In this document: positions 1 to 33,353 of the stretch, piece after piece
Layout: every line of letters starts with the position of its first letter
Position numbering within the stretch: the stretch's first letter is position 1
Assembly (NCBI GenBank): GCA_947628255.1
Contig: CANQZE010000003.1
Span: 1 to 33,353, forward strand
Direction: 5' to 3'
DNA: 33,353 nt
DNA from: an uncultured Clostridia bacterium
GTDB lineage: Bacteria; Bacillota; Clostridia; Christensenellales; CAG-917
The notes under the pieces: model-generated
The model's input: only the letters and a program-made list of their open reading frames with translations
The model's database searches: none
Told to the model about the DNA's origin: nothing
Position numbers and translations under genes: made by a program

Positions 1-390
1 AAAACGACGCTTGCGGGGGCTGTGGCGCTCGCGGCGACGGAGCGTGGCAAGAGCGCGCTGATCTTGAGCGCATACGGGCTGAACGCCCTCTTTCTCAAGT
101 GTCACACCTCGCCCATCGCGGCGCGGGACGGCATACTCTCTCCCGTCGTCGGCGCGGACCTTGTTGTCATCGACGATCTCGGCACGGAGCCTCTGCTTCG
201 CAACGTCACGCTTGAATATCTGCTTGTCCTGCTCGAGGAGAGATCGCGCGCGGGGCGAAGCACGGTGATCACGTCCAATCTGACGATGTGCGCGCTTCGC
301 GAGCGCTATCAGGAGCGGATTTGCTCCCGCCTGTCCGATCGCGAGACGTCGCGCGTCATCGTCCTGAGCGGCGACGATCTGAGGCTGTGA
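1..390 (+). CDS. DnaC/IstB-like ATP-binding protein (helicase-loader family), 5'-truncated by the window edge
   Basis: Frame is open from base 1 (KTTLAGAVA, end of Walker A). Walker B LVVIDDLGTE, then TVITSNL, ERICSRL and C-terminal GDDLR, all typical of DnaC/IstB. Confidence 0.8.
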   Translation, partial: KTTLAGAVALAATERGKSALILSAYGLNALFLKCHTSPIAARDGILSPVVGADLVVIDDLGTEPLLRNVTLEYLLVLLEERSRAGRSTVITSNLTMCALRERYQERICSRLSDRETSRVIVLSGDDLRL

Positions 391-478
391 GGGCTTGAAA
401 AGCGGCTCAATATCGGGACCATTTTTGCAAAACGCGCATTAAACCTCAAATTTGCGGGCGATAAACATCATTTCAAGC

Positions 479-510
479 AAAAACACCCTCGAGATCGAGG
501 ATGTTTTTTT
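479..510. terminator. Bidirectional intrinsic terminator between the convergent dnaC-like and permease genes
   Basis: AAAAACACCCTCGA-GA-TCGAGGATGTTTTTTT hairpin with A/T tracts on both sides. Confidence 0.65.
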
Positions 511-556
511 GATTGTCTATGCGCTTGCGCGCTTTTTTGCCGAGATATCGCGCCTT

Positions 557-1525
557 CTATCGCTCTTCTCTGAAGTACGACGTGCCGAGCGCCGCAGGGG
601 GTTGCACGCTCTTCTTGCCGAATATGGACGTGATGATCAGCACCAGCACCGTGACGATGTACGGCAACATATTGATTATTTCCATTTGAGCAAAAGTTGT
701 GCCTTCGATATAGTTTGCCAAAATATACAGCCCGCCAAAGATGAATGAACCGGGTATGGACAAAACAGGCCTCCACATAGAGAAAATAACCAACGCTATC
801 GACAGCCATCCGAATCCTTCCAAAATATACTCCCAATTGCCGCCCATATAGTCAATTATGCAGAAGAATCCGCCAATAGCCGATATTGCGCATCCCGTGC
901 ATGTTGAGACATATTTGTATTTTGTCACGTTTATACCGACGGCGTCTGCAGTTGCGGGATTTTCGCCGACTGCACGCAGGTTGAGACCAACTCTTGTCTT
1001 TGACAGAATGATTTGCGCCACGATAGCAACTATTATCGCGAGATAAACCAACACGCCGTGCGACAGAAAAATTTGTACAAACCAATTTTCACTTTGCACT
1101 TGAAACATATTCAAGAAAAATCTGCTTGCTCTTGTGATTATAACGAAGTTTTGGGCCTGCATTTTCGTAATCAGATAGCCTGCCAATCCAACGCCGAATG
1201 TTGTCATCGCAAGACCCACAACGTTTTGATTCGCTCTTAATGTTACCGTCAAAAAACTGTACAGCAATCCCATCAATGCGCCTGCGAAGATCGTAACAAG
1301 CAGAGGAATCAGCACCAACAGCGCGGGAGCGGACAATCCCATTGATTTGACCAAATAGTATTCCGCAATACAACCGCAAGCAGCGCCTACGCTCATAACG
1401 CCCGGGATACCGAGATTAAGATGACCACCCTTTTCAATAATAGTTTCGCCCGTAGAGCCATATAGGAACGTAGCGCTCAAGCGCATAGCGCTTTTGATAA
1501 ATTGCACCAACATTGCACCGGTCAT
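557..1525 (-). CDS. Nucleoside/sugar ABC transporter permease 2 (BPD_transp_2 family)
   Basis: Hydrophobic 322 aa protein with EKGGHLNLGIPG, GLNLRAVGENPATADAVGINV, GFGWLSIALV, MLPY and a PAALG..YFREER end. Confidence 0.9.
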   Translation of the reverse strand: MTGAMLVQFIKSAMRLSATFLYGSTGETIIEKGGHLNLGIPGVMSVGAACGCIAEYYLVKSMGLSAPALLVLIPLLVTIFAGALMGLLYSFLTVTLRANQNVVGLAMTTFGVGLAGYLITKMQAQNFVIITRASRFFLNMFQVQSENWFVQIFLSHGVLVYLAIIVAIVAQIILSKTRVGLNLRAVGENPATADAVGINVTKYKYVSTCTGCAISAIGGFFCIIDYMGGNWEYILEGFGWLSIALVIFSMWRPVLSIPGSFIFGGLYILANYIEGTTFAQMEIINMLPYIVTVLVLIITSIFGKKSVQPPAALGTSYFREER

Positions 1526-2742
1526 ATTCGTCTCCCCTCCTCGTCGTCATTCTGTTCGTCTTTCTGTAACAATCGCACATCTTCATTTTCATTTGCAGTC
1601 AGTTGTTCAGACGAATCTTCACCTTGCGCCGCAAGTTCGAGGTCTTCGTGCGCAACCTTTTTCTCACTCTTCTTAAGAATCACTCTATATCTGATAAAGA
1701 ATTCGCAAATTATGATTATGAGGAAGCAAATACCAGTGGCAACTTCGGCAAAGAAAGCATTGGCGATTCCAAAACTTTCCATAACTCGCGTCGTTCCCTT
1801 TGATAAAAAAACAACGACACAGGACATCAAAACTATCGCAAGCGGATTGAACTGTCCGAGCCAACTGACCAAAACAGCCGTAAATCCTCTGCCACCGACC
1901 GTGTCGATGCTGACGGTATGATCTATTCCTGCGCCAATCAAAAATCCGGCAATGGCGCACATTGCGCCAGAAAGCACGAGCGTCCTTATGATGACTTTCG
2001 GCACATTTATTCCGATATATCTTGCAGTATTTTGGCTTTCGCCGACAACCGAAACCTCATAACCGTGTTTTGAAAAGCGCATATATATGAATAAGAATAC
2101 GGTTATGAATATAGCAACGATTATGCTCAACACATAGTCTCCCCCGGCTATCTGTGGCAAATTACCACTTGTCAACGGGGGAAGCTGCCCCGAGCTTGTG
2201 GGTACCCATGCTTTTATGGAATAAAGCACGATTTGAAGCGCGATATAGTTCATCATCAATGTGAACAGAGTTTCGTTTGTATTCCAAAGCGCCTTGAATA
2301 TCGCGGGAATCACAGCCCAGAGAATGCCCACAGACAATGAAGCTATCAATGAAATGAATATCAACAACGTGTCTGAGACTTTTCCGCCTAGATAAAACAT
2401 ACAAAGCACGGACATATAAGCGCTTATCAGCACCTGACCTTCCGCGCCGATGTTCCAGAACCTCATTTTGAAAGCGGGTGTGACGGCAAGCGATATTATC
2501 AAAAGTATCGCTGCGTCTCTGAAAAAGATATTAACATTCAGATTGGTCCCGAACGCTCCCTTGAACATAAATTCGACAACCTTGAAGGGAGAACCTTTCA
2601 AAACGATGGATATCAGCAGACAAATGAACAACAAACTTCCTGCAATTGCACCCAAACGGATTGCCCATTGCTTCCACGCGTCCAAATGGTCTCTCTTTAC
2701 AAGATGTATCAAAGGCTCTCTTTCTTTCTTTTCATTCACCAT
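1522..2742 (-). CDS. Nucleoside ABC transporter permease 1
   Basis: FWNIGAEGQ, NETLFTLMMNY, GYEVSVVGES..ARYIGI and GRGFTAVLVSWL motifs. Start moved to MVNEKK (2742), which follows GGAGG and overlaps the ATPase stop. Confidence 0.9.
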   Translation of the reverse strand: MVNEKKEREPLIHLVKRDHLDAWKQWAIRLGAIAGSLLFICLLISIVLKGSPFKVVEFMFKGAFGTNLNVNIFFRDAAILLIISLAVTPAFKMRFWNIGAEGQVLISAYMSVLCMFYLGGKVSDTLLIFISLIASLSVGILWAVIPAIFKALWNTNETLFTLMMNYIALQIVLYSIKAWVPTSSGQLPPLTSGNLPQIAGGDYVLSIIVAIFITVFLFIYMRFSKHGYEVSVVGESQNTARYIGINVPKVIIRTLVLSGAMCAIAGFLIGAGIDHTVSIDTVGGRGFTAVLVSWLGQFNPLAIVLMSCVVVFLSKGTTRVMESFGIANAFFAEVATGICFLIIIICEFFIRYRVILKKSEKKVAHEDLELAAQGEDSSEQLTANENEDVRLLQKDEQNDDEEGRRI

Positions 2743-4507
2743 CTGGCATAACCTCCGTAGAAGAATCTGTGAGGGCGGCCCCTTCATCCATATGGAGTTG
2801 TCCCATCATCATAAGACCTATTTTGTTTTTATCCGCAGTTCTGCCATCCACAATTCCCGTCACTTTACCACCGCAAATTATCATTATTCTGTCGCAAAGC
2901 TGAATCAAAACATCCAGATCCTCGCCGACAAAAATGACAGCGACTTTCTTTTCTTTTTGATCGTTGAGCAAATTGTATATCGTGTATGACGAGTTGATGT
3001 CGAGGCCTCTGACAGGATATGCCGCCATAAGCACGGAAGGCGAAGCCGCAATCTCGCGCCCGACAAGCACTTTTTGCACATTTCCGCCGGAAAGTCTTCT
3101 AACGGCGGTGTGAGTGCTTGGGGTGACGACTTCAAGCTCTTCCACAATGGTCTCGGCAAGTTTTTTTGGAGACTTTCTGTCGAGGAACATAAAGCCCTTG
3201 CGGTAGGAGCGGAGCATCATATTGTCTATGAGGTCCATATTGCCCACAAGTCCCATTCCCAATCTGTCCTCGGGGACGAAGGACAACCTCACGCCGAGGT
3301 CGCGTATCTGAACGGGTGTTTTGGAGCGAAGGTCCACGGGCGCGTCGTCCTTTGCGGGATCGAAATAGGTGATAGCGCCGTCCTTAATCTTGTAAAGCCC
3401 CGCGATGGCCTCTAGAAGTTGTCTCTGCCCGCTGCCCGCGATGCCCGCGATGCCGAGGATCTCGCCCGATCTTGCTTCAAACGAAACGTTGTCAAGCACT
3501 TTGACGCCGTCGATGTCAAGGGCGGTGAGTCCGCTGACGACAAGCCTGTTTTTGACGTCGTGCGGCTCGGTGCGATCGATGTTGAGAGACACCTTTTTGC
3601 CAACCATCATCTCGGTGAGTTGCTGCTCGTTCGTCTCGGAGGTATTGACGGTCGCGATATGTTCGCCCTTTCTGAGCACCGCGACTCTGTCCGAGATCGC
3701 CATAACTTCGTTGAGTTTGTGCGTGATGATGATGATTGACTTGCCCGCCGCCTTCATATTGCGAAGCACGTCGAACAATTTGTCTATCTCTTGAGGCGTA
3801 AGCACCGCGGTCGGCTCATCCAAAATGAGGATATCCGCGCCGCGATACAGCACTTTTATGATTTCGACCGTCTGCTTTTCGCTGACAGACAAGTCGTATA
3901 TCTTCTTTTTCAGGTCGATTTTGAATCCAAAACGGTTTGCGATGTCCTGCACGACGTCCGCGCGCTTTTTCGCAAGCCAATTGAATTTGATCTTTTTCCC
4001 TATCCCCACAAGCGGCATAAGAGCAAGTTTGCGCTTGGTTTCTTTTTCGCTGTGGAATTTGGGTTTTGTCATATACGCGAGAGGACCGGGATGCTCGGAT
4101 TCGTCATAATGCTCGTAAGCCTCGTTCTCCGCCCTGTGCGCCTCGGCAAGTTTTTCCTTCTCCTCTTTGAGATCAAATTTGGGACACTTCTCGCCAAGGA
4201 TGATGTTGTCCGCCGCGCTGAATGTGTCCACAAGTTTGAAGTGCTGATGGATCATCCCTATCTTGTGCGCGAACGCGTCCTTGGGCGATTTGATGACGAC
4301 CTCTTCGCCGTTTATGTAGATGTGTCCTTCGTCGGGGAAATAGATTCCGGAGATCATATTCATAAGGGTGGTCTTGCCGCTTCCGTTCTCCCCTAAAATA
4401 GAAAGTATCTCGCCCTTATAAACGTCGAGATCCACATTCTTGTTGGCAACCACATCGCCGAAAGTCTTTGTGATGCCTCTAAGCTCAATAGCAACAGTTT
4501 TTTCCAC
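2732..4507 (-). CDS. Nucleoside ABC transporter ATP-binding protein (two NBDs)
   Basis: GENGSGKTT, ILILDEPTAVL, ITHKL and second-NBD LSGGNVQK. GTG start at 4507 with GGAGG RBS at 4515-4519. Confidence 0.92.
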   Translation of the reverse strand: MEKTVAIELRGITKTFGDVVANKNVDLDVYKGEILSILGENGSGKTTLMNMISGIYFPDEGHIYINGEEVVIKSPKDAFAHKIGMIHQHFKLVDTFSAADNIILGEKCPKFDLKEEKEKLAEAHRAENEAYEHYDESEHPGPLAYMTKPKFHSEKETKRKLALMPLVGIGKKIKFNWLAKKRADVVQDIANRFGFKIDLKKKIYDLSVSEKQTVEIIKVLYRGADILILDEPTAVLTPQEIDKLFDVLRNMKAAGKSIIIITHKLNEVMAISDRVAVLRKGEHIATVNTSETNEQQLTEMMVGKKVSLNIDRTEPHDVKNRLVVSGLTALDIDGVKVLDNVSFEARSGEILGIAGIAGSGQRQLLEAIAGLYKIKDGAITYFDPAKDDAPVDLRSKTPVQIRDLGVRLSFVPEDRLGMGLVGNMDLIDNMMLRSYRKGFMFLDRKSPKKLAETIVEELEVVTPSTHTAVRRLSGGNVQKVLVGREIAASPSVLMAAYPVRGLDINSSYTIYNLLNDQKEKKVAVIFVGEDLDVLIQLCDRIMIICGGKVTGIVDGRTADKNKIGLMMMGQLHMDEGAALTDSSTEVMPDGE

Positions 4508-4522
4508 GCTGTTACCTCCGCT

Positions 4523-4563
4523 GAAAAAAATAAAACGGTTGGGCGGGAAATTCCCGCCCAACC
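4523..4563 (-). terminator. Intra-operonic terminator/stabilising hairpin after the BMP gene
   Basis: Perfect inverted repeat GGTTGGGCGGGAA/TTCCCGCCCAACC (4537-4563), followed on the minus strand by GTTTTATTTTTTT. Confidence 0.75.
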
Positions 4564-4575
4564 ACGTTATGCACA

Positions 4576-5904
4576 TTATGCATTAGTATCGGGAGTCCAA
4601 GTTTCAGTCGGATTGTAAATCCTGTTCTTAAGCGTGATGCCGTCTATTTCAAGGCTGAAATAAGGAGCGGACATAATTTCGGACTCATGGAAATAACCGT
4701 TTGAAACAACTTCGGTTTCTTCTACTTTGAAGGTTGTCAGCGTTGCGTTTCCAACGGTGAATTTGCTGGTATCAAACACATGCAATTGACCGCTTGCGAG
4801 TTTTTCTCTCAACTCAACGATCTTTTCAAGCGTTCCTTCAACAACCGTATCTTCATTGAGGTTTGTCAAAACGACGGAACCGGTCTTGATTGTACCCGTC
4901 CAATCATCTTCGATAGTTTCGCCCTTGACTGTTTGAGCAATGATGTATTTGATGTAAGGCGTCCAATCGATTCTGGAAGAAACAAGGAATGTCTCGGGGC
5001 AAGCTTCGATCGTGCTGCCGTTGTAGGAGACGTTGGGGATTCCCGCCTCGTTGCAAGCGGTAGGAGCGCCCATAGAGTCTGCGTGCTGAGAAATAAGTGC
5101 GCAACCGTCCTTGATGAGAGCTTCCGCAGCGGATTTTTCACGAGTAACATCGTACCAGCTACCAGTGAAACGGACATCCATAACAACGTTGCTGACGACG
5201 CTTCTCACGCCAAGGAACCAGCTGGTATAACCGGAGATAACTTCCGCATATGTAAAGGCTCCGACATAACCGATCTTGATGTTACCATTTGCGTCTTTCT
5301 GATTGGCTTTGATTTGATTGTCATTGATCATCTGTTGAAGTTTGAGACCTGCGACAACGCCTGCAAGGTATCTGCCCTCATAGATGGAAGCGAAACCATT
5401 GTGATAGTTTGCGGGAACATTCAACTTTGTACCACCACTGGAAGGTGTGAATTCCGCCAAATGTGCTGCAGTACCCGTTGCATGGCAATATTGCACCTCG
5501 GGGTGACGGTTTGCAGATTGAATCATAAACGGCTCATGTCCAAAGCTATCTGCAAATATGATCTTGCAGCCTTGCGTCACAAGATCCTCTGCCGCATTGT
5601 AGCAGTCGGAAGTTTCTGCGATATTTGTTTTGAGCACAAGCTCGACCCCGAGTTCGCTGCAAGCACTTCTGATGGCGTTGATGAAGTTCTTGTCGTAAGT
5701 CGATTCCTCTCCATGCAAGCAAATTGCACCAAACTTGAAGTCGGAAGGAATGGTCAAGGAAGAGTAATCGGGAGTCACAAGATGCTCATAAGCGGGCATT
5801 GTGATCTCATGATATGTTTCTCGCGGATCGCAAGCAACAAGACCGATTGCCACAGATGCGACCAAGAGGACGCAAATTGCAAGAATCAAAATTCTCTTTT
5901 TCAT
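4576..5904 (-). CDS. BMP-family ABC transporter substrate-binding lipoprotein (purine nucleoside-binding type)
   Basis: Signal peptide with lipobox LVAC, plus FADSFGH, YEGRYLAGVVAG, IGYVGA, TGSWYD and ISQHADS motifs. Confidence 0.9.
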   Translation of the reverse strand: MKKRILILAICVLLVASVAIGLVACDPRETYHEITMPAYEHLVTPDYSSLTIPSDFKFGAICLHGEESTYDKNFINAIRSACSELGVELVLKTNIAETSDCYNAAEDLVTQGCKIIFADSFGHEPFMIQSANRHPEVQYCHATGTAAHLAEFTPSSGGTKLNVPANYHNGFASIYEGRYLAGVVAGLKLQQMINDNQIKANQKDANGNIKIGYVGAFTYAEVISGYTSWFLGVRSVVSNVVMDVRFTGSWYDVTREKSAAEALIKDGCALISQHADSMGAPTACNEAGIPNVSYNGSTIEACPETFLVSSRIDWTPYIKYIIAQTVKGETIEDDWTGTIKTGSVVLTNLNEDTVVEGTLEKIVELREKLASGQLHVFDTSKFTVGNATLTTFKVEETEVVSNGYFHESEIMSAPYFSLEIDGITLKNRIYNPTETWTPDTNA

Positions 5905-5949
5905 TGATATTTCTCCTTTTTAGCCGTTAGGCTTAATTTTTGATCAATT

Positions 5950-6522
5950 TCAGTGGCGGAATGTGAGGCTGTCGTCCGTCATCGACTCGATGATGGCGAG
6001 GCTCTCTACGCGCACGCCCCTCGCCCTAAGCTCCGCCCCGCCCGGCTGGAAGCCCTTCTCGATGGCGATCGCGCAACCGACAAGAGTCGCACCCGCCTGC
6101 TCTATCAGACTGACGAGGCCCTTCACCGCCTCGCCGCGCGCAAGAAAGTCGTCCACGATCAGGACTCTGTCCCCCGCGCACAAAAAGTCCTTATCCACGC
6201 AGATGGTGCTTTTTGCGCCGTGCGTGTAGGACATAACTTCCGCCGTGAAGCAGTTCGCCGAAATGTTGGACGTTTTGCTCTTTTTAGCAAAAAGCATCGG
6301 CGCGTGCAGATAGCGTGCCGCCGCACAAGCTATCGCTATGCCCGATGCCTCTATGGTAAGAATCTTTGTGACATTGTCGCCTTCGAAGCGCGCAGAAATT
6401 TCCTTACCTATCTCGTCAAGCAGACTCTCGTCTATCAAGTGGTTCAAAAATCCGCTGACCTTCAGGACCTCGCCCGGATAAACCTTGCCGTCCTTGAGGA
6501 TGCGCTCTTCAAGAAGCTTCAT
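5950..6522 (-). CDS. xpt: Xanthine phosphoribosyltransferase
   Basis: MKLLEERILKDG, LKVSGFLNH, ILTIEASGIA, FAKK, PRPP-binding motif VLIVDDFLARG and IEKGFQ. GGAGG RBS precedes ATG 6522. Confidence 0.93.
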   Translation of the reverse strand: MKLLEERILKDGKVYPGEVLKVSGFLNHLIDESLLDEIGKEISARFEGDNVTKILTIEASGIAIACAAARYLHAPMLFAKKSKTSNISANCFTAEVMSYTHGAKSTICVDKDFLCAGDRVLIVDDFLARGEAVKGLVSLIEQAGATLVGCAIAIEKGFQPGGAELRARGVRVESLAIIESMTDDSLTFRH

Positions 6523-6620
6523 ACAACCTCCGCTACGCGGTCTGAGCCAAAGCTCAGGTGAATTGCCGTACTGCCACATCACCGCCCAAAAGCTCTCGCC
6601 TTTGGAAAAATGATGAGAGA

Positions 6621-6650
6621 ATTATAATAAATCGCGCACGCCTCTGTCAA
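6621..6650 (-). promoter_or_regulatory. Sigma-A promoter of the xpt-BMP-ABC operon
   Basis: TTGACA-18 nt-TATAAT on the minus strand. Confidence 0.8.
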
Positions 6651-6717
6651 ACAATTTGAGGGCGTTATGACAAAAAATTTCAAAAAAACACAAAGAGTAT
6701 TTCCTACCGCCAAAAAT

Positions 6718-6773
6718 CGCCAAAATATGGATATCTTGCGTTTGAAAACTCCCCACCCCACAACATATTGTGT
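6718..6773. promoter_or_regulatory. Putative tandem NrdR-like boxes
   Basis: CCACAACATATTGTGT (6758-6773) fits the NrdR consensus acaCwAtATaTwGtgt. A weaker core CAAAATATGG (6721-6730) lies 40 bp away. Confidence 0.4.
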
Positions 6774-6932
6774 GAGAAACCACCCACGATTTTTAATTGT
6801 GATTTAGAGTATAAGAAAGCTCAGACAAAGTTTGGGGAGAGAATCAAGCGAATAAACGTTATTGTCTCGGACAGGGGGAATAGAATCCCCAGCCTCACCC
6901 GCTTATTGGCTTATTCACCGCCTCTGACGCAG

Positions 6933-8294
6933 TTATTCGCAAGATAGCGCGGTCTTGCAGGCTTTTTCAAGCGCGCGGCATACATCAAGCGCCTCCTCGA
7001 GGTCCTTGCCGCGGACTACCACGCCGTGATGCGCAAGAAAACACGCGGGAGCATTGCCGATCGCTTCGAGGATGTTCTTGATCAAGCCTTTGGTGCCGGG
7101 AAGAGCCGCTTTTGCGCACGGGATCTCGCCGCCCAGAATCTCGACAAATTCGTCGGGGACGGCAAGAGGCTTGTTCATCGCGGCAAAGATGCAACCATAG
7201 AATGGATGCGAATGTATCGTCGCGCGCACGTCGCCCGTGAGTAGCGCGGCGTGGATGCCTTTTTCGCTTGTGGGCTTGTCGGAGCCTGTCCACTTGAGCG
7301 TCTCGAGGTCGACCTTGGCGATCTGCTCCGCCTTGAGCGCCGTATAGTCTATGCCGGACGGCGTTGCGAGCATAAATTTGTCGTCCAATTTGACGGCTAT
7401 GTTGCCCCACGTACCCTGCACGAGATTCTCCTCGAGCATCGTGACGCCTGCATTTTTGATGCTTTCGGCGATCTTTTTCTCCTCGTCGGTGACGATGGCG
7501 GACGCAGGCTCGGACGCTCCCGGCTCGCTAGTTTTTGCCTGAGCGATATCCTCTTTTGCCTCGTCGGCGGCATTGCTTTCATCCCCGCCTTGAGTCTGCG
7601 CGTCTGCGCTTTCCGCCTTCTCTTCATCGGCGGAGACATCGGGACGCGAGGCAGTCTCCTCTTCCATATGCTGTTGCTGATTCTTTTTGGAATATTTCAA
7701 TTTGTAGACGACGTGTTCCAACACCGCCTGCAACTTGCCGAGGTGCTGAGTGCCGCCTTTACCTTCCGCCAACAGTTCCGCATTGCAAGCCTTGTCCAGC
7801 ACGAGAGTGGCGGTGAAAACCTCGTCCAGCGTACGCCCTGTGACGACCGCGCCCGCGTCAGGAAGGAAACACGCGTTTCTCAGCCCCGACAGCGCAGCGA
7901 CCACTTCCGCCGCGACGTTTTTGGACGCGCTCTTGACGCTTATGCCGCACACTTGTGCGAGATCGTCCAGAATGGGTTGCAACGGCAGACGTTTTTCGGA
8001 AAATTTCAGGATGCTGTCCCCGTCCACGATGGCGGCCGCTCCCGAATTTTTGTCCTGCCTCACCGCGCAGAACAGTATGACTGCCGCCGCGCGGAAATTG
8101 CCCTCAAACGACTCGATGTTTTTGTCGTTGACAAAGAGGATGTCCTCCTCTTTAATATCGCGAAAATCCGCGGTCGCGGAAGTGATGAGGATCCCGTCCG
8201 CTTCTTTGACGGCGATATATCCGCTGTCGATATATCCCTTTTCGCACATCAGCTTCGCATATTTCGCGACGCTCAAAACCGTTGACTCGTTCAT
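6933..8294 (-). CDS. Class II aldolase/adducin-family protein with two tandem domains
   Basis: C-terminal domain has GTWGN, ATPSG, KPTSEKGIH, IHSHP and LAHHG (Zn ligands). The N-terminal copy is degenerate. GGAG RBS precedes ATG 8294. Confidence 0.8.
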   Translation of the reverse strand: MNESTVLSVAKYAKLMCEKGYIDSGYIAVKEADGILITSATADFRDIKEEDILFVNDKNIESFEGNFRAAAVILFCAVRQDKNSGAAAIVDGDSILKFSEKRLPLQPILDDLAQVCGISVKSASKNVAAEVVAALSGLRNACFLPDAGAVVTGRTLDEVFTATLVLDKACNAELLAEGKGGTQHLGKLQAVLEHVVYKLKYSKKNQQQHMEEETASRPDVSADEEKAESADAQTQGGDESNAADEAKEDIAQAKTSEPGASEPASAIVTDEEKKIAESIKNAGVTMLEENLVQGTWGNIAVKLDDKFMLATPSGIDYTALKAEQIAKVDLETLKWTGSDKPTSEKGIHAALLTGDVRATIHSHPFYGCIFAAMNKPLAVPDEFVEILGGEIPCAKAALPGTKGLIKNILEAIGNAPACFLAHHGVVVRGKDLEEALDVCRALEKACKTALSCE

Positions 8295-8538
8295 ATTCAC
8301 TCCTAACGGGCTGTACGCCCACATAATTATTGCTTATATATAATACTACCAAACATTTTGTTAAAAACAAAGTGTTTTTTGAAATTTTTATCTCGTTTTA
8401 TGTCCGCGGAGTGAGTTTACGCGGAAAAAGCGGCGTATCGACGCGAGATTTTGCTCTCTTTTGCTCCAAAACAACGCTTCCGCTCCGTTTGCTAAAAGAG
8501 AGATCATATCGGGGATGTCGCCCCAACAGAGAAATATG

Positions 8539-8811
8539 TCATTCTTCCTTGCCGTCCTCTTGCGCGCTCGCCTCCTGACCGCCCGATCGGCTTTGAGACG
8601 TCTCGCCCTGCGCCTCCTTTGCGGCGGCTACGATGTCCGAGATATCCTCTTCCCCGTGGCAGGAGCAGTTGCACTTGCCGCTGTACGGACAACAACCGCA
8701 GTCCGAGCCGAGCGACGGTTTGCCTTTGAGTTTTCTCACTACCATCGCGACGACCATTGCAAGCACGAACGCCGAGACAAGCACTATGACGATGATTTCG
8801 ACAGTTCCCAT
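8539..8811 (-). CDS. FeoB-associated Cys-rich membrane protein
   Basis: One TM helix, then KGK..CGCCPYSGKCNCSCH. Directly downstream of feoB. Confidence 0.8.
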   Translation of the reverse strand: MGTVEIIVIVLVSAFVLAMVVAMVVRKLKGKPSLGSDCGCCPYSGKCNCSCHGEEDISDIVAAAKEAQGETSQSRSGGQEASAQEDGKEE

Positions 8812-8813
8812 TT

Positions 8814-11561
8814 TTACGCCCTTTTGTTTTTGATACGCAACTTATCCTTGAGCGTATCGAAGAAATTTTTGACATCTATCTTGCCCTTGTTGTTGAGGAC
8901 GATGAGCGCGATGACCGCCGCCCAAACCGCCGCGAAGATGAACACGGTCCACCACCAACTGCCGATCAGATAGATCATAGTCGACACAATGTACGACGTC
9001 GCCACCCAAAATACGATCGTCCATCTGAAGGAACTCTTGCTCGGGGATTCCGCTTTGGCGGTCGCGACGGCGGCGAAACAAGGTATCGTGAGCATATTGA
9101 AAGCGATGAATGAGATGAGTGCGGGAGCCGTGATGCCCGTCGCGGAGATCATCTGCACGACGCTGTCCACGCCTTCGAGAGCTTCGTCTGCGACGAACGC
9201 GCTCGAAATACAAGCCGCCAAAGTGCCGAATGTGGCGATGACGTTTTCCTTTGCGATGAGTCCCGTGATCGCCGCGACCACAAACACCCATCCCCACTGC
9301 GCGCTGAGCTGACTGCCGAAACCGAGCGGCGTAAACAGAGGTCTGATGATGCTGCCCAAGCCCGCAAGTATGCTGTCTCCCATCTCGGCGTCCTCGAGAT
9401 ATTGCCAATTCCAGCTGAAGTGACTTATGAACCAGATGAATATCGTGGAGAGCAATATGATTGTGAACGCTTTTTTGACAAAGTGTTTTGTCTTATCCCA
9501 CAGGTGGATCATCAGATTTTTGAATTGAGGCGCGTGATATGCGGGCAACTCCATTATGAAGGGCGGGACGTCGCCTTTCATCGTCGTGTTGCGCATAAGC
9601 AACACGCAGCATATAGCCGTCACAATGCCGAGCAAGTACATACCGTATGTGATGAGGTCTGCGTTTGCGATCCCGAATTGCCGCACAAGCCCGCCCGCGA
9701 TAGCCGTGAGTATGGGCAACTTTGCGCCGCAACTGAAGAAGGGTATGACGCGTATCGTCGAGGTGCGCTCGTTTTGATCGGCGAGCGTACGCGTGTTGAT
9801 CATCGCGGGGACGGAACAGCCGAAGCCCATTATCATAGGCATAAACGCCCTGCCGCTAAGCCCGAAGCGACGGAATATTCTGTCCAGAATAAACGCCACG
9901 CGCGCCATATAGCCGCTGTCCTCGAGAATGGAGAAAAACAGGAAGAGCAAAAGAATCTGAGGCAGGAAGCTGAGTACCGCGAACAGGCCGCCGAAAATGC
10001 CGTCCACTATGAGGCCGCTCACCCACGGCGCCGCAGTTTTCAGCCCCTCGGCGATGCTCACGCTGATGAGATCGGTGAGTACGGTGAGCGAACTTTGAAG
10101 TATCACACCGGGCGAATACACTCCCTCCTCATATCCGAAGAAGGTATGCACGGTTATTTCTGAGAGATATTCGTCTATGCCGCTGACAAACTCGACGTCC
10201 GAAAACTCGCCGTTCTCGTCAGTAACGATGTTGACTTCATAGCCGTCAAGGTTAAAGAAGCGCTCATATTTGTTTCCATTCTCGTCGTACAGCTCAAGCA
10301 AATTGCCTTCGCCGTCCACAAGCGACATCAGCGCGGTTCCGTCCTTGTCATAGAATGTCTTTATCGGTTTATCCCCGTTTTTTGTGGCGTAGGCGTACGG
10401 CACTGTCTCAAGCCCTTCGAGCTTGCCGTCCTCGCCGATGACAAGTTCCGCCTCGTTGCCGTCCTCATCATAAAAGACGTCGTAGGGCTTGCCGTCCTTG
10501 TCGAACAGAGCGACTTGCTCGCCGTTTTCGTCGAGCAGGCTGTCAAGCAAAGTCCCGTCCGCGTCGAAATATTGCGTTATCGCTTCGCCGCGAGAGTCGT
10601 ATGCATAGGCGGTTTTGTCAAAAACTCCGCCCGCGCCAAGCCACAGCATATCCTCCGAGAATGTCAGATGGAAGATCAAAAACAGCACGACGATGAAGAT
10701 GGGAATGCCCCAGACCTTGTGCGTGAGGACCTTGTCCACCTTGTCGGAGACGGACAATTTTTGTCCTTCGCCTTCGGTATGTTTTTTGCGCTCGAGCGCG
10801 CCTGAATAGTTTTCGGAAATATATTTGTATCTGCTGTCGGCGACTATCGCCTCGAAATCACTGCCGAAAGTGTCGTCGTTGAAAGTGTGTTTGAATTCCT
10901 CAACCATCTTGGCGCTGTCGGGATGCATAGCGACTTCGATCTCGTCAAGCTCCACAAGTTTAATGGCGTGGAAGAGAGAATTTTCGACCTTCTGCCCCTC
11001 GAGAGCGATCTGACAGTCGCGGATCAGGTGCATAAGTTTTGTGCCGCTCAGCACAGTCGCGCCTTTTCTTGGATGTTTGCTCACCTCGTAGGCGCGTTGC
11101 ATAAGCTCGTCCAGTCCCTTTTCCTTGAGGGCAGAGATCGCCACGACGGGCAAACCTATTTTTGCCTCGAGCCGCGCGGGATCGATCTTGTCGCCGTTTT
11201 TTTCTACCGCGTCCATCATATTGAGCGCGATGACCATAGGCACGTCGATCTCCATAATCTGCGTAGTGAGATAGAGGTTGCGCTCGAGGTTGGTCGCGTC
11301 CACGATGTTGACGATGCAGTCGGGCTTCTCGTCAAGGATGAAATTCCTTGAAATGACCTCTTCAGGCGTGTACGGAGAGAGGGAGTAAATGCCGGGAAGA
11401 TCGACGATGGAAATTGGTTCCGCACACTTTTTGTAGACGCCGTCCTTCTTGTCGACGGTGACGCCGGGCCAGTTGCCGACGTGAGCGGTCGATCCCGTCA
11501 GCGAGTTAAAAAGAGTTGTTTTGCCGCAGTTTGGGTTGCCCGCAAGCGCAAACTTGATCAT
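8814..11561 (-). CDS. feoB: Ferrous iron transporter FeoB (with large insertion)
   Basis: GNPNCGKTT, GNWPGVTV, DLPGIYSL, NMMD, LEDSGYMAR, GFGCSVPA, FIMELPAY and AKENVI motifs. Confidence 0.95.
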   Translation of the reverse strand: MIKFALAGNPNCGKTTLFNSLTGSTAHVGNWPGVTVDKKDGVYKKCAEPISIVDLPGIYSLSPYTPEEVISRNFILDEKPDCIVNIVDATNLERNLYLTTQIMEIDVPMVIALNMMDAVEKNGDKIDPARLEAKIGLPVVAISALKEKGLDELMQRAYEVSKHPRKGATVLSGTKLMHLIRDCQIALEGQKVENSLFHAIKLVELDEIEVAMHPDSAKMVEEFKHTFNDDTFGSDFEAIVADSRYKYISENYSGALERKKHTEGEGQKLSVSDKVDKVLTHKVWGIPIFIVVLFLIFHLTFSEDMLWLGAGGVFDKTAYAYDSRGEAITQYFDADGTLLDSLLDENGEQVALFDKDGKPYDVFYDEDGNEAELVIGEDGKLEGLETVPYAYATKNGDKPIKTFYDKDGTALMSLVDGEGNLLELYDENGNKYERFFNLDGYEVNIVTDENGEFSDVEFVSGIDEYLSEITVHTFFGYEEGVYSPGVILQSSLTVLTDLISVSIAEGLKTAAPWVSGLIVDGIFGGLFAVLSFLPQILLLFLFFSILEDSGYMARVAFILDRIFRRFGLSGRAFMPMIMGFGCSVPAMINTRTLADQNERTSTIRVIPFFSCGAKLPILTAIAGGLVRQFGIANADLITYGMYLLGIVTAICCVLLMRNTTMKGDVPPFIMELPAYHAPQFKNLMIHLWDKTKHFVKKAFTIILLSTIFIWFISHFSWNWQYLEDAEMGDSILAGLGSIIRPLFTPLGFGSQLSAQWGWVFVVAAITGLIAKENVIATFGTLAACISSAFVADEALEGVDSVVQMISATGITAPALISFIAFNMLTIPCFAAVATAKAESPSKSSFRWTIVFWVATSYIVSTMIYLIGSWWWTVFIFAAVWAAVIALIVLNNKGKIDVKNFFDTLKDKLRIKNKRA

Positions 11562-11920
11562 TTTTTCACCTCCGCGGCGTCGGGAGACTCGCCTGCCTCG
11601 TTCATTTCGCTTTTTGGCGCCCTTGTCTCAAGCAAAACTTGGGCCGCCTCGCTCTTTCTCAAAGTCAGCTCATAATCGCGGATCGTCACCTCGAGGGGAT
11701 CGCCGAGCGGAGCTTTCTTTCTGAGATACACTTCCGCGCCGGGGGTCACGCCCATATCGAACAAGCGGCGCCTTATCTTGCCGTCGCCACCTATGCTCTT
11801 GATGACGCCCGATTGCCCGATGGAAAATTTGTCGAGATACATCGTCGTCTCGACAAGGTCTTCCTCGCGAGGAGCGACTTCGGACGTGGGTTTCGCCTTC
11901 TTTTTGAACAATTTCAGCAT
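11558..11920 (-). CDS. feoA: FeoA family protein
   Basis: RRRLFDMGVTPG..KAPLGDPLEVTIRDYELTLRKSEA. The true start may be the internal MYLD. Confidence 0.9.
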   Translation of the reverse strand: MLKLFKKKAKPTSEVAPREEDLVETTMYLDKFSIGQSGVIKSIGGDGKIRRRLFDMGVTPGAEVYLRKKAPLGDPLEVTIRDYELTLRKSEAAQVLLETRAPKSEMNEAGESPDAAEVKK

Positions 11921-11931
11921 TGTTGACTCCT

Positions 11932-12144
11932 TTATGCCACAAGTATTTTTGTCGCGATGTTTTTGTCCAGAGCGAGCCTTCCGTCCTTCACCATACAGAT
12001 GGTGCTTCCCCCGCTCTGAGAAATGATGCTGATCGTCGAGGATATCGTGATCCCCAGATTTTCGAGATGTTTTTTGGTTTTTTCGTCCGTCAAGATCCTG
12101 ACGATCCTCAGCTCTCTCCCAATCGGCGCGACAACAAGCGGCAT
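11932..12144 (-). CDS. feoA: FeoA family protein
   Basis: MPLVVAPIG..KKHLENLGI..VKDGRLALD..ATKILV, with GAGGAG RBS. Confidence 0.88.
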   Translation of the reverse strand: MPLVVAPIGRELRIVRILTDEKTKKHLENLGITISSTISIISQSGGSTICMVKDGRLALDKNIATKILVA

Positions 12145-12183
12145 AAATCTCTCCTCATTCCATATCATCCTATGCGGGAAATA

Positions 12184-12241
12184 TGAAATTTATTTCACGT
12201 TTTAGCGATATGATAATAGCACTCCGCGCGCGACAAGTCAA
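12184..12241 (-). promoter_or_regulatory. Sigma-A promoter of the feo operon with downstream palindromic operator
   Basis: TTGACT-17-TATTAT with extended TG. Palindrome TGAAAT-TT-ATTTCA at 12184-12197. Confidence 0.65.
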
Positions 12242-12290
12242 TCGATTTGAGCAAAAAATACGAAATTTTTTTCACATTTTCATTTTCGGC

Positions 12291-12332
12291 TTGCAAAGAT
12301 ATGGAAAATATTGTATAATACATTATATAATA
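12291..12332 (+). promoter_or_regulatory. tetR promoter with overlapping inverted-repeat operator
   Basis: TTGCAA-17-TATAAT. Inverted repeat TATTGTATAAT-AC-ATTATATAATA (12309-12332) covers the -10. Confidence 0.65.
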
Positions 12333-12420
12333 CTGATAAATAGGCTACGCGAGGCGGATCTCGCCCGCGTCCCTGATCGGAGCCGTCCGCTCCTTGTCGC
12401 GACGGCTTTTCGGAGGAAAA

Positions 12421-13020
12421 ATGGCAAAAGATATCAGAGAGCCTCGTCAGGAGCGCTCCATCGAGAAAAAAAACAAGATCGTACGCGCGGGCTACGAGCT
12501 TTTCAGCGAGGTGGGCTATTATGCGACAAACACCGCGCAGATTGCAAAGCGCGCGGGCGTGTCGACGGGCATAGTGTACGGCTATTTCAAGGATAAACGC
12601 GACATCCTGCTCGACGTGCTTAAGATCTATGTGGACTCGGCGTTCTCTCCCGTGCTTGAGCTTATGGACAGCCTCATATTCCCCGTCGATCTTCATTCCC
12701 TCGCTTGCGAAGTGCTGACAAAAGCGACCGAGATACATCAAAAAAACGCCAACATCCACGAAGCGTTGCACAGTATGTCCCATTCCGACGAGGAAGTCAA
12801 CGCGCGCTTCATAGGGCTTGAGGACGACATCACGCTGAAGATCGCGGGCAAGCTCGCAAGCCTGGGCATTGACGCGCCCAACCTCAACGAGCGCGTGCAT
12901 TTTGCGATGGACATCGTGCAATCCTTCTCGCACGAATACGTTTTCGACCACCATCCCTACATAGATTACAGCGCGATGCGCAACATAGTCGAAAACACGC
13001 TTGTCTCGCTGTTCATCTGA
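12421..13020 (+). CDS. TetR/AcrR family transcriptional regulator
   Basis: PRQERS..LFSEVGYYATNTAQIAKRAGVSTGIVYGYFKDK HTH, with GGAGG RBS. Confidence 0.92.
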   Translation: MAKDIREPRQERSIEKKNKIVRAGYELFSEVGYYATNTAQIAKRAGVSTGIVYGYFKDKRDILLDVLKIYVDSAFSPVLELMDSLIFPVDLHSLACEVLTKATEIHQKNANIHEALHSMSHSDEEVNARFIGLEDDITLKIAGKLASLGIDAPNLNERVHFAMDIVQSFSHEYVFDHHPYIDYSAMRNIVENTLVSLFI

Positions 13021-13095
13021 CAAAATTCGACAAAAAAGGACTTTATATCGCAATATCGCCATCATAAACATCGGATATTGCAAAAATAACAGGCA

Positions 13096-13764
13096 ATGTT
13101 CACACAGCGCACACTCGATTTTCTATATTTCAATCACAAGCAAAACTCCCCCGATTGGTACAAGAATCACAAGGCGGACTACGAGGAGTTTTTGGTCAAG
13201 CCGTTCAAGGAGCTTGTCGTCGATCTCACGCCGACGCTCAAAGCCATAGACCGCGAGATCATCTGCGAACCAAAGGTGGACGGGAGCATTTCTCGCATAT
13301 ATCGCGATATGCGCTACGCCACGTACGGATACAGATATCGCGATCACTGCTGGGCGATATTCGCGCGCGACAAGAAGATGTACGAGGGCTTGCCCGGCTT
13401 CTACTTTGAGGTGTCGCCCTACAAATTTTCCTTCGGGTGCGGCTATTATCAAGCCTCGCCGTCCGCAATGAAAAGTTTTCGCCGCCTCATAACGCAAAAT
13501 TCCGCGGAGTATATCGCCGCCCGCGACGCGCTCAAAAAGTCGACCGTGTTCGAGGTGTACGGCGACTTCCTCAAAACGTCCAAATACGACGCCTATCCGC
13601 CCGAGGCGCAAAACCTGCTATGCCGCTCCAACATAGGCGTAAGCGCTGACAGCACGGACTATGATCTGCTGATGAGTCCCGCGCTTCCCGGATATATCGC
13701 GGAGCAATTCGCTTCCATCGCCCCATTCTACCATCTTCTCCTCTCCGCCGAACTCACAAAATAA
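13096..13764 (+). CDS. DUF2461 family protein
   Basis: FTQRTLDFL..NSPDWYKNHKADYE..SRIYRDMRY..GFYFEVSP pattern. Confidence 0.8.
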   Translation: MFTQRTLDFLYFNHKQNSPDWYKNHKADYEEFLVKPFKELVVDLTPTLKAIDREIICEPKVDGSISRIYRDMRYATYGYRYRDHCWAIFARDKKMYEGLPGFYFEVSPYKFSFGCGYYQASPSAMKSFRRLITQNSAEYIAARDALKKSTVFEVYGDFLKTSKYDAYPPEAQNLLCRSNIGVSADSTDYDLLMSPALPGYIAEQFASIAPFYHLLLSAELTK

Positions 13765-13780
13765 CACGTCTGAGGATGTT

Positions 13781-14698
13781 ATGAAAATAAACATAACTCA
13801 AATCTCAAACATTATTAAAGACATTTACGGCAAATCGCCAAACTCCGTCAAATATCTCGGCGGAGGGTCTTTCGGGCGCGCGTTCAAAGTGAACGTAGAC
13901 GGCAAAACGCTTGTCGTCAAAGCGTTTTTGATCGACGGGTTGTGCGAAAAGGAAGCGCAGGAACTTGGCGTTTTGCGCAAGTATTGCCCCGTCAAGATCC
14001 CCGAAGTGTATTTTGTGCGGCTCAAAAAGGACGGCGCGCCGATAGAATGTTTCGGGATGGAACTCATCGAAGGGCGCGATTCTTTCACGAACTTCGCGCT
14101 GCTTTTCAAGCCGCGGAGGCAAAAACAGCGCTTTGCGGACGCCGTTTGCGACGCGCTCATAGAGCTACACAGCCACACCTCGCCCAAGTTCGGCGACATA
14201 TCGGACCCGCAATACGATTCGTGGCGAGACTTCTATTTCCCCTACGCGCAAAAAATTATGCAAGGCGCAGAAAAGCTGTATGCGGAGCGCCGCCTCAAAA
14301 AATACATCTACGATACGGCAAAAGCGCTGTGGACAAATTATGACCTCAGCTTCTGTGACGAAGTGAAAGAGGCGTGCCTCATCCACGGCGACGCCAACGT
14401 GATGAACATAATGACAAAAAAGCCGTTTGAACTTGTCGGATTCATCGATCCGCTGGACTCGATGTACGCGGACAGAGAGTACGAGCTTTTTCAGCTCCGC
14501 AACTTGACGGGCAACGCGTTCAGGCTGTACGAAACGTACAAGGCAAAATATCCCGTCTCTCCAAAATGCGACGTCAAGTGCGCGTTTTACGGCCTTTTCC
14601 ACGAGATAAATTGCTACCTTCGCAACGGCACCTACACGGGTTTCATAATGCGCGCCGCCGTAAAGCGCACAAAAGCGCAACTCAAAACATTGAAATGA
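13781..14698 (+). CDS. Aminoglycoside phosphotransferase/fructosamine kinase-like protein
   Basis: LGGGSFGRAF glycine loop, VVK, catalytic LIHGDANVMN and FIDP..ADREYEL. Confidence 0.8.
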   Translation: MKINITQISNIIKDIYGKSPNSVKYLGGGSFGRAFKVNVDGKTLVVKAFLIDGLCEKEAQELGVLRKYCPVKIPEVYFVRLKKDGAPIECFGMELIEGRDSFTNFALLFKPRRQKQRFADAVCDALIELHSHTSPKFGDISDPQYDSWRDFYFPYAQKIMQGAEKLYAERRLKKYIYDTAKALWTNYDLSFCDEVKEACLIHGDANVMNIMTKKPFELVGFIDPLDSMYADREYELFQLRNLTGNAFRLYETYKAKYPVSPKCDVKCAFYGLFHEINCYLRNGTYTGFIMRAAVKRTKAQLKTLK

Positions 14699-14752
14699 TT
14701 TTGCTCTCAAAAGAGTCGACGCTCAAGACTTTTGAAAAGAAAAACATATCTA

Positions 14753-14845
14753 CCTGTCGCCGCCCAAAACAGCGCGTGAAGATAATCAAATCGGAAAATA
14801 TTGTCCAACAACATCAAACGTCCGCCCAAATCGAGCGGACGTTTT
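14753..14845. repeat. Degenerate direct repeat, copy 1 (ends in a terminator hairpin)
   Basis: AAACGTCCGCCCAAATCGAGCGGAC (14816-14840) matches 15834-15858 at 24/25. 14753-14778 matches 15751-15776 at 21/26. Confidence 0.7.
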
Positions 14846-14856
14846 CGGGACCTAGA

Positions 14857-15237
14857 TCATTTTATGGTGTTTGAGTTCTGGTTGTACGCTTTTGCGACGC
14901 ATTTCCATTCGCCGTTCAGTTTCAAAAGGAGAAGGTAGTCGGTAAAGTCAATACTTCCGCCCCACCCTTCTTCCAGCACGCGCACAACGGCGAGCGTCTC
15001 TTCTACGGTTATGACGTCCACTCTCGCCTTGAAATTCTCGTCTGCGCCGACGGTATCAACGTTTTTGTAGAACTGCTCTATCGAACCGTGTTCAAGTTCG
15101 CCGTTGAGGATCCCGAACAAAACCGCTTCGTCTGTGAAAAGTTCCTTTGCGTACTTGCTGTTGCCCTCGGCTACGCTCTTGACGAAATTCATCGCCGCTT
15201 TTTCCACGTCTTGATAATCTTTCAATGTCGCTCTCAT
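14857..15237 (-). CDS. NTF2-like/putative lumazine-binding family protein
   Basis: 126 aa with FTDEAVLFG, FTDYLLLLKLNGEWKCVAKAY, and AGGAGG RBS. Confidence 0.8.
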   Translation of the reverse strand: MRATLKDYQDVEKAAMNFVKSVAEGNSKYAKELFTDEAVLFGILNGELEHGSIEQFYKNVDTVGADENFKARVDVITVEETLAVVRVLEEGWGGSIDFTDYLLLLKLNGEWKCVAKAYNQNSNTIK

Positions 15238-15352
15238 AAATGAGCCTCCTTAAAAATTTATTGACAAACAGATGTTAGCATTATATGATAAATATGTAAA
15301 GTACGCACATTTATGTATGGTACTTACTTTTTAGAAAGCATTGGAGAGAAAT

Positions 15353-15682
15353 ATGGAAAGGTGCATTTCAAACGAAAATCTTGCGGACACGGGGTTTTCT
15401 TACACATTATCCCTCATCAACGGGAAATACAAGATGACAATTCTCTACACGCTTATGGAGTTTTCCGTGGTGCGTTTCAATGAATTACAGCGTTATATCA
15501 AGGGTATCTCTTACAAGACATTGAGCGTAATGCTGAAAGAACTCGAAGCGGACAAATTGGTCGTACGTAAAGAATATCCTCAGATCCCGCCGAAAGTGGA
15601 ATACAGCCTCTCCGAGCGCGGAAAGTCGCTAATGCCCATTCTCGATATGATGTGCGAATGGGGCGATAAAAACAGATTATGA
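15353..15682 (+). CDS. HxlR-family winged-helix regulator
   Basis: LINGKYK..RFNELQR..ISYKTLS..LKELE..YPQIPPKVEYSLSERG. Confidence 0.92.
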   Translation: MERCISNENLADTGFSYTLSLINGKYKMTILYTLMEFSVVRFNELQRYIKGISYKTLSVMLKELEADKLVVRKEYPQIPPKVEYSLSERGKSLMPILDMMCEWGDKNRL

Positions 15683-15750
15683 AAACAGCAGTTGAAATTG
15701 CTCCCCATCGTCTTTTCATAATGCGTTACACGCGAAGGAAAACTCATCGC

Positions 15751-15860
15751 CCTACCGCCGCACAAAACAACGCATGCAAAATGAGCAAACCGTAACAATA
15801 TGACCAAATCGTAATTCTTTTCTCTGCGACATAAAACGTCCGCCCAAATCGGGCGGACTA
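15751..15860. repeat. Degenerate direct repeat, copy 2 (terminator hairpin for the MBL gene)
   Basis: Matches copy 1 as above. GTCCGCCC-AAATC-GGGCGGAC stem with a T-run on the minus strand. Confidence 0.7.
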
Positions 15861-15865
15861 TTTTA

Positions 15866-17389
15866 TCACTTTTGCTCGGCGGAAGTGTGCACTATTACGG
15901 TCTCGTCTGCATGCACGTGAAGTTTGAGCTTTTCAATGTCCTGCGCGGAGGCGTGCCCGCTCGTATGCAAGGTGCGCTCTGTAAGCCCCAACTCGCGCGC
16001 CGCGTCAAGAAATTGTTTGACGCTTGGCTGTTCGCGATATCCGCTCCACATCGAATAAATGAGTATGCCGCCCGAAATATCCGCCCTTTGCGCCAGCTTT
16101 TTGAGATAGGCTGTCATGGACGGGCGCACGAGCATCACATACTGGTCGCCCTTTGATATACCCGCGATGCCGCGTTTATTTTCTATCTCAAACAACATCT
16201 CCCTGCGTCTGCCCGTCACCCTGCGCGGAGTGAACGCATACACGCCTTTGAAAAAGTCGGGACGCGGTATGCTCCCGCCTGCCGCCGCCGCGATATGGCT
16301 TGTGTACACATCTTCATAGAATATACGCCCCGTGCGCTTTGCGGCGCGATAAAAGCTGACGATCCTGTCTATGTTCGAGGCGGATTGCAAAATGAATATC
16401 GGCTTATCCGTGCTCTTCATAAGCTCCACGGCGCGCATTTCAAGCTCCCTCTCCGAAAAGCAGGGCTTGTCGGAGCCGACATTCGTGCCCTCGGTGATCA
16501 GCGTATTTACGTGTTTTGGCAATCTCTCAAGCAACTTTTCGCCATTTTTGCGCCCATGAAAGCGGAAATCACCCGTGTAAAGCAAACTGCGCCCGCCCGC
16601 CTCGAAGAGGAGCATATAGCTATCATATGCCGAGTGGTCGCAAAGATATGGCGTAATTTTTATATTCCCGACCCACATCGGCTGACCGTCGCGATATGTT
16701 TTGATGTTGTCCCCAAGCGTCTTACCATCGTAGGCGCTCATCATGTCGAGTATGCGACGCGCGCCCGCTCCGACGAATACGGGGCAGTCACGCTTTTGCC
16801 CGATGAGACCCGCATGATCCGCATGATAGTGCGAAACTATGACGGCGTCATATTTTGTCGAAAGCACTTGCTTTTCCATATCGCTCGTCTCCTCGCCTCC
16901 GTCAAGCGCCTTGCCAAGCTCCACAAGCACCCTCGTCTCGCCCGAAGTGATCTCGATGAGGTTTTCGCCTATCTTGTCTCTGCCGCGCAATATCCTATAT
17001 TCAAGCTTTGGGACGGGCACGCCCCTCTTGCGTTTTGCAAACATGCTTACATAGCTCTTGTCTGGGTGGATAGTCGCGTCCTCGATGTCATAAAAATCGA
17101 ACAGTTCGTCGAGGTCGTCAAGGTCGAGGCACTCGTCGGCAAATATGCGATGCACGCCGCACTCGACGTCGTATGCTATTCTGCCGCGCGGATAAAAATC
17201 GAAAGGAACGTCCTTCCCTTCCCACGCGTCAAAATGCGAAAATGGATATTCTATAAGTCCCGCCTCGTTCGCAAGCTGTTTTGCCGCCGAAAAAGGATAC
17301 GATTTTTGATACGCTTCGAATTTCCATCCTCCCTCTTCCTCATCGGGTATCGCCCAAAAGATGCCAACTCTCACAAATTTCTGCTCCAT
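15866..17389 (-). CDS. RNase J-like MBL/beta-CASP hydrolase with an extra ~120 aa N-terminal domain
   Basis: SHYHADHAG, CDHSAYD, LLYTGDFRFHG, LITEGT, YSMWSGY, LHTSGHAS and VIVHT motifs. AAGGAG RBS precedes ATG 17389. Confidence 0.85.
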   Translation of the reverse strand: MEQKFVRVGIFWAIPDEEEGGWKFEAYQKSYPFSAAKQLANEAGLIEYPFSHFDAWEGKDVPFDFYPRGRIAYDVECGVHRIFADECLDLDDLDELFDFYDIEDATIHPDKSYVSMFAKRKRGVPVPKLEYRILRGRDKIGENLIEITSGETRVLVELGKALDGGEETSDMEKQVLSTKYDAVIVSHYHADHAGLIGQKRDCPVFVGAGARRILDMMSAYDGKTLGDNIKTYRDGQPMWVGNIKITPYLCDHSAYDSYMLLFEAGGRSLLYTGDFRFHGRKNGEKLLERLPKHVNTLITEGTNVGSDKPCFSERELEMRAVELMKSTDKPIFILQSASNIDRIVSFYRAAKRTGRIFYEDVYTSHIAAAAGGSIPRPDFFKGVYAFTPRRVTGRRREMLFEIENKRGIAGISKGDQYVMLVRPSMTAYLKKLAQRADISGGILIYSMWSGYREQPSVKQFLDAARELGLTERTLHTSGHASAQDIEKLKLHVHADETVIVHTSAEQK

Positions 17390-17428
17390 AATATTCTCCT
17401 TTTTTATAGGCTGCGGCTCGCGCCGCGC

Positions 17429-17457
17429 ATTATATACTGAAAACACATTCTCGTCAA
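17429..17457 (-). promoter_or_regulatory. Sigma-A promoter of the MBL gene
   Basis: TTGACG-17-TATAAT on the minus strand. Confidence 0.7.
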
Positions 17458-17519
17458 TATGTCAAGCAAATTTACATATTTTTTGAAATTTCTATCCTCA
17501 AATATACATATTGTAACTA

Positions 17520-17548
17520 CAAAACAACAGGCGGACCCGGTCCGCCCT
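17520..17548 (-). terminator. Putative terminator after the nuclease-like gene
   Basis: GGCGGACC-G-GGTCCGCC followed by TGTTGTTTT on the minus strand. Confidence 0.55.
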
Positions 17549-17552
17549 ATGT

Positions 17553-18539
17553 TCATTTACGCTCGGTGCCGTCCTTTTCGCAAAGATAAACCTTGACAGT
17601 GCGGGGGTCTTTGGGAACAAATTTCTTTCCGTCCTCGACCGCTGCGTCTGAAAATACGAATTTTATTTGCTCGTGTTTGATATTCTCGGGCGTGAGATTT
17701 TTTGGGTACGGTTTTTCAAACAGCTCGCATAAAAGTGCGACCGTAGCGCACGCCTCCTCTTTGCGTGCTTTCAGACGTTCTTCCGCGCCAGGGTTGTCAA
17801 GATATTTTTTATAGTTTTCTTCGTGATCTTCCACGCCCGACTCTCCTTTGAGCGCGTGTTTCGTGGACTTGAGTTCGGCCAAAATGAGCGTGTAGCTTCC
17901 GTCCTCTTCCGCCTTCAGCCCAAGCAGATCCACCCTTCCCGACACATCTTTCTCATTTGCGTGCGGCTCGGTGTACTCGATGTCGTAATACACAAGGTCC
18001 TCATGCAGAAAATACGCGGCATAAAGTTGTTGCTGACGGTCCTTTTCAATGTTGTGGGATTTAAGGTGCCACTCCTTGCGGTCAAAGGCGTATTCGGTTT
18101 TATTAGGATCCAAAAAATCGTCGATAAGCCCCTTATAAATGCCCAAAACCTCCTTCAACTTCTCTTCTCCAAATCCAATGAGCGGAAATCTGACATATCT
18201 TCTGCTTGTGCTTTTGCCTTTTTCGGTGTCCGCGTCCGAAAAATTTGAAATATCGACGCCCATCTCGCTCAGGCGGTCGAGTATCTCGCGATAATTTTTC
18301 GTGAAACGCGCGTGGCGAAAATCGAATTCTCCTATCAATCCGCTTGCGGAATTTCGTATCCTAAGCAGTTGATGCGAGCGATAATACAGCGTCGAAAAAT
18401 CGCCTCGGAAACAAAGCGCAACGCTTTTTTTCCCCTCATCGAGGTTTTCGCGCACATAATCCACTATGCGATCTCTCATCGGTGACTTCGTCGTAAAAAA
18501 CTTTTGTACTTCCCCAGTTAAAATACGATCGGTTTTCAT
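17553..18539 (-). CDS. Hypothetical protein with PD-(D/E)xK-like nuclease motifs
   Basis: EKDRQQQL..YDIEY..GRVDLLG..LILAELKS fits the E...D...ExK layout. N-terminal FRGDFSTLYYRS domain. Confidence 0.6.
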   Translation of the reverse strand: MKTDRILTGEVQKFFTTKSPMRDRIVDYVRENLDEGKKSVALCFRGDFSTLYYRSHQLLRIRNSASGLIGEFDFRHARFTKNYREILDRLSEMGVDISNFSDADTEKGKSTSRRYVRFPLIGFGEEKLKEVLGIYKGLIDDFLDPNKTEYAFDRKEWHLKSHNIEKDRQQQLYAAYFLHEDLVYYDIEYTEPHANEKDVSGRVDLLGLKAEEDGSYTLILAELKSTKHALKGESGVEDHEENYKKYLDNPGAEERLKARKEEACATVALLCELFEKPYPKNLTPENIKHEQIKFVFSDAAVEDGKKFVPKDPRTVKVYLCEKDGTERK

Positions 18540-18554
18540 TTTAGGATTTCCTCC

Positions 18555-18917
18555 TCAGATCTTTTTAAAACAGCTTGCGGTCTTTATGCCCGTGAGTTCG
18601 TCGTTAAACCAGCACGGCTCCGCCTCATACCCGCGGTATATAAACTTGTACAGGTATCCAAAACACGCCCCCATTCCGCGCTTTGCCGTCTGGGACATCT
18701 TTATCTTGAATACATCCTTGCCAAGAACATCTCGTTCGTAAATTACAAACGTCTTTAGCGGCGGCGCCCCAAGAACGTCGTTTGCAAAGCGGATGTGCTC
18801 AAGCAACGCCTCGTCCCCAAGTAGATCCAAAAACATGGCGTAATACTCCCGCTCTTCCGTTACAAAAGTCTCCGTGCCCTTATAGGTCCTCAAAAATTCG
18901 CTTTCATTCCAATTCAT
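18555..18917 (-). CDS. Hypothetical protein (~120 aa), possible autoregulator/accessory protein
   Basis: GAGG RBS 7 nt before ATG 18917. Stop is 15 bp upstream of the nuclease-like gene, so the two are probably co-transcribed. Confidence 0.7.
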   Translation of the reverse strand: MNWNESEFLRTYKGTETFVTEEREYYAMFLDLLGDEALLEHIRFANDVLGAPPLKTFVIYERDVLGKDVFKIKMSQTAKRGMGACFGYLYKFIYRGYEAEPCWFNDELTGIKTASCFKKI

Positions 18918-18985
18918 ATGCAAACCTCGATTTGTATATTCAAATTTGCATATTCTAATATATACCTAAAAAAATGAAATGTCAA
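18916..18985 (-). promoter_or_regulatory. Sigma-A promoter with overlapping palindromic operators
   Basis: TTGACA-17-TATATT. Half-sites ATATGCAAA/TTTGTATAT and ATATTCAAA/TTTGCATAT at 18916-18953. Confidence 0.65.
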
Positions 18986-19008
18986 TACTTTTTTTAAATT
19001 TTTTTGAT

Positions 19009-19944
19009 TTATCCCACCAAAATGTGCATATTTCTTAGTTCTGCGTTTTTTATCTGCTTTTGGAGGGCAAAGCCGAAGGGTTCCAGATAGTTGCCCTCGA
19101 GGTGCGCGAGGTTTTGCACGTCCAGCTCCTTTATGACGGCGTGGGCTATGTCCTCGACTATCTCCGTCTTGACCTTGCTTCCCTGATTGTCGTTGTCCGC
19201 GGTGAGAAGATACTCCAGCGGATCGGCGAGGTCGGACATAACGGGCAGCTCGCGAAGGGCGCGGAAGGTCCATTTGAAATAGGGACAATGCTTGCGGTTC
19301 AACAAAAATATCGTCTGCGCGGCGCACTTCACAAACTCCGTGAGCGCGAGCATAGCGGCGCCCTCCTCGCCGTGAGAGAGACAGCGCGGATAGTTGTATT
19401 GCCCCGTCTGCGCCATACGCACGATGTTTGCGGCGAGCTTTTTGAGGCGGACGTCCTCGGGCATTCCGTGCAAAATGTCGTTTCTGATCCGCGTGAATTC
19501 GCCGAGGTCGTCGCGGAAGATCTCTCCGTTTGTCGCCTCGGCGAGGTATTCGCTCTCCGTGAACAGCCAATCCCTCAGCGTGACGGGTGCGCCCTCGCTC
19601 CCCGTATAGCGGCGGTAGAAGTCGCCTATGATCTGCACTCCCTGCGAATTTGCGCCTATCGCGCTCGTATGCGCAAGGCGGGTCCCCGCGTATTCGGACT
19701 TGACTCTGTCGTACGCGCGCGTGAGGCGATATCCTATCTTCTCCTCGTCCTCGCGCGTGAGAAAGAGGCACAATCCCGTCTCGAAATCGTGATCGCGGGA
19801 GATATCGTCGTCATAGCCGAAGCACTCCGACCCGTGTCCGCAAAGCCCCACCGCGACGCGGGAAGCGTACGGCAAAAACTCCCTGTCCAACATTTCGGCG
19901 ACGGCCTCGTTGTAAAATTTTCTTGCTTCCTCAATACCCTTCAT
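19009..19944 (-). CDS. DUF4037 domain protein (Pol-beta-type nucleotidyltransferase-like)
   Basis: AVGLCGHGSECFGYDDDISRDHD, LAEATNGEIFRDDLG, AQTGQYNYPRC and PYFKW. Confidence 0.8.
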   Translation of the reverse strand: MKGIEEARKFYNEAVAEMLDREFLPYASRVAVGLCGHGSECFGYDDDISRDHDFETGLCLFLTREDEEKIGYRLTRAYDRVKSEYAGTRLAHTSAIGANSQGVQIIGDFYRRYTGSEGAPVTLRDWLFTESEYLAEATNGEIFRDDLGEFTRIRNDILHGMPEDVRLKKLAANIVRMAQTGQYNYPRCLSHGEEGAAMLALTEFVKCAAQTIFLLNRKHCPYFKWTFRALRELPVMSDLADPLEYLLTADNDNQGSKVKTEIVEDIAHAVIKELDVQNLAHLEGNYLEPFGFALQKQIKNAELRNMHILVG

Positions 19945-20033
19945 ATCTCAAAACACGTTGTTTATATCGCAATTTACAGCGCATAAAGTCAAGTTTGTGC
20001 GTAAACTGACATTTGTTTCGATCACAAAAATCC

Positions 20034-20840
20034 TCACGCCTCGCCGCCGTTTGCACGGTAGATCGCTTTTGCGCGCTCTTCAAGTTCCTTCTTAAAGAGG
20101 AAATATCCGTGATAGCCGCAGGCGTCCGCCACCTTCATACAAACGTTCGCGTACGGGCCGTTCTGCTGTGCGCCTTCGCCCGTGAGCGCGGCGTAGGCAC
20201 GCTCGATATACTCGTCCGCCCTTCCGTCGTCGTCATTGCCCGCCGCCGCGTTTTCGTCGTCGATAAGTTTTGCGAGATTGACGTATGTTATGGCGACTTC
20301 GTTGACGTTGTCCTGCGCCTTCAAAATGTCAAGCGCCTTCAGATAGTGCGCCCTCGCCCCGTCAAATTTGCCGAGATCCGCAAGCGCGGTCGCATAGTTG
20401 TTGTGATAGCCCGCAAGGCGGTAGTCGTTTGGCTCTAGCTCACGCTCGTACACCTCGCGCGCGATATCATAATATTTGAGAGCCTCTTCCGCCTTTCCGA
20501 AAGCCTTCATAGTGGTAGCGACATTCAGATATACGGTGGCGTCCGCGACGGTGATCTCCTCCTCGACGGCCAAAAGTGCCAGCGCTTGCTCGCAGGCGGA
20601 AAGTCCCTTTTTCTCGTCTCCCTCGCGGCGGTAGTGTCCGACTTCCTCGCTCAAAATGACAAGCAAGCCGCGGTCGTCGCCGAGCGATTTCGCCTCTTTT
20701 TCCCAATAGTCCAACACGCGTTCCATCCCCGCGCCGTCGTTTTTGGCGGCAAGCTCGTCCAGCCTCTCGATGACCCGCGCGACGGGGACATAGCCTTGCG
20801 GCTCCTTTGAACAACTTGTGCAAGCGTTTCTATCTTTCAT
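20034..20840 (-). CDS. Tetratricopeptide repeat protein
   Basis: Helical repeats ATVYLNVATT..AEEALKYY, AGYHNNYATA..ARAHYLKAL and AITYVNLA. Start chosen at MKDRN. Confidence 0.82.
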   Translation of the reverse strand: MKDRNACTSCSKEPQGYVPVARVIERLDELAAKNDGAGMERVLDYWEKEAKSLGDDRGLLVILSEEVGHYRREGDEKKGLSACEQALALLAVEEEITVADATVYLNVATTMKAFGKAEEALKYYDIAREVYERELEPNDYRLAGYHNNYATALADLGKFDGARAHYLKALDILKAQDNVNEVAITYVNLAKLIDDENAAAGNDDDGRADEYIERAYAALTGEGAQQNGPYANVCMKVADACGYHGYFLFKKELEERAKAIYRANGGEA

Positions 20841-20968
20841 ATCTCGCCTCTGAAAAATTTGAGGATATTCATATCCCCGTTTGGATATCAATTTGACGCG
20901 CCTTCGCTCGATTACGGCAAAATCTCCGCCCCCGACAACAAGAGCGCAGGATCTCCGCCCCTAGATCG

Positions 20969-22504
20969 TCATTCCCACTCTATGGTCGCGGGAGGCTTGC
21001 CCGTGATGTCATAGACGACTCTCGACACGCCCTTCACCTCGTTGACGATGCGCGATGAGACGACGTCAAGCGTCTCATAGGGGATGTGCGCGTACTCGCA
21101 AGTCATAAAATCCGACGTCTTGACGGCGCGCAATCCCAAAACATAGTTGTAGGTGCGCCCGTCGCCCATCACGCCCACTGTGCGCATATCCGTCAGCACG
21201 GCGAAAAATTGGTCATATGCGAGGCCCGCCTTGGCAAGCTCCTCTCTATAAATATAGTCCGCGTCGCGGAGTATGTCGAGGCGCTCCTTTGTGATCTCGC
21301 CTATGCAACGCACCGCAAGCCCCGGCCCCGGGAAAGGCTGACGGCTCACGAGGGTCTCGTCCAGCCCCAACCGCCTGCCGAGCGCGCGCACTTCGTCCTT
21401 GAAGAGATATCTGAGCGGCTCCACTATCCCGATGAATTTTGTATCCTTCGGCAATCCGCCGACGTTATGGTGCGATTTGATGACGGCGCCCGTCGTAAGT
21501 CCGCTCTCCACGACGTCGGGATATATCGTGCCTTGCGCGAGGAAACTTCCCGCGAATTTCGAGCTTTCCTCCTCGAATACGCGCACGAACTCCTCTCCGA
21601 TTATCTTTCGCTTGCGTTCGGGTTCCGTAACGCCGGCGAGCTTGCCTAAAAACCGCTTTTCTGCGTCCACGCGCACAAAGTTTAGCGATTTGCCCTTGAA
21701 GGCGCGCTCGATCTCGTCGCCCTCGTTTTTGCGCATCATTCCGTGATCGACAAATATGCAGGTGAGCTGCCCCGGTATCGCCTTTTCGAGAATGGCCGCG
21801 CACACGGAGCTGTCCACGCCGCCGCTGAGGCCCAAAACCACTTGATGATCGCCGACCTGCTCCCGAATCGCCTTGATCTGCTTTTCGATGACGTCGTCGA
21901 TGTTGTAGTCTCCCTTCGCTCCGCACACTTTGTAGAGGAAGTTGCGCAACAGTTTGGTACCTTCCCGCGTGCGCTCCACTTCGGGATGGAACTGCACCGC
22001 ATACAATTTTCTCGCCTCATCGCACATTGCCGCCGTCGGGCAATCCGCCGTATGAGCGACGCCTCTGAAGCCTTGCGGCACGCGCGCGACATAGTCGGTG
22101 TGCGACATCAGCGTGACCGTCTCGCTCTTCAGCCCGTCGAAGAGGGCGCAAGTCGGATCGTCATAGGTCGCCGACACGGTGCCGTACTCGCTGACCGCGC
22201 ACGGCTTGACTTCGCCGCCGAGAGTGTACGCCATAAGTTGCATACCATAGCAGATGCCGAGGATGGGGATCCCCATCTCAAACAGCTCCTTGACGGTGTG
22301 CGGAGAGTCCGCGGCGTACACGCTGTGAGGTCCGCCCGTCAAAATGATACCGATGGGCGCGATCTGTTTGAGAGCGTCGATCGGGGTGTTGCCCGCAAGT
22401 ATTTGCGAATGCACTTTGCACTCCCTCACGCGCCTTGCGATCAACTCTTTGTACTGCCCGCCGAAGTCGAGTACGACAACGGTCTGATTGTTTTCTGTTG
22501 ACAT
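20969..22504 (-). CDS. guaA: GMP synthase (glutamine-hydrolysing)
   Basis: [36 protein letters not shown] and KPPATIEWE. Confidence 0.97.
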
Positions 22505-22564
22505 AAAAGCCTCTTCAAATTGCGATTTTATATGTATAAACCCGCTTTTTGCGGGTTTACGCGT

Positions 22565-23836
22565 TTATCTGACTATGATCGCGTCGCGCTCCGCGCCGAC
22601 CGAGATATACTTGATTTTGCATCCGACCGACTTCTCGATGTACTCGATGTACGCTCTTGCCGCCTTCGGCAATTCCTCGTATTTGCGGCAATCTGCCGTG
22701 GAGCAATTCCAACCCTCGAGATATTCGATATTGGGCTTTGCGACGTTGAGCGCCTCGCCGGAGGGGAACTCGTCCACCGTCTTGCCGTTCACGCTGTAGC
22801 TCACGCACACGGGGATCTTGTCCATCCCGTCAAGGATGTCCAACTTTGTCAGCGCGATCTCGTCCGTCGCCTGCACCATACAACCGTATCTCGACGCGAC
22901 GACGTCAAAGCCTCCCACTCTGCGGGGACGTCCCGTTGCCGCGCCGTACTCGCCGCCCGCTTCTCTGAGCTTGTGCGCCTCTTCTCCGAACATCTCCGCC
23001 GTGAAGGGACCCTCGCCGACGCAGGTGGAGTACGCCTTCATAACGCCGATGGAGTTTTGCACTTTGCGGTTGGGTATGCCCGCGCCGATGGGACCGTACG
23101 CGGTGATCGTGGACGACGACGTCGTGTAGGGATAAATGCCGAAATCAATGTCCCTGAGCGCGCCGAGCTGTGCCTCGAGCATAACGTTTTTGCCCTCGTC
23201 AAGCGCCTTGTTGAGGAAGTATCCCGCGTCGCAGATGTAGTCTTTGAGCGGAGTCCCGTATTTTTCAAACCACTCGAGCATACCCTCGACGGTGTAGCCT
23301 TTCGCGCCGTAGCTTCCCTCTATGGTGAGGTTTTTCCACTCCACGATGGTCTCCAGCCTCGATCTCAGATATTCGGGGTGCAGGATGTCGCCCATTCTGA
23401 TCGCCTTTTTCATATATTTGTCAGCGTAGATGGGCGCGATGCCGCGGCGCGTGGAGCCGAATTTCTTGTCCGCGAGCCTGTCCTCTTCGAGGCAATCCTG
23501 CGCGACGTTGAACGGGCAACACACCACCGCTTTGTCGCTGATCTTGAGGTTTGCGGGCGTGATGACTATCCCCGCTTCCCTGAGGCGCGCAAGCTCCTTG
23601 GCGAGATGCTCGATGTCAATGACCATTCCTTGTCCCATCACGTTGATCTTGTCCTCGCGAAGTATCGCCGAGGGCAACAGATTGAGCACAAACTTGCCCT
23701 TATCGTTGATCACGGTGTGACCCGCGTTGTTGCCGCCCTGATATCTCACGACGATGTCCTGCGACTCGGCAAGCAGATCGACCATACGGCCCTTGCCCTC
23801 GTCGCCCCAGTTGATCCCTACAATTGAAGTAAGCAT
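22565..23836 (-). CDS. purA: Adenylosuccinate synthetase (divergent subtype)
   Basis: WGDEGKG, QGGNNAGHT, VGEGPF, EYGAATGRPRR and LTKLD. Confidence 0.93.
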   Translation of the reverse strand: MLTSIVGINWGDEGKGRMVDLLAESQDIVVRYQGGNNAGHTVINDKGKFVLNLLPSAILREDKINVMGQGMVIDIEHLAKELARLREAGIVITPANLKISDKAVVCCPFNVAQDCLEEDRLADKKFGSTRRGIAPIYADKYMKKAIRMGDILHPEYLRSRLETIVEWKNLTIEGSYGAKGYTVEGMLEWFEKYGTPLKDYICDAGYFLNKALDEGKNVMLEAQLGALRDIDFGIYPYTTSSSTITAYGPIGAGIPNRKVQNSIGVMKAYSTCVGEGPFTAEMFGEEAHKLREAGGEYGAATGRPRRVGGFDVVASRYGCMVQATDEIALTKLDILDGMDKIPVCVSYSVNGKTVDEFPSGEALNVAKPNIEYLEGWNCSTADCRKYEELPKAARAYIEYIEKSVGCKIKYISVGAERDAIIVR

Positions 23837-23902
23837 ATATTTGTCCCTCATCAAAAAATTATTTTCGTTTTTATGCTGTTCGCGCTTGTACCGCGCGTCC
23901 GC

Positions 23903-25345
23903 TCACACCTTGATGTCGTCCGTCTTGACAAACTTGTCCTTGTTTGCCTCGAGCAGAGGATCCACGACCTCGGCGACATATTCTTCCACCTGCTCCTTCG
24001 CCCTGCCCGTGAACTTTTTCGCGTCCACAAGGTCTTTGAGTTCGTCCTCGCTAAGCCCAAAAATCGGATCGTTCCCTATGCGTTCAAGCAGATCGTTTTC
24101 GCCGCCCTGCTCCTTTACGACAGCCGCCGCCGCGATGGAGTGTTTGCGGATCGCCTCGTGCAAAGTTTGCCTGTCGCCGCCCTTCTCGCTCACGCAATAC
24201 ATCAAGATGTTTTCCGTCGCCATAAAGGGCAACTCGCGAGCGAGATCCTTCTCGATTATGCGCGGATAGAGCTTCAGCCCGCTTATGATGTTGGCGTACA
24301 GCGCGAGAATCGCGTCCGTCGCAAGAAAAGCCTCGGGTATGGCGATGCGCCTCACGGCGCTGTCGTCAAGCGTGCGCTCAAACCACTGCGTCGCCGCCGT
24401 GATCGCGGGATTGAGCGTGTCCGTCATAACGTATCTCGCAAGCGAAGCTATGCGCTCGCTGCGCATCGGATTGCGCTTGTACGCCATCGCGGACGAGCCG
24501 ATCTGCCCCGCCTCGAAGGGTTCCTCCACCTCTTTCAAGTGGGAGAGCAATCTGATATCGTTGGAAAATTTCGCCGCGCTCTGAGCAATGCCCGCAAGCA
24601 CAGTCAGAATGTTGTAGTCCACTTTGCGCGTGTAGGTCTGCCCGCTTACGCTTACGCTGCCCGCAAAGCCCATCTTGTTTGCGATGAGTGCGTCGAGTTT
24701 TTTGACCTTGTCGTGATCGCCGTGGAAAAGCTCGAGAAAGCTCGCCGCCGTCCCCGTCGTCCCCTTGCACCCCAACAGGCGAAGCCTTTGAAGTTCGAAA
24801 TCGAGACTTTCGAGGTCAAGCACAAGATCCTGAAGCCACAGCGTCGCCCTCTTGCCGACCGTGGTTGGTTGCGCCGCTTGGAAATGCGTGTACGCAAGCG
24901 TCGCTACAGCCCTGTTTTGATAGGCGAAGTCTCTCACCGCCTTGATACAGCCGAGCAGCTCGCCGCGTATGAGTTCAAGCGCCTCGCGCATTTGTATGAC
25001 GTCCGTGTTGTCGCCCACAAAGCAACTCGTCGCGCCGAGATGTATGATGGGCATAGCCTTCGGACACGCCCTGCCGAACGTATGCACGTGCGCCATCACG
25101 TCGTGACGGACCTCGCGCTCCTTCTCGCGCGCAAAGTCATAGTCGATGTCATAGACGTGCGCCTTCATCTCCTCGATCTGCTCGTCCGTTATCGCGACGC
25201 CAAGCTCCTTTTCCGCCTCGGCGAGCGCGATCCACAGCTTGCGCCAAGTGCTGAACTTGAAATCGGACGAGAAGATATACTTCATCTTCTGTCCTGCGTA
25301 TCTCTCGCTCAGCGGCGATGTGTAAACATCCTTCGGCATATCCAT
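23903..25345 (-). CDS. purB: Adenylosuccinate lyase
   Basis: SPLSERY, RHDVMAH, IHLGATS, THFQAAQ and the fumarate-lyase signature GSSAMAYKRNP. GAGGTG RBS. Confidence 0.96.
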   Translation of the reverse strand: MDMPKDVYTSPLSERYAGQKMKYIFSSDFKFSTWRKLWIALAEAEKELGVAITDEQIEEMKAHVYDIDYDFAREKEREVRHDVMAHVHTFGRACPKAMPIIHLGATSCFVGDNTDVIQMREALELIRGELLGCIKAVRDFAYQNRAVATLAYTHFQAAQPTTVGKRATLWLQDLVLDLESLDFELQRLRLLGCKGTTGTAASFLELFHGDHDKVKKLDALIANKMGFAGSVSVSGQTYTRKVDYNILTVLAGIAQSAAKFSNDIRLLSHLKEVEEPFEAGQIGSSAMAYKRNPMRSERIASLARYVMTDTLNPAITAATQWFERTLDDSAVRRIAIPEAFLATDAILALYANIISGLKLYPRIIEKDLARELPFMATENILMYCVSEKGGDRQTLHEAIRKHSIAAAAVVKEQGGENDLLERIGNDPIFGLSEDELKDLVDAKKFTGRAKEQVEEYVAEVVDPLLEANKDKFVKTDDIKV

Positions 25346-25462
25346 TTTCCACCTCAAAAAAAGATTAAAAGCGTCCCTTAAAAGCAAAAAGTTCAGCCTT
25401 TTGAAACACTTTTACTCATACCGTCTATCCCAATATGTTATTTGGACAACTTGACCCTATAC

Positions 25463-25491
25463 AATATATCACTCGCGCGCGCGTTTGTCAA
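25463..25491 (-). promoter_or_regulatory. Sigma-A promoter of purB-purA-guaA
   Basis: TTGACA-17-TATATT with extended TG. Confidence 0.75.
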
Positions 25492-25634
25492 ATCCTGCCG
25501 CGCATTTGCGCAAAAATCGCTATAGAACAACTTCAGACAGAAAAATGCAAGTTCTAATAAGAGTTGACATCCATTTCCCTTGACCAATACCTGTGTTAGA
25601 CCTGTGATAATCAGTAAAATTGTTGCTTTTTCAA

Positions 25635-26099
25635 TATCATCCCGAACGCAGTAAAAAAATTCCACCGATTCACCCTGTCATCCCGAGCCTGTCGAAGGAT
25701 CCCTTTGTAATAACATTGTCATCCTGAGCTTGTCAAAGGATTCCCTTGCAATCGCCCCACATAACCGTTGCAATTGCTTCTAATATTTCCCTTATCAAGA
25801 CTATTTTTCATATCAAGGCGCCCTTTGTTTGTCCACAAAAATACAATGTTTTTGTGGGCAAATAAGGGGAGCTGTCCGCTCTATTGAGCGGACTGAGGGG
25901 ATTGTCCAAGCATTTATTTTTCCTGTCATTCTGAGCGAAGTCGAAGAATGCCTTGATTCGCCCTGTCATCCTGAGCTTGTCGAAGGATCCCCTGGTTCGA
26001 GCTTTCTTATGTTTTACGTCACGCCGTGTCCGAGGATTTAACACCACCCTCTGTCCGAGCGTTTATCAACGGGATTCTTCGACTTCGCTCAGAATGACA
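25635..26099. repeat. Cluster of REP/MITE-like palindromic repeats (TGTCATYCTGAGC..TCGAAGRATCCC family plus a second hairpin type)
   Basis: Direct copies at 25635 (degenerate), 25676, 25717, 25924 and 25964. The inverted copy at 26071-26099 matches 25924-25952 at 28/29. A different double hairpin sits at 25815-25905. Confidence 0.85.
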
Positions 26100-26301
26100 T
26101 AAAGGCAATCCATCATTGGAGACGATACGCAAGGCGTTCTGTCATCAAGCGACAGCCGGATCAAACTTCTACGCTTATTTCAACAGAATGTATAAATATA
26201 CGAGAAATTTGATTTTTATGCGATATAAACGGCAAAATTTTATAAAAAATTTATAAATATACAGCTGCTTAAAAATTTTTGAAAAAATTTGTTCAAACAG
26301 T

Positions 26302-26329
26302 TTGACTTTTGAAAGCAAAGGAATATAAT
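26302..26329 (+). promoter_or_regulatory. Sigma-A promoter of glutamine synthetase
   Basis: TTGACT-16-TATAAT. Confidence 0.7.
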
Positions 26330-26362
26330 GTGCGTATAAAAATTTTTCGGGAGATAAAGATT

Positions 26363-28444
26363 ATGATAATGTCCGAACTTTACGGCAGTATGGTCTTTGA
26401 CGACCGCGCGATGGCAAAGAGCCTTCCCAAGGACACCTATCGCGAACTCAGACGCTGTGTGGAGCAGGATCTGCCTCTCTCGCTCGACGTCGCGAACATC
26501 ATCGCCAACGCGATGAAAGATTGGGCTGTGGAAAAGGGAGTGACCCACTTCACGCACTGGTTCCAACCTCTCACCGGCATAACGGCGGAGAAGCACGACA
26601 GTTTTATCTCGCCGACAAAATCGGGCGGCGTCATTATGGAGCTGAGCGGCAAGGAACTCATCAAAGGCGAGCCTGACGCAAGCTCTTTCCCGAGCGGCGG
26701 ATTGCGCAGCACATTCGAAGCGCGCGGCTACACGGCGTGGGATCCGACGTCATACGCCTTCATCAAGGACGGCATATTGTGCATCCCGACGGCATTTTGC
26801 TCCTACAACGGCGACGCACTGGACAAAAAGACTCCGCTTTTGCGCTCTATGGAGGCCGTCAACAAGCAGGGACTGCGCCTGTTGCACCTGTTCGGCAGAA
26901 AAACCGAGCGCCTCAATATGACCGTCGGTCCGGAGCAGGAATATTTCCTTGTGGACACCAACGCCTATCTCAAGCGCAAGGACCTCTTCTATACGGGACG
27001 CACTCTGTTCGGCGCGCGCCCGCCGAAGGGACAGGAACTCGAAGATCACTATTTCGGCGCGATAAAATCCCGCGTGGTGCGCTATATGAAGGAGCTTGAC
27101 GAGGAGCTGTGGAAGCTGGGCATACTCGCAAAGACAAAGCACAACGAGGTCGCGCCCGCTCAGCACGAGTTCGCGCCCATCTACACCACCGTCAACGTGG
27201 CGTCCGATCAAAACCAGCTTACGATGGAGATAATGAAGAAAGTCGCGGCAAAGCACGGGATGACCTGCCTGTTGCACGAGAAACCTTTCGACGGCGTGAA
27301 CGGAAGCGGCAAGCACAACAACTGGTCGCTTTGCACGAATTTCGGACACAACCTGTTCGAGCCGGGCAGCAATCCCTATGACAACGCACAATTTTTGCTC
27401 ATCATCGCCGCCGTCATCGCCGCCGTGGACGAGCATCAGGATCTGCTGCGCATTTCCGTGGCTTCGGCGGGCAACGATCATCGTCTCGGGGCGAACGAGG
27501 CGCCTCCCGCGATAGTGAGTATGTATCTAGGCGACGAGATCACGGGCATTTTGCAAGCGATCGCGGACGGCAGAGAATACTCCCGCCGCGCAAAGTGCGA
27601 CGTCAAGATCGGCGTACACGTCCTGCCAAAGTTCGCGATGGACAGCGCGGATCGCAACCGCACGTCGCCCTTCGCCTTCACGGGCAACAAGTTCGAATTT
27701 CGTATGCCCGGATCGGCGCAGTCGATCACTACGGTCAACGTCGTGCTGAACACGATTATGGCGGAACAGTTCGAAAAGTTCGCGGACGAGCTTGAAAAAG
27801 CGGAGGACTTCAACCAAGGCATCACGGACATCATCCGTCGCGTGATGAACGAACACGGTCGCATCATCTTCAACGGCAACAACTACTCCGACGAGTGGGT
27901 GCGCGAGGCAAAACGCCGCGGACTGCTCAACCTGCCCACGACGATAGACGCTCTGCCCTACATCACGAGCGAGAAAAACATCAAGCTGTTTGAATCTCAA
28001 GGCGTGTTCACCGAGGCGGAACTCAGGTCGAGACAGGAGATCTACATCGAAAACTATTGCCGCCTGTTGCACATCGAGGCGATGACTATGCTGGATATGG
28101 CAAATATGGAGATCATCCCCGCCGCGATCAAATATAAGGGCGACGTCGCGAAAGCCGCGAAGAATTGCGCTAAGATAGGCGTGCGCGCGGACGACGAGAT
28201 CGAGATATCGGCAAAACTCGCCGAACTCATACACGGCGCGCGCGAGGCGGTCAAAGTGCTTGAGACCGCGGTCGACAAGGCGCACTCCCTAGGCGACAAC
28301 CTCAAGGGCGGCGAATGCTACCGCGACGAGGTCATCCCCGCGATGGCGGCACTGAGAAAAGTGTGCGACGATATCGAGCTGAATATGGCAAAGGAATATT
28401 ATCCTATGCCTACCTATGGAGATCTGCTCTTCTCGGTACATTGA
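26363..28444 (+). CDS. glnA: Glutamine synthetase type III
   Basis: About 693 aa with THFTHWFQPLTG, AEKHDSF, GEPDASSFP, GPEQEYF, HNEVAP, LHEKPF..NGSGKHNNW, HRLGANEAPP and DRNRTSPFAFTGNKFEFR. Confidence 0.96.
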   Translation: MIMSELYGSMVFDDRAMAKSLPKDTYRELRRCVEQDLPLSLDVANIIANAMKDWAVEKGVTHFTHWFQPLTGITAEKHDSFISPTKSGGVIMELSGKELIKGEPDASSFPSGGLRSTFEARGYTAWDPTSYAFIKDGILCIPTAFCSYNGDALDKKTPLLRSMEAVNKQGLRLLHLFGRKTERLNMTVGPEQEYFLVDTNAYLKRKDLFYTGRTLFGARPPKGQELEDHYFGAIKSRVVRYMKELDEELWKLGILAKTKHNEVAPAQHEFAPIYTTVNVASDQNQLTMEIMKKVAAKHGMTCLLHEKPFDGVNGSGKHNNWSLCTNFGHNLFEPGSNPYDNAQFLLIIAAVIAAVDEHQDLLRISVASAGNDHRLGANEAPPAIVSMYLGDEITGILQAIADGREYSRRAKCDVKIGVHVLPKFAMDSADRNRTSPFAFTGNKFEFRMPGSAQSITTVNVVLNTIMAEQFEKFADELEKAEDFNQGITDIIRRVMNEHGRIIFNGNNYSDEWVREAKRRGLLNLPTTIDALPYITSEKNIKLFESQGVFTEAELRSRQEIYIENYCRLLHIEAMTMLDMANMEIIPAAIKYKGDVAKAAKNCAKIGVRADDEIEISAKLAELIHGAREAVKVLETAVDKAHSLGDNLKGGECYRDEVIPAMAALRKVCDDIELNMAKEYYPMPTYGDLLFSVH

Positions 28445-28463
28445 GCCTTTTTGACAATATGAC

Positions 28464-28501
28464 AAACGGCGTAGCGACTGGATCGTCGCTACGCCGTTTT
28501 T
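28464..28501. terminator. Bidirectional terminator between glnA and DUF1540
   Basis: Perfect 15 bp stem AAACGGCGTAGCGAC/GTCGCTACGCCGTTT plus a T-run. Confidence 0.85.
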
Positions 28502-28535
28502 ACATTTTCGCCGTCTTGCCGGACGTCCTATCCGA

Positions 28536-28847
28536 TCAGTCGCGGCTCTTGATGAAAGTGCGACACTTTGTGGAAAACGCGGAGTCGCGCACGTCGATCT
28601 GCTCGTTGGCGCACAGCCCGTTGTTGTTGAAGGCGCACTCCGCGGAGCATTGCACGAGCGACTCAAGATCGTTTTGCAACACGTCGTCGCCCGCCTCTAT
28701 ATCGGCGAAATTTTGAGCCAACGCGCCGCCCTCTCTCTTGATGCGGCTGATGCATTTTGCGTTTTCGCCTATGGAGATCACTCCCGCAAGGCACTTATTT
28801 TTGAGATTATGCTCACAATTTGATGTCGAACAGTTGATTTGTTTCAT
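28536..28847 (-). CDS. DUF1540 domain protein (two Cys-rich repeats; usually spore-associated)
   Basis: INCSTSNCEHN..CLAGVISI and VQCSAECAFN..CANEQIDV..TKCRTF. GGAGG RBS. CATAATA (SigG-like -10) upstream at 28884-28890. Confidence 0.78.
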   Translation of the reverse strand: MKQINCSTSNCEHNLKNKCLAGVISIGENAKCISRIKREGGALAQNFADIEAGDDVLQNDLESLVQCSAECAFNNNGLCANEQIDVRDSAFSTKCRTFIKSRD

Positions 28848-28930
28848 AGATTTTCCTCCGACGCGCAGACGCGCTTTTGAGCTTATTATGTCCAAAAACG
28901 CACTTTTATATCTATGCGGTCATAAATTTA

Positions 28931-28959
28931 TTGAAAATCGCGACAAGCTATGCTAAAAT
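28931..28959 (+). promoter_or_regulatory. Sigma-A promoter of rplI
   Basis: TTGAAA-17-TAAAAT with extended TG. Confidence 0.7.
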
Positions 28960-28989
28960 GTTTTCAACAACTCCAAAGGAGATCGCATT

Positions 28990-29436
28990 ATGAAGGTCAT
29001 TTTGCTCAAGGACGTCAAGGGGACGGGCAAACAGGGCGAGCTTATCGAAGTCAACGACGGCTATGCGCGCAACTTTTTGATCAAAAAGGGGCTGGCGCAG
29101 GAAGGCACCCCGCAAAATCTCAACACATTCGAACAGCGCAAGCGCGCTCAGGCGGCGAAGATCGCTCAGGAAAAAGCGGCGGCGCAAGCTCTCGCGGCTC
29201 AACTTAAAGGCAAAACAATCACGGTCGCGGCAAAGGGCGGCGACAACAACGGAAAGATGTTCGGCTCCGTCACCGCCGAGATGATCTCAAACGCGCTCGC
29301 GGCGGAAGGCTTCCAAGTGGACAAACGCAAGATCGACATCAAGGAGAGCATACGCGAATTCGGTCCCGCGCAAGTGACGCTCAAACTGTATGCCGAAGTT
29401 TCCACGACTCTTGACATTGACGTTGTGCGCGCCTGA
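28990..29436 (+). CDS. rplI: 50S ribosomal protein L9
   Basis: [30 protein letters not shown] and GKMFGSVT. Confidence 0.97.
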
Positions 29437-29520
29437 ACAAATCAAAGATAATCAAATTTTTCGCGAAATTTGTCGAAAAAGGATTTTATTTGTCAAATTT
29501 GCGCGGATAAACATCGGATA

Positions 29521-30240
29521 ATGGAATTTACTACCCTTCTCAACATAGACGACAAAGTCATTTTGCAAGACGACGAAGGCTACTGTTTTTCGCAGGATTC
29601 CGTGCTGCTTGCAAACCTTGCCGAAATCAAAAAAGGCGCGAAAGCGATCGATCTTGGCAGCGGAAGCGGCGTGCTTGCGACACTTGCCGTCCTCAAAAAG
29701 GGCGCAGATCTTGCCGTTGGGATAGAGGCGAACGCGGCGGAAGTCGACAGAGCGACGAGAAGCGCAAAACTCAACGGACTTGAGGACAAACTCTCCTTCA
29801 TATGCGGAGACGTCAAGGACATTCGCTCTCTTTTGGGCGCGGGGAAATTTGACGTCGCGCTGTGCAATCCGCCCTATTTCGAGGCGAACCCCAAACTGCC
29901 TTCAAACGGAGCGAGGGATATGGCGCGCAGAGAGAGCGGCGCGACGCTCGCGGACTTTGTGAACGCGGCGGCTTACGCCCTCAAAAACAAGGGCGAAGCG
30001 TGGTTTGTCGTCAAAACGGCGAGGCTTGCCGAGATAATTTCCTTGCTCGTCGGCGCAAAGTTGGAGCCCAAGAGGCTCATTCTGCTCAAGCCGAAGCCGT
30101 CCTCGGAGGCGGACGTCATCGTCATACGCGCGGTGAAGTGCGGCGGCAAAGGATTGGACCTCAAAACGTTTGTCTGTATGAAAGAGGACGGAAGTTTTTC
30201 GGACGAATACGACAAGCTCTATTCGGATATCGCAAAATAG
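29521..30240 (+). CDS. tRNA1(Val) A37 N6-methyltransferase-like protein (YabB/TrmN6 family)
   Basis: FSQDSVLLA, DLGSGSG and CNPPYF. Sits directly upstream of rsmI, as yabB does. Confidence 0.85.
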   Translation: MEFTTLLNIDDKVILQDDEGYCFSQDSVLLANLAEIKKGAKAIDLGSGSGVLATLAVLKKGADLAVGIEANAAEVDRATRSAKLNGLEDKLSFICGDVKDIRSLLGAGKFDVALCNPPYFEANPKLPSNGARDMARRESGATLADFVNAAAYALKNKGEAWFVVKTARLAEIISLLVGAKLEPKRLILLKPKPSSEADVIVIRAVKCGGKGLDLKTFVCMKEDGSFSDEYDKLYSDIAK

Positions 30241-30248
30241 GAGACAAT

Positions 30249-31055
30249 ATGGCAAAGCTGTACATTGTGGGTACGCCGATAGGCAATCTCGGCGATATGA
30301 CGTTGCGCGGGATCGAAACGCTGAAGAACGCGGACGTCGTCGCGTGCGAGGACACGCGACATTCCCTGCCCCTGCTTTCTCATTTCGGGATCAAAAAGGA
30401 ACTTGTCGCCTATCACAAATTCAACGAGGCGGAGTGCAGCGAGCGGCTGATCGAGATGATCCTGAGCGGCAAAAACGTCGCGCTTATCACGGACGCGGGT
30501 ATGCCGTCGGTGAGCGATCCCGGCGCGGAAATCGTGACGAAGTGCCGCGAAAGAGGCGTTGACGTCGAGGTCGTCCCCGGTCCGACTGCCGTTATGAGCG
30601 CGCTCGCGTTGAGCGGGATCAAGAGCAAAGGTTTTGTATTTTTGGGTTTCCTGCCCGAAAAAAAGGCGGAAATTGAAGATATTTTGTCAAAGACGGCGTT
30701 TTGCGGGTTGCCGATCGCGCTGTACGTCGCTCCGCACGACCTCAAAAAGACGGCGGCGACTCTTCTGAAACAGCTCGGAGACCGCACGGCGTACGTCTGC
30801 CGCGAATTGACAAAATTGCACGAGTGCGTCGAGGTCACCTCACTTGCCTCTTTTGAGTGCGAAGAGCGCGGCGAGATCGTGCTTATCGTGGACTCCGCTC
30901 CCGCCGACAATCCTCTGAACGAACTGCCCGTGGAGGAACACGTGCGCCGCTATATCGCGCAGGGCTATTCCAAAAAAGACGCCGTCAAGCGCGCCGCTCA
31001 GGACAGAGGCGTCCCAAAGAACGAAGTGTATCAAGCCTGCCTCGACCTCGACTGA
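30249..31055 (+). CDS. rsmI: 16S rRNA C1402 2'-O-methyltransferase
   Basis: LYIVGTPIGNLGD, ACEDTR, DAGMPSVSDPG, VPGPTA, RELTKLHE and RGE. Confidence 0.95.
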   Translation: MAKLYIVGTPIGNLGDMTLRGIETLKNADVVACEDTRHSLPLLSHFGIKKELVAYHKFNEAECSERLIEMILSGKNVALITDAGMPSVSDPGAEIVTKCRERGVDVEVVPGPTAVMSALALSGIKSKGFVFLGFLPEKKAEIEDILSKTAFCGLPIALYVAPHDLKKTAATLLKQLGDRTAYVCRELTKLHECVEVTSLASFECEERGEIVLIVDSAPADNPLNELPVEEHVRRYIAQGYSKKDAVKRAAQDRGVPKNEVYQACLDLD

Positions 31056-31249
31056 CATATATCGCCAAAGCAAAATGTGCGCGAGGAGCGTCAACTTGCC
31101 ACGGCGGAACAATATCCTCAAAAAGTTTCAAAAGACGAAGATCTTTTGACGTTCGGGCTTCAAAAACTCACGACGTATATCAAATTTTGCTCTTTTATTC
31201 GCTTTTTCGCTTTGCGGATCCGAGGGCAATTTTTCTTTTTATGCAGGCA

Positions 31250-31279
31250 TTGACAGCCGTCGGGTTTTAAGGTTATAAT
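31250..31279 (+). promoter_or_regulatory. Sigma-A promoter of the LRR lipoprotein gene
   Basis: TTGACA-18-TATAAT. Confidence 0.7.
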
Positions 31280-31428
31280 AGTATTGCCGTATACCTACAT
31301 ATATTTTATCGCTCGCGCGTTCGCACGTGTGCAAAATTTTTGGGGTTTTATGCGGCCAATATGTCCGCAAGGCGGCTCTGCCGAGCGGCTCGGCGCCGAG
31401 ATGTGCGCGCCGAAAAAGGAGTATCTTT

Positions 31429-33353
31429 ATGGGAAAGAGATGCAGACATCTGTTGAATGCGTTTGCGGCGGTGATGTTGCTCGTCCTTGCGGCGGCTGTC
31501 CTCGTCGCCTGCGGCGGGCAAAAAGTTCCTGCAGGTTCGGGTACGATCGTGATCCCCGGCGCCACCTCTCCGACAGAGGGTGACGCCAAAACGGCGAGTA
31601 TGTTCCGACTGGAACCCGAGGGCAACGGATATACGATCACAAAATATCTCTATGACGACGCAGAGTTGACCATCCCCGCCTCATACGCTCAAAAGCCCAT
31701 CCTCTCCATAGGGCCTTCCGCATTTGCGGATTGTTCGACTCTCACCGCGGTGACCGTTCCCGAGGGCGTCGTGGCGATAGGCGAAAACGCGTTTGCCCGT
31801 TGCTCGTCGCTGAGCGCAGTCACGTTGCCTTCCGGCCTAGAGAGCATAGGCGCGTACGCTTTTGCGGGGTGCGGCGCCATCGTCAAAGCGGACTATCAAG
31901 GCACATTGGCGGATTGGTGCGGCATAGATTTCGGCGGCGAACAGGCAAATCCCATCGAATACGCCAACTCCCGCACTTTCGGACAGGCGAGGATCTACGT
32001 CAAAAACACCGACGCCGATCTTCCCGTGCAACAGGTGATTGCGGGCAACGTTGATATTCCCGCGGGGACTCCCGCCGTCGCGGACTATGCGTTTGCGTGC
32101 GCGATCGACATCAAAGAAGTGACCATCGGCGAGGGCGCGACGAGAATAGGCGCGTACGCTTTCAAAAATTGCACCAATCTCACATCAATAACTTTCCCGG
32201 AAGGCGTCGCCGAGATTGGCGATTATGCCTTTGAGGGTTGCACGGCGTTGCCGTCCGCATCCATCGCGAGCGGCTTGACGACGATAGGCGCGGCGGCGTT
32301 CAAAGATTGCATCAATTTGAGTTCCATCGAGTTGCCCTCCACGCTCGACAGCGTGGGTCTGCACGCGTTTTACGGTTGCGAAAAGCTCAAAAAAGTCAAC
32401 TTCCTCGGCGAACTCAACGATTGGAGCGACGTGCTATTCCACGGCTATGCGTCCAATCCTCTGCAACTTGCGGCAGGTTCCGTAAAACTGCTCGCGAACG
32501 GCAACGAGGTCAAAGGCCGCGTCGAGATCCCAAGCGGCGCGTCAAGGGTCGGCGACTATGCCTTCTTCGGGCTTTCTGACGTCACCGAAGTCGTCATTCC
32601 CGAGGGCGTGACCGAGATCGGAATGCGGGCGTTTGAGGGTTGCACATCTCTCGATACGATCTCCATCCCCAACAGCGCCGTCACGATAGACGATTCCGCA
32701 TTCACTAGTTGCGGCAAATTCAAAAAAGCTAGCCTTCCCGTCTCGGCTATGGACAAGATCCCCGTCGACGACATAACGGACCTCACGATCGCGGGCGGCG
32801 TCCCCACGAGAGAGATTATGGCGAAATTCGGCAAAACGGTCGTCCTGACATTGGCGCCCGAGGTCGTCAAGATCGGCGCGCTTGCCTTTGAAGATTGCGC
32901 GTCTCTTGCCGAGATCGACTATCAAGGCGACTTCGAAAGCTGGCTCGCGATAGATTTCGAGGAAGGCGTCACTCCCGAAAAGATCAAAAACAATCTCTAC
33001 ATATCAAACAAACGCGCGGTATTCCCCACAGTGATAACGCTGTCCGAAAACGCGCAAAAGATAGGAAACTATGCCTTCTTCGGCGTCACCGATCTGACTG
33101 AGGTCCACTTCCCCGGCACGCTGACGAGCGTCGGCGACTATGCCTTCTGCGGATGCACTTCCCTGTCCGTCATAGAATTTGCCCCTCTTCCTCAGCCCGA
33201 GACTCCTCCCCAACAGAACGACGACGAGCAGGGCGAAGGCTCTCAGACGGAAACGAGCCAACCCAAGGCGGCGGCAGTATGCGCCATCGGGCAATACGCC
33301 TTCGAGGGTTGCGCGGCGATCGAGACGCTGAAATTCAGCGACGCGGTGGCTTC
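31429..33353 (+). CDS. BspA-type (LRR_5) leucine-rich repeat surface lipoprotein, 3'-truncated; missing from the ORF track because it has no stop in the window
   Basis: AAGGAG RBS, MGKRCRH..AAAVLVAC lipobox, and repeated IGxxAFxxCxxLxxVxxP units (e.g. SIGPSAFADCSTLTAVTVPEGV). Confidence 0.9.
   Translation, partial: MGKRCRHLLNAFAAVMLLVLAAAVLVACGGQKVPAGSGTIVIPGATSPTEGDAKTASMFRLEPEGNGYTITKYLYDDAELTIPASYAQKPILSIGPSAFADCSTLTAVTVPEGVVAIGENAFARCSSLSAVTLPSGLESIGAYAFAGCGAIVKADYQGTLADWCGIDFGGEQANPIEYANSRTFGQARIYVKNTDADLPVQQVIAGNVDIPAGTPAVADYAFACAIDIKEVTIGEGATRIGAYAFKNCTNLTSITFPEGVAEIGDYAFEGCTALPSASIASGLTTIGAAAFKDCINLSSIELPSTLDSVGLHAFYGCEKLKKVNFLGELNDWSDVLFHGYASNPLQLAAGSVKLLANGNEVKGRVEIPSGASRVGDYAFFGLSDVTEVVIPEGVTEIGMRAFEGCTSLDTISIPNSAVTIDDSAFTSCGKFKKASLPVSAMDKIPVDDITDLTIAGGVPTREIMAKFGKTVVLTLAPEVVKIGALAFEDCASLAEIDYQGDFESWLAIDFEEGVTPEKIKNNLYISNKRAVFPTVITLSENAQKIGNYAFFGVTDLTEVHFPGTLTSVGDYAFCGCTSLSVIEFAPLPQPETPPQQNDDEQGEGSQTETSQPKAAAVCAIGQYAFEGCAAIETLKFSDAVA

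Follow-up and report, generated by a model that had tools for sequence, protein, structure and literature searches.

The stretch of DNA analyzed here (the window; 33,353 nt from an uncultured Clostridia bacterium of the rabbit gut) carries the three co-oriented genes described in the earlier note. All lie on the minus strand and encode a small protein, a 328-aa protein, and a metallo-β-lactamase (MBL)/β-CASP protein (Table 1). The start codon of the small gene is an ATG at 18917 with GAGG ahead of it, and that of the MBL gene is an ATG at 17389 with AAGGAG ahead of it. One promoter-like site precedes the small and 328-aa genes, and its TTGACA is invariant across 12 aligned loci. A second site precedes the MBL gene and lies behind a hairpin, which bears out the caveat that this gene has its own promoter and follows a terminator; a degenerate copy of the palindrome described below ends 4 nt upstream of its -35 element. 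Upstream of the cassette are the genes for adenylosuccinate lyase and adenylosuccinate synthetase and guaA (20969-25387), with one TPR and one DUF4037 gene between these purine genes and the cassette. The region had been called variable, and this is literally so, since the cassette is an indel relative to G017, a sister species with identical flanking synteny. No defense or mobile genes were found near the cassette within the window, and no Rfam match was found in positions 14500-20500.

Table 1. Features of the cassette, in coordinates of the whole 33,353-nt window.
Feature	Position	Strand	Description
Small-protein gene	18555..18917 (ORF 18555-18923)	-	120 aa; helical bundle and C-terminal β-hairpin (model)
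328-aa protein gene	17553..18539	-	Residues ~1-150 YjbR/MotA-CTD-like; 160-328 predicted PD-(D/E)xK nuclease
MBL/β-CASP gene	15866..17389 (ORF 15866-17446)	-	507 aa
Operon promoter (small and 328-aa genes)	18957..18985	-	TTGACA, 17-nt spacer, TATATT; promoter-like score 11/12
Putative operator, 18-bp palindrome ATATGCAAATTTGAATAT	18936..18953		A few bases past the -10 of the small-gene promoter; conserved in the alignment
Intrinsic terminator-like hairpin 3′ of the 328-aa gene	17529..17547	-	
Degenerate palindrome copy ATATGTAAATTTGCTTGA	17462..17479		3 mismatches, one half intact; sequence given for the minus strand
MBL gene promoter	17429..17457	-	TTGACG, 17-nt spacer, TATAAT; promoter-like score 11/12
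Terminator-like hairpin 3′ of the MBL gene	15838..15858	-	Hairpin readable on both strands
Cassette extent as indel	15698..19007		Absent from G017 between matching DUF4037 and hxlR flanks

The nuclease-like motifs that had been noticed in the 328-aa protein are real and conserved. Residues D186 and E188 (DIEY), D204 (RVDLLG), and E222 and K224 (AELK) are invariant in 21 homologs, as is E165. The structural model has a confident fold (pLDDT 93.9), in which residues 160-328 follow an α-β-β-β order that places D204 on the second strand and E222-x-K224 on the third. Most of the best 50 VIA matches listed for these residues were PD-(D/E)xK nucleases (top Z 9.2 and 8.3), and both the restriction-endonuclease-like core and the catalytic D...(D/E)xK are present in the model. 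Structural comparison of the model supports the PD-(D/E)xK-like fold proposed earlier, and the C-terminal domain is predicted to be a PD-(D/E)xK endonuclease whose catalytic D...ExK is intact. Profile searches of the protein against Pfam, NCBIfam, and the PDB gave no match, and a Foldseek search of the model against the PDB returned nothing at E ≤ 0.001. PADLOC returned Cas4 alone (E 0.0016), and no Pfam or PADLOC match to the family models of Shedu (DUF4263), HamA (DUF1837), or Cas4 was obtained at E ≤ 0.001. The N-terminal domain resembles YjbR/DUF419 and the MotA C-terminal domain weakly (Z ~7) and is possibly DNA-binding.

The third protein had been described as having intact HxHxDH, TGD, and HTSGH motifs, and these hold across the family: H187/H189/D191/H192 (HxHxDH), H252, D274 (TGDF), H479 (HTSGH), and H501 (VHT) are invariant in 29 homologs, and the acidic residue of β-CASP motif A, E300, is nearly so. 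The MBL motifs and β-CASP motifs A, B, and C are all present, and Pfam Lactamase_B_2 scored 34.3 bits, above its cut-off of 27; an RMMBL tail scored above its cut-off in the relatives P0135, L040, and L045. Judged by these motifs, the 507-aa protein is a β-CASP metallo-nuclease in which all metal-binding and β-CASP residues are kept. PDB sequence matches spanned residues 123-360 and included 2az4 (E 1.4e-8), archaeal CPSF, and RNase J. The core is preceded by an accessory domain (residues ~1-125) with the motifs GIFW and YPRGR, which is confined to this MBL family (23/23) and for which the ESM Atlas gave no usable match. A tblastn search of the MBL protein against 50,697 phage records gave no match, and PHROGs returned a generic metal-dependent hydrolase only.

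These features also bear on a plainer explanation, namely that the MBL protein is an ordinary RNase J-like RNA-processing paralog with its own promoter and that the other two genes are unrelated neighbors. Consistent with it are the separate promoter behind a terminator, the weak NCBIfam RNase J matches (E 4.9e-11), the weak PDB matches to RNase J and CPSF, and motif C, which is invariant in its His form. His at β-CASP motif C is an RNA-type signature. The protein fell short of RNase J membership, however: it scored 41.7 bits where 400 are required and 38.1 bits where 820 are required (models TIGR00649 and NF047419), and the genomic distribution of the three genes, described next, goes against this explanation as well.

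A profile search with the 328-aa protein showed that an MBL homolog lies directly downstream of the 328-aa homolog in all 17 genome loci found. One of these loci, L022, has both genes as fragments only, and 12 contain the small gene. Among 20 metagenome loci retrieved by searching with the small protein, the MBL gene comes next in 10; of the others, eight are contigs ending within 1.7 kb, and the remaining two contain nothing but a small-gene fragment of 54 residues. In-frame fusions of the 328-aa and MBL proteins occur in L018 (an ORF of 703 aa), P0103 (704 aa), and P0102, while P0166 is a triple fusion of MBL, small domain, and DnaE fragment and P0309 joins REase-ARP/PDDEXK_13 to the small domain. 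Both nucleases are kept without any small gene in four loci (L008, L011, L017, and L018). Unrelated PD-(D/E)xK types replace one another as the nuclease partner from locus to locus, and decayed copies of the cassette were found in L022, L056, and L057.

The cassette is also rare. The 328-aa protein was found in 3 of 61 relatives and the MBL and small proteins each in the same 5, in agreement with the description of these genes as non-housekeeping; among 400 class-level genomes, the small family was found in one, the source genome itself (G000). The genes flanking the cassette vary from locus to locus. The sister species G017 has the same flanks and appears to have lost the cassette cleanly. 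In G008, another species, DNA identity is ~100% over 15.9-19.2 kb versus 76-97% in the flanks, with the step in identity falling at about 15.9 and 19.2 kb, and G007 carries a version of the cassette that is 54-76% identical at a different locus. Taken as a whole, these comparisons indicate a horizontally mobile cassette that comes and goes as one block of 3.3 kb and is exchanged between species, although it encodes no recombinase. More distant MBL relatives (27-35% identity) reside on plasmids, where one adjoins restriction-modification genes, one has a WYL gene and a pair of DUF262 genes as neighbors, and one is close to transposition genes of the Tn3-family and TniB/TniQ kinds. In two plasmid relatives a metallophosphoesterase gene follows the MBL gene. 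In IMG/VR, neither the small nor the 328-aa profile detected a relative. The sequencing runs listed as containing the locus were eight DNA runs from rabbit gut metagenomes in two studies, and no RNA run was listed. As a separate observation, the ~320-aa proteins beside the plasmid MBLs aligned weakly with the 328-aa profile in hhalign (probability 35% and 11%), with only the D...ExK core aligned, and the 158-aa Rhizobium and 124-aa Sphingomonas neighbors resembled the MBL N-terminal domain at motif level only (E 0.13-1.0).

Because the MBL gene always adjoins the 328-aa gene, in-frame fusions occur, flanks differ, and the whole cassette is present, absent, or exchanged together, the three genes are, on this comparative evidence, one functional unit. 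The earlier note was to be set aside if the homologs did not co-occur or were core, if the 328-aa protein lacked a nuclease fold, or if the locus matched a described system; instead, the homologs co-occur and are sometimes fused, they are not core, the fold is present in the model, and no described system was matched (see below). The same co-occurrence and fusion data contradict the RNase J paralog explanation, which we regard as very improbable: the MBL gene is missing from 56 of 61 relatives, it is adjacent to and fused with the 328-aa gene, it is fused with the small domain, and its promoter has a palindrome in common with that of the other two genes.

This palindrome, 18 bp long (ATATGnAAATTTnCATAT), occurs at the cassette promoters. 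Allowing ≤2 mismatches, 45 matches were found in 74 kb of cassette spans versus 5 in 238 kb of flanks, a ~29-fold enrichment inside. In 19 of 31 loci a copy precedes the small gene by ≤80 nt, and in 14 of 21 loci a second copy precedes the MBL start. Other loci have better-preserved second copies at the relative place that the degenerate copy takes in the window. There were no matches in the four loci that have intact nuclease genes and no small gene. Since the palindrome is enriched in cassettes and absent from loci that lack the small gene, the small protein is probably a repressor of the cassette that would bind the palindrome as a putative operator; alternatively, it is a putative DNA-recognition subunit. 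The palindrome is common to both promoters, and therefore the small-gene/328-aa unit and the MBL unit are probably co-regulated, which reconciles the separate MBL promoter with a single functional unit. A global regulon was considered and rejected, as the 1.41-Mb source genome has a single perfect site, the one in the cassette, and its sole one-mismatch match is an unrelated AT-rich stretch. The model of the small protein is confident (pLDDT 96.5), and no HTH, RHH, or WYL fold is recognizable in it. Foldseek searches of this model against the PDB and a viral library gave nothing at E ≤ 0.001, VIA-align gave a best Z of 4.3 and matched no known DNA-binding domain, and the ESM Atlas gave no usable match.

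A small, highly conserved first gene with palindromic operators at the promoters resembles an autoregulated toxin-antitoxin operon. The cassette could accordingly be a selfish addiction element, in which the nucleases are toxic, the small protein neutralizes or represses them, and the cassette persists because its loss is lethal, while the host gains nothing. Movement without its own recombinase and the three decayed copies fit such an element. On the other hand, an essential antidote is hard to square with the four loci that keep both nucleases without the small gene, and the fusion of the small domain in cis to nucleases and the apparently clean loss in G017 likewise speak against it. We consider this explanation improbable, and add that it overlaps with abortive-infection defense, with which it is compatible.

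A role in DNA repair deserves more weight, because fusions and adjacency to DnaE-derived domains recur in several independent forms. Fusions to the C-terminus of the MBL protein occur in L010 (819 aa) and L013 (806 aa), and 8 such proteins of 806-877 aa are among the 120 MBL homologs listed; L041 (1335 aa) joins MBL to a PHP-containing DnaE, and L051 (1054 aa) has an N-terminal DnaE-derived fusion. The DnaE-derived part is a separate 416-aa gene in L049, a full-length dnaE lies 70 nt downstream in L021, and the triple fusion P0166 contains a DnaE fragment. Genes for PcrA/UvrD, RadA, or DinB-type polymerases adjoin some loci, a metallophosphoesterase is paired with MBL in the two plasmid relatives, and defense-island context is sparse. 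The cassette might then be an accessory DNA repair or end-processing module with the lifestyle of sporadic, horizontally spread repair cassettes, in which the two nucleases would process damaged or structured DNA (crosslinks, hairpins, blocked ends), and the DnaE-derived domain of the larger variants would fill in, with the small protein as a repressor that responds to damage. However, the cassette is a great rarity, occurring in a single genome of 400 at class level, and it is exchanged between species; its distant relatives lie on plasmids beside transposon and restriction-modification genes, and neither a ligase nor a helicase is a conserved partner. The swapping of the partner among unrelated PD-(D/E)xK types is a pattern more typical of conflict systems. 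Furthermore, roughly half of the Pfam palm/thumb profile is missing from the DnaE pieces (positions 3 to ~136 of 260), which may be non-polymerizing, and the DnaE part is absent from the cassette in the window. On balance we judge a repair module unlikely, though a good deal less so than an addiction element. If it were one, the recurring β-CASP nuclease with truncated DnaE would constitute a new kind of bacterial DNA-processing machine.

The reading that we favor, at somewhat less than even confidence, is that the cassette is a self-contained, mobile, self-regulated nuclease system that provides innate immunity against foreign DNA of phages or plasmids. Patchy distribution and horizontal transfer, which are operational criteria of anti-phage systems, are both observed. 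Under such a scheme, the small protein would bind the palindrome and hold both promoters repressed until a signal from invading or damaged DNA acts as the trigger, after which the nucleases would act in sequence: the PD-(D/E)xK enzyme would first bind and nick or cut, and the β-CASP enzyme would then degrade from the ends, so that the foreign nucleic acid is destroyed or the infected cell arrested. Several findings count against immunity. The DnaE-derived domains and the PcrA, RadA, and DinB neighbors are as suggestive of a role in DNA repair or synthesis. The His form of motif C is of the RNA type; the MBL substrate may accordingly be RNA or DNA, and the two enzymes may be the DNase/RNase pair suggested in the earlier note. 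Defense neighbors are scarce: the enrichment near restriction-modification or Abi systems that the earlier note had suggested looking for was not seen, with a plausible defense neighbor in 2 of 16 genome loci by raw count (an LmuA-like MBL in L013 and PDC-M26A in L022). Neighbors in these 16 loci were mostly housekeeping genes, and the PADLOC matches in the flanks were look-alikes (ABC-F, PcrA, ClpB, IscS, ThiF, HIT). Restriction-modification, DUF262, or WYL genes do adjoin some plasmid relatives.

The statement that the gene combination could not be matched to a named system was upheld, as no PADLOC-DB model (v2.0.0) fits any of the three proteins; the small and MBL proteins had no match there, and cassette proteins of 16 related loci had none at E ≤ 1e-5. 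Across Pfam, NCBIfam, PHROGs, and PADLOC, no model names the cassette as a system. Among the openly available papers found on β-CASP/MBL-fold defense, conflict systems, and DUF1643, none describes the combination. Papers on β-CASP defense concerned CRISPR type VII or unrelated topics, those on MBL-fold anti-phage nucleases concerned Avs2-trypsin-MBL and a phage description, and those on metallo-β-lactamase, restriction endonuclease fold, and conflict systems concerned CoCoNuTs; the DUF1643 matches listed were mostly staphylococcal genomes, mobile elements, or phages, and REase-ARP gave no match. More tentatively than for immunity in general, we suggest that the cassette represents an undescribed innate-immunity family built on a β-CASP core and a new-fold small DNA-recognition protein, which would both repress the cassette through the palindrome and act as a plug-in domain. 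Interchangeable effectors would comprise two PD-(D/E)xK kinds, DUF1643, Sel1 adaptors, and the DnaE-derived domain, and the family, lacking its own recombinase, would have spread among Clostridia, Bacteroidota, and Proteobacteria. If the function is indeed defense, the repertoire would gain a β-CASP nuclease effector outside CRISPR type VII, and also a small protein of new fold, acting in regulation or recognition, whose defined 18-bp site allows a direct test. Whatever its function, the cassette needs only 3.3 kb for its genes, promoters, and terminators, and could be moved unchanged into a model host.

Compared with known systems, the C-terminal domain of the 328-aa protein has a fold in common with the C-terminus of Upx (Z 9.2, rmsd 3.2, 125 aligned), with NucS/EndoMS (Z 8.3), and with Card1 (Z 6.8) and Can2 (Z 6.5), and it shares the PD-(D/E)xK fold of type II restriction enzymes; the likeness to Hachiman HamA (Z 7.1) and Shedu SduA (Z 4.9) is at the superfamily level only. 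It differs from these defense and repair proteins in its N-terminal domain, in the absence of sequence-level membership, and in its partner, which is an MBL nuclease and not a helicase, CARF domain, or methyltransferase. The cassette MBL has the MBL motifs and β-CASP motifs A/B/C in common with RNase J, CPSF-73/aCPSF1, and SNM1/Artemis, and its nearest solved relative is the uncharacterized Enterococcus faecalis EF2904 (PDB 2az4). Unlike known β-CASP nucleases, it has a dedicated GIFW/YPRGR N-terminal domain, it is rare and mobile and does not belong to the core genome, a PD-(D/E)xK gene always accompanies it, and it scores far below the curated cut-offs for RNase J and aCPSF1. With regard to regulation, a small first gene and palindromic promoter sites are also features of type II toxin-antitoxin operons, and WYL genes, which regulate some defense systems, adjoin distant relatives of the cassette MBL; in contrast to these autoregulated or WYL-regulated modules, the small protein has no recognizable HTH, RHH, or WYL fold and is also found as a domain inside nucleases. 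Finally, the ligase-associated DNA-damage-response operon of Proteobacteria combines a β-CASP exonuclease with the PdeM metallophosphoesterase, a ligase, and an Lhr-like helicase, and we take the MBL-metallophosphoesterase pairing of the two plasmid relatives to resemble it. Both place a β-CASP nuclease in a sporadic multi-gene cassette, but a ligase or helicase partner was seen in no locus of the present cassette, its MBL has no NCBIfam match to that exonuclease family (E ≤ 0.01), and the copy in the window has no phosphoesterase.

The three co-oriented genes described in the earlier note, together with their ORFs, promoter-like sites, hairpins and the nearby purine genes, were all located, and that description was accurate. 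The cassette consists of a small gene, a gene for a 328-aa protein and a gene for a metallo-β-lactamase/β-CASP protein (MBL), whose longest frame opens at GTG 17446. Genes for adenylosuccinate lyase, adenylosuccinate synthetase and guaA, followed by a TPR gene and a DUF4037 gene, lie on its upstream side, and hxlR, a lumazine-binding-like gene, an APH-family kinase gene and DUF2461 on its downstream side. No Rfam match was found in the cassette region. The adjoining TPR (285 aa) and DUF4037 (311 aa) pair (window 19009-20891) is itself conserved, and the two genes were not separated in any of the six relatives examined (G007, G008, G017, G023, G024 and the window). Large BspA-type leucine-rich-repeat surface proteins, which recur in these gut Clostridia and bear no relation to the cassette, are encoded at window 31327-33351 and at two related loci (L014:12379-12939, L020:2421-5474).

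Coordinates of the cassette genes, their predicted signals and the DnaE-linked relatives of the MBL
Feature	Location	Strand	Remark
Small gene (120 aa)	ATG 18917 to 18555	-	GAGG eight bases upstream
328-aa gene	18539 to 17553	-	GGAGG upstream
MBL gene (507 aa)	ATG 17389 to 15866	-	AAGGAG upstream
Promoter-like site of small gene	18985-18957	-	11/12 in consensus scan
Promoter-like site of MBL gene	17457-17429	-	11/12 in consensus scan
Terminator-like hairpin	17547-17529	-	consensus scan
Terminator-like hairpin	15858-15838	-	consensus scan
Perfect palindrome copy	18936-18953		in the window
Half-conserved palindrome copy	17462-17479		stops 4 nt short of the -35 of the MBL promoter, on its upstream side
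DnaE-linked loci	L010:4285-6744, L013:7851-10271, L041:10171-14178, L051:1300-4464, L049:1984-3234, L021:7051-12249
DnaE-linked proteins	P0045, P0060, P0076, P0166

The earlier note had asked whether homologues of the three genes co-occur, and they do. A profile of the 328-aa protein seeded 17 genome loci, mostly from rabbit-gut Clostridia MAGs. In these and all other related loci, genes were called with a longest-ORF script rather than a gene finder. An MBL homologue lay downstream of the 328-aa homologue in all 17 (both genes being fragments at L022) and the small gene lay ahead of it in 12. The window's flanking genes recurred only in G008, a near-identical genome. When the small protein was used as seed, an MBL gene lay downstream in 10 of 20 metagenome loci; eight of the others were contigs ending within 1.7 kb, and two (L056:7001-7162 and L057:225-386) held only the first 54 small-gene codons and no nuclease genes, and look like remnants of lost cassettes. 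Among 61 relatives, the 328-aa protein was present in three, and the MBL and the small protein in the same five. Fusions of the 328-aa protein to the MBL were found at L018 (703 aa) and in P0103 (704 aa) and P0102; P0166 joins an MBL, a small domain and a DnaE fragment, P0309 is a REase-ARP/PDDEXK_13 nuclease with the small domain at its C-terminus, and P0210 and P0223 combine the small domain with DUF1643. These fusions tie the parts of the cassette together as one unit. Both the co-occurrence and the fusions contradict the view that the MBL is simply one more RNase J paralogue whose neighbours are there by chance.

The middle of the cassette is variable. A second PD-(D/E)xK-like gene (about 230-260 aa, D...ExK...QxxY), unrelated to the 328-aa gene, was an extra gene in 7 of 16 genome loci and took the place of the 328-aa gene in several metagenome loci; Sel1-repeat genes or N-terminal Sel1 fusions also occurred among cassettes, and DnaE-derived pieces came in at least five arrangements. 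Because of this variability, and because the MBL family (1789 matches at E ≤ 0.001 among 8000 scored) is much larger than that of the 328-aa protein (42), it is the MBL and the small protein that form the core of the cassette, with the 328-aa nuclease as one among several partners that can be exchanged. The MBL family was repeatedly fused to or found beside domains derived from DnaE (Pol III alpha). Most of these pieces lack PHP and reach only from position 3 to about 136 of the 260 in Pfam DNA_pol3_alpha, with part of the finger domain in addition; a single case is a DnaE that contains PHP.

The 328-aa protein had no Pfam, NCBIfam or PDB-profile match, and of 1906 candidates only 42 were related to it at E ≤ 0.001, all of them unnamed proteins. 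Its AlphaFold model (pLDDT 93.9), built on an alignment of 21 of the 42 relatives, gave nothing at E ≤ 0.001 by Foldseek alone. By structural alignment (VIA), residues 160-328 matched PD-(D/E)xK nucleases, namely the Upx C-terminus (Z 9.2), NucS (8.3), AF1548 (7.8), HamA (7.1), Card1 and Can2 (about 6.5) and many type II enzymes. The nuclease-like motifs noticed earlier are conserved. E165, D186, E188, D204, E222 and K224 are invariant and sit on the helix and strands that hold the catalytic residues of the superfamily. For residues 1-150 the likeness was to YjbR/DUF419/YdhG and the C-terminal domain of T4 MotA, with Z about 7; since scores of this size occur among common arrangements, a DNA-binding role is no more than a lead.

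In Pfam the MBL matched Lactamase_B_2 and Lactamase_B only, and its NCBIfam matches to RNase J and aCPSF1 were weak and far under the cut-offs (41.7 bits vs 400). Its nearest solved sequences were E. faecalis EF2904 (2az4, E 1.4e-8), an uncharacterised protein, along with archaeal CPSF and RNase J. Across 29 homologues the full set of MBL and β-CASP motifs (HxHxDH, H252, D274, E300, H479 and H501), which includes those that had been read as intact, was invariant or nearly so. The first 125 residues make up a conserved domain of their own, marked by GIFW and YPRGR motifs, which was confined to this MBL family (23/23 in a word-indexed search restricted to 278-888-aa proteins); it was absent at L012, L014, L017, L018 and L020 and encoded 3′ of the MBL core at L045 and L048. 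Either RNA or DNA may be the substrate: the His at β-CASP motif C is the RNA-type form, and the partners and fusions of the cassette point to DNA. The small protein was the best conserved of the three: 21 of its 22 homologues were 47-76% identical to it, and the most distant one, from G047, was 26% identical. Its model (pLDDT 96.5) consists of six helices and a C-terminal β-hairpin, for which Foldseek found nothing at E ≤ 0.001 in the PDB or the viral library and VIA no structural match (best Z 4.3). A distant version of the cassette in G047 (L033, G047:C85, 1375-3239) encodes, in order, a 153-aa relative of the small protein (30% identity), an unrelated 158-aa protein and an MBL core without the N-domain; the palindrome described below was looked for there and not found.

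When the 140 bases preceding the small gene were aligned across 12 loci, they revealed an invariant TTGACA, then a -10 element and, a few bases on, the palindrome ATATGnAAATTTnCATAT. With up to 2 mismatches tolerated, it occurred 45 times in 74 kb of cassette spans vs 5 times in 238 kb of flanks (0.61 vs 0.021 per kb). A copy preceded the small gene by ≤80 nt in 19 of 31 loci, and a further copy lay ahead of the MBL or another internal gene in 14 of 21; the window's own genome has no second perfect copy. Occurrence was independent of the type of nuclease partner and of the MBL N-domain. None was found at the four loci (L008, L011, L017, L018) that have intact nuclease genes without the small gene. 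Judged by this enrichment and absence, the putative operator belongs to the cassette and tracks the small gene. The small protein may thus bind the palindrome and co-regulate the transcription units, a correlation rather than proof. The retention of both nucleases at these four loci, which lack the small gene, also weakens the reading of the cassette as a purely selfish addiction module, which we consider improbable.

The cassette is rare: its small-protein profile was positive in only one of 400 evenly drawn class-level genomes scored (one further genome was left unscored), the window's own. Of 41 genomes examined from the genus, 34 have DUF4037, the gene of the left flank. The relative G017 has the same gene order (TPR, DUF4037, hxlR, lumazine-binding gene, APH, DUF2461) and has 55 bp in place of window 15698-19007; the likeness of these 55 bp to the promoter of the small gene between its -35 and -10 hints at deletion in G017 rather than insertion in the window. 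DNA identity to G008, a different species-level genome, was 99-100% from about 15.9 to 19.2 kb and dropped to 76-95% in one flank and to 91-98% in the other, a step that fits recent exchange of the cassette. G007 carries a diverged cassette (328-aa protein 54%, MBL 68%, small protein 76% identity) on another contig in a different context. The cassettes had no recombinase of their own; serine recombinases, an rve fragment, a replication-protein fragment or WYL genes lay ≤7 kb away at L013, L041, L042 and L051. Eleven plasmids, from Proteobacteria, Butyrivibrio and Prevotella, carry relatives of the MBL at 27-35% identity. Three of these settings are telling: the MBL gene adjoins restriction-modification genes in Rhizobium, adjoins a WYL gene, a 3′-5′ exonuclease gene and two DUF262 genes in Prevotella, and lies between Tn3-family and TniB/TniQ genes in Cereibacter. 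Phage records and IMG/VR yielded no cassette homologue. A metallophosphoesterase gene lies directly 3′ of the plasmid MBL in Prevotella and Cereibacter (L078 6455-7024, L079 6209-6853), a pairing that resembles ligase-associated DNA-damage-response operons. At L022 (6001-6723 and 9225-12068) a decayed cassette, in which the 328-aa and MBL genes are fragmentary and the small gene is missing, stands 2.5 kb away from a McrBC-like pair made up of an AAA_5 protein (PADLOC PDC-M26A match) and DUF2357.

Taken as a whole, the two intact active sites, exchangeable effectors and adaptors, a repressor-like component, rarity, interspecies exchange and the plasmid and transposon carriage of relatives are best fitted by a conflict (defence) system, a reading that we hold tentatively. 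The small protein would repress the cassette, the PD-(D/E)xK enzyme would then cut and the β-CASP enzyme would degrade. Against defence count the lack of a PADLOC-DB v2 match for the cassette, neighbours that are mostly housekeeping genes (plausible defence genes stood beside 2 of 16 loci), and the repeated link to DnaE domains with PcrA, RadA or DinB genes as occasional neighbours. This last point leaves some room for an accessory DNA-repair module, which seems to us a less likely, rather doubtful account. The gene combination is named by no curated model in Pfam, NCBIfam release 20, PADLOC-DB v2 or PHROGs v4, newer defence catalogues aside, nor in full-text literature searches, subscription journals aside. 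We rate the cassette as falling among nuclease-based accessory cassettes, and its new elements would be the fold of the small protein, the putative operator and the β-CASP/DnaE fusions.
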